In this document: positions 1 through 42,331 of the stretch, piece after piece
Layout: every line of letters begins with the position of its first letter
Numbering within the stretch: position 1 is the first letter of the stretch
Source of the DNA: a virus
Lineage: Duplodnaviria > Caudoviricetes
DNA: 42,331 bases
Virus record (IMG/VR): IMGVR_UViG_3300042566_000161
Span: 1-42,331 of that record
Direction: 5' to 3' (one strand)
Notes under the pieces: generated by a model
What the model saw: only the letters and a program-made list of their open reading frames with translations
Database searches by the model: none
Told to the model about the DNA's origin: nothing
Position numbers and translations under genes: made by a program

Positions 1-204
1 GGGAGGTCCGGGCCGTGCTCCAATGGCCACACGGTAGGCGCTGAGCCTGCCGGAGCGGGCCTACACGGGCCGTCCGCGAGCCGCATGGGTGCTACCATGG
101 GCGGAGACGGTGCAAGGCGTAGGCGCGGGCGTGGGCGGCATCTGTATCGTTTGCGCCCGCTGAACTGGTGTGCTGGTGTACTAACACACCTCGATTGAAT
201 TGGT
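1..204. repeat. Left direct terminal repeat (204 bp)
   Basis: 1-204 matches 42128-42331 except G128 vs A42255; typical T7-like DTR. Confidence 0.97.
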
Positions 205-218
205 ACCATAACAGATAC
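193..218 (+). promoter_or_regulatory. Putative phage RNAP promoter (GATTGAATTGGTACCATAnCAGATAC)
   Basis: 25/26 identical to 18943-18968, which lies directly after the RNAP gene where phiKMV-like late promoters sit. Confidence 0.7.
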
Positions 219-219
219 A

Positions 220-232
220 ACCGTTCGTCGGG
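220..232 (+). promoter_or_regulatory. ACCGTTCGTCGGG box (contains AlgR/LytTR-type core ACCGTTCGTC)
   Basis: Identical 13-mer at 42104-42116; both copies are upstream of sigma70 -35 hexamers. Confidence 0.5.
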
Positions 233-259
233 AAAACCATATCGGTCTTTAGCCCAGTG

Positions 260-288
260 TTGACAACGGTCCTCGAATGTGGTTCAAT
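260..288 (+). promoter_or_regulatory. Host sigma70 early promoter P1
   Basis: TTGACA-17 nt-TTCAAT with TGTG upstream of the -10. Confidence 0.7.
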
Positions 289-346
289 GCACACCAAGCC
301 TGATATCTTCGATATGAGTCCCGGCCCAAGCAACAAAGCCGGACAC

Positions 347-375
347 TTGACAAGGGACAGGCAATGCGGTAGACT
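347..375 (+). promoter_or_regulatory. Host sigma70 early promoter P2
   Basis: TTGACA-17 nt-TAGACT. Confidence 0.8.
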
Positions 376-493
376 AGTCGGGAACTAGTGACAAGTCATG
401 AGCAAGTCGGAGGGAAGCCTACGGGCCGACGACAAGGGCATCCGACCTTGACTATCTGAGCCGATGCGATGAGCTAGGCAAAGACGCTAGGGA

Positions 494-522
494 TTGACAA
501 GCGAGCCGCGATGCGGTAAGAT
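494..522 (+). promoter_or_regulatory. Host sigma70 early promoter P3
   Basis: TTGACA-17 nt-TAAGAT; shares the ATGCGG spacer end with P2. Confidence 0.85.
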
Positions 523-620
523 GTCAACACAGTAAGCAATCGCTGTCACCATATCCATCTATCGGAAACAAGGTGCGCAAGCGATCCGAGGCGATAGCTT
601 ACAAGGTGGCAAGCAAGGGC

Positions 621-650
621 TTGACACTGCGGCAGGGAATAGGGTACGAT
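621..650 (+). promoter_or_regulatory. Host sigma70 early promoter P4
   Basis: TTGACA-18 nt-TACGAT followed by agctACAC, resembling the start region of the other promoters. Confidence 0.75.
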
Positions 651-654
651 AGCT

Positions 655-1233
655 ACACAATGACTTTCGCCTAGCGGCCAAACGCTTCCACGCTAGGCCA
701 CTAAGGGTAACTATAGGCTACACAACGTCGTGACGACCGGACGCTAAACGGTGCGGAGCTAATAACTCTGATGGTACTACCGTCATCGGGTAGGGTGACA
801 CCGGGCTAGACTAACGCTAAGGCGCTGCTAAGGCGATGGGCTATCGGTGAAGCTGACACGACACACACGCGGAATCCCGAATGAACCCGGCTTCACTAAC
901 CGGCAGTAGCTCTAGGCTTTCGAGTCTTTACCGCGTAGCTTGGGAATAGATTACCAAGCCCGTCCATATCTGGCGACACCTGAGCGTATAGCTACGGCGA
1001 TACGTGCGCAGGAACATAACGCCCACCATGGACGCGAAGTTAGCGCAACGCAATGGCGGATTTACAACCCGTCGCGGAAGCTAACAAGTCGGGCACCGTG
1101 CAAGGGAGCAACGCTCCACACGGTAAACTACGGCATACCAATGGTCCGATTGAATTAAGGAATTGGTATAGCCGGGCGGATACATGGACACGAAGCCCGG
1201 CGGATAGATGCTCAACGGCATCTGTTCTTTTTT
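655..1233 (+). ncRNA. Candidate large (~580 nt) structured non-coding RNA
   Basis: Lies between promoter P4 and an intrinsic terminator; no ORF with RBS or phage codon bias; many hand-checked helices with UUCG and UACG tetraloops. Confidence 0.5.
1204..1233 (+). terminator. Intrinsic terminator (also contains T7 class II-like CATCTGTT)
   Basis: ATAGATGC-tcaacg-GCATCTGT stem followed by TCTTTTTT. Confidence 0.8.
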
Positions 1234-1236
1234 CGT

Positions 1237-1422
1237 TTGGGTTGACGGTTATGCACGGCGAGCGGCTGATTGTGGGCGGGCATTGATCCGCAGCATGATT
1301 CCGGTCTCGCACAAAAGGCGAAGCATGACGGGTAAGAGTGCGTACATCGGAGTCGAATCCGGTCTGGCGCACAGACACCTGAGTGCAGCATGTAGACTCG
1401 CCGTGCATAACCGTGAACCCAA
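1237..1422 (+). ncRNA. Structured element closed by a 26-bp inverted repeat (RNase III-type stem or small RNA)
   Basis: 1237-1262 pairs with 1397-1422 (25/26, one G.G); 134-nt multibranch interior. Confidence 0.55.
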
Positions 1423-1443
1423 CCCGGCTAATAGGAGCCGATC

Positions 1444-1639
1444 ATGTCACGTACCATCCGCAAGTTCATGCAGTTCAGTCGCACTGCGTCCACGCTCGAC
1501 ATGCGTCCCGATTACGAGACGCGCCGTCGGCCGTGCCGAACGCTACGCCAAGCGCAACCGCACGGAAGTCAAGGGCAAGGCGCGTTATGCGCTGGACTAC
1601 GAACTCCCGCAGCCGCTTTGCCACGGACTGGGGGGCTGA
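1444..1639 (+). pseudogene. First early gene, apparently frameshifted near 1520 (2-nt loss in a CG repeat)
   Basis: RBS AGGAG before ATG1444; phage-like codon usage switches to the +1 frame after GAGACGC and ends at TGA1639. Confidence 0.55.
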
Positions 1640-1641
1640 CC

Positions 1642-1836
1642 ATGAATCCGACCTACAGAATGTGGATCACGGATGCGAGCGGTCGGAGGATCAGTGCGAG
1701 CGGAGTGCGCGTGACGCATGAAGAAATGCTGGACCTGCTCCCGCTGGAGAAGGATCGGCAACGGGCATACGCACTGGTCCCGAACGGGGCGCATATGGTG
1801 GACAGCGACGGCGACCACTGGCGAAGGATCAACTGA
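1642..1836 (+). CDS. Hypothetical early protein (64 aa, MNPTYRMW...)
   Basis: ATG two bases after the upstream stop; G-rich RBS; plausible codon usage. Confidence 0.7.
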   Translation: MNPTYRMWITDASGRRISASGVRVTHEEMLDLLPLEKDRQRAYALVPNGAHMVDSDGDHWRRIN

Positions 1837-1847
1837 GGACGTATGAC

Positions 1848-1873
1848 CTAGCACCTTGGCGACAGGGTGCTAG
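1848..1873 (+). other. Intergenic hairpin, putative RNase III or mRNA-stability site
   Basis: CTAGCACCTT/AGGGTGCTAG 10-bp stem, no U-tract; T7 early mRNAs are processed at such stems. Confidence 0.5.
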
Positions 1874-1911
1874 TGCGTGCGACTGGCACGGTTCCAACTG
1901 AGAGACTGACC

Positions 1912-2430
1912 ATGTTCGACAACATCGAAACCGACAAGACCAAGATCAAGGCCACGATCAAGCGCATCGGCGTGGCCCGTGCGAAGCTGATCGAGGACAT
2001 CCAGCAGGCGGCGCTCGCCGTGTGCCTGCACGCCCATCAGCACGGCGACGTGACGCTCATCAACCTGCTCTACAGCACCGTGTCCGGCGGCATGAAGCAG
2101 ACCGCGCTCGGCCTGTGGATGCTGGACTTCGCTCCCGTGTCGCTCGCCGAAGGCGACGATGCCAAGGTGGCGCGCTTCAAGTACAGCAAGGGCCGCTCGC
2201 TGCGGGACAACGTGGCCGAACTCCAGCTCAACATGGCGACTGCTGCGGGCAAGCCGTGGCACGACTACAAGACCGAGAAGGATGAAGCCGCGTTCTTCAA
2301 CGTCGAGGCCGCGCTCGCCTCGCTGTTCAAGAAGATGGAGAAGCTGCCGCCGCGCAAGGAAGACGAGGCGCTGGTCGCCAAGCTCAAGGCGGTGCGTGAT
2401 TCCATGGCCGAGGAAGACGCCGAGGCATAA
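1912..2430 (+). CDS. Hypothetical early protein (172 aa)
   Basis: RBS GAGA/GAG before ATG1912; strong codon bias; [10 protein letters not shown] motif resembling early proteins of phiKMV-like phages (recalled). Confidence 0.85.
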
Positions 2431-2479
2431 CCCGCCCTCTGATACACTCACGCAAGTCAACCACGGAGACTACATCACT

Positions 2480-3193
2480 ATGAACACGATCCAGATCAAG
2501 TACCGTTATTCGGGTGCCATCCTGTACTCGGGCGTCCATGCGACCATCGCCGCCGCGCTCACCGCCGCAGTGGCGGGCGGCGCGGACCTGTCCGGCGCGG
2601 ACCTGCGCCGCGCGAACCTGTCCGGCGCGGACCTGCGCCGCGCGTACCTGACCGGCGCGGACCTGTCCGGCGCGAACCTGTCCGGCGCGGACCTGCGCCG
2701 CGCGGACCTGTCCGGCGCGAACCTGCGCCGCGCGGACCTGCGCCGCGCGAACCTGTCCGGCGCGGACCTGCGCCGCGCGGACCTGTCCGGCGCGCTCAAC
2801 CTGACCGAATCGGAAGGCTGGGACTCGGTGTACGCCGAGAGTCGCATCCTGCCCGACGAGGGCGACATCATCGGGTTCAAGAAGGTATGGGCGAAGGACC
2901 ACGAAGGCGACAAGTGCGTGCCCGCCATCGCCAAGCTCCGCATCCCGGGCACTGCCAAGCGCAGCCATGCCTTTGGCCGCAAGTGCCGGGCAGCCGAGGC
3001 AGAGGTGCTGGAACTCGTGACGCTGGACGGGTGGTCCGCCGAAGTCGCGTACTCCTCGCACGACGACAGCTTCGAGTACAAGGTGGGCGAGACCGTGCGC
3101 CCGCAGTACGAGTTCGACACGGAGTGGATGGACGAGTGCCGTTCGGGCATCCACTTCTTCATCACCCGCAAGGAAGCCGAGAACTACTACTAA
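2480..3193 (+). CDS. Pentapeptide-repeat protein with C-terminal DUF5758-like domain (237 aa)
   Basis: RBS GGAG; 14 A(D/N)Lxx repeats; C-terminal KCRA...ECRSGIHFF motifs. Confidence 0.9.
2582..2791 (+). repeat. 14 x 15-bp coding tandem repeat
   Basis: Units GCG(G/A/T)ACCTG followed by TCCGGC, CGCCGC or (once) ACCGGC, counted directly. Confidence 0.95.
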
Positions 3194-3207
3194 TCGGCTT
3201 CGCATGC

Positions 3208-3239
3208 TACTGCACCTTCGCTTCGGTGAGGGTGCAGTG
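3208..3239 (+). other. Intergenic 14-bp hairpin with cUUCGg loop (putative RNase III site)
   Basis: TACTGCACCTTCGC-TTCG-GTGAGGGTGCAGTG. Confidence 0.6.
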
Positions 3240-3270
3240 TCGTGCGTGCCGCACGTTACAGGAGACATCC

Positions 3271-3486
3271 ATGCCCAACTACAACTCGCCCGCCGCCGCC
3301 CACAAGCCGTCGCATGGCGGTCGTCCCGGCACCGTCCCGGGCCTGCCGCCGCACCTCGCCGATCCGGCAGGGAACCTGCGCGCCATCGAAGCCACGACAC
3401 CGAAGACCTCGTGTCCCTGCGGGCAGGTGCCCGTCTGCCACGGTCTCGAACACTGCGGCATCGACAGCGTCCGGATGCGGGACTAG
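3271..3486 (+). CDS. Hypothetical protein (71 aa) with Cys/His-rich C-terminus
   Basis: RBS CAGGAG before ATG3271; CPC...CH...HC cluster. Confidence 0.75.
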   Translation: MPNYNSPAAAHKPSHGGRPGTVPGLPPHLADPAGNLRAIEATTPKTSCPCGQVPVCHGLEHCGIDSVRMRD

Positions 3487-3489
3487 GCC

Positions 3490-3723
3490 ATGCGGATCGT
3501 CGAGCTGCGCTACGAAGTGCAGATGATGTACCCGATGCGCCGCCCGCTCAAGCCGGAAGCATTCGGCCGAGCTGTCATGGCTGCGCCTGCCTTCGGGTCC
3601 GATGAGTTCGGACTGTTCGACGACAGAGACAAAGCCGAAGCATTCGCCGAGTACCTCGGCACCCATCGCACCATCATCAACGAGGTGGAAGTCCCGCCTC
3701 ACACCAACGGAGAACCCGCATGA
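3490..3723 (+). CDS. Hypothetical protein (77 aa)
   Basis: Tight packing, ATGA overlap with next gene, codon bias. Confidence 0.8.
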   Translation: MRIVELRYEVQMMYPMRRPLKPEAFGRAVMAAPAFGSDEFGLFDDRDKAEAFAEYLGTHRTIINEVEVPPHTNGEPA

Positions 3724-4247
3724 CCCGCAAGTTCTACATCATCACCACCCTCATCTGGGGTACCCACACCGCCGTCTCTTCCAAGGTCCGCACCTCTCCG
3801 AGCGCCGACTCCGGTGCCACGAGTTCGCAGATCGACGACATCCGCAACAGCGGTGTGCAGGTCCTCGCCCACACCACGCCCGGCATCTGGCTGCGCCGCG
3901 CTTCTGCCCGCACCGCCGCCGCTTACCTGACCAACGCCACGGGCATCGCCCCGGGCAACGCCTACAGCGTCAAGGAAGTCGGCGAGTTCAAGCGCACGGT
4001 GCGTCCGATCAAGGGCTACAAGTTCGAGCGCCCGAACCAGTCCGCCGCGTCGGGATACTCCGACTGGTGGCCGGAGAACTGGCGCGGCGATGCGTCGAAG
4101 GCCGCTTACACGGCGATGGTCGGCGACCTGATCCCGACCCGTGCCCTCGCACGGGCTGCACTCCCCGAGCAGCAGGCGGGCCACGTCGAGTATTACGGCA
4201 CCGATGCAGGCAAGCTGCGCATCGTCACCGTCTACGCCGATGCGTGA
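3720..4247 (+). CDS. Hypothetical protein (175 aa)
   Basis: RBS GGAG, ATGA overlap, codon bias. Confidence 0.85.
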   Translation: MTRKFYIITTLIWGTHTAVSSKVRTSPSADSGATSSQIDDIRNSGVQVLAHTTPGIWLRRASARTAAAYLTNATGIAPGNAYSVKEVGEFKRTVRPIKGYKFERPNQSAASGYSDWWPENWRGDASKAAYTAMVGDLIPTRALARAALPEQQAGHVEYYGTDAGKLRIVTVYADA

Positions 4248-4557
4248 TCTCCTGCTCAAGTGGTGGCTCTGGTTCTTCGGACCGAGCTACTACTGGGTGA
4301 GGATTCAGGACGGGTGGGCGGGTAGCCTCAGCTATACCGCCCTCTCCCGCTGCGACCAGTTCGGCGGAGACCCGGAGACTGGTGTGTTCACCAGCTACGA
4401 CGCCGCCTTCCGGTACTGGAAGAGCAGACAGCATGAGCCGGGGCAACCCGGCCTCGTGTTCCTGATCGAGCGCCTGTATTACGAGAACGCCGAGCATCGC
4501 CGCGCGGTGCTGGACTACTACCACATGAACCCGGAGGTACCCAAGTCATGGGCCTGA
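4240..4557 (+). CDS. Hypothetical protein (105 aa) with Trp-rich N-terminus
   Basis: ATG overlapping the upstream gene end; MRDLLLKWWLWFF; codon bias. Confidence 0.75.
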   Translation: MRDLLLKWWLWFFGPSYYWVRIQDGWAGSLSYTALSRCDQFGGDPETGVFTSYDAAFRYWKSRQHEPGQPGLVFLIERLYYENAEHRRAVLDYYHMNPEVPKSWA

Positions 4558-4985
4558 TCGACAGCATGAAGAGTGCCATCAAGGGCACGGCGAAGTGGCT
4601 GCGCAACAAGGCGTCGCCGCCCGCAACCGAACCCACCGCACAGGTGGACCTGACCACGGACACCAAGCCGCGCAACACCACTGCCACCCGGCGCGCGCAG
4701 CGTGCGGCCGACGTGCGCTATGCCCACGTCTCGGTTCCGATGATCCGCAACCCGGCGCACGCCCTGATCTCCGCCGAGCTGGGCGAGGGCGCTGCACGCA
4801 GCATGGGTCTGACCCCCTTCGTCCGTGACGTGGCGCAGATGCCGTTCGGCAAGGGCATCACGCTGAACAAGGGCATCAAAGCGGCCAAGCGTCGGATGCG
4901 TCAGCTCGGCAAGGACTGCGGGATGAATCGGAAAGCCTACGATCAGTGGGCCTACGACGAAGCGAAGCAGTTGAAGTCGTGCTGA
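4548..4985 (+). CDS. Hypothetical basic protein (145 aa)
   Basis: RBS GGAGG; codon bias. Confidence 0.85.
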   Translation: MGLIDSMKSAIKGTAKWLRNKASPPATEPTAQVDLTTDTKPRNTTATRRAQRAADVRYAHVSVPMIRNPAHALISAELGEGAARSMGLTPFVRDVAQMPFGKGITLNKGIKAAKRRMRQLGKDCGMNRKAYDQWAYDEAKQLKSC

Positions 4986-5368
4986 TCCTCAGCCACTGCT
5001 ACAACGTGTACATCCCGAGCGCGCTGCTTGCCCCGGTGAACCCGGAGATCGCACCGCAGGCGCACCAGCTCCAGCTCCTCATCGACCAGCTCACCACGCA
5101 CAACGGTGGCATGACCGCACATCAAGCGACGGGCATCTGGTTCGACGACACGGGCAAGCCGCACCACGAGAACATCACCATCGTCTCGTGGTGGTTCAAC
5201 CACTGGGCCGCCGAGAACGGGGGCGACACGTTCCACAAGCACGTCGATGGCATCGTCGAAGCGATGTTTGCCTGCGGCGAGAAGTGCGTGGCGGTCGAGT
5301 ACCGCAGCCCGCACGCCCCGTCTCGCATGGAAATGCGGGTACCCGAAAAGGAGACGCAGCCTTCCTGA
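4979..5368 (+). CDS. Putative SAM lyase-like / DUF3574-like PII-fold protein
   Basis: GGxT...GxW.D..G....E..(I/V) and E.CV.V pattern resembles phage SAM lyases; GTG start overlapping the upstream stop (start uncertain). Confidence 0.5.
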   Translation: MLILSHCYNVYIPSALLAPVNPEIAPQAHQLQLLIDQLTTHNGGMTAHQATGIWFDDTGKPHHENITIVSWWFNHWAAENGGDTFHKHVDGIVEAMFACGEKCVAVEYRSPHAPSRMEMRVPEKETQPS

Positions 5369-5473
5369 CCTAACACCCACACGTAGACACAGAGAAGACC
5401 ACGGCCTATAGGTTTCGCCTGCTACCTACCGCACGACGGAGAAAGCAGGCATCATCAACGGAGAAGACAACGC

Positions 5474-5908
5474 ATGACCATCGAAAACACCGCCAACCCG
5501 ACCGACACCGCCGAGACCGCCGAAGGCAAGCGTGGCCCCCGCAAGGTCCGCCTGCGTGACGAAGTGCTCGCCGACCTGCGCGAAGACGCCGCCAAGATCG
5601 CCGAGAAGATCGCCAAGATCGAAGCCGAGATCGCCGCCGAAGAGCAGCTCGCCACGCTGGTGCCGGGCGACGTGATCTCGTTCGTCACCGGCCGCGCCGA
5701 GAACCGCCGCGTCGAGAGCGGCACCGTCCTCGCCTCCGGTACCACCGACAAGGGCCAGTTCCAGATCAACGTCATGGTGGGCGAGGGCCTGACCTCGACG
5801 ACCAAGCTGGTCGGCGGCAGCGCCGTCGTCCCGCCGGGCATGACGGGCGACGAGTTCCTCGCCACGTTCCCCAAGGTCGAGCCGAAGGCGGAAACCTCCG
5901 CCGAGTAA
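5474..5908 (+). CDS. Hypothetical protein (144 aa; coiled coil plus SH3-like beta domain), likely highly expressed
   Basis: RBS GGAG; very strong codon bias; flanked by hairpins. Confidence 0.9.
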   Translation: MTIENTANPTDTAETAEGKRGPRKVRLRDEVLADLREDAAKIAEKIAKIEAEIAAEEQLATLVPGDVISFVTGRAENRRVESGTVLASGTTDKGQFQINVMVGEGLTSTTKLVGGSAVVPPGMTGDEFLATFPKVEPKAETSAE

Positions 5909-5923
5909 GGCGTACACCTGAGC

Positions 5924-5943
5924 GCCCGGGCTTCGGCCCGGGC
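5924..5943 (+). other. GC hairpin with cUUCGg loop (processing site or weak terminator)
   Basis: GCCCGGGC-TTCG-GCCCGGGC; pyrimidine tail without a U-run. Confidence 0.55.
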
Positions 5944-5970
5944 CTCTCCCTCTGATACAAGGAGACAACC

Positions 5971-6180
5971 ATGAACCTGATCCAAGGTGCCAACCTCAAG
6001 TGCGGCTCTCGCGTGTCGCTCATCTCCGGCCTCGCAGGCATCGCCACACCCGTCCAGCGCACCGAGCAGTACATCGTCACCGACCAGACCGACAAGAAGG
6101 GCAACATCCTCGTCGTGAACCTGCGCACGGGCACGACCTCGCCCGCCTCGCCGCTCTCCGTGTGGGAGGTGGTGGCATGA
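5971..6180 (+). CDS. Hypothetical protein (69 aa)
   Basis: RBS AAGGAG; ATGA overlap downstream. Confidence 0.85.
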   Translation: MNLIQGANLKCGSRVSLISGLAGIATPVQRTEQYIVTDQTDKKGNILVVNLRTGTTSPASPLSVWEVVA

Positions 6181-6395
6181 AGTTCCTCGTCCTCGAAGTG
6201 TGCCTCACCGTCCTCTTCTTCCTGATCGCCCGCTTCACCGGGGCGGTGGCGAAGCAGCTCCACTCGGAATACGAGTTCGACGCCGCACGCATGGCAGCCC
6301 GCTTCGCAGGCTTCTGCTCGTCTGCCTTCCTGCTCGGCTTCGCGTTGTCAGCTTGTCACGGGCTGATCCTTCTGTCTCGCTGGGTGTTCGCATGA
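6177..6395 (+). CDS. Small membrane protein (72 aa, 2 TM)
   Basis: RBS GGAGG; two hydrophobic stretches. Confidence 0.75.
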   Translation: MKFLVLEVCLTVLFFLIARFTGAVAKQLHSEYEFDAARMAARFAGFCSSAFLLGFALSACHGLILLSRWVFA

Positions 6396-6601
6396 TCGCC
6401 CTGTTCTGCACCTGCTTCGTCATCCTGCTGTTTTCTGTGCTGTTCGCTCGCATCATCAGCAACGGCATTCGTGAACTGGCGGGCAGCAAGGTCGTGATCG
6501 CAGCCGTCACGGCGCGTCAGGCCATCAACATCTTCATCGCGCTCGCCACCGTCTCGGGTCTCGGCGCACTCGTGTCGGGGCTGGGTCTGCTTTTCTACTG
6601 A
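6392..6601 (+). CDS. Small membrane protein (69 aa, 2 TM)
   Basis: ATGA overlap; two hydrophobic stretches. Confidence 0.75.
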   Translation: MIALFCTCFVILLFSVLFARIISNGIRELAGSKVVIAAVTARQAINIFIALATVSGLGALVSGLGLLFY

Positions 6602-6706
6602 ACCACGGGCCGCTGTGCGAACGTCTAATGCTGCCGACCTAGGGCTAAGGCCGAGGTAGGATCGGGTAACTACGTAGCCCCGAGCGGTCCACCATAAGGA
6701 GGACTC

Positions 6707-7552
6707 GTGTCTGATCGGAAGTTAGAGCTGTCTGAGTGGTATCCACAAGCAGCAGGACTATCAGTAGGTCAGCGGCGACGTGGCGATCACGACTGCGGCG
6801 ACCCGGGCAGCCTGCTGCTGTCGCGCGACGACACTGGGTACATGGCTTACTGCTTCCGATGTGGAGGACGAGGAACTAAGAAAGAGCAGGAGAGTCAAGA
6901 AAAAAGAATCGCGCGCCTTGCGCATGAAGAGAACGCGGATAGCAACGCTCGCTTGTCAGTCGAGCTGCCTACTCCACGAGTCTACACGTTGCGCGAGTGG
7001 CCCCAAGCTGCGGCGCTGTGGTTCTACAAGATGGGACTCTCGCCATCGAAGATTGCCGAACTCAGGATGTACTGGTGCCCCGACATGGGGCGGGTAGTGC
7101 TCCCGATCTTTGAGGCCGATCAACCTGTATACTGGACCGCCCGTTCGCATACGCGAACACCGAAGTGGATAGGGCCGAGGCTCCCGAAGGACGGCCTCGC
7201 AGCTAAGTTCGCTGTCGGCAAGGGCGACACCGTCGTGCTGTGCGAAGACCCGCTCAGTGCGTACAAGGTGAGCAGTGTCACAGAGAGTTGGTCGCTGCTG
7301 GGCACTAAGCTGCACTCCCGCCACATCGCTGAGTTGATGGCCGCTAGAAAGCGTGTCGCCGTTTGGCTCGACGACGATGTAGGTAGGCGAGGAGGAAAGA
7401 ATCCTGGGCAGCAGGCTGCGCGTGAGATCATCGCGCGCCTGCGCGCCGTGGGTCTCGAAGTTCGGAACGTGAAGTCCGAGCGAGACCCGAAGTATTACAA
7501 CCACAACTACATAGAGGAGGCGCTGCATGTTCGAGTATCTGTGGTATCGTAG
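6707..7552 (+). CDS. DNA primase (Zn-binding domain plus TOPRIM)
   Basis: RBS AAGGAGG and GTG start; HDC...YCFRC Zn site; LCEDPLSA and WLDDD TOPRIM motifs. Confidence 0.9.
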   Translation: MSDRKLELSEWYPQAAGLSVGQRRRGDHDCGDPGSLLLSRDDTGYMAYCFRCGGRGTKKEQESQEKRIARLAHEENADSNARLSVELPTPRVYTLREWPQAAALWFYKMGLSPSKIAELRMYWCPDMGRVVLPIFEADQPVYWTARSHTRTPKWIGPRLPKDGLAAKFAVGKGDTVVLCEDPLSAYKVSSVTESWSLLGTKLHSRHIAELMAARKRVAVWLDDDVGRRGGKNPGQQAAREIIARLRAVGLEVRNVKSERDPKYYNHNYIEEALHVRVSVVS

Positions 7553-7565
7553 TGGTATGGAATGA
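7527..7565 (+). CDS. 12-aa mini-ORF (MFEYLWYRSGME) coupling primase and helicase
   Basis: Strong RBS GAGGAGG 6 nt upstream; its stop overlaps the helicase start (ATGA). Confidence 0.5.
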   Translation: MFEYLWYRSGME

Positions 7566-8851
7566 GTATCGACATCCACCTGCTGCGGCTCGGCAAGACA
7601 CGCAAGAACTACAACCGCCTGAACCCGGGCCTGCCCGAAGCAGGCATCGCCGAGACCACGCTCAAGGTGTGGCGTTCGCTCGGTGCGTTCTACGAGGAGT
7701 TCCCGGAGTGCGAGGCGCTCCACTTGCCCACGTTCAAGACGTGGTTCCTCGACTTCAAGCACCAGTCCATGCCCGAGTCCGACGTGCCGATCTACGACGG
7801 CATCATGCGACAGATGACGGACGACGTGCCGAAGGAACTGGAAGATGGACTGATGGAGCGCCTGCTCCAGTCCGAGCTGTCTGTCGAGATCATCAGCACG
7901 CTGGAGCGGTACGCTTCGGGCGACGAGATCGACTTGCACACCGCAGTGCAGGCACACCTCGACACGTACTCCGACCGCATCGACCGCAAGGTCAAGACTC
8001 CGCTCGTGCGCGACGACCTCGACGCGCTGATGGAAGCAGACGAGCAAGACCGTGGCGTGAACTGGCGACTCCACGCGCTGCGCCGCTCGATGCGTCCGCT
8101 GCGTGGTGGCGACTTCGGCATTTGGGCGGGCCGCCCTGACCGTGGCAAGACCACTGGCCTCGCGTCCGAGTGCTCGTACTGGACTCCGCAGCTCGACATC
8201 GTGTGGCCGGGCGAAGACCGCGTGGGCATCTGGTTCAACAACGAAGGCCCCGGCAAGCGCATCAAGCAGCGGTACTATCAGGCCGCGCTGGGCGTGACGC
8301 TTCCGGAAATGGTGGCGATGCACAAGGAGGGCAGGCTGGAACCCGCGCTGGTTACTGTGCTCGGCGAGGACTTCCGCGAGCGGATGCTGTTCTTCGACGT
8401 GCATGGCTTCTGGTCGCACGAAGTCGAGGCCATCATCAAGCAGCACAACGTCGGCTTCGCCATCTTCGACATGATCGACAACATCAAGTTCTCGGGAATG
8501 ACGAACAACAACGGGCAGCGCACGGATCAGCTCCTCGAAGAAATGTACAAGTGGGGGCGCAACCTCGCAGTGAAGCACGACTTTGTTGGCGTGGCCGCAT
8601 CGCAGATCAGCGCCGAGGGAGAGGGTCAGCCGTACCCGCCGCAGTCCGCACTCAAGGACAGCAAGACTGGCAAGCAAGGGGCGTGCGACTTCATCATCAT
8701 GCAAGGTGCGCTTAACGATCCGGCGATGGATCGCTCCCGCTACATGGGCGTGCCGAAGAACAAGCTGCACCGCAGCGGCGGTCCGCGTGATCCGCGTGCC
8801 GAGGTGGTGTTCGATGCCGAGCGTGCCCGCCTCTCTGACCCGGAGGATTGA
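7562..8851 (+). CDS. DnaB-like (SF4) replicative helicase
   Basis: Walker A GRPDRGKT; IFDMID; ASQ; LKDSKTGKQGACD; KNK motifs. Confidence 0.93.
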   Translation: MSIDIHLLRLGKTRKNYNRLNPGLPEAGIAETTLKVWRSLGAFYEEFPECEALHLPTFKTWFLDFKHQSMPESDVPIYDGIMRQMTDDVPKELEDGLMERLLQSELSVEIISTLERYASGDEIDLHTAVQAHLDTYSDRIDRKVKTPLVRDDLDALMEADEQDRGVNWRLHALRRSMRPLRGGDFGIWAGRPDRGKTTGLASECSYWTPQLDIVWPGEDRVGIWFNNEGPGKRIKQRYYQAALGVTLPEMVAMHKEGRLEPALVTVLGEDFRERMLFFDVHGFWSHEVEAIIKQHNVGFAIFDMIDNIKFSGMTNNNGQRTDQLLEEMYKWGRNLAVKHDFVGVAASQISAEGEGQPYPPQSALKDSKTGKQGACDFIIMQGALNDPAMDRSRYMGVPKNKLHRSGGPRDPRAEVVFDAERARLSDPED

Positions 8852-8853
8852 GC

Positions 8854-9069
8854 ATGATCTACGAAGGCGTGGAAGTCACCGGCCACTCCGTCTACCACGA
8901 CGGTAAGCAGATGGTCGGTGACGTATGGAAGTTCGGCGAAGTCAGCCGCATAGTGATGGTGTTCCGAAGAATCTTCTACAACTTCTCAAAGGCTGACGCG
9001 GAGCTTCTGCTTCGCGAGGCATTCAATGAGGAGCCGGAAGCCAAGAGAAAGATGGAGGCGCACACATGA
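8854..9069 (+). CDS. Hypothetical protein (71 aa)
   Basis: RBS GGAGG 7 nt before ATG8854; ATGA overlap with the polymerase. Confidence 0.75.
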   Translation: MIYEGVEVTGHSVYHDGKQMVGDVWKFGEVSRIVMVFRRIFYNFSKADAELLLREAFNEEPEAKRKMEAHT

Positions 9070-11435
9070 GATGCACCACCTTCGACTTGGAGACCACGAT
9101 CCGTCGTCTCTTCAAGCGCAAAGCATCACCGTTCTACAAGTCCAACCAGATCGTGGCGGTGGGCTACAAGTCCCTGTCCGACGTGGGCACATCGGGGCGC
9201 TACCTTCCCGAGAACCCGGACCCTCGCTGGTTCATCGACCTGCTCGATAGCTGCGACTTGCTCATCGGGTTCAACATCAAGTTCGACATCCTGCACTGCA
9301 TGGCCGACCCGGAGTTCCGCAAGGCATGGATCAGGTGGATCGTGCGCGGCGGTCAACTGTGGGACGTGCAACTCGGGGAGTACCTGCTCTACGGCATGGA
9401 CCCCAAGCATCACATGCTGTCGCTCGACGAGGTAGCTCCGCGCTACGGCGGCTCTCTCAAGAACGATGCAGTCAAGGCTTTGTGGGCCGCAGGCGTGGAT
9501 ACCACGGAGATCGACCGTGATCTCCTGATGGAATACCTGCTCGGTGCGAAGGGCGACCCAAACGATCATGGCGACATCGGCAACACGGAGCTGTGCTTCC
9601 GTGGTCAGCTTGCTGCCTTTCGCGCGCGCAACGGTCTGAACTCTGCGCTGCTCAACATGGGCGCACTGGTGTTCACGATCGAGGCCGAGTTCAACGGCAT
9701 GTTCATCCACAAGGAGCGCGCCGAAGAACTGCGCGCCGAAGTGCTGGAAGAACTGCAAGACGCAGAGGCGCGGTTGTTCTCTTACGTTGCTGATCTGCCC
9801 TACGAGTTCAAGTGGACTTCGCCGAAGCAGCTCTCCGCCTTGATCTTTGGCGGCGAGGTGACTTACGAGACGAGACAAGAAAAGCGCGACGAGCACGGGG
9901 AACTCGTGTACTTCCAGAAGGAAGAGGAGCACGTCCTCCTGCTCGATGGCACGACCAAGCGCGCCGACCAACTCGTGGAGTGGGAGTGGGGCACAAACGT
10001 GCAACGCTTCGCAGGCGGCAAGAACAAGGGGATGCCGAAGACCAAGAAGGTCAAGGTTCCTGACTTCGAGCGCGGCCCCAAGATCGAGAAGGTCGAGAAG
10101 GTTTACACGTTCCCGGGATACGCAAAGCCCGAGAAGAGGTGGGAAAGTAAGAGCACTCCCGGCGTGTACTCCACTGCGTCCGAGATCATCAAGGAACTTG
10201 GCGAGTTGTATGGCGATGGCGTGCCATTCCTGAAAGACCTGTCAACCAGAGCGAAGCTCGCGAAAGACCTCGGCACCTACTACTACAGCGAGGACGCCGA
10301 GAGCGGGGAACGCAAGGGCATGATGACTCTGATCGGACCTGACGGTTTGATTCATCATCAGCTCAACATGACGAGCACCGTCACTGCGCGCCTGTCGTCA
10401 AGCGATCCGAATCTCCAGAACATCCCGAAGGGCGACAAGTCCAAGATCAAGTCCGTGTTCGTCTCGCGATTCGCGGACGGCAAGATCGTGCAGTCGGACT
10501 TCACTTCGCTCGAAGTCTACGTGCAGGCTATCCTCACGATGTGCAGGCAGTTGATCGAAGACTTGAAGTCCGGTCTCGACATGCACTGTGCTCGCGCCAT
10601 GACGGCGTGGGGCAAGAAGCACGGCGTCACCTACGAGTACATCCTCGCTGCGGCCAAGGACGAGAACCACCCCGAGCACACGAAGTGGAAGAAGCTCCGC
10701 AACATCGCCAAGATTTTCAGCTTCCAGCGTGCCTACGGTGCAGGTGTCAAGAAGATCGCAGCCTTCACCGGTATGCCAGAGGAAGACATCGAAGCCCTGA
10801 TCGCAGCCGAGGCTGAGCGTTACCCGGAGATCGACGAGTTCTACGAGCAGCTCGCCGATGTGGTGAAGCGCAACCGTGTGCCGGGCAAGGTGTTCGTGCC
10901 GCACCCTGAGGTCAAGGGAGTCATGTGTCAGCTCGGCCGGTCCCACTACACCACGCCCGATGGCAAGGTGTACTCGTACCGTGAGCAGCCGTCGCCCGAG
11001 TACCTCGTCAAGAAGGGCATCAACCAGTCCTTCTCCCCGACCGAGCAGCGCAACTACGTCGTGCAGGGATCCGGCGGCGAGTGGGCCAAGGCTGCGATGT
11101 GGCTGTCGGTCCGCGCCTTCTACGCGAAAGAGAACTTCAACGAGCGCGCGCTGCTCGTGAACCAAGTGCATGACGCCGAGTACGTGGACTCCGCACCCGA
11201 GGTCTCCCTCGATGCTGCGGCCCTGCTCGAAGCGTGCATGCTCGAAGCAAGCAACTTCATGGAGTGGTACTTCAACTGGCCTCTCCCGCTCGGTGTCCCC
11301 ACCGAGACCAAGTACGGTGACTCGATGATGGAGGAGCACGACCTTCCGGCGTGCCATCCTCAGCGGGTTGCAGAGTACAGAGCGTGGGTCCGACAGACCC
11401 TCATTGGCAATCACAAACCAAGTTACGAGGAGTAA
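9066..11435 (+). CDS. Family A DNA polymerase with 3'-5' exonuclease
   Basis: FDLET, GFNIKFD, TARLSSSDPNLQN, SDFTSLE (motif A), AKIFSFQRAYG (B), QVHD (C). Confidence 0.97.
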   Translation: MRCTTFDLETTIRRLFKRKASPFYKSNQIVAVGYKSLSDVGTSGRYLPENPDPRWFIDLLDSCDLLIGFNIKFDILHCMADPEFRKAWIRWIVRGGQLWDVQLGEYLLYGMDPKHHMLSLDEVAPRYGGSLKNDAVKALWAAGVDTTEIDRDLLMEYLLGAKGDPNDHGDIGNTELCFRGQLAAFRARNGLNSALLNMGALVFTIEAEFNGMFIHKERAEELRAEVLEELQDAEARLFSYVADLPYEFKWTSPKQLSALIFGGEVTYETRQEKRDEHGELVYFQKEEEHVLLLDGTTKRADQLVEWEWGTNVQRFAGGKNKGMPKTKKVKVPDFERGPKIEKVEKVYTFPGYAKPEKRWESKSTPGVYSTASEIIKELGELYGDGVPFLKDLSTRAKLAKDLGTYYYSEDAESGERKGMMTLIGPDGLIHHQLNMTSTVTARLSSSDPNLQNIPKGDKSKIKSVFVSRFADGKIVQSDFTSLEVYVQAILTMCRQLIEDLKSGLDMHCARAMTAWGKKHGVTYEYILAAAKDENHPEHTKWKKLRNIAKIFSFQRAYGAGVKKIAAFTGMPEEDIEALIAAEAERYPEIDEFYEQLADVVKRNRVPGKVFVPHPEVKGVMCQLGRSHYTTPDGKVYSYREQPSPEYLVKKGINQSFSPTEQRNYVVQGSGGEWAKAAMWLSVRAFYAKENFNERALLVNQVHDAEYVDSAPEVSLDAAALLEACMLEASNFMEWYFNWPLPLGVPTETKYGDSMMEEHDLPACHPQRVAEYRAWVRQTLIGNHKPSYEE

Positions 11436-11441
11436 AGCACG

Positions 11442-12293
11442 ATGGCATTCAACATCAAAGATCGCGTCGCCAAGGCCGCGCAGACGAAGGATCACGCGAC
11501 GGCTTCGGGTGGCGGCGAGTACGCCCCGCACGAGAAGGGCCGCCCGAACCTGCGCTTCGTCGGCTACTACGAGCTGGGTCTGCACGAGGAGACGCACGGC
11601 AAGGCGAAGGGCAAGGTGCAGCCCAAGGTCTCCCTCGTCTTCGAGCTGTCCGGTCCGAAGTGGCAGCCGCGCGAAGTGGACGGCGTGAAGGTTCCGCTCA
11701 CGATGAAGCTGGACCTCAACCTCTCGACCAACGAGAAGGCGTGGTTCTACAAAATCTTCAAGGCCATGAACGCGGCGCACGGCAACAAGTACAAGTACAT
11801 GCCGGAGATGCTGGGTCTGGAGTTCCGTGGCGAGATCGAGCACAGCGAGCCGAAGGGCGACAACAAGCGCGTGTACGCCAACCTCAAGTACGACAGCATC
11901 GGCAAGGCGCAGAAGTACGACGACGACAAGGGCGAGTACGTCGCCGTCACCGTGGACCCGCCGCTGTCCCCGCTCAAGGGCTTCATCTGGGACGATGCCG
12001 ATCCCGAAATGTGGGATGACATCTTCATCCCCGGCGAGTACCCGGAGCGCAAGAACGACAAGGGCGAGGTCACGCACCCGGCAAAGTCCAAGAACTACTG
12101 GCAGCTCCGGATCGCGTCGGCCAAGAACTTCAAGGGCTGCCCGGTCTACGATTACGCCGAGGGCAAGATCGACAAGACCGCGCTCGCCGCCATGCAGGAC
12201 GCGCTCGGCACCGGCGACGAGGACTCCGTGCCCGACACCAGCGGCGACCAGTCCACTCCGGAACGCGCCGATCCGCTCGCCGGGGTGGCGTGA
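11442..12293 (+). CDS. Conserved replication protein (phiKMV-like post-polymerase gene; possible ssDNA-binding protein)
   Basis: Syntenic position after the polymerase; YYELGLH motif; acidic C-terminal tail. Confidence 0.7.
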   Translation: MAFNIKDRVAKAAQTKDHATASGGGEYAPHEKGRPNLRFVGYYELGLHEETHGKAKGKVQPKVSLVFELSGPKWQPREVDGVKVPLTMKLDLNLSTNEKAWFYKIFKAMNAAHGNKYKYMPEMLGLEFRGEIEHSEPKGDNKRVYANLKYDSIGKAQKYDDDKGEYVAVTVDPPLSPLKGFIWDDADPEMWDDIFIPGEYPERKNDKGEVTHPAKSKNYWQLRIASAKNFKGCPVYDYAEGKIDKTALAAMQDALGTGDEDSVPDTSGDQSTPERADPLAGVA

Positions 12294-13228
12294 TGGACAA
12301 CGCGCTCGCAAGAGCCATCGCGAAGGGCGCGGATTCCAAGGCCATGCCCTTCACCCAACACGTCGAGACGGTGCCCGGTCGGGTGCTGCACATCGACGGC
12401 GACTACGCCGCGTACTACTGCTCGGGCAAGGACGGTACTCCCATCGGCCTCGCCCGCCGCAACGTGATCGACCGCATCGAGAAGGCCGTGCGCGCTTCCG
12501 GTGCGGAGAGCGTGGACGTACACCTGACCAGCGGCAGCAGCCACAAGGGCTACCGCTACCTCATCGCCGAGAGCCGCCCGTACCAAGGGCAGCGCAACGC
12601 CGGGCGCAAGCCGGACAACTGGCACGCGCTCCGTGACTTCATGGAGAACTACGAGGGCAGCCTGTTCAACCCCGTGACGTGGAGCGACCGCGAGGCCGAC
12701 GACGGCATGGCGTACATGAGCGCGGTGCAGCTCGGTGCGGGCAAGTCCCCGGTGATCCACACCCGCGACAAGGACATGCGGATGTTCGGCGGCCTGCATC
12801 TGGAGTGGCAGACGTTCGTCTCGCACAACGTCCCGTTCAACTGCTTCGAGAGCTACGACCGCGACGGTCTGATGTACGGGCACAAGTGGTTCTGGTCGCA
12901 GATGCTGACCGGCGACAGCGCCGACCACATCCCGGGTCTGCCGCGTGCCGGCAAGGAAGCCGCGCTCCGCATCCTGCGGGACGTTCGCAACAACGAGCAG
13001 GCGTTCGGGGTCGTGACCGAACTGTACCGCAGCAAGATCGGCGACCGCTGGGCGGACTACTTCGTCGAGCAGGCGAGTCTGCTGTGGATGCGTGTCTGCC
13101 CGCTGGTGAACATCACGGACTACCTGCGCATCATGCCGGGTAACGAGGACGTGAACAACGCCTCGACCCGCATGGTGCAGAGAGTGCAGGAAGCACTCGC
13201 CACCATCGAAGCGTACTCGTGCGGCTGA
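12290..13228 (+). CDS. 5'-3' exonuclease (T7 gp6 / PIN-like)
   Basis: HIDGD, YQGQR, EADD, DKD, QMLTGDSADHIPGL H3TH motif. Confidence 0.92.
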   Translation: MMDNALARAIAKGADSKAMPFTQHVETVPGRVLHIDGDYAAYYCSGKDGTPIGLARRNVIDRIEKAVRASGAESVDVHLTSGSSHKGYRYLIAESRPYQGQRNAGRKPDNWHALRDFMENYEGSLFNPVTWSDREADDGMAYMSAVQLGAGKSPVIHTRDKDMRMFGGLHLEWQTFVSHNVPFNCFESYDRDGLMYGHKWFWSQMLTGDSADHIPGLPRAGKEAALRILRDVRNNEQAFGVVTELYRSKIGDRWADYFVEQASLLWMRVCPLVNITDYLRIMPGNEDVNNASTRMVQRVQEALATIEAYSCG

Positions 13229-13593
13229 CCGCCTCGCAGATCGCTTCGGTCCGTGCCTCCTTCCTTGCGCAGCAGGGAGGGAGGTGCGCCATCTGTCAGC
13301 AGGCGTTGCCCGCATCGAAGGCCGTGCTCGACCACGACCATTCTACGGGAGCAGTTCGCGGTGTTCTGCATCGCGGCTGCAACTCCCTGCTCGGCAAGCT
13401 GGAGAACAACGCGGCGCGCTACGGCGTCCCCAACATCGGGGTATTCACCAACGGCGTGGCTGCGTACCTCCGGCTCCACCTCACCAACACCACCGGGTAC
13501 ATACACCCGACCCACCGAACCCCGGACGAGAAGCGAATCCTGCGCAACGCTCGCGCACGCAAAGCTCGGGCAACCAAGAGGAGTACCGAGTGA
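13219..13593 (+). CDS. Endonuclease VII-type Holliday junction resolvase
   Basis: QGGRCAIC...LDHDH..GAVRGVLHRGCN motif. Confidence 0.92.
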   Translation: MRLTASQIASVRASFLAQQGGRCAICQQALPASKAVLDHDHSTGAVRGVLHRGCNSLLGKLENNAARYGVPNIGVFTNGVAAYLRLHLTNTTGYIHPTHRTPDEKRILRNARARKARATKRSTE

Positions 13594-14420
13594 CTCTTAC
13601 CAAGTTCCTCAGCCGCGCTCCGAAGAAAGGCCCGAAGATTCTGTGCCTCGACATCGAGACGTTCCCCATCGAGTTCTACGGGTGGGGCATGTTCAACAAC
13701 AACTTCGGCGTCCCGCAGATCAAGCGGGATTGGAGTCTGATGTCCTTCGCAGCGGAGTGGCTGGACAACGACCGCGACACGTTCTACATGGACCAGAGCC
13801 GCGAGGCCGACGTGTTCGACGACCGCAAGCAAGCGGACGCACTGCACGCCCTGCTGTGCCGGGCGGACTTCGTGCTCGCTCGCAACGGCAAGAAGTTCGA
13901 CCTGCGCAAGATCAAGGCGCGACTCGCGATCCTCGGCCACGGCCCGATCAGTCCGGTGCAGGTCATCGACCCCATGCTGCTGAACCGCGACGAGTTCGGT
14001 TTCACGTCGCACAAGCTGGAGTACACTACCGGCGTCATCGTGCCGGAGCTGCGCAAGTACGACCACAAGAAGTTCCCGGGCTTCGAGCTTTGGCTCGCGT
14101 GTATGCAGAACCTGCCGGGGGCGTGGAAGGAGTGCAAGGCGTACAACATCATCGACGTGAAAGCGATGAAGGCCGAGTACAAGAAGCTGCGCGGCTGGTA
14201 CAGCAGGCACCCGAACATCGCCGTGTACCACAAGGCTGACGGTAGCACGCACCGCTGCAACAAGTGCGGCCACGACGAAATGGTCCCGCAGGATCGCCCG
14301 GCTCGCACGCAGATCGGTACATACCTGATGCTCCAATGCACGCAATGTGGCGGGTACTCCCGCGCACGGCGACTCACTACCACCATCGAAGAGCGCGCGC
14401 ACATCACCGTGCCCGCGTAA
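13590..14420 (+). CDS. RNase H-like / DnaQ-like 3'-5' exonuclease with C-terminal Zn ribbon
   Basis: GTG13590 after GAGGAG; LDIET, NGKKFD, YNIIDV; CxxCG...CxxCG. Confidence 0.88.
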   Translation: MTLTKFLSRAPKKGPKILCLDIETFPIEFYGWGMFNNNFGVPQIKRDWSLMSFAAEWLDNDRDTFYMDQSREADVFDDRKQADALHALLCRADFVLARNGKKFDLRKIKARLAILGHGPISPVQVIDPMLLNRDEFGFTSHKLEYTTGVIVPELRKYDHKKFPGFELWLACMQNLPGAWKECKAYNIIDVKAMKAEYKKLRGWYSRHPNIAVYHKADGSTHRCNKCGHDEMVPQDRPARTQIGTYLMLQCTQCGGYSRARRLTTTIEERAHITVPA

Positions 14421-14429
14421 GGAGAACAG

Positions 14430-14756
14430 ATGCACCGCATCCAATCCCCGCTCCCCGAAGACTCGGCGGCGCGCAAAGAGTACCCGCTGCAACGCGGGCT
14501 GCTCGACTACTTCCCTGCCGCGCTTGCCGCCGTGGCGAAGCACAGCTACGAGGGAAACAAGAAACACAACCCCGGCGAGACAAACCTGCGCCACGCTCGC
14601 GAGAAGAGCGGCGACCACCTCGATGCGCTCCTGCGCCACGTAATGGAACGAGACCTCGAAGGCGCGGCGTGGCGCGCACTGGCCGCGTTGCAAGAGCAGC
14701 TCGAAGTGGAGGGCGCACCTCTGGCACCGGCCGCGTACTACGATGCAAAGCCGTAA
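14430..14756 (+). CDS. DUF5664-like dATP/dGTP diphosphohydrolase domain protein
   Basis: FPAAL.AVA..S..GN.KH...DH.DAL.RH...AAWRALA pattern; RBS AAGGAG. Confidence 0.7.
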   Translation: MHRIQSPLPEDSAARKEYPLQRGLLDYFPAALAAVAKHSYEGNKKHNPGETNLRHAREKSGDHLDALLRHVMERDLEGAAWRALAALQEQLEVEGAPLAPAAYYDAKP

Positions 14757-14952
14757 GCGCAGCTTGAAAGAAGCAGCGGTAAATATCGCCGTCGGCTTCT
14801 CTATCAATTACTGTGCGAACCTCGTGATACTGCCGCTGCTGTGGAACGGGAACAACCCGTTCCTCGGCGGCCTGTACATCGGCATCGCGTTCACCATCAT
14901 AAGCTGCGTGAGGCAGTACGCCATACGTCGCTGGTTCACCAAGGGAGACTGA
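14743..14952 (+). CDS. Small phage membrane protein (69 aa)
   Basis: MQS..RSL.EA..N..VG...R.Y..RR.F pattern; two TM segments. Confidence 0.75.
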   Translation: MQSRKRSLKEAAVNIAVGFSINYCANLVILPLLWNGNNPFLGGLYIGIAFTIISCVRQYAIRRWFTKGD

Positions 14953-14955
14953 TAC

Positions 14956-15246
14956 ATGAAAGCACTGCACGACCGCCTCGTCGCACAGTACGACCACATC
15001 CGCATCCACCGCACCCATCCCGACGGCACTCCGTTCTCCAAGAGCGAGGCGCTGCAAGCCGCCATCGACGAGGTCTACACGATGCGTCCGGACTGGGCGC
15101 GCGCCGATCTCTACGCCAAGCTGATGGAGAACTGGAACGACTACGTGGGCATCGCCCTGAAAATCCACGTCCGCCATCAGCTCATGGCGTGGGAGAACTG
15201 GTACGTCCGCGAGGGCAAGCCGCCGGTGCAGGAGACCAAGGAATGA
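14956..15246 (+). CDS. Hypothetical protein (96 aa)
   Basis: RBS GGAG; codon bias. Confidence 0.8.
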   Translation: MKALHDRLVAQYDHIRIHRTHPDGTPFSKSEALQAAIDEVYTMRPDWARADLYAKLMENWNDYVGIALKIHVRHQLMAWENWYVREGKPPVQETKE

Positions 15247-16151
15247 CGATGCTCGTCCACAAGCCCGTCGAACTCGACAAGGTGAAGAAGGCCAAGCGCC
15301 CGAGCGAGCACGACCTGCAAAACTACTACATCGTCCAGCCGAAGTACGACGGCTGCGCGCTGGTGGTCTTCGTCCACAGCATCGCCGACGCCAACGGCAA
15401 CTTCTCGACGAAAATCCGCACCCGTACCGGCGAGAACGTGGTGTCCTGTCAGCACATCGAAGAAGCCCTCGCGAAGTTCCCGGCCATCGAGCCGGGTGTC
15501 TACTTCGGCGAAGCGTGGGAGCCGGGGCGCACCGCTGCCGAGATCAGCGGCGACGTGCGTAGGCATACCGAAGCGCCCAGTCTCCAGCTCGTCGTCTACG
15601 ATTACGTGACTCACGAGGAGTTCGCGAACGGCAAGTCCGACCTCGGCTACGAAGAGCGCATCGAGCGCCTGCCCGAGACCTTCTTCCGCATCGCGCAGGA
15701 AGGCAACCCGGTGTGGCCCGCCACCTGCGAAGGCACGCTCGCGGATTACGGCCTGACGGCCGATGAGGCCGCGAAGCAGTACGTCGCACTCGGCGGCTAC
15801 GACGGCATCATCCTGCGCGATCCGCGAGGCAAGTGGGCGCAAGGCGTCGGCACCAACGGCGAGATCATCAAGGTCAAGACCAAGCTGTCCTTCGCACTGC
15901 GCGTCGTCGGCTGGGAGCCGGGCAAGGGCAAGCACACCGGGAAGATCGGCACGCTGCTGGTCAGCTTCCGTGGCAAGACGCAGGGTGCGGGCACCGGCCT
16001 CAAGGACAGCGAGCGTCTGCTGGAGGAGTACAACGACCGCTGGGCCAACAAGATCGTGGAGATCGAAGCGATGGGCCTGACTGCCGATGGCCTGCTGCGC
16101 GAGCCGCGTCTCAAGGGCGTGCGTGTGGACGTGCTGGAGCCGGACGCATGA
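15243..16151 (+). CDS. ATP-dependent DNA ligase
   Basis: QPKYDG (motif I), FGE, YDY, DGIILRD, KVK, LREPR; start ATG15243 or 15249. Confidence 0.95.
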   Translation: MTMLVHKPVELDKVKKAKRPSEHDLQNYYIVQPKYDGCALVVFVHSIADANGNFSTKIRTRTGENVVSCQHIEEALAKFPAIEPGVYFGEAWEPGRTAAEISGDVRRHTEAPSLQLVVYDYVTHEEFANGKSDLGYEERIERLPETFFRIAQEGNPVWPATCEGTLADYGLTADEAAKQYVALGGYDGIILRDPRGKWAQGVGTNGEIIKVKTKLSFALRVVGWEPGKGKHTGKIGTLLVSFRGKTQGAGTGLKDSERLLEEYNDRWANKIVEIEAMGLTADGLLREPRLKGVRVDVLEPDA

Positions 16152-16348
16152 CCGCGCTCGACTCCGGACGCGCCGACCTCGCAGGCACGCGCCTCGTCGA
16201 GATTCCCGAGACCGAATACGCCGCGCTCCAGCGGGACAGCGCCATCCTCGCCGCGCTCCACGCAGGCGGCGTGGACAACTGGGAGTGGTACGGCGACTCC
16301 CTTCGCGACGCCGGGTTGTGCGAAGAAGACGAAGAGGAGGACGAATGA
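16148..16348 (+). CDS. Small acidic phage protein (66 aa, GVDNWEWY motif)
   Basis: ATGA overlap; GVDNW motif common in phage proteins; acidic tail. Confidence 0.85.
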   Translation: MTALDSGRADLAGTRLVEIPETEYAALQRDSAILAALHAGGVDNWEWYGDSLRDAGLCEEDEEEDE

Positions 16349-16521
16349 CGGGCACGTTCGAGATCGTCCTCCGCTGGAAGAGTGAGGACGGTCAGCACGT
16401 GCAGCAGGTCTCCCGCAAGATCATGCAGGCCACCGTCGAACTCGCACAGACGGATGTCCTCCACACCAATTTCATCCAGATGCGCAGCGAACTCGCCGCA
16501 GCACGAAGAGAAGGAGACTGA
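16345..16521 (+). CDS. Hypothetical protein (58 aa)
   Basis: RBS GAGGAGG; overlaps neighbours at both ends. Confidence 0.75.
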   Translation: MTGTFEIVLRWKSEDGQHVQQVSRKIMQATVELAQTDVLHTNFIQMRSELAAARREGD

Positions 16522-18944
16522 TGCTACAGACGCAAGTGGAGCTAGAACTCGACGCATACACGTTCGGCAAGGACCGGATGCGTAAGTCCATCGAGACCAA
16601 CGAACAGAAGGACCGGGCGCACAGCAACCCGTATGCCCAAGCGATCTACCGGAGGTTCGTGCTTCCACTTGCGTCTCGCATCAGCGAGGACTTGCGGACA
16701 GCATCCGCTGTACCGGGTAGGCGCAAGGCACACGTCGCGCTGCTGTCTCCGATGGATTTGGAGGCAGTGGCTTTTGTGTCGGTTCGTGCGGCGCTCACTT
16801 CGCTGCTGTCGGCGAACTCCTCCACGAACGGGAGGGAGATCGTCAAGGCCGTGGGCCGCGACGTGTATCACGAGTACCTACTGTCGCAGTTCGCTGACGC
16901 GGAGCCCACGCTGTTCTACCACCTGATGAACGACCTCGACCGCAGACTGTCCAGCAACGAACGCCACCGCATGACGGTGCTCAAGATGCAGGCACGCAAG
17001 AACGGTCTGGAGTTCAACGAGTGGGGCAGCGGGGACCGCGATCAAGTCGGGGCCTACTTGGTTGACGTGCTGGAGCAACTCGGCATGGTGACGGTGAGCC
17101 TCGCACAACTGGCGGGCGAGAAGTTCAAAGAGCACGTTGTTGCCCTGTCTCCGGAGTGCTCGGCACTTGTTAAGGAGATCACGGAGTTCGTGGTCGAGAG
17201 CGCGCCGTTCTTCCAGCCGTGCGTAGAGCCTCCGAAGGATTGGGTAAGCATCACGGACGGTGGGTTCCACACGGCCGAGATGCGTAGGCTCAGCCCGTTC
17301 ATGGTGAAGACCCACCCGTATGCACGGGACACGTTCGCCCTTGCCAACATGCAGCGAGAGATCGACTGCGTGAACGCACTCCAGCAGGTCAAGTGGCGAG
17401 TCAACCGCACGATGCTGGACCACATCAGCAACATCGCTCGGCACTTCGACGTAGAGGAGATCATCGCTCAGGCGGAGACACCGAAGCCGCGCAAGCCGGA
17501 GTGGCTCACGCCCGGGATGAAGAAGGAAGACATGAACTCCTCGCAGGAGCGTGAGTTCAAGAAGTGGAAACGCGAGGTTGCGGAGTGGCACACCGACGAG
17601 AAGGTGCGCTCGACCAAGAGCAACCGGTTCTACAACGCGATGAGGACGGCGCGCAAGTTTGCGGACTACCCCTCGATCTACTTCGTGTACTTCCTCGACT
17701 TCCGCAGCCGCAAGTACGCACAGACCACTGGCATTAACCCGCAGGGGTCTGACTTGCAGAAGGCGCTGATCGAGTTCTCGGAAGGCAAGCCTCTGCTCAC
17801 ACAGGACGCGAAGGACTGGTTCTGCATCACCGGCGCGAACCGTTGGGGCTTCGACAAGGCAACTCTTCCTCAGCGCGTGCAGTGGGTGCGCGACCATCAC
17901 GAGCAGATCATGGCGTTCGCCACGGACCCCGTGGACAACCCTGACTGGCAGCAGGCAGACAAGCCTCTCCAGTTCTTGGCGTGGTGCTGCGAGTACATGC
18001 GGTGGCAATCCTTCGGCGACAGGTTCCTGTCCCGAGTTGCCGTCGGCATGGACGGATCGTGCAACGGGCTGCAAAATTTCTCGGCGATGCTGCGGGATTC
18101 GCACGGCGGGCGCGCTACGAATCTCGTGCCTGCTGAGCTGCCGAACGACATCTACCAGATGGTGGCGGACCTCACAACTCGGATTCTCGAAGAGGAGGAG
18201 GACGATCCCGCAGGGTTCCGCAAGCTGTGGCTCGACCATGGCCTGACTCGCAACCTTGTGAAGCGAAGCGTGATGACGCTGCCATACGGAAGCCGTCGTA
18301 TGTCCTGCCGAGACTTCATCATCAAGGACTACCTGATCGAAGGAAAGTTCCCCGGACTCGACAAGAAGAAATACCGGGCGGCTGCGGAGTACCTCAGCTA
18401 CCGAGTGTGGGCGGCCATTGCTCAAGTCGTGGTCAAGGCGCGCGAGGCGATGGACTGGCTCCAGAAGGGCAGCGCGGTAATCATGCGCGAGGGGCACGAG
18501 ACGATCCGCTGGGTGACTCCGACCGGCTTCCCGGTGACGCAAGTCTACTGGGAGCAGACGATCCACCGCATCAACTCCAAGCTGTGCGGTAACGCGAAGT
18601 TCCGGCTGCACAAGGACGGCGAGACGCCCGACCGCAGCAAGCACCGCAACGGCATCGCCCCCAATCTCATCCACTCGCTAGACGCGGCCCACCTCACGCT
18701 CGTCGTGAACGCCGCCAAGGCCCGGGGCATCCACGCCCTCGCCATGATCCACGACGACTACGGAACGCACGCAGCGGACGCTCAGGCGCTGTACGCCATC
18801 ATCCGGGAGGAGTTCGTCGGCATGTACGAGCGGCACGACGTACTGGACGAGTGGCACACCGCCTACCCCAGCCTCCCGCCCCCGCCGGCAATGGGCGACC
18901 TCGACCTCCGGGCGGTTCTCGATAGCCCGTTCTTCTTCTCCTGA
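16521..18944 (+). CDS. Single-subunit (T7-like) DNA-directed RNA polymerase
   Basis: DFRSRKY, DGSCNGLQ, R..VKRSVMTLPYG, PNLIHSLDAAH, IHDD; placed at the end of the replication module as in phiKMV. Confidence 0.98.
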   Translation: MLQTQVELELDAYTFGKDRMRKSIETNEQKDRAHSNPYAQAIYRRFVLPLASRISEDLRTASAVPGRRKAHVALLSPMDLEAVAFVSVRAALTSLLSANSSTNGREIVKAVGRDVYHEYLLSQFADAEPTLFYHLMNDLDRRLSSNERHRMTVLKMQARKNGLEFNEWGSGDRDQVGAYLVDVLEQLGMVTVSLAQLAGEKFKEHVVALSPECSALVKEITEFVVESAPFFQPCVEPPKDWVSITDGGFHTAEMRRLSPFMVKTHPYARDTFALANMQREIDCVNALQQVKWRVNRTMLDHISNIARHFDVEEIIAQAETPKPRKPEWLTPGMKKEDMNSSQEREFKKWKREVAEWHTDEKVRSTKSNRFYNAMRTARKFADYPSIYFVYFLDFRSRKYAQTTGINPQGSDLQKALIEFSEGKPLLTQDAKDWFCITGANRWGFDKATLPQRVQWVRDHHEQIMAFATDPVDNPDWQQADKPLQFLAWCCEYMRWQSFGDRFLSRVAVGMDGSCNGLQNFSAMLRDSHGGRATNLVPAELPNDIYQMVADLTTRILEEEEDDPAGFRKLWLDHGLTRNLVKRSVMTLPYGSRRMSCRDFIIKDYLIEGKFPGLDKKKYRAAAEYLSYRVWAAIAQVVVKAREAMDWLQKGSAVIMREGHETIRWVTPTGFPVTQVYWEQTIHRINSKLCGNAKFRLHKDGETPDRSKHRNGIAPNLIHSLDAAHLTLVVNAAKARGIHALAMIHDDYGTHAADAQALYAIIREEFVGMYERHDVLDEWHTAYPSLPPPPAMGDLDLRAVLDSPFFFS

Positions 18945-18968
18945 TTGAATTGGTACCATATCAGATAC
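18943..18968 (+). promoter_or_regulatory. Putative phage RNAP late promoter
   Basis: GATTGAATTGGTACCATATCAGATAC, repeat of 193-218, at the head of the structural module. Confidence 0.8.
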
Positions 18969-19038
18969 CCACCGCCCGGCCGTCGCCTCTCCGTCGGCGC
19001 GTCGGGCTGGGTATCCCACCACAAGGAACACCAACTCC

Positions 19039-19230
19039 ATGTCCAATGTGACCGAACTGCATCGGCTGCGGCCGAGCGACCTTGCTCGCATCGCACAACT
19101 CGCCGGAGGCGACGCCATCAATACGGTGTCCGCAACCACGACCGAGCTGCAAGCGGGCTACCAACTGGGAATCAACCGTGTCCTCGACATCCTTCGCAAA
19201 GGTTTCACCATCGAGGCTCCGACTCCCTGA
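19039..19230 (+). CDS. First late-module small protein (63 aa)
   Basis: RBS AAGGA; AGYQLGI..VL..LR.GF motif; ends CCC-TGA. Confidence 0.85.
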   Translation: MSNVTELHRLRPSDLARIAQLAGGDAINTVSATTTELQAGYQLGINRVLDILRKGFTIEAPTP

Positions 19231-19654
19231 GCCGACGGATTCACGGCGGATATACTCTGCAATCGAGCAAAATCGTCTATCTTCTGGACGAAGTATATCT
19301 GTCCGTGAGGCACTGGTAAGCAAGTTGTGTTGTACTAAGACTGCGGTTAAGAACATCATCGCAGGAGAAATCGAATCATTGATTGTAGACGAGGCTTACC
19401 TCGTATGCTACAGTCTTGGTATGCCGTGGTTTACAACAGAGTTAATCCTCAAAGAAGAAATGGTCCTACGCATCGGCGGAGGGTCAGACTTCTCTGCGGT
19501 CACTGACCTGCTGGACGATCTCGCTGCCATAAGCGGTGCCAACACGATCATCGTTGGAGGCGCCTTCGCCCGTGCCCCAGCGGCACTCATCCGGCTGTAC
19601 TCACGAGCGGGCTACGCTTTGGAGGATAAGCCGGTCCTAGTAAAGAGGAGGTAA
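19226..19654 (+). CDS. GNAT-like protein (start unresolved: +1 frameshift from upstream ORF, or TTG19325)
   Basis: PWF...L.EE.VLR...L.RLY.RAGY pattern; syntenic position ahead of the portal. Confidence 0.7.
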   Translation, partial: PEPTDSRRIYSAIEQNRLSSGRSISVREALVSKLCCTKTAVKNIIAGEIESLIVDEAYLVCYSLGMPWFTTELILKEEMVLRIGGGSDFSAVTDLLDDLAAISGANTIIVGGAFARAPAALIRLYSRAGYALEDKPVLVKRR

Positions 19655-19655
19655 A

Positions 19656-20018
19656 ATGGGCAGTTTCTTCGGCGGAGGCTCCGCCAAGAAGGCAGCCAAG
19701 GCCCAAGCGAGAGCGATCCGGGAGCAGACTCGTCTCAACGTGCAGCAGGCCAACCTGCAAGCCGAATCCGCTGCGCAGCAGATGGCTCAGGCTCAGGCGA
19801 ATCGTGCTGCTTCCGACTACGCCGAGCGTTTGCTCGCAAAGCCCGCCGAGCAGGCGAGCGTTTCCCTTGCGCCCAACGAACAGGTCGCTCAGGACGGCGA
19901 TCTCCTGACCCGGCTCCGCACAACTCGCGATGCCTACCGACAGCGCCGCAGTTCCGGTCTCGTCTCCGCAGCGGCCAACGCAGCGCGACGCAGCTCCGGC
20001 CTGAACATCATCCCGTAA
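19656..20018 (+). CDS. Putative small virion protein (120 aa)
   Basis: RBS GAGGAGG; MGSFFGGG start, Ala/Gln-rich; directly before the portal. Confidence 0.85.
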   Translation: MGSFFGGGSAKKAAKAQARAIREQTRLNVQQANLQAESAAQQMAQAQANRAASDYAERLLAKPAEQASVSLAPNEQVAQDGDLLTRLRTTRDAYRQRRSSGLVSAAANAARRSSGLNIIP

Positions 20019-20027
20019 GGAGGTCAC

Positions 20028-21566
20028 ATGCAGATGGACCCTCCGTACACGCGGCCGACGACTGCCGAGCAGAAGTTTGCAAGCATGGACTCCCTGCGCA
20101 ACGGTCTGCTCCGACGCTGCGAACAGTACGCCAAGTGGACGATCCCCAAGGTCTTCCCCGACAAGACGTACAGCCAAGACACATGGGCACTGGCGCAGGA
20201 CTTCCAGAGCCTCGGTGCGCAAGCGGTCAATCACCTGTGCAATCGCCTGATGCTCGCGCTGTTCGCCCCGTCCCGACCGTTTTTTCGGCTCACGGCGAAC
20301 GCCAAGCTCAAGAACAAGATGGCGAACGCGGGTACGACGCCCGAGAGCCAAGCCAAGATGGACAACCAGTTCTCCGCTGCCGAAAAGGAAGCAGCCGAGG
20401 TCATGGATCGGAAGAGTGTGCGGTCCCTCATGTACCACATGCTCAAGCTCCTCATCATCACGGGCAATGCCCTGATGATTCTGGAGAAGGACACGATCCG
20501 GATTCTGTCCATGCGGAACTACGCCGTAAAGCGCAACGTGCGCGGCGAAGTAACCGAGCTGGTCGTCAAGGAGTGCGTCCACAAAGACACCCTCAACCCG
20601 ACTGCCCGCGCGCTCGCAGAGCGAAGCCCGAACTGGAAGCCCGACTCCGAGGGCATGGTCTGGTACTACCACTGGATCAAGCTCGACGGAGACAAGTACC
20701 TGATCGAGCAGTGGATCGGCGATACCAAGCTCCCGGCGCAGTTCACTTCCCGGTACAGCAAGGACCGCCTACCGTTCCGCGCAGTGACGTGGGACTTGGC
20801 GTCTGGTATGGACTACGGCACGGGTCTGGTGGAAGACTTCGCCAACGACTTCGCGGCCCTGTCTGCCATGGCGCGCGCTACCGTGCAGGCTGCGATCCTC
20901 GCATCCGAGTTCCGGTGGCTCGTGAATCCCATGGGCCTGACCTCTCCCGAGGACTTCGAGAAGACGCCCAACGGCTCCAGCATTCCCGGCAACAAGGGAG
21001 ACGTGGATCTGATTACCGCAGGCGTCCAAGGAAACCTGCAAGTCAACCTCGAAGTCATGTCGATGTACGTCAACCGGATCGGCAGTGGCTTCCTGCTCAC
21101 CCAGTCCGTTGTCCGTGATTCCGAACGCACGACGATGTACGAGGTCCGCAAGCTCGCGGAGGAACTCGAAGGCGGTCTCGGCGGCGCTTACTCGCGCATT
21201 GCCGTGGACATCCAGATTCCTGTGGCCTACTGGTCCATGGATCAGATCGACAAGAACATCCTCGGCACCGACGTGGAACCCATCATCATCACCGGCCTCG
21301 CCGCGCTCTCGCGCACCGGGGACCGTGACCGCATGATGGTCGTCGCGCAGCACATCGCCCAGCTTTCCACGATGCCCGACCCGATCCTCCGCCGGATGAA
21401 GCTCTCCGTGTGGCTGGACGACATAGCGTCGTCGGAAGGTCTGGACCGTGGGCGGTACTTCATCAGCGAGGAAGAGTTCGCACAAGAGCAGCAGATCGCC
21501 AGACAGCAAGCAATCAACGATCAGGTCCAGCAGGGCTTGGTCCAACAGGAGCTACAACCGAAATGA
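20028..21566 (+). CDS. Portal (head-tail connector) protein
   Basis: 512 aa; QSLGAQAVNHL...LFAPSRPFF, YGTGLVE, ERTT.YEVR..AEELE..LGG.YS. Confidence 0.95.
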   Translation: MQMDPPYTRPTTAEQKFASMDSLRNGLLRRCEQYAKWTIPKVFPDKTYSQDTWALAQDFQSLGAQAVNHLCNRLMLALFAPSRPFFRLTANAKLKNKMANAGTTPESQAKMDNQFSAAEKEAAEVMDRKSVRSLMYHMLKLLIITGNALMILEKDTIRILSMRNYAVKRNVRGEVTELVVKECVHKDTLNPTARALAERSPNWKPDSEGMVWYYHWIKLDGDKYLIEQWIGDTKLPAQFTSRYSKDRLPFRAVTWDLASGMDYGTGLVEDFANDFAALSAMARATVQAAILASEFRWLVNPMGLTSPEDFEKTPNGSSIPGNKGDVDLITAGVQGNLQVNLEVMSMYVNRIGSGFLLTQSVVRDSERTTMYEVRKLAEELEGGLGGAYSRIAVDIQIPVAYWSMDQIDKNILGTDVEPIIITGLAALSRTGDRDRMMVVAQHIAQLSTMPDPILRRMKLSVWLDDIASSEGLDRGRYFISEEEFAQEQQIARQQAINDQVQQGLVQQELQPK

Positions 21567-22327
21567 CCGATACCGCAAACCAGCCCGATCCGAATACCAA
21601 TCCGCAGGGTCAGCCTCCGGCGCAACAGCAGCCCCCGGTGCAGCAGCCCGCGCCGCCGCAGCCGGACCTGCTCCAGCAGGCCCCGCCCACCGCCAACGAA
21701 CCCAACGTGGTCGAGTACGAACCCACGGGCGACGTGTCGCTGGACATCGCGCTGGGCTTCTTCGGCAGGCAGGGCCTGGGTCTCGACAGTCCGGAACTGG
21801 CCGAGGCTGCCAAGGGCAACTTCGCCTATCTCGAAGCCAAGTTCGCGGGGATGGGAGACAAGGCCCCGGCAGGCTGGAAGGAGCACGTCAACCTCGCGCG
21901 CGAAGCGCATGGTCGGATGGAGACCGCCCGCAAGACCGAGTTCGAGGCGCTGGAGAAATCCATCCACGAAGTCGTCGGCGGCCCGGAAAACTGGAAGACC
22001 GTCACCGCCTTCGCGCACGCGCAGTACGGCTCCGACGAAGTCAAGTTCAACCAAGTCAAGGACGCCATCAACGGCGGCGGCCTCGGCGCTGTGGCGATGG
22101 CCGCGTACCTGCACGCTCAGGCACTCGGCTCCAAGTCCGCAGGCAACATCGACGGTCAGCAGGCGGTGTCCACCGCAGGCATCATGGCCTCGAACGGCGG
22201 TCTCGGTGCGATCACCGACCCGGCCGTGTTCAAGGCCGAGCAGCGTGCCCTGATGGACAAGCACGGCTTCCACAACTACGACAAGACCCCGGAGTGGCAG
22301 GCACTGCTCCGTCGTCGCGCGTACTGA
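21563..22327 (+). CDS. Capsid assembly scaffolding protein (254 aa)
   Basis: Between portal and capsid; Pro/Gln-rich N-terminus; VGG.ENW motif; C-terminal RRR. Confidence 0.9.
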   Translation: MTDTANQPDPNTNPQGQPPAQQQPPVQQPAPPQPDLLQQAPPTANEPNVVEYEPTGDVSLDIALGFFGRQGLGLDSPELAEAAKGNFAYLEAKFAGMGDKAPAGWKEHVNLAREAHGRMETARKTEFEALEKSIHEVVGGPENWKTVTAFAHAQYGSDEVKFNQVKDAINGGGLGAVAMAAYLHAQALGSKSAGNIDGQQAVSTAGIMASNGGLGAITDPAVFKAEQRALMDKHGFHNYDKTPEWQALLRRRAY

Positions 22328-22356
22328 TCCACACCCACTAAGGAGAACGCAGCAAC

Positions 22357-23355
22357 ATGAGCACCATCTTCCCGGCAACCCCGGTCAACCAGAAACAGAT
22401 CAACCAGTCCGGTCCGCTGAACGCGCTCCAGATCGAGCAGTTCACCGGCGAGGTCGAGCACACCTTCGAGGTCCGCTCGGCGCTCGACAAGTTCTTCCCG
22501 ACCAAGCCGGTCAAGGGCACGAACACGCTGACCAAGAAGGCCATCGGCAAGACCAAGCTCCAGAAGCTGGAGCGCGGCAACGCGCCGGACGGCACGCACG
22601 TCGATTTCTCGAAGGCGTCCGTGACCGTGGACACCACGATCCTGTCGCGCCACGTCATCGACGACATCGAGACGATCCAGACCGACATGGACGTGCGCAA
22701 GGAAATCGCCATCGAGCAGGGCATCGAACTGGCGAAGTTCAAGGATCGCGCCATCAGCATCATCGCGGCCAAGGCTGCGGCGTACACCAACTCGGCGTAC
22801 TTCGCCAACGGCAAGAACCCCGAAGGCCACTTCGGGGCGACGCAGGTCACGTTCGCCGCTGCGGGCGACGATGCCGACCCGGCCAAGCTGTACGCCAAGA
22901 TCGGCGAGCTGCTCGCCAAAATGGAAGAGAAGGACGTGGACGTGCGCAACAGCGGCCTGATCCTGATCGTCCGTCCCAAGGTCTTCTACACGCTCCAGCA
23001 GGCCGAGCAGATCGTCAACGGCGACTACATCACCAGCGAAGGCAACAAGCTGTCGGGCATCCCGGTCTTCAAGGCGTGGGGCATCCCGGTGGTCTCGACG
23101 ACCAACCTGCCGAACACCGTCGTCACCGGCCACTTCATGTCCAACGCGGACAACGGCAACGCCTACGACGGCGACTTCACCAAGCTGGTCGTGCTCGCGG
23201 TGGCCCCGAAGGCCCTGATGATCGGCGAGACCAAGCCGCTCACCACCGACATCTGGTGGGACAAGGGCGCGAAGTGCTGGTTCACCGATGCGTGGTTCGC
23301 CTTCGGCGTCGCTGCGGATCGCGTCGAGTACGCGGGTCGCATCAACCTGCCGTAA
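22357..23355 (+). CDS. Major capsid protein
   Basis: RBS AAGGAG; LQIEQFTGEV, VTVDT, D..AI; strongest codon bias; T7 gp10-like position. Confidence 0.95.
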   Translation: MSTIFPATPVNQKQINQSGPLNALQIEQFTGEVEHTFEVRSALDKFFPTKPVKGTNTLTKKAIGKTKLQKLERGNAPDGTHVDFSKASVTVDTTILSRHVIDDIETIQTDMDVRKEIAIEQGIELAKFKDRAISIIAAKAAAYTNSAYFANGKNPEGHFGATQVTFAAAGDDADPAKLYAKIGELLAKMEEKDVDVRNSGLILIVRPKVFYTLQQAEQIVNGDYITSEGNKLSGIPVFKAWGIPVVSTTNLPNTVVTGHFMSNADNGNAYDGDFTKLVVLAVAPKALMIGETKPLTTDIWWDKGAKCWFTDAWFAFGVAADRVEYAGRINLP

Positions 23356-23406
23356 TCCACCCGGGCGCATTCACTCTGAGTGCGCCCATCTTCATAAGGA
23401 ATCAAG

Positions 23407-23616
23407 ATGGCAACCTACACCATGCCCTTCCGACTGGGCAAGCGCGTCACCATCGGCGCGAACACCGTCGGCGCTCCGGCCAATACCGTCGGCGTCGTCG
23501 TCGATCTCCAGAACATCGGCGCCTCCGGCGCGTGGGTCGCCCGCGTGCGCGTGCCGGACGACGTGTGGGGCAACGCGGACTTCATGGTCCCCACCGCGAA
23601 CCTCACCGCCGCGTAA
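23407..23616 (+). CDS. Small beta-rich protein (69 aa), possible capsid decoration
   Basis: RBS AAGGA; highly biased codons; between the capsid gene and its terminator. Confidence 0.8.
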   Translation: MATYTMPFRLGKRVTIGANTVGAPANTVGVVVDLQNIGASGAWVARVRVPDDVWGNADFMVPTANLTAA

Positions 23617-23623
23617 TCCTCCC

Positions 23624-23654
23624 GACCGGGGCGCACACCGCGCCCCGGTCTTTT
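23624..23654 (+). terminator. T-phi-like terminator
   Basis: GACCGGGGCGC-acacc-GCGCCCCGGTC followed by TTTT. Confidence 0.85.
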
Positions 23655-23670
23655 CCGCAGGAGTTCCAAC

Positions 23671-24285
23671 ATGATCCCGAATCTCGATACCGATGAGCTG
23701 TCGGTGGTAAACGCATGCCTCGCGACGATGGGCGAGAGCGGGCTGCTGTCACTCGAAGAAGACCATGCGATGAAGGAAGACGCACGCGCGCTCCTCCGCA
23801 GGGTCAGTGCCGACCTGCAAAAAGACCCGTTCTGGTTCAACAGCGAGACGCTCACTCTCCAGCCTGACGCCACGAGCAAGTTCGTCTACATCCCGCAGGA
23901 CGTAATCCGCGTCCTGAGCTACCGCACGCGCGACCAGATCGTGCAGCGCGGTCGTAGGCTCTACGACAAGAAGTGCAACAGCTACGAGTTCACGGGCTGC
24001 GTGGTGGTGGACGTTGTGCGACTCCTCCAGTTCGAGGACTTGCCTTACCATGCCGCCGCCGCAATCCGTGACGAAACGGTCATGCGCTTCCAGCATTCCT
24101 TCGATGGCGACCAAGCGCGCTATCGACAGCTCGGCGAGATCGCGTCTCTTTCCCGGGCGCAGCTCAAGGCCGAGGACATCCGCCAACGTCGTCCCGCTCC
24201 GCTCAACCGTGCGCTTCTGTCGCTGGTGGTGGACGGCGAGAACTACGGCCCCGGCTTCATGGAGCCGATCCGTCGCATCAACTGA
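23671..24285 (+). CDS. Tail tubular protein A (T7 gp11-like adaptor)
   Basis: ELSVVNACLATMGE, WFN.E, RGRRLYD, FEDLP. Confidence 0.92.
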   Translation: MIPNLDTDELSVVNACLATMGESGLLSLEEDHAMKEDARALLRRVSADLQKDPFWFNSETLTLQPDATSKFVYIPQDVIRVLSYRTRDQIVQRGRRLYDKKCNSYEFTGCVVVDVVRLLQFEDLPYHAAAAIRDETVMRFQHSFDGDQARYRQLGEIASLSRAQLKAEDIRQRRPAPLNRALLSLVVDGENYGPGFMEPIRRIN

Positions 24286-24294
24286 GGAATCCAC

Positions 24295-26844
24295 ATGGGC
24301 AAGGTCGGAGGCAATTACCCCGGCGTGTACTTCGGCGTCTCCGAGCAGGAGCCGCAGGATCGCAGGCCGGGACAGATGGGGCAGCAGGACAACCTGATGC
24401 CCGACCCGGTTCGTGGGCTGGTGCGCCGTAGGGCGACGAAGCACACGGACGAAATCTCACTCGGCGTCGGCGGGTCTTCGGACTGGCCGGTCGAAGCGCA
24501 GAGGATGCGCGAGTTTACCTTCGTGATCGACGGCGTCGAGTACAGTCTGCTCTACCGTAAGGAAGCATCGACTCTCGGTTCGCAGTTGTTCGCGTACCTG
24601 TTCAACAAAACCACCGGGCAGTTCATCCCGATCACCTACGAGAACTCGTCGTGGGTTGACAACCTGATTGCAGGCGGCGTATCTGCCGTGACGTGCGTTG
24701 GCCGGTATCTCTACATCGCCGGGAACACGACGATCCCGGTGGCGACGCAGACGCAGACGTGGGATGACTCCTCGAACAGAAGCAAGCTCGCTGCGTGGGT
24801 GCGCAGCGGTGCGTACTCTCGAAAGTACACGATCACGTTGGTGAAGACCGACGGCACGACGGTCGTGTCCAGCTACGAGACCAAGCCCAGCGCCTATCCC
24901 GAAGTGCTGGACACGAGCGACATCGCGTTTTACCTTCCGGGCACCACGGACCCCGATCCGGAATACCAGAAGAAGGTCAACGACCGTGTGAACGAGTACA
25001 ACGGTCTGGTCAACGAGTGGATCAAGCTCGCTGCCGACGACATCCAGCCGGAGAACATCGCGGCGAAGCTCGCGGAAGCACTGGCCACGGATCATGGCGT
25101 GGCTGCGTCGAGCGTGCGAGGGACTGTGGTCGTGGATGACGCGGGCTACATGGACATCCGCTGCGACGATGGCGCAGACGGTCAGACTTTCGTGGCAGTG
25201 GGTAAGGAGGTCAGCGACCCGGTGCGCGTGACCCGCGTACATTGGCACGGCAAGGTGGTGCGTGTCCGTCCGTCCGGTGCATCCGAGACGGAGGTCTACT
25301 ATCTGCGCGCCGTGGCAGAAACGGAGGGCGACACCGGCTTCACCAATGTGACGTGGTTCGAGTCCGCAGGCGTGGTCTCCTCCCCGACGCGCATGTTCGC
25401 GCAGATGCTCATCGACGGCAACAACGCCTACGTGGCACAAGACGGCGCTGGTCTGGAATCCATTGCCCCCACGACGGGCGAGCACCCGGACTATCGACCC
25501 AGCACGGTCGGCGACGGGCGATCCTCTCCGCTCCCGAACTTCATCGGCAAGCGCATCACCATGCTGTCTGTGTTCCAAGACCGGCTGCTGATCGGCACCG
25601 ACGGCATCGTAAACTGCTCACGGCCCGGGGACTACCTCAACTTCTTCCGAAAGACGGTGCTGACGATCAGCGACGACGATCCCGTCGAAATGTTCGCGCA
25701 GGGCAGCGAGGGCGACACCCTCCGCTCGGCTGTGCTTTACGACCGCGACCTCGTGATTTTCGGAGACCTAAAGCAGTACGCCATCAGCGGTAGGGCAATC
25801 CTGTCCGCGAAGGCCCCGAGCATCAGCGCCATCAGCGCGCACGAGCATAGTGCGGAGGCGCACCCGGTAGCGTCGGGCAACTTCGTCTTCCATGCCAAGT
25901 CGGCAGATGGGCGCACGTCGCTGCACCAGCTCCAGATCGGGAACCTCACGTCGGCCCCGGTAAGCTACGAGGTGTCCCAGCAGCTCGACTCGTACCTGTC
26001 CGGCTCTCCGGTGCAGCTCTGTGCGATCACTGCGCCGAACCTCGTGTGTTTCCGCACGCGAGACAACCCGCAGCATTTCTACCTGTACCGATACGTGGAC
26101 GACCAGTCCGGCGGTCAGCGGCAGGTGGATGCGTGGTTCCGGTTCCACTACCACGCCTCACTCGGCAGCATCATCGGCATCACGACCTACCGTGGCGACC
26201 TCTATATCTTCACCATGCGCCGCGCGTCGGCACCGGGCGGGGCATACTACGTCGTGGCGGACAGGCTGTCGCTGAACCCGACCAAGGATCAGCACCCGCA
26301 TCTGGACTCGTGGCGTGCTTACCCTGCAACGGATGGGTGGCATAGCGAAGCAATGGACCTGATGCACGCGGCAGTGTCTTTGCCGTCGGAGCGATACCTC
26401 CTCGGCACTACGGCAAGCCAAGTGTCGGACCTGATCGCACAGGAGCCGGGCATCGAGCCATACCTCAAGCTCGGCGTCGTGAGTCCTGGCCGTGTCGTGC
26501 CGACCAACCCGTACATGCTGGATCAGAACGGGCGGCCGATCCTCGGCGGGCGGCTCACGATCAACAACGTCGTGCTGTCTCTGGACGATAGCGCAGGCTT
26601 CGTGGCGTATCGCAAGCTGCGCGGAAACACCTCACTGGTCAAGCGATTCGAGGGCCGTACCATCGGCAACTCGGATAACCTGCTGGACACGCAACCCGTG
26701 TTCCGTGGTCAGGTCACTCTGCCGCTCGGCGGGGAGACGCGAGACCTCACGTACTGGATCGACACCGACTCGTGGATGCCTCTGCGCATCACGGGCATCG
26801 AGTGGACGGGCCAGTCCTTCTACCGTGTCAGGAGGGTTAGCTGA
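24295..26844 (+). CDS. Tail tubular protein B (T7 gp12-like nozzle)
   Basis: GVSEQ...R..GQ...Q.N..PDPVRGL.RR; FQDRL; S..GDY.NFFR.T....DDP. Confidence 0.93.
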   Translation: MGKVGGNYPGVYFGVSEQEPQDRRPGQMGQQDNLMPDPVRGLVRRRATKHTDEISLGVGGSSDWPVEAQRMREFTFVIDGVEYSLLYRKEASTLGSQLFAYLFNKTTGQFIPITYENSSWVDNLIAGGVSAVTCVGRYLYIAGNTTIPVATQTQTWDDSSNRSKLAAWVRSGAYSRKYTITLVKTDGTTVVSSYETKPSAYPEVLDTSDIAFYLPGTTDPDPEYQKKVNDRVNEYNGLVNEWIKLAADDIQPENIAAKLAEALATDHGVAASSVRGTVVVDDAGYMDIRCDDGADGQTFVAVGKEVSDPVRVTRVHWHGKVVRVRPSGASETEVYYLRAVAETEGDTGFTNVTWFESAGVVSSPTRMFAQMLIDGNNAYVAQDGAGLESIAPTTGEHPDYRPSTVGDGRSSPLPNFIGKRITMLSVFQDRLLIGTDGIVNCSRPGDYLNFFRKTVLTISDDDPVEMFAQGSEGDTLRSAVLYDRDLVIFGDLKQYAISGRAILSAKAPSISAISAHEHSAEAHPVASGNFVFHAKSADGRTSLHQLQIGNLTSAPVSYEVSQQLDSYLSGSPVQLCAITAPNLVCFRTRDNPQHFYLYRYVDDQSGGQRQVDAWFRFHYHASLGSIIGITTYRGDLYIFTMRRASAPGGAYYVVADRLSLNPTKDQHPHLDSWRAYPATDGWHSEAMDLMHAAVSLPSERYLLGTTASQVSDLIAQEPGIEPYLKLGVVSPGRVVPTNPYMLDQNGRPILGGRLTINNVVLSLDDSAGFVAYRKLRGNTSLVKRFEGRTIGNSDNLLDTQPVFRGQVTLPLGGETRDLTYWIDTDSWMPLRITGIEWTGQSFYRVRRVS

Positions 26845-27686
26845 TGGGAAGTGTCAATACCATCATGCAGTCCGGCAACATCCACCGGATTGCACGGGCG
26901 ACCTATGAGCAGCGGACACAGGAGCGCGTTGCCAACAACAAGCTCACCGCTGCGAAGCTGTCGCTCGCGGAGTTCTCGCGTACTCTGGCTAACCAGACGA
27001 GAATGCGGAACGCCGGTAAGGAATACAATGCTGCGACCACGCGGCTGTCGCACGAGCTGGAGCAGGCAGGCAAGGATCGGCTCAGCGTCCAGCTCCAGCA
27101 TGCGGAGGCATCCGGAGCGTTGCAGGTACAGGCAGCCATGGCAGGCGTCGGCGGCAGTAGCGTCGAGCTGATGGACAACCTGATCGACTTGCAGCGCGCT
27201 ACCATGGAGCAGGACCAGCAGCGCGCCATCGACATCATGTCCCGCTCGGGCCGCGAGGCAACCGCCACGCTGATCTCGAACGCGGCGGATTCGCTGAACC
27301 TGCAACAGAGCTTCGGCCAATTCGACTTCGCCAAAGACCTCGCTCCGAAGGAGCTGGAGCATAAGTGGCTCACGGTCATCGGCGTCGCGGTCGCCACGTA
27401 CTTCGGCGGTCCGCAGGCCGGTGAGGCTGCGGCAGACGCTGCTGTCGGCGAATGGAAAGCACGCAACGGCGATTTCGTTGGTGCTGGGCAGAGCTTCGGC
27501 GGCGCGCTCAAGGGCGCAATGGGTGCAATGGCAGACTGGAACGAGCGCGGCGGCAAGCCGTGGTTCGACGCCATCCGCGAGAAGGGCAGCAAGGATCGTG
27601 CGCTTGACAACAATGCCGAGAAGACCGGAACGAACGTCAAGGGCGTCAACAAAAACAAGTCCTACTTCAAGTGGGGAGGAGGTTAA
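26844..27686 (+). CDS. Internal virion (ejection) protein, gp14-like
   Basis: Position; AAMAGVGGSSV motif; hydrophobic C-terminal segment. Confidence 0.8.
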   Translation: MGSVNTIMQSGNIHRIARATYEQRTQERVANNKLTAAKLSLAEFSRTLANQTRMRNAGKEYNAATTRLSHELEQAGKDRLSVQLQHAEASGALQVQAAMAGVGGSSVELMDNLIDLQRATMEQDQQRAIDIMSRSGREATATLISNAADSLNLQQSFGQFDFAKDLAPKELEHKWLTVIGVAVATYFGGPQAGEAAADAAVGEWKARNGDFVGAGQSFGGALKGAMGAMADWNERGGKPWFDAIREKGSKDRALDNNAEKTGTNVKGVNKNKSYFKWGGG

Positions 27687-27689
27687 GCA

Positions 27690-29975
27690 ATGGCAATCGG
27701 TCCCGTGCAATTCGGCAGGGTACCGGGCGGCTCGGGTACGGTGGGCGCACAGTCCACCGGCCCGCAGGTGGGGATCGACGGTGGCGGCATCGTCAGTTCT
27801 CCAACGCTCGCAGGCAAGGACTTCTTCCGCGACGGAATGGACGCCTCGTGGGGCGAGGGCATCCCGGAGTTCCTCGGGGAAGTCTTCAAGCCGCAGCTCG
27901 ATCGCGCGAAGCAGCAGCGCATGTGGGAAGGTTTCGTCCGCGCGCGCGAGGGCGCGTCGATGGAAGAGATCAAGCAAGACTCGCCGTGGTTCTCTGGCGT
28001 GTTCGGTCCGACGGATTACGAAATGGGCGCGGCGCTTTACACCACGACCAAGACGATGGCGGACTACGAGGCGGACTTCATGCGTCGCCTGCCGGAACTG
28101 CGCGAGCAGACGGCGGAGGACATGGGCCGCGAGTTCAATCGGATGGCAGAGTCTCTGCGCACCGGCGACGAGTTCACGGACGCGCTCGTTCACAAGCAGA
28201 TGATGGATCGTGCCTCGACGATGATGGACCTGCACACAAAGCACCGTGTCGCGTGGCTCCAGTCCGAGCAGGTGCGGATGCAGGTGGAGTCCGTCGGGGC
28301 ATCCAGCGGGTCATACAACGAGACGGCTCGGCAGTACGCTCTACTCGGCAAGAACCGTCCGATGGAGCCGGAGGCTGCGGAAGCGCAGCAGGTTCTCAAG
28401 CTGCGGCTGCTGGACTCGATGCAGACCTCGCGATTCCAGACCAACGAATCCATCGAGGCGGTGTACGACTCGTCTATCCGTGGTATGGCAGATCGTGGCG
28501 AGTTCTACTCGATCCGAGTGCTGGAGGAGGCCGGGGTGTTCCGCTCCATGCCGCCCGATCAGGCCGTCAAGCTCCAGTCCTACGTCGAGGCGCAGCAGCG
28601 CCAGTACAAGAACCAGTGGGCCGCACAGCCGCAGGTGATCGAGTCGATTGCCCAGTTGCAGGCGCTCAAGAACTTCGGAATCGGCGGTCTCCCCGCAGCC
28701 AACATGGCGGAAGAGATCAACCGGATGTGGGCGTCGGATACCGGCGCATCCCTCCCGTTCTACACGGCCGAGGAGGTCGGCAATTTTGCTGGGCAAGGTG
28801 CCGAGAGCTACATCCGTCGTCGCGAACGTGCCGAGGATCGGGCACTCCAGCTCGCGGACAAGGCAGCCGACCAAGCGGCAAAGGATGCAGCCGAGGCGCG
28901 CAACGTGGCGCAGACCACGCAGGCGTGGCTTGCCGGTGGTATCGGCGAGACCCTGCTCAACAGCCCGGACAAGGCGAGCGTCGAGCGCATCAGTGCGCAG
29001 GCATTCCTCGACACGTACAAAGCAAGTCCCGAAGTCGCCATCGGCAGCATCGTGAACAACTGGTCGCACTCCCGTGGCGTCGTCGTTCCGCAGATCAAGG
29101 AGGAGTTGCAGCACCGCGTTGCCTCTGTTCTGGACGAGCAGATCAACGACGGCTTCCTCCAGCAGTACAGGGACTGGCAGATCATGGTCGGCTCCCGTGG
29201 CTACAAGCTGGAGAACGGCACGGTCACGAAGACGGACACGTCGGCAGGCCACGCCACCGCGCTGCAATACTACGGCCCGGAGCTGCACTCGCGCTTCCGC
29301 AACTACGAGCGCGCCGTCAACAGCAACGTGTCGCCCGACGTGGCGTACCGCATGGTGTTCGGTCAGGACGCACAAGAGCGGCGCGGTGATTTGCGCGGCA
29401 TCGACAGCGAGCAGACCAAGAAGAACGTGGAGGAGCTGCGCGCTGCCGTGTCGAAGCAGAGTGGCGGCTGGTTCAGTCGCACGTTCGGTAACAGTTTCAA
29501 GCTGCACCCGTCTACCGAGAACTTGCTCGCGACGCAGAGTGCGTACTTCTTCGAGCAGCTCAACGACCCGACCCTGCTCCCGGAAGACCGCGCTCGGCAG
29601 GCAGTCCTCGCCGCCCAGTCGAACGGTCTGGAGTTCGGCGGTTCCTTCGCGTGGGAGAATGGCCGGGGTCAACAGAGCATCCGCTCGTTCCTCCGCGCTG
29701 ACCGCGACGAAAGCGTGAACAACCTGATGGACCGCCTGATCCGACAGAAACTCAAGGACAGCGGCGGCGATGCCTCCGGCTCGGTGACGATCCTGCGGCT
29801 GCAAGACAAGAACGGCCCCGTGCTGCACATCCTCCAGTGGGGGGAAGACGGCGCGAAGGATGCAATCCTCACGGGCGAGGAAATCCGCGCGGGCTATCTC
29901 GACGACGCAGAGCGACAGACGCCCGGGCACTACAACTACAGCGACCCTTCCTTCAATCCCTACGACACACGATAA
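27690..29975 (+). CDS. Internal virion (ejection) protein, gp15-like
   Basis: 761-aa helical protein in the syntenic position. Confidence 0.8.
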   Translation: MAIGPVQFGRVPGGSGTVGAQSTGPQVGIDGGGIVSSPTLAGKDFFRDGMDASWGEGIPEFLGEVFKPQLDRAKQQRMWEGFVRAREGASMEEIKQDSPWFSGVFGPTDYEMGAALYTTTKTMADYEADFMRRLPELREQTAEDMGREFNRMAESLRTGDEFTDALVHKQMMDRASTMMDLHTKHRVAWLQSEQVRMQVESVGASSGSYNETARQYALLGKNRPMEPEAAEAQQVLKLRLLDSMQTSRFQTNESIEAVYDSSIRGMADRGEFYSIRVLEEAGVFRSMPPDQAVKLQSYVEAQQRQYKNQWAAQPQVIESIAQLQALKNFGIGGLPAANMAEEINRMWASDTGASLPFYTAEEVGNFAGQGAESYIRRRERAEDRALQLADKAADQAAKDAAEARNVAQTTQAWLAGGIGETLLNSPDKASVERISAQAFLDTYKASPEVAIGSIVNNWSHSRGVVVPQIKEELQHRVASVLDEQINDGFLQQYRDWQIMVGSRGYKLENGTVTKTDTSAGHATALQYYGPELHSRFRNYERAVNSNVSPDVAYRMVFGQDAQERRGDLRGIDSEQTKKNVEELRAAVSKQSGGWFSRTFGNSFKLHPSTENLLATQSAYFFEQLNDPTLLPEDRARQAVLAAQSNGLEFGGSFAWENGRGQQSIRSFLRADRDESVNNLMDRLIRQKLKDSGGDASGSVTILRLQDKNGPVLHILQWGEDGAKDAILTGEEIRAGYLDDAERQTPGHYNYSDPSFNPYDTR

Positions 29976-29987
29976 GGAGAAGCCGGT

Positions 29988-32900
29988 ATGGCACTCGATC
30001 TCAGCAACATGACGCAAGACCAGCAGTTCGCTGCTGCTGCCGCCTTTGCGGGGGTGCCTGCCGATGTGCTGCCCGGAATGTGGGCAGTCGAATCCGCGCG
30101 CGGAACCCGCATGCGGAGCGAAGCAGGTGCCCGTGGGCACTTCCAGACCATGCCCGACACTCAGGCGGTATGGGAAAAGCGCACCGGGCGCAGCTACAAC
30201 CCGGACGACTTCACGGATTCGTTGACGCTCGCTGCGTTGACGATGAAAGAGAACATGGCGCTCGCTGGTGGCGATGTGGATCGCGCACTGGCGATCTACC
30301 ACGGCGGCACGGACGAGCGCAACTGGGGTCCACGCACGCGGTCATATGCAGGTAAGGTGCGCGGCACCTCGCGTACCTCGGTCGGCGACACTCCGGTGCG
30401 TCGTGCGCAGGGTCAGGAGGCCATCGTTGCGCGCGAACCGTCGGTGCAGACCAACGTGCCGTGGGCCGATGCGTGGCGTGGTACGCCGTTTGCTGGACAG
30501 CACGATCTCCGCGAACTCGGTGACGGGAAGGCTCCGCGTCTGTCTGACTTCGAGCGCGGCGTAATCACTCGTGCCCGAGATCAGGTGGGCGCGCGCGCTG
30601 CCATCGTGGGGAATCCGTTTGCTGCCAACGAGGCGCTTACCGCACAGCGTTCGGTGGAGGCCAATCTCTCCGCAGCCGTGCAGGCTGCCATCGCGGACAT
30701 GAGCAATGGCGAGCGCCCGGACGGCGCAGCCACGGAAGCACAGCGCGCGGTGCAGAAGCGCGTGCAGGCGAGTATCGACGAAGAAACCTTCCGTCGCCAG
30801 TTGACCGGCGGCGATTACTTCGGCGCGGCGTTCAGTGGCAACCTCACCGCATCCCTGATGCGTAGCATGGAGTCCTTCAACGACGACAAGGGCTACGAGA
30901 ACGGTTGGCGCTACATGGATCACATCGACGAGATCGAGACGCCGGACCTCACGGCCCGTGAGCGGTCGTGGCTCCGCCAAGAGGCCCGCAGCATGGCCGA
31001 CGTGGCGCGGATCAAGGGGCTTATCAGCGACGACCGCCAGTCGCAGCGCATCCTCGGCACCCTCGGCCCGACTGGGCAGGTGTCCATGGCAATCGTCGGC
31101 GGCGTCACCGACCCGGTGGGCTGGGTTGCTACGCTCGGCGCAGGCAAGATCGCGCACACGCTCGGCGTCGGTACCCGTGCCTACGTGCAAGCCGGTCGTC
31201 CGGTTGCCGCGTTCGTGGCGTCAGGTGTAGAGGGTGCCACGGGTAACGTGCTGACTTCCGCAGCAGTGGACGCCATGGGCGAGTACCGCAGCAGCGGCGA
31301 CTACCTGCAAGACGCGGGCTTTGGCCTGCTGTTCGGTCACGGCTTCGGCATGCTGGACGCACGCGACGCGCGCATCACGCAGATTGCGAATGAGGTGGCG
31401 GCCGAAGGCGCTGCGCGCAAGGTGGCACTGGCCGCCCGGGCGCAGGAAGTCGCGGGTCCGGGCGCAACACCGACGCAGATCGCGAAGGTGATGGAGCAGC
31501 TCGATCTCGAAGACGACGCGCGCTGGTTGCAGGCCAACCTCGGCAACATTCCGGACGACGAGCGGCTGTTCGCGCGTTCCGACGTGGGCGAAAGGCCCGA
31601 AGCTCCGGAGGTCACGCAGCAGCGCGTGCCCGACGAGTTCACTTACCGCACCAAAGACGGGCGCGATCTCGTGCTTCGTGTAACGAAGGACGAAGTGGCC
31701 GGTACTCCGGTGCGCAAGATCAATGCAATCGACCCGGCAACTGGCGAGGTGGCTGTGGACTCTCTCGGCCGCCCTGTGGCAAACCTCATCTTCGGTGAGC
31801 CGGGGCAGGTCAGCGCCACCGCGCTCGGTGTCCGCGTCAGCCCGGAGTACCAGCGACAGGGCGTGGCGACGGCGCTCTACAAGATCGCGCGCGAGGAATA
31901 CGGCGCGGACCTCGGCGACGCCAAGACTGGCAAGTTCGCAAGCGGTGCAGTCAGCGCGCGCAGCGACGAGGGACAGGCGTTCCGCTTGGGCATGGACGAC
32001 AGCAAGGTCACGATCAGTCCGCGTACCATCGAAGTGAAGGGAGACCCTGAGCGCCTGCCGGTTAACTCGGTGTTCGCCAACAAGAAGGGCCGAGAAGCCC
32101 TCGCAAAACGCTACGACCTCGACAACCGTGTGCCGGATCGCGCCATGCGTAATCAGGTGGCGGAAGTCATCGGTCGTGCGGAGCGCATCCTCAAGGCCAA
32201 CAACATCGACAAGGCTCGCCTCAGCACCATCTTGGCGAAGGCCGACCTCGAAGCCACGTCCACGACGGTGCTGGGTTCGGAGTCTCCGGTGGCGCGCGCC
32301 GTCGGCGTGATGCTGATGGAGAACCCCGAGGGTGCCGCAGGTCGTCGCGCTACTGCGTCGCTGGATCGCTCCATGCGCTTCGAGCAGTACATCGGCACCG
32401 CGCTGCGCGACATCGACGAGCTGTTCTCCCTGTACTCGAAAGAGCTGGGCTTCTCGGCGGTGGGCAACGTGTTCTCTGCGCAGGCACGGCGGAAGTTCGA
32501 CCGAGAAGTTGCGGCCGAGCTGGACCGTCGCTGGAACAAGCAGACTGTGGACGGCATCCATCCGACGATCAAGGCTGCGGCCGACGTATACGACGCCGGA
32601 TACAAGCGCATGGGCATCGACCAGCAGCGTGCCGGTGTCATCGGCTCGGAGCGCATCGACCTGACCACGAGTGGCTACTTCCAGCGCCGCTGGAGCCTCG
32701 CGGCCATTCAGGACATGGTGCGCAACACCCCGAAGCGCACGGCCTTCCTCAACATGCTGCAAGACCAGTTCAAGGACGTGGCGAAGTTCTACGAGGGTGA
32801 CGACAACTTCGTCACCGCGCTGTCGATCAAGTACCTCCAGCGATTGGAGCACCGCGCTGCGGGCATGGTGGACCTCCCGGCCAACCTGTACTCCGACGAC

Positions 32901-34514
32901 AGTGCCGACATCCTGCGCGAAGCACTGCTCGCGCTGCGGCTTAACGAAGAAGAAGTGCAGAAAGTGGTGAGCCGGTACTCGCGCGGCGGAGCATCCCACA
33001 CCAAGGGTCGCATCGACATGGACCTCGGGCGCACGTACTCCGATGGTCAGGGCGGGCAGTTCACCGCGCTGGACTTCCTCGACACCAATCTGCCTGACCT
33101 GTACCGCAAGTACGCTGCCCGCACTGCGGGTGACGTGGCTCTAGCCAAGTTCGGCATCATGGGCGAGGCGGGCGGAAAGGTAGTGCGCGAGGCAATGCAG
33201 GTGACTGGTGCAAACGCGCGCGAGCTGCGTGCCTACGACCAGTTCATGTCCGAAATGCTGGGCAAGTCTTTCGGCACCGGCGACAGCAAGTACCTCCAGA
33301 ACGCTCGTCTCCTCACGGGTGCGACGAAGCTGGGCGGTGCGGTGTTCCCGCAGATCGGTGCATATGGCGACGCGCTCATCGCTGTCGGCCTGAACCACAC
33401 GCTGCGCTCCGTCGTCGGCATCCCGCGTCTGCACAAGGAGATTCGTGCGATGGCGGCGGGTAAGCGCGTCAGTAACCCGATTCTGGAAGGGCTGGAGACT
33501 CTCGGCCCGGACTTCGGCATGACGGACTACCGAATCTTCGGCATGTACGATGTGAACGACGTGACCGAGCTGTATGGTCGCGAGCAGATCGGCGTGTTCT
33601 CGCGCGCGATCCGCGCATCTGCCAACGGGGTTCGCATCGCTTCGGGGCACCGTGCACTCACGGCGGTGCAGACTCGCGGCATGGCCGAGCAAATCGTCCA
33701 GAAGGCATGGAAGTACATCCGTGAAGGCACCGAAGATCAGGCGCTGCGCGATATGGGCCTCAGCCCGGAGTTGCAGCGTAACCTGCGGGAGCTGATGGGC
33801 GACGTGGTGGAGTGGGATGCGGCGGGCAACCTCAAGGTGTTCGATCCGCGCAAGGTCCGCGAGGGCGGTGAGCAGGCGATGCTTGCGTTCCGCGACATCG
33901 TGTGGCGTGGTGCTTCGCAGATCATCCAGCGCGAGTTCCCCGGTGAGACCGGGAAGTGGGCGCACAGCGGTCTGCTCAAGGTGCTGTTCCAGTTCCGCAC
34001 GTTCTCGCTCGTGGCGCACCAGAAGCAGCTCGGTCGCAACATGGCCGTGCATGGCACGAGCAAGGCGTTGGCCTACATCCTCGGCGCGGCGTCCATCGCC
34101 GTTCCGGTGCATTTGGCCCGTGTCGCACTGCGCGCCTCGCTGCTCCCGGAGAGCGAGCGCGAGAAGATGATCGAAGAACAGACGAACCCTCTGGCCCTGT
34201 CGCGCGCCACCATGAACTACGTGGGTGGCCTCGGCATCCTGCCGGACGTGCTGGACGCGGGCGGCGGCGTGGCGGCGGGCTGGGCGGACACCATGGGTGC
34301 CGACATCCCGAAGCTGCTGCGCCCCACCGGTGGCCGCACGATGGCGAACTCGGAGCTACTGGGCGACCAGTTCGCCCCGGCGCTGGGAGTCGTCAACGAC
34401 GTGGCACAGGGCTTTGCCGGGAGGCCCGGGAAGTTGATCCGCTCCATCCCCGGTGCCAACCTGCCGTACATCCAGCCGTGGTGGCTGGCGGCAGAAGCTG
34501 AACTCAAGGATTGA
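29988..34514 (+). CDS. Large internal virion protein, gp16-like, with N-terminal lytic transglycosylase and internal GNAT domain
   Basis: VES...AGARGHFQTMP...ALAIYHGG (SLT); VSPEYQRQGVATALY (GNAT motif A); LFQFRTF C-terminal motif. Confidence 0.9.
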   Translation: MALDLSNMTQDQQFAAAAAFAGVPADVLPGMWAVESARGTRMRSEAGARGHFQTMPDTQAVWEKRTGRSYNPDDFTDSLTLAALTMKENMALAGGDVDRALAIYHGGTDERNWGPRTRSYAGKVRGTSRTSVGDTPVRRAQGQEAIVAREPSVQTNVPWADAWRGTPFAGQHDLRELGDGKAPRLSDFERGVITRARDQVGARAAIVGNPFAANEALTAQRSVEANLSAAVQAAIADMSNGERPDGAATEAQRAVQKRVQASIDEETFRRQLTGGDYFGAAFSGNLTASLMRSMESFNDDKGYENGWRYMDHIDEIETPDLTARERSWLRQEARSMADVARIKGLISDDRQSQRILGTLGPTGQVSMAIVGGVTDPVGWVATLGAGKIAHTLGVGTRAYVQAGRPVAAFVASGVEGATGNVLTSAAVDAMGEYRSSGDYLQDAGFGLLFGHGFGMLDARDARITQIANEVAAEGAARKVALAARAQEVAGPGATPTQIAKVMEQLDLEDDARWLQANLGNIPDDERLFARSDVGERPEAPEVTQQRVPDEFTYRTKDGRDLVLRVTKDEVAGTPVRKINAIDPATGEVAVDSLGRPVANLIFGEPGQVSATALGVRVSPEYQRQGVATALYKIAREEYGADLGDAKTGKFASGAVSARSDEGQAFRLGMDDSKVTISPRTIEVKGDPERLPVNSVFANKKGREALAKRYDLDNRVPDRAMRNQVAEVIGRAERILKANNIDKARLSTILAKADLEATSTTVLGSESPVARAVGVMLMENPEGAAGRRATASLDRSMRFEQYIGTALRDIDELFSLYSKELGFSAVGNVFSAQARRKFDREVAAELDRRWNKQTVDGIHPTIKAAADVYDAGYKRMGIDQQRAGVIGSERIDLTTSGYFQRRWSLAAIQDMVRNTPKRTAFLNMLQDQFKDVAKFYEGDDNFVTALSIKYLQRLEHRAAGMVDLPANLYSDDSADILREALLALRLNEEEVQKVVSRYSRGGASHTKGRIDMDLGRTYSDGQGGQFTALDFLDTNLPDLYRKYAARTAGDVALAKFGIMGEAGGKVVREAMQVTGANARELRAYDQFMSEMLGKSFGTGDSKYLQNARLLTGATKLGGAVFPQIGAYGDALIAVGLNHTLRSVVGIPRLHKEIRAMAAGKRVSNPILEGLETLGPDFGMTDYRIFGMYDVNDVTELYGREQIGVFSRAIRASANGVRIASGHRALTAVQTRGMAEQIVQKAWKYIREGTEDQALRDMGLSPELQRNLRELMGDVVEWDAAGNLKVFDPRKVREGGEQAMLAFRDIVWRGASQIIQREFPGETGKWAHSGLLKVLFQFRTFSLVAHQKQLGRNMAVHGTSKALAYILGAASIAVPVHLARVALRASLLPESEREKMIEEQTNPLALSRATMNYVGGLGILPDVLDAGGGVAAGWADTMGADIPKLLRPTGGRTMANSELLGDQFAPALGVVNDVAQGFAGRPGKLIRSIPGANLPYIQPWWLAAEAELKD

Positions 34515-34538
34515 CTCTGGTGGGCCAAGGACGGCCCT

Positions 34539-34554
34539 TTGAATCAGTACCATA
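34539..34554 (+). promoter_or_regulatory. Variant phage RNAP promoter ahead of the tail-fibre and lysis genes
   Basis: TTGAATCAGTACCATA, 14/16 match to the core motif; intergenic; preceded by a GGGCC/GGCCC mini-hairpin. Confidence 0.7.
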
Positions 34555-34572
34555 CAAGACATAGGAGGCGAC

Positions 34573-35673
34573 ATGGCAATCGGCGATCTTGATTTCCGCT
34601 ACGCCACGGACAGCTACGAAACCGACGGTATCCAGACGGACTGGAACATCAGCTTCTCTGGTGGTTACATCAGCGAGGCGCACGTCGGCGCATACTCGGT
34701 CGTCATGGACGCCGAGACGGGGCTGGAAACGGACCGGACCGAGCATACTCTGGCGTTCCTCTCCGAGACCGTGGTTCGCATCACCCCGGCAGTTCCTGCC
34801 GACCGCAAGCTCTACCTGTACCGAGATACGCCGAAGACGGACATCATGGTGCAGTTCGTCAACGGCAAGGTGCTCAACAAGGCAAACCTCGACCTCGCCA
34901 ATCGGCAGGCGATTTTCGGTATCGCAGAGATCGTGGACGCGCTCAGCGCGGCACGCATCGCCGTGGACCAGCAGACCGGCAACATCATCGACCTCAGCCA
35001 GATCATCCGGCAGGTGTACGAGGATGTGATGGCGCTGCTCGCTGCGGGCGGTATCGTGTCTGTCACGCCGCGCGTCTGGACCTTCCTCTTCAATGGCGAG
35101 GACACGGATTTTCCGATGGAAGGCGCCGACGTGGCGCATCCCGGCTTCTACGACACCTACGTGGCGGGGGCCGGTCTCAATCCCACGGGCGACTACACCG
35201 TCGTTCTTGGCGACACCCCGGCCGAGTCCGTCATGCGCTTCGCGGAAGTGTATCCCGACGGTCAGATCGGCTTCGCAGTCCTCCGTGGCTACGCCAAGCC
35301 TTACACCGGGCCGCCGCCGATCACGGACCTGCGCATTCCCATCATCCCGTTCTCCGGCACCGCGTACTTTGCGGGCAAGGAAACAGAGTTTGCGCTCGTG
35401 CGCTGCTCCAATCCCGCCGCCGTGACGGTGAACATCAAGGCAATCCCCGCATCTTCCGGTTCCTCGGCGATGCGCACGGGTAGCTTCTTCTCTGCCTACC
35501 AGCGCGGTGCGGGACAGGTCAGCTTCGCGCCGGAAACGGGCGACGTGAACCTGATCGTGCCGGAAGGTTGCATTGCCAAGACCCGTGCGGTCGGCTCCAC
35601 CATCAGCGCAACCTGCGACGATGCGGAATCGAATACGTGGGTCATCAGCGGTGACCTCGCTCCTTCGGAGTAA
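34573..35673 (+). CDS. Tail fibre adaptor protein (T7 gp17-like N-terminus)
   Basis: DG..T...I.F.GGY....V, YR.TP, F..G..L...NLD..N.Q. Confidence 0.88.
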   Translation: MAIGDLDFRYATDSYETDGIQTDWNISFSGGYISEAHVGAYSVVMDAETGLETDRTEHTLAFLSETVVRITPAVPADRKLYLYRDTPKTDIMVQFVNGKVLNKANLDLANRQAIFGIAEIVDALSAARIAVDQQTGNIIDLSQIIRQVYEDVMALLAAGGIVSVTPRVWTFLFNGEDTDFPMEGADVAHPGFYDTYVAGAGLNPTGDYTVVLGDTPAESVMRFAEVYPDGQIGFAVLRGYAKPYTGPPPITDLRIPIIPFSGTAYFAGKETEFALVRCSNPAAVTVNIKAIPASSGSSAMRTGSFFSAYQRGAGQVSFAPETGDVNLIVPEGCIAKTRAVGSTISATCDDAESNTWVISGDLAPSE

Positions 35674-35677
35674 GTCG

Positions 35678-36859
35678 ATGGCAAACCACATCCTGCTTTA
35701 CGGACGGCCGATCATCGCGCCGTCCACTCCACTGCCCCCGCTGCGGATCGAAGGAACCCTGCCCGGGTACAGGAAAGGGCAGGCGTACTCTGGTTCGCTG
35801 GACATCGTTGACTCGGTGGGCAAGTGCAAGGTGGAACTCGTGAGCGGCGGCCTGCCGAACGGGCACCGCCTGTACGTGGACAACGTGCTCAAGAAGGTGA
35901 TGCTCAAGTGGGACGCATTTCTCGACACCGAAGGGCAGTTCGAGATTCCCAACTGGAGCTTCGAGAACGACGACGAGGGCTGGTTGCTTGGTGAGGGCTG
36001 GTCAGTGTCTACGGCCTCGCATCATCACGGCACGAAATCTCTCGCGTTTAACAACTTCCAAGGTACGAGCGAGGTACTTGGCACGAGAGTACCTCTCAAG
36101 AATCCGGCGGCGCAAGTCGCCCTCTCCTGCCAAGTGCAGCAGGGGGCATCCTCTAAGAAGAACGTCGGTGCCCGCGTGTTTCTTCGCTGGTACAATGGGA
36201 ACACCGTGCTCGGCACGTCTTACGGAAACCTCGTGGACAGCGCATCAAACGGTGCGTGGAATATCTCGTCGGTATCCGGTACTGGTCCGGCCGGTAGCAC
36301 GCACGTTGCACCGGGAGCCGAGGGACAGCGCAAGCGCGAAAACAAGCCGCTGTTCTTGGACGAGTTCACTTGGGACTTGAAATGGGTGCCGGGCAGTGAC
36401 ATCGAGCCTACGTACAGCATCGTCCTCAAGGTGACGGATGGCCTCAACCGCTCGGCGTACTGGATCGGAACCCTCGGGATTCGCACCTTTGTGCGGACGA
36501 CTGTCCCCTTCCCGCTGCTGATGGTCGATTCTCTGAACGCTGGGGCAGAAGTCCTGCGTGCAGGCACTCGTGAGCAGCCGGACCTTCTCGAAGACCCGAT
36601 CCGCGTTGGCGGCGAGGTGCTGGACGTGGTGGTGCGCCTGATGACTCAGGAAGGATACTCCACCGAAACGCTCCGGGTCGGCGGCGCGGTACTCTCCGTT
36701 GTCGTCGCGACTCCGCTGCAATCCTATACGAACGCCCCCGAAATCCTCCGCGTTGGCGGCGAGGTGCGGACCTCTGCAATCAAGGTCCATCCGCAAGGCT
36801 TTGGCGGTCCCGAAATCTTCCGCGTTGGCGGAGAAGTCATTGGAGTCACTATCACATGA
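35678..36859 (+). CDS. Tail fibre / receptor-binding module protein (393 aa; CBM-like N.SFE domain, C-terminal RVGGEV repeats)
   Basis: ATG35678 after the upstream stop; IPNWSFE...GW; five repeats. Confidence 0.8.
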   Translation: MANHILLYGRPIIAPSTPLPPLRIEGTLPGYRKGQAYSGSLDIVDSVGKCKVELVSGGLPNGHRLYVDNVLKKVMLKWDAFLDTEGQFEIPNWSFENDDEGWLLGEGWSVSTASHHHGTKSLAFNNFQGTSEVLGTRVPLKNPAAQVALSCQVQQGASSKKNVGARVFLRWYNGNTVLGTSYGNLVDSASNGAWNISSVSGTGPAGSTHVAPGAEGQRKRENKPLFLDEFTWDLKWVPGSDIEPTYSIVLKVTDGLNRSAYWIGTLGIRTFVRTTVPFPLLMVDSLNAGAEVLRAGTREQPDLLEDPIRVGGEVLDVVVRLMTQEGYSTETLRVGGAVLSVVVATPLQSYTNAPEILRVGGEVRTSAIKVHPQGFGGPEIFRVGGEVIGVTIT

Positions 36860-37779
36860 ATCATCCCATCTTCGAGACCAAGCTCGGCGTCTGCGGCTTC
36901 TACAAGTTCGAGGCCGTCCGCCCGGACGGCAGCGTGCGCGTGCTCGCGGACTGGTTCCAGAACCTCATCACGGACTACGGCCTCAACGGTATGGGGTCCG
37001 GTACTGGCGGCGCGGGCTTCTGCCGCGTTGGCTCGGGTTCGACCGCTCCCGCAAACTCGGATACCGCGCTGGTGGCTCAGGTCGCGTCAGTCAGCCGTCA
37101 GAGTGCAACCGTCGGAATCAGCTCACCGTCCCCGTATTACGGGTGGTGGAGAGGCGTCTACGAGTTCCCGGTCGGCGCTGCCGCAGGCAACATCAGCGAG
37201 GTCGGTGTGTCGCACTTGGCGACGGGGGCGAACCTCATCAGCCGGTCCCTGATCCGCGACTCTGGCGGCACCCCGGTCACGCTGACCGTCCTCTCGGACG
37301 AAATCCTGCGCGTGACCTACGAGTTCCGTGTGTACGTCGTCGAGACGGACGCCACGGCAACCATCACGATCAAGGGTGTGTCCACCACAGTCAGGGTTCG
37401 TCCGGGCGACATCGGGACCACGCCCACCGTCCAGAACTACCTCCAGAGTTCCCAGCATTTCCGGTTCTTCTCACAGAGCAACTTCAACTACGTGCTCACA
37501 GGCGCCTCTTCCGGTATCGGAGCTATCACGGGCAGTCCTACCGGAACCACCACTCAGACCCTGGCCGTCACTCATGCCGCCTACACCGCCGGAAACTTCT
37601 ACCGAGACAGCACGCTGACGGTAGGTGTTTCGGAAGCAGTAGGTCAGGTGGGCGCGATCTACGCCCGCAGCGGCGATCCGGTGTACTGGCAGATTGGCTT
37701 CTCCCCGCGAATCAACAAGGTGGTGGGAGAGACGCTGACCGTCACAGCGCGCGTCTCGTGGGCGAGGTACACACCGTGA
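36856..37779 (+). CDS. Tail fibre module protein (307 aa)
   Basis: WF.NLITD.GL, VGSGST.P...DT.L, GNISEVG, SR.LI.D..G.P. Confidence 0.85.
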   Translation: MNHPIFETKLGVCGFYKFEAVRPDGSVRVLADWFQNLITDYGLNGMGSGTGGAGFCRVGSGSTAPANSDTALVAQVASVSRQSATVGISSPSPYYGWWRGVYEFPVGAAAGNISEVGVSHLATGANLISRSLIRDSGGTPVTLTVLSDEILRVTYEFRVYVVETDATATITIKGVSTTVRVRPGDIGTTPTVQNYLQSSQHFRFFSQSNFNYVLTGASSGIGAITGSPTGTTTQTLAVTHAAYTAGNFYRDSTLTVGVSEAVGQVGAIYARSGDPVYWQIGFSPRINKVVGETLTVTARVSWARYTP

Positions 37780-38339
37780 TCCCGGTCCTGTCCAGTCTGC
37801 CAATTCGCGGCGTATTCGTGGGGCCGGTACAAGACCCGGATACGCCTCTGGTGGATCGCGCGCTGGGCGGGGAAGCTCTGAACGTCACCGATGCCGGTGG
37901 CTTCACTCGTGAGTGGACGTTGGAGTACGTCTCCGGCGACTTCCGGCTGTATCGCGAGGGCGTTGCCCCTGTCGTCGTTCACTCGGCGGCCGGGGTGACG
38001 GAGCTTTCGCTCAGCTTCAACCTCACCATGCGCCCGCACATCGCGTACTCAGTTGGTGCCCAAGGGTACTTGCTGTGGTACGACTCTCTGGCGAGCGCCA
38101 ACTCTGTGCTTTCACTAGGAGAGGTCGAGACGCCTAAAGTGGGTCTCGACGAAACCCGCGACCTCTTCTCCGACATCGCCGATGTTGTCCTTGCCTACGT
38201 CAAGGACGGCGACCTGTGCGTTCGCGTGCAGCGTGAGCGGTTCCAGACCGAGCATCTTCTGGAGGCCAGCATTGGCGGCAGCATCCTGAACATCGGACCC
38301 GCTGACAACCTCCGTTTCCAATTCGAGTTCAGGGAGTAA
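37776..38339 (+). CDS. Tail fibre module protein (187 aa)
   Basis: GTGA overlap; beta-rich; LSF...M.P, L.WYD, R.Q.ERF motifs. Confidence 0.8.
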   Translation: MIPVLSSLPIRGVFVGPVQDPDTPLVDRALGGEALNVTDAGGFTREWTLEYVSGDFRLYREGVAPVVVHSAAGVTELSLSFNLTMRPHIAYSVGAQGYLLWYDSLASANSVLSLGEVETPKVGLDETRDLFSDIADVVLAYVKDGDLCVRVQRERFQTEHLLEASIGGSILNIGPADNLRFQFEFRE

Positions 38340-38341
38340 CC

Positions 38342-38557
38342 ATGAACGAAGCACCCTCCGTGGGGGCAGAGATCGCACGCAACGCCCCGCTGTCTGCGGG
38401 AGCCGTGTACCTGTCCTTCATCAGTACCTACGGCACCGCCATCGTCACGACGCTCGCCATCGTGTACGCGGTGCTCCAGATGTACCTCCGGTGGCAGGAG
38501 CACAAGGCCATCATGCGCAAGAACAAGGAGACCTCCGATGACGAAGGCAGCAAGTGA
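38342..38557 (+). CDS. Holin / pinholin
   Basis: 71 aa; hydrophobic segments; basic C-terminus; T7 gp17.5 position. Confidence 0.75.
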   Translation: MNEAPSVGAEIARNAPLSAGAVYLSFISTYGTAIVTTLAIVYAVLQMYLRWQEHKAIMRKNKETSDDEGSK

Positions 38558-38828
38558 GGCCGAACTCGCCGGACTGCACGTCCTCGTGGCAAAGGTGTTG
38601 AAGGAGCGCATCGCGAACGCGGAACTCTGCACCGCAGCAGACATCAACGCGGCGATCAAGTTCCTCAAGGACAACACGATCACCTGCTCCGTGGACAAGG
38701 ACAACCACCTTGGCGAACTGGAAGCCCAGCTTGCGGAGACGAAGGCGTTGAGCACCGGCGTCGGTGCGAGCGATGCTGACCTACAGGCCGCGCTGGACTC
38801 GATCCCGTTCATGGGGGCACCGAACTGA
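38538..38828 (+). CDS. terS: Terminase small subunit
   Basis: ASEAELAGLH, AAIKFLKDN.IT motifs. Confidence 0.9.
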   Translation: MTKAASEAELAGLHVLVAKVLKERIANAELCTAADINAAIKFLKDNTITCSVDKDNHLGELEAQLAETKALSTGVGASDADLQAALDSIPFMGAPN

Positions 38829-40612
38829 TGCGCGGCTACGCAGGTCCGAACTCACTCCGAATGCAGAAGCTGCGCGTTCTGCAAAAGCACTACGCCCAGT
38901 TCGCCGTCTTCCTCAAGGATATGATGGCGGTGTTGGGGTTCGCCCCGACGTGGATGCAGTACGACATCGGGAACTACCTCCAGTTCGGGCCTGCGGACCT
39001 CATGGTGCAGGCTCAGCGCGGCGAGGCCAAGTCCACTATCACCGCGATCTTCGCGGTCTGGTGCCTGATCCACGACCCCGACCACCGAGTCCTGATCGTG
39101 TCCGCAGGCGGCAAGCAGGCGAACGAGATCGCAACGCTGGTGCAGCGACTGATCCTTACGGTGCCTGCGCTGGAATGTCTCAAGCCCGACCGAAACGCGG
39201 GCGACCGTACCTCGGTCGAGGCGTTCGACGTGCATCACGAGCTGCGACAGGAACTCAAGTCCCCGGCAGTGGCGTGTATCGGCATCGGAGGCAACCTCCC
39301 GGGTAAGCGAGCAGACCTCATCATCGCGGACGACATCGAAAGCCCGAAGAACTCCGCCAACGCAACGGCCCGCGAGCAACTTCTGGCGCTCAGCCGCGAG
39401 TTCTCTGCTATTGCCACCGGACGACCCGGCGTCCCTGCTCGAATCATCTACCTCGGGACTCCGCAGACCAGCGAGAGCATCTACAACACGCTTCCGGGGC
39501 GCGGTTTCGCGCTGCGCATCTGGCCCGGTCGGTTCCCGACTCCAAAGGAAATGTCGAACTACGGAGAGCATCTGGCCCCGAGCATCGCAAACAGGCTGGA
39601 ATCCGACCCGTCCCTCGCCTTTGGTGGAGGCCCGCTTGGCGACATGGGACAACCCACGGACCCGGCGCTGTTCGACGAAGAGAAGCTCCTCGCGAAGCAG
39701 CGCAAAGAAGGTCTGTCGTACTTCCTGCTCCAGTACATGCTATCCACGAAGCTCTCGGACTCCCAGCGGTTCCCGCTCAAGACCGAGAACCTAATCGTGA
39801 TGAAGGTAGGCGGGCGTATGCCTTTGACCGTCACGCGAGGCTTCGGCGGCGGCGCGGCGCGCACGTTCACGTCGAGCGGCAAGGGCTTCACGATGATGGG
39901 GCCGCACGAAGTCAGCCCCGAGACGGCGGAGTTCCAAGGCATCCACATGCGGGTGGATCCGGCGGGTGGCGGCGTCAACGCGGACGAGAGCGGCTATGCC
40001 GTGACTGCGTTCCTCAACGGGACCGTGTACGTTCTCGCCGTTGGCGGCGTGCCGGGCGGCTACGAAATGCCGCAGCTCGAAGCCCTCGCGGACATCGCGC
40101 TCAAGTGGAAGCCGAACGTCATCAGCATCGAGAAGAACATGGGCCATGGCGCATTCGCCAAGGTGTGGCTCCCGGTGCTGCGTAAGAAGTACGCCGTCGC
40201 TGCCATCGACGAGCCGTTCGAGAGCGGGCAGAAGGAGGCTCGCATCATCGGCATCCTCGAACCAATCATGGGACGAGGCTCCCTCGTCATCAGCGAGGAC
40301 TGCGTGGAGGAGGACGACCGCACGACCGAGGGCTACGACCCGGCGAAGCGGAGCACGTACTCCGTGTTCTTCCAGTTGTCCAAGCTCACGCGAGAACGCA
40401 AATCCCTCAAGCACGACGACCGGCTGGACGCCCTCGCAGGCTCCGTCGGCTACTGGGCGGCGCAGCTTGCGCTCGACCAGAACAAGGCGGTCGCTAAGGC
40501 CGAAAACCAGAAGTGGGTCGAGTGGTTCCGCAACCCCACGGGGAGGCGAACTGCGGAGGACTACCGAGGACCGGGCCGACGCGGCAACGTCCTGAGCAAG
40601 TATTTCCAATAA
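38828..40612 (+). CDS. terL: Terminase large subunit
   Basis: AQRGEAKS (Walker A), IIADDIE (Walker B), LGTPQ, DPAGGG...DE, HDDRLDA. Confidence 0.97.
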   Translation: MRGYAGPNSLRMQKLRVLQKHYAQFAVFLKDMMAVLGFAPTWMQYDIGNYLQFGPADLMVQAQRGEAKSTITAIFAVWCLIHDPDHRVLIVSAGGKQANEIATLVQRLILTVPALECLKPDRNAGDRTSVEAFDVHHELRQELKSPAVACIGIGGNLPGKRADLIIADDIESPKNSANATAREQLLALSREFSAIATGRPGVPARIIYLGTPQTSESIYNTLPGRGFALRIWPGRFPTPKEMSNYGEHLAPSIANRLESDPSLAFGGGPLGDMGQPTDPALFDEEKLLAKQRKEGLSYFLLQYMLSTKLSDSQRFPLKTENLIVMKVGGRMPLTVTRGFGGGAARTFTSSGKGFTMMGPHEVSPETAEFQGIHMRVDPAGGGVNADESGYAVTAFLNGTVYVLAVGGVPGGYEMPQLEALADIALKWKPNVISIEKNMGHGAFAKVWLPVLRKKYAVAAIDEPFESGQKEARIIGILEPIMGRGSLVISEDCVEEDDRTTEGYDPAKRSTYSVFFQLSKLTRERKSLKHDDRLDALAGSVGYWAAQLALDQNKAVAKAENQKWVEWFRNPTGRRTAEDYRGPGRRGNVLSKYFQ

Positions 40613-40627
40613 CCCGAAGGAGTATCC

Positions 40628-40852
40628 ATGCGTAAGAGCGACTTTTCCAACTACACCGGCCTGTACGGTCGCGGTGCCGGTCTCGGCAACGCTGAGGCGG
40701 TCCTTGGCGGCGTCGATGGCAGCCTGCACGCGCGCCACGTCGGCGTTGAACAGCGTTTCGAGCTGTGCAGCGGTTTGCGGATACTGCTCCGCGTGCTCGA
40801 CGAGGGCGAGGAGTTCGCGGGCCAGCTCGGCACCGGCGAGGTGGCTTCCTAA
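40628..40852 (+). CDS. Hypothetical protein (74 aa) whose central 148 bp appear inverted
   Basis: RBS AAGGAG; stop overlaps the endolysin ATG; inverted repeats CGGTGCCG (40672-40679) and CGGCACCG (40828-40835). Confidence 0.75.
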   Translation: MRKSDFSNYTGLYGRGAGLGNAEAVLGGVDGSLHARHVGVEQRFELCSGLRILLRVLDEGEEFAGQLGTGEVAS

Positions 40853-41379
40853 TGAACGTGAGCAAGCGCGTAATGGGTGCGCTGCTCGCTCTGGCCGTAG
40901 CGGGAGGTGGGGCAACCTACCTCTCGTTTGGCGGGGCGGAGCAGATCGCCGAGCATGAGGGCTACCGCCTCGTTGCCTACCCGGACCCGGGAACCGGCGG
41001 AGAGCCGTGGACCATCTGTCGTGGGCATACCCGTGGCGTGTACCGTGGGATGCGAGCCACTCCGGAGCAGTGCGACCTCTGGTACGCACAGGACTTGTTG
41101 GAGGCCGAACTGGTCGTCCAGCGAGCCGTGCGCGTCCCGATGAAGCAGGGCGAGTACGACGCTGCGACTTCCTTCGTCTTCAACGTGGGCGGTCCGAAGT
41201 TCCGTGCGTCCACGTTGCTCCGCAAGCTCAACGCCGGGGACCGCAAGGGTAGCTGCAACGAGTACCCGAAGTGGAAGTACGCCAACAAGAAGGTGCTCAA
41301 GGGCCTCGTGGTCCGCCGCACCGAAGAACAGGCCATGTGTCTGAGGAGTGGTCCGTATGTCTATCGGCCGTCAAGCTGA
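40852..41379 (+). CDS. SAR endolysin (GH24 lysozyme)
   Basis: Gly/Ala-rich N-terminal TM after a basic tip; HEG...YPD...WTICRGHT; SFVFNVG, STLLRKLN, GLVVRR..E. Confidence 0.93.
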   Translation: MNVSKRVMGALLALAVAGGGATYLSFGGAEQIAEHEGYRLVAYPDPGTGGEPWTICRGHTRGVYRGMRATPEQCDLWYAQDLLEAELVVQRAVRVPMKQGEYDAATSFVFNVGGPKFRASTLLRKLNAGDRKGSCNEYPKWKYANKKVLKGLVVRRTEEQAMCLRSGPYVYRPSS

Positions 41380-41665
41380 GCTGGTGCTCGGCGCGATCCT
41401 GCTCGTCGTGGTCCTGATCTTCGGTGGGCGCTACGCCTACATGAAGTGGAACACCGAGCGCCTCGAATCCAAGAACGACGTGCTGACTTCCGACGCCGAA
41501 GCCGACAAGGTGTATGTCCGGGAGTACAAAACCGTCGTCGAACAACGGGAAACCAAAGATGCGCAAGTCGAACGTGCTCTCCAGCGCAATCGGAGCTGGG
41601 CTGACGAGCCTCTGCCTGATGATGTCGCTGACCTCCTGCGTGACCCTGCCGAGTCCGCCCCCTGA
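41357..41665 (+). CDS. Rz: i-spanin
   Basis: RBS GAGGAG; N-terminal TM, coiled coil, WADEPLPDDV motif. Confidence 0.88.
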   Translation: MSIGRQAELVLGAILLVVVLIFGGRYAYMKWNTERLESKNDVLTSDAEADKVYVREYKTVVEQRETKDAQVERALQRNRSWADEPLPDDVADLLRDPAESAP

Positions 41666-41855
41666 GTACCTGCGGGACTGCAAGATCACGTACCTCAAGG
41701 CCGAGAATCCCACGAATGGCGACGCAGTTCGCCTCGCGGTGGCCCGGGAATACGATCTCAAGTTCTGCAACGCCGACAAGGCGGCGATTCGGGCGTGGTA
41801 CGACGGCTACGAGAAGGCTTGCGGGTGGCGATGTAGGCAACGCAAGCCGCGATAA
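41559..41855 (+). CDS. Rz1: o-spanin lipoprotein
   Basis: Overlaps Rz in the +1 frame; lipobox LTSC; Pro-rich; CN.DKAAIR.W. Confidence 0.85.
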   Translation: MRKSNVLSSAIGAGLTSLCLMMSLTSCVTLPSPPPEYLRDCKITYLKAENPTNGDAVRLAVAREYDLKFCNADKAAIRAWYDGYEKACGWRCRQRKPR

Positions 41856-41863
41856 GCGAGCTG

Positions 41864-41912
41864 GGCCGGGCTATCTGGTGACTACTGGGTAGCTCGGGCC
41901 AAATTTTGCTTT
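41864..41912 (+). terminator. Possible terminator after the lysis cassette
   Basis: GGCCGGGCTATCT/GGGTAGCTCGGGCC stem followed by AAATTTTGCTTT (atypical U-tract). Confidence 0.4.
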
Positions 41913-42103
41913 GCTAACGCGAGAGGGTCACTCCAATAAAAGCTCACGCGCATTCCCCCGTACACCCACCCACGCACCCGCGCACGCACACGGGCATGCA
42001 CACGCGCTCGCCACGCACACACGCGCGCGATCCGAGCCTTACGCGATGCGAGGTGTTATACCTGACCAGCACACCATGACACTACAGCACTATGACACTA
42101 GTT

Positions 42104-42116
42104 ACCGTTCGTCGGG
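42104..42116 (+). promoter_or_regulatory. Second ACCGTTCGTCGGG box
   Basis: Identical to 220-232; ends 6 nt upstream of the TTGACG -35. Confidence 0.5.
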
Positions 42117-42122
42117 TCGTGC

Positions 42123-42151
42123 TTGACGGGAGGTCCGGGCCGTGCTCCAAT
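42123..42151 (+). promoter_or_regulatory. sigma70 promoter straddling the start of the right DTR
   Basis: TTGACG-17 nt-TCCAAT with extended TG, followed by ggccACAC like the other early promoters. Confidence 0.6.
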
Positions 42152-42331
42152 GGCCACACGGTAGGCGCTGAGCCTGCCGGAGCGGGCCTACACGGGCCGT
42201 CCGCGAGCCGCATGGGTGCTACCATGGGCGGAGACGGTGCAAGGCGTAGGCGCGAGCGTGGGCGGCATCTGTATCGTTTGCGCCCGCTGAACTGGTGTGC
42301 TGGTGTACTAACACACCTCGATTGAATTGGT
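42128..42331. repeat. Right direct terminal repeat (204 bp)
   Basis: Copy of 1-204 with one mismatch. Confidence 0.97.

Follow-up and report, generated by a model that had tools for sequence, protein, structure and literature searches.

Judged from homology and not from the repeats, a genuine inversion lies inside one gene of the window, i.e., the whole stretch of viral DNA analyzed here (42,331 bp, a viral record that is 98% complete). We consider it quite probable that the 148-bp core of a Prado gp48-type gene was inverted between 8-bp repeats by a single accident without any recombinase, and that this accident destroys a predicted homodimeric accessory protein while the lysis genes are left intact.

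The inverted core and its un-inverted relatives

The window phage encodes a T7-type RNA polymerase together with portal, capsid, tail, and terminase genes, and its closest cultured relatives are the Pradovirus-like phages of Xanthomonas, Xylella, and Stenotrophomonas, with a DNA identity of 73–77%. A near-clonal relative of the window phage is the contig G001, in which only 1 of 2,095 upstream bases and 2 of the 2,525 bases compared at the start of the genome are unlike the window. The gene with the inversion sits between the genes for the terminase large subunit (TerL) and the endolysin, and the features of this region are as follows.

38828..40612, plus strand: TerL, the 5′ neighbor of the scrambled gene (Pfam PF22530; TerL in relatives)
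40628..40852, plus strand: 74-aa open reading frame as written, a remnant of a Prado gp48-type gene (PHROG 15619) with a recoded middle; PHROG 15619 matches residues 1–19 only
40628..40679, plus strand: first 17 native codons, with no difference from G001 (family profile match 1–19, E 3.5e-7)
40672..40679, plus strand: left repeat arm, ordinary coding DNA that is also present in the un-inverted G001
40680..40827, minus strand: inverted core, the ancestral codons 18–67 (family profile positions 16–72, E 1.8e-25)
40828..40835, plus strand: right repeat arm, missing in G001 and in a further seven relatives
40836..40852, plus strand: tail homologous to the 3′ end of a lost 61-aa neighbor gene
40838–40843, plus strand: Shine-Dalgarno-like GAGGTG, 8 nt before the endolysin ATG and, from its position, a putative ribosome site
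40852..41379, plus strand: endolysin (lysozyme, PF00959; SAR type according to the annotation of relatives), intact
41357..41855, plus strand: i-spanin and overlapping o-spanin (PF23793), intact
40680..41918: putatively exchanged tract, about 5% divergent from G001 with near-identical flanks, its left edge being the left arm
40878..41028: tract polymorphic in two metagenome runs, X2 and X4; in X2, all 15 variants are the bases of G001

The first-pass annotation of this DNA had proposed that the flipped form is the ancestral one, and this proposal holds, since the reversed core forms the middle of a conserved gene of the Prado gp48 type, which stands un-inverted in G001. Indeed, when reverse-complemented, the core aligns with Prado, DoCa2, DoCa4, DoCa9, and SB5 at 80–84%, in each case on the same strand as the endolysin of that relative and within Prado_48 or its homologue, and it is 97% identical to G001. 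The segment is collinear with the relatives only when reversed, whereas the flanks are collinear as written; in the same way, the family profile is split in the window, with positions 1–19 on the plus strand and positions 16–72 on the minus strand, and a profile search of the genome found no second copy of the gene. All of the 34 phage records (29 distinct phages) with the intact domain in tblastn run unbroken from residue 1 to residues 40–45, i.e., across the left breakpoint, and all of the 14 members in the 90% cluster of the G001 protein are un-inverted. Together with the first 17 codons, the reversed core is a clear member of PHROG 15619, a family that includes the Ig-bearing forms of DoCa4 and SB5 and Ponderosa gp51, all likewise encoded between TerL and endolysin; all the PHROG 15619 relatives found keep the N-terminal domain, which is scrambled in the window only.

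When homologs of the as-written protein were sought, the only one among three candidates was the protein itself, which forms a one-member cluster represented by four contigs. The inversion is thus confined to one lineage, namely a single sequence, with no inverted case in the 34 records and the 14 cluster members. Further close relatives were searched for by scanning viral contigs with DNA patterns, which returned only G001 and three cultured phages, and by scanning metagenomes, which returned one relative, un-inverted and Ig-bearing. Scanning the viral contigs with proteins contributed nothing beyond Prado, partial matches to the endolysin, and matches to the Ig domain, and one match in a genome scan was rejected as a chance hit to an unrelated, ABC-permease-like protein.

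Repeats, reading frames, and orientation in the lake metagenomes

The repeat itself was described correctly in the first-pass annotation: CGGTGCCG occupies positions 40672–40679, and its reverse complement positions 40828–40835, with 148 bp in between. The extension of this repeat that had also been proposed is obtained only when a one-base gap is allowed; without a gap, the very first base on either side is already a mismatch. Translation reproduced a protein of 74 aa in either orientation with the start and stop unchanged, and the coupling to the endolysin is kept as well, the TAA at 40850–52 overlapping the ATG at 40852. Two in-frame products are nonetheless unremarkable, because an inversion leaves the length unchanged and because the antisense register is usually open. 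As the earlier reading had suspected, the latter is common in this genome: among 7,741 windows of 49 codons, 6,680 (86%) have no stop in this register, since TTA, CTA, and TCA occur only 0, 12, and 21 times, respectively, in 8,525 codons, and the antisense codons of the core coincide exactly with the old codon positions. The persistence of a 74-aa frame is hence a matter of arithmetic and base composition, and the two products do not indicate design.

Neither are the codons of the as-written core atypical, as had been claimed. Its codon adaptation index (CAI) is 0.66, compared with 0.72 ± 0.10 for real genes in a comparison based on 16 genes, and 47 of 168 real windows of 48 codons score at or below it; the ancestral frame of the core scores 0.75. 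Also, 338 overlapping pairs of inverted 8-mers are found genome-wide at distances of 50–300 bp. Among 101 coding windows of 225 nt, nine contain a perfect repeat of 8 bp or longer whose arms are 100 bp or more apart, and in four the frame stays open upon flipping. The repeat and the open frame are by themselves weak evidence of inversion. No promoter or terminator was found inside the segment, and folding of the DNA at 40660–40850 gave a z of −2.2 with the arms unpaired with each other in both the best and the centroid structures. As a side effect, the inversion opens the endolysin frame upstream to a GTG at 40765 (40765–40851), from which gene callers could report a 204-aa product.

The orientation was then examined in four (X1–X4) of the 24 listed metagenome runs as assembled contigs, which drop rare variants; X3 was released in 2020 and the other runs in 2024, and all four may belong to one lake campaign. 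The remaining runs, X5–X24, contain 19–60% of the sequence words and do not enter the evidence. Contigs cross the right junction in the as-written orientation in all four runs and the left junction in three of them, X4 having no cover there, and no strand-changing joint occurs among the contig pieces shown from the four runs. With the junctions as written in the contigs of four runs, and the flipped form in none of them, the inversion can be put down neither to a faulty assembly nor to any visible switching. The suspicion of an assembly artefact does have some basis, in that the window is a metagenome assembly and X1 and X2 may be its source; the chance of such an artefact is nevertheless close to negligible, given that X3, which is not flagged as a source, spans both junctions as written, that X4 spans the right one, and that the overlaps between contigs, at 30 bases, exceed an 8-bp repeat in length.

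A reversible, phase-variable switch, i.e., an intragenic inverton flipped by a host invertase, would make sense of perfect 8-bp repeats and of two forms in frame, and its rare second form could be missed by contigs. Bacterial intragenic invertons that recode proteins do exist (Chanin et al., PMC10028968) and resemble the present case in an inversion lying wholly within a gene, in inverted repeats, and in a partly recoded protein; those invertons were, however, defined there by reads of both orientations and ascribed to invertases, whereas the window has one orientation, unconserved arms, and no recombinase, in a lytic phage. The absence of a recombinase was noted already in the first pass and was reproduced by a six-frame search, in which PF00589 and PF00239 found no tyrosine integrase or resolvase in the one window genome (0 of 1) while recovering 14 of 14 and 12 of 14 controls; likewise, no integrase or resolvase was found among the 44 open reading frames scanned. 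As for the conservation of the repeats, G001 has the left arm as part of its ordinary coding DNA, and the right arm is missing from G001 and seven further relatives, so that the pair was not kept as a recombination site in any of the eight relatives examined. The flipped short protein is absent from the 14 cluster members and from 27 clusters, one of the two states would lack the invariant residues of the family, and 8-bp repeats are, as counted above, common here. Phase variation, one of the options in the first-pass annotation, is therefore left unsupported and appears very improbable; unconserved repeats together with a single fixed orientation are instead what that annotation had associated with a one-off event. 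Should both orientations be found in reads, the locus would represent a phase switch in a lytic phage that has no recombinase of its own.

The inverted lineage is likely to replicate and to exchange DNA with G001-like phages, because, within one run, the inversion is common to two endolysin haplotypes. In X2, namely, the right junction lies on a single contig (depth 9.8), and this contig overlaps with either of two alternatives, which cover 40848–41058 at depths of 6.5 and 4.3. All of the 15 variant bases in the second haplotype equal G001, yet the base of the window at 40851 is retained, and both haplotypes appear to carry the inversion. The same endolysin variants are found in X4.

The accessory protein and its Ig-like domain

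The family of the scrambled gene is characterized by an N-terminal domain of 60–65 aa, often followed by an Ig-like domain, and is encoded between TerL and endolysin. It comprises at least 30 clusters at 50% identity, of which 28 are full-length small or Ig-type proteins and two are weak long matches. The domain is normally useful, we suppose, because it is intact in every relative found, a point that weighs against the reading below that the phage does without it. AlphaFold models the intact domain as a two-helix hairpin (residues 16–32 and 34–64/68) with a pLDDT of 87.5. When a natural relative, P0038, was modeled as a homodimer, the score was 0.71, compared with 0.01 for the best of three controls; the mark for this score is reached by 20 of 30 solved homodimers and by 1 of 23 single chains. 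The contacts agreed by 100% between runs, and the pLDDT was at least 85. This score supports the binding of P0038 as a predicted homodimer, and 35 of its 45 predicted interface residues lie at or after residue 18, i.e., in the part that is recoded in the window.

The as-written protein lacks R21, E22, and P34, which are three of the six invariant columns in 38 sequences, and also lacks six of the 11 near-invariant residues. Because the flip removes half of the invariant columns and most of the predicted interface, it is likely to be a knockout of the accessory protein, the recoded product being predicted not to form the helical-hairpin dimer. The phage would be viable without the intact protein, because the right breakpoint falls just 5′ of the putative endolysin ribosome site, the inversion ending 2 bases before GAGGTG, and because the allele resides in a recombining population. 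This natural knockout suggests that a small family kept by all the other Pradovirus-like phages found here is dispensable. It also illustrates that a GC-rich gene can be inverted with neither a stop nor an effect on the downstream lysis genes and that gene callers report a normal-looking orphan protein after such an inversion.

Besides the core, the window has lost more than was described in the first-pass annotation, which missed both the Ig domain and a neighboring small gene. The allele in G001 is an un-inverted protein of 146 aa, of which residues 1–63 match the PHROG 15619 profile (E 2.3e-29) and the C-terminal part is a Big_2 (Ig-like) domain (E 1.2e-15); Big_2 is not detected in the window. 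A gene for a 61-aa protein follows next to the Ig gene in G001, and the last codons of the open reading frame in the window are the 3′ end of this second gene. Between the shared flanks, 555 bases in G001 correspond to 154 bases in the window, i.e., a net loss of 401 bp, by which the Ig domain and the neighboring gene are both gone. The 61-aa gene (L005:1941-2126) belongs to no assigned family, with nine close alleles and no hit in Pfam, PHROG, or the cultured phages; its candidacy as a paralogue found no support, the hhalign probability being 2.7.

The Ig part is frequently lost in the relatives while the N-terminal domain is retained, as judged from short alleles, deletions, and a frameshift. 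Among the 14 members in the cluster of the G001 protein, 10 are long with Ig and four are short (P0038, P0041, P0042, and P0020; 69–77 aa) and have different tails, and more deletions and a frameshift within the Ig part are seen in P0007, P0015, P0059, and SB5. In the Stenotrophomonas phage SB5 (L003:1142-1608), a frameshift of one base in the Ig domain relative to DoCa4 has led to the annotation of two genes. The Xylella phage Cota (L029:479-879) has two small genes in the same slot, which by eye may be distant members of the hairpin family.

The lost protein likely sits on the virion surface, and it is the fusion to Big_2 that points to this role. Ig domains are listed in tail, head, and decoration proteins in a review (PMC7602432), where T4 Hoc, T5 pb10, and N4 gp17 are described to add little to the stability of the capsid. 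These Ig-bearing virion proteins are like the present family in combining a conserved anchor-like domain with a variable Ig-like domain, but differ in that no link in sequence or fold was found for the hairpin, Big_2 alone being matched. Indeed, a PDB sequence search with the hairpin gave no match, and Foldseek and VIA-align gave nothing specific (best Z 5.4, generic helical pairs only). Matches in the ESM Atlas (0.77 and 0.75) serve as leads only, and the best viral match of the whole model is Ponderosa gp51 in the same slot. Our search of the literature, largely open-access main texts, returned no study of the Prado gp48 family or of such an inversion in Pradovirus-like phages. In the major capsid protein of the window (22357–23355), positions 13 and 111 differ from all of the 11 other cluster members, and position 330 differs from 10 of the 11; these differences would become relevant if the lost protein binds the capsid.

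Age and route of the inversion

The inversion event is recent, so far as the core shows no sign of decay. In comparison with G001, only four codons of the core differ: two of the changes are silent when read in the ancestral frame, one is V48, and one falls at the junction; V48 is a standing allele common to other strains. The identity to G001 drops from 99.95% to about 95–98% exactly at the left arm, and the tract of about 1.2 kb that begins there (40680–41918; L027:2096-3740 in the comparison with G001) is about 5% divergent and covers the accessory gene and the whole lysis cassette. From this pattern of identity, the tract is best read as an exchange of the lysis module between otherwise near-identical genomes. 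The TerL and spanin alleles do not decide the direction of the exchange with G001. Homologous exchange may have stopped at the end of collinearity, or else a switch between two strains may have given rise to the inversion.

The accident would have proceeded by microhomology recombination or by a template switch of the polymerase, and two steps are favored, namely a short allele first and the inversion second, given that V48 and a similar tail are found in natural short alleles (P0041). Relatives have repeatedly lost the Ig part while keeping a short tail before the endolysin, and a short allele of this kind, with a chance repeat of 8 bp or nearly so, would then have been inverted once. A short un-inverted precursor was not found among the relatives scanned. 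The events described for template switching or microhomology (Ripley-type quasi-palindromes; PMC8604942) are alike in short arms, no recombinase, a kept frame, and a spacer inverted within coding DNA, with an arm possibly perfected by the event. Their yeast coding cases differ from ours, however, in spacers of 2–5 bp, compared with the spacer of 148 bp, the 401-bp loss, and the edge of an exchanged tract in the window.

The same work bears on a one-step route, in which a single template-switching event, maybe between two co-infecting strains, made both the deletion and the inversion; the event itself would then have made the right arm by copying the left arm in inverted form, and no flipped 74-aa protein would ever have existed. 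This route, which is compatible with a knockout, we regard as possible but clearly the less probable of the two. It would account for the absence of the right arm from G001 and for the step in identity falling exactly at the left arm, and intermolecular template switching has been described (PMC8604942) as inverting spacers and perfecting arms. The yeast spacers of that article are nonetheless far shorter than the one here, and natural short alleles do exist, with V48 shared with the inverted core in three of the four; the tail of P0041, moreover, resembles the flipped reading in length and make-up. The step in identity can also be explained with no coupling of the two events, since the boundary of an inversion halts homologous exchange as well, and a crossover within 50–100 bp would go unmarked with a probability of 0.07–0.35 for 52 bp.

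While the single accident in two steps is thus preferred, the allele might have been spread by selection, if the loss of a surface protein or a new antisense-coded product gave an advantage such as escape from an interaction with a host or the environment. The as-written form is indeed the only one in the contigs of the four runs (2020 and 2024 releases) and stands on two haplotypes; the repeated loss of the Ig part in the family and the translatable codons of the recoded segment would also be in line with selection. We regard this explanation as rather unlikely, however, because a clonal bloom or drift would look alike and G001 has the same backbone with an intact locus; a single sequence whose product has no relatives gives no measurable signal of selection. 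Less likely still is the birth of a gene, in which a one-step template switch between two strains made an antisense-coded segment of 50 residues under a ready-made start and coupling, after which either this novel product or the absence of the dimer was favored and drove a selective sweep in a wild population of the lytic phage. Should the recoded product turn out to be expressed and under selection, this would provide a dated example of the birth of a protein from the antisense strand.

Several observations were also made outside the lysis region. An early gene at 2480–3193 encodes pentapeptide repeats and a DUF5758 domain. The window ends in a terminal direct repeat of 204 bp (1–204 and 42128–42331) with one mismatch, and the sequence of G001 continues through the terminal repeat into the genome start. 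Ahead of this repeat are low-complexity repeats of the CACGCAC type at 41960–42030, where G001 has one additional 12-bp unit at 41989, and an imperfect inverted repeat of 28 bp pairs 42049–42076 with 42293–42320.
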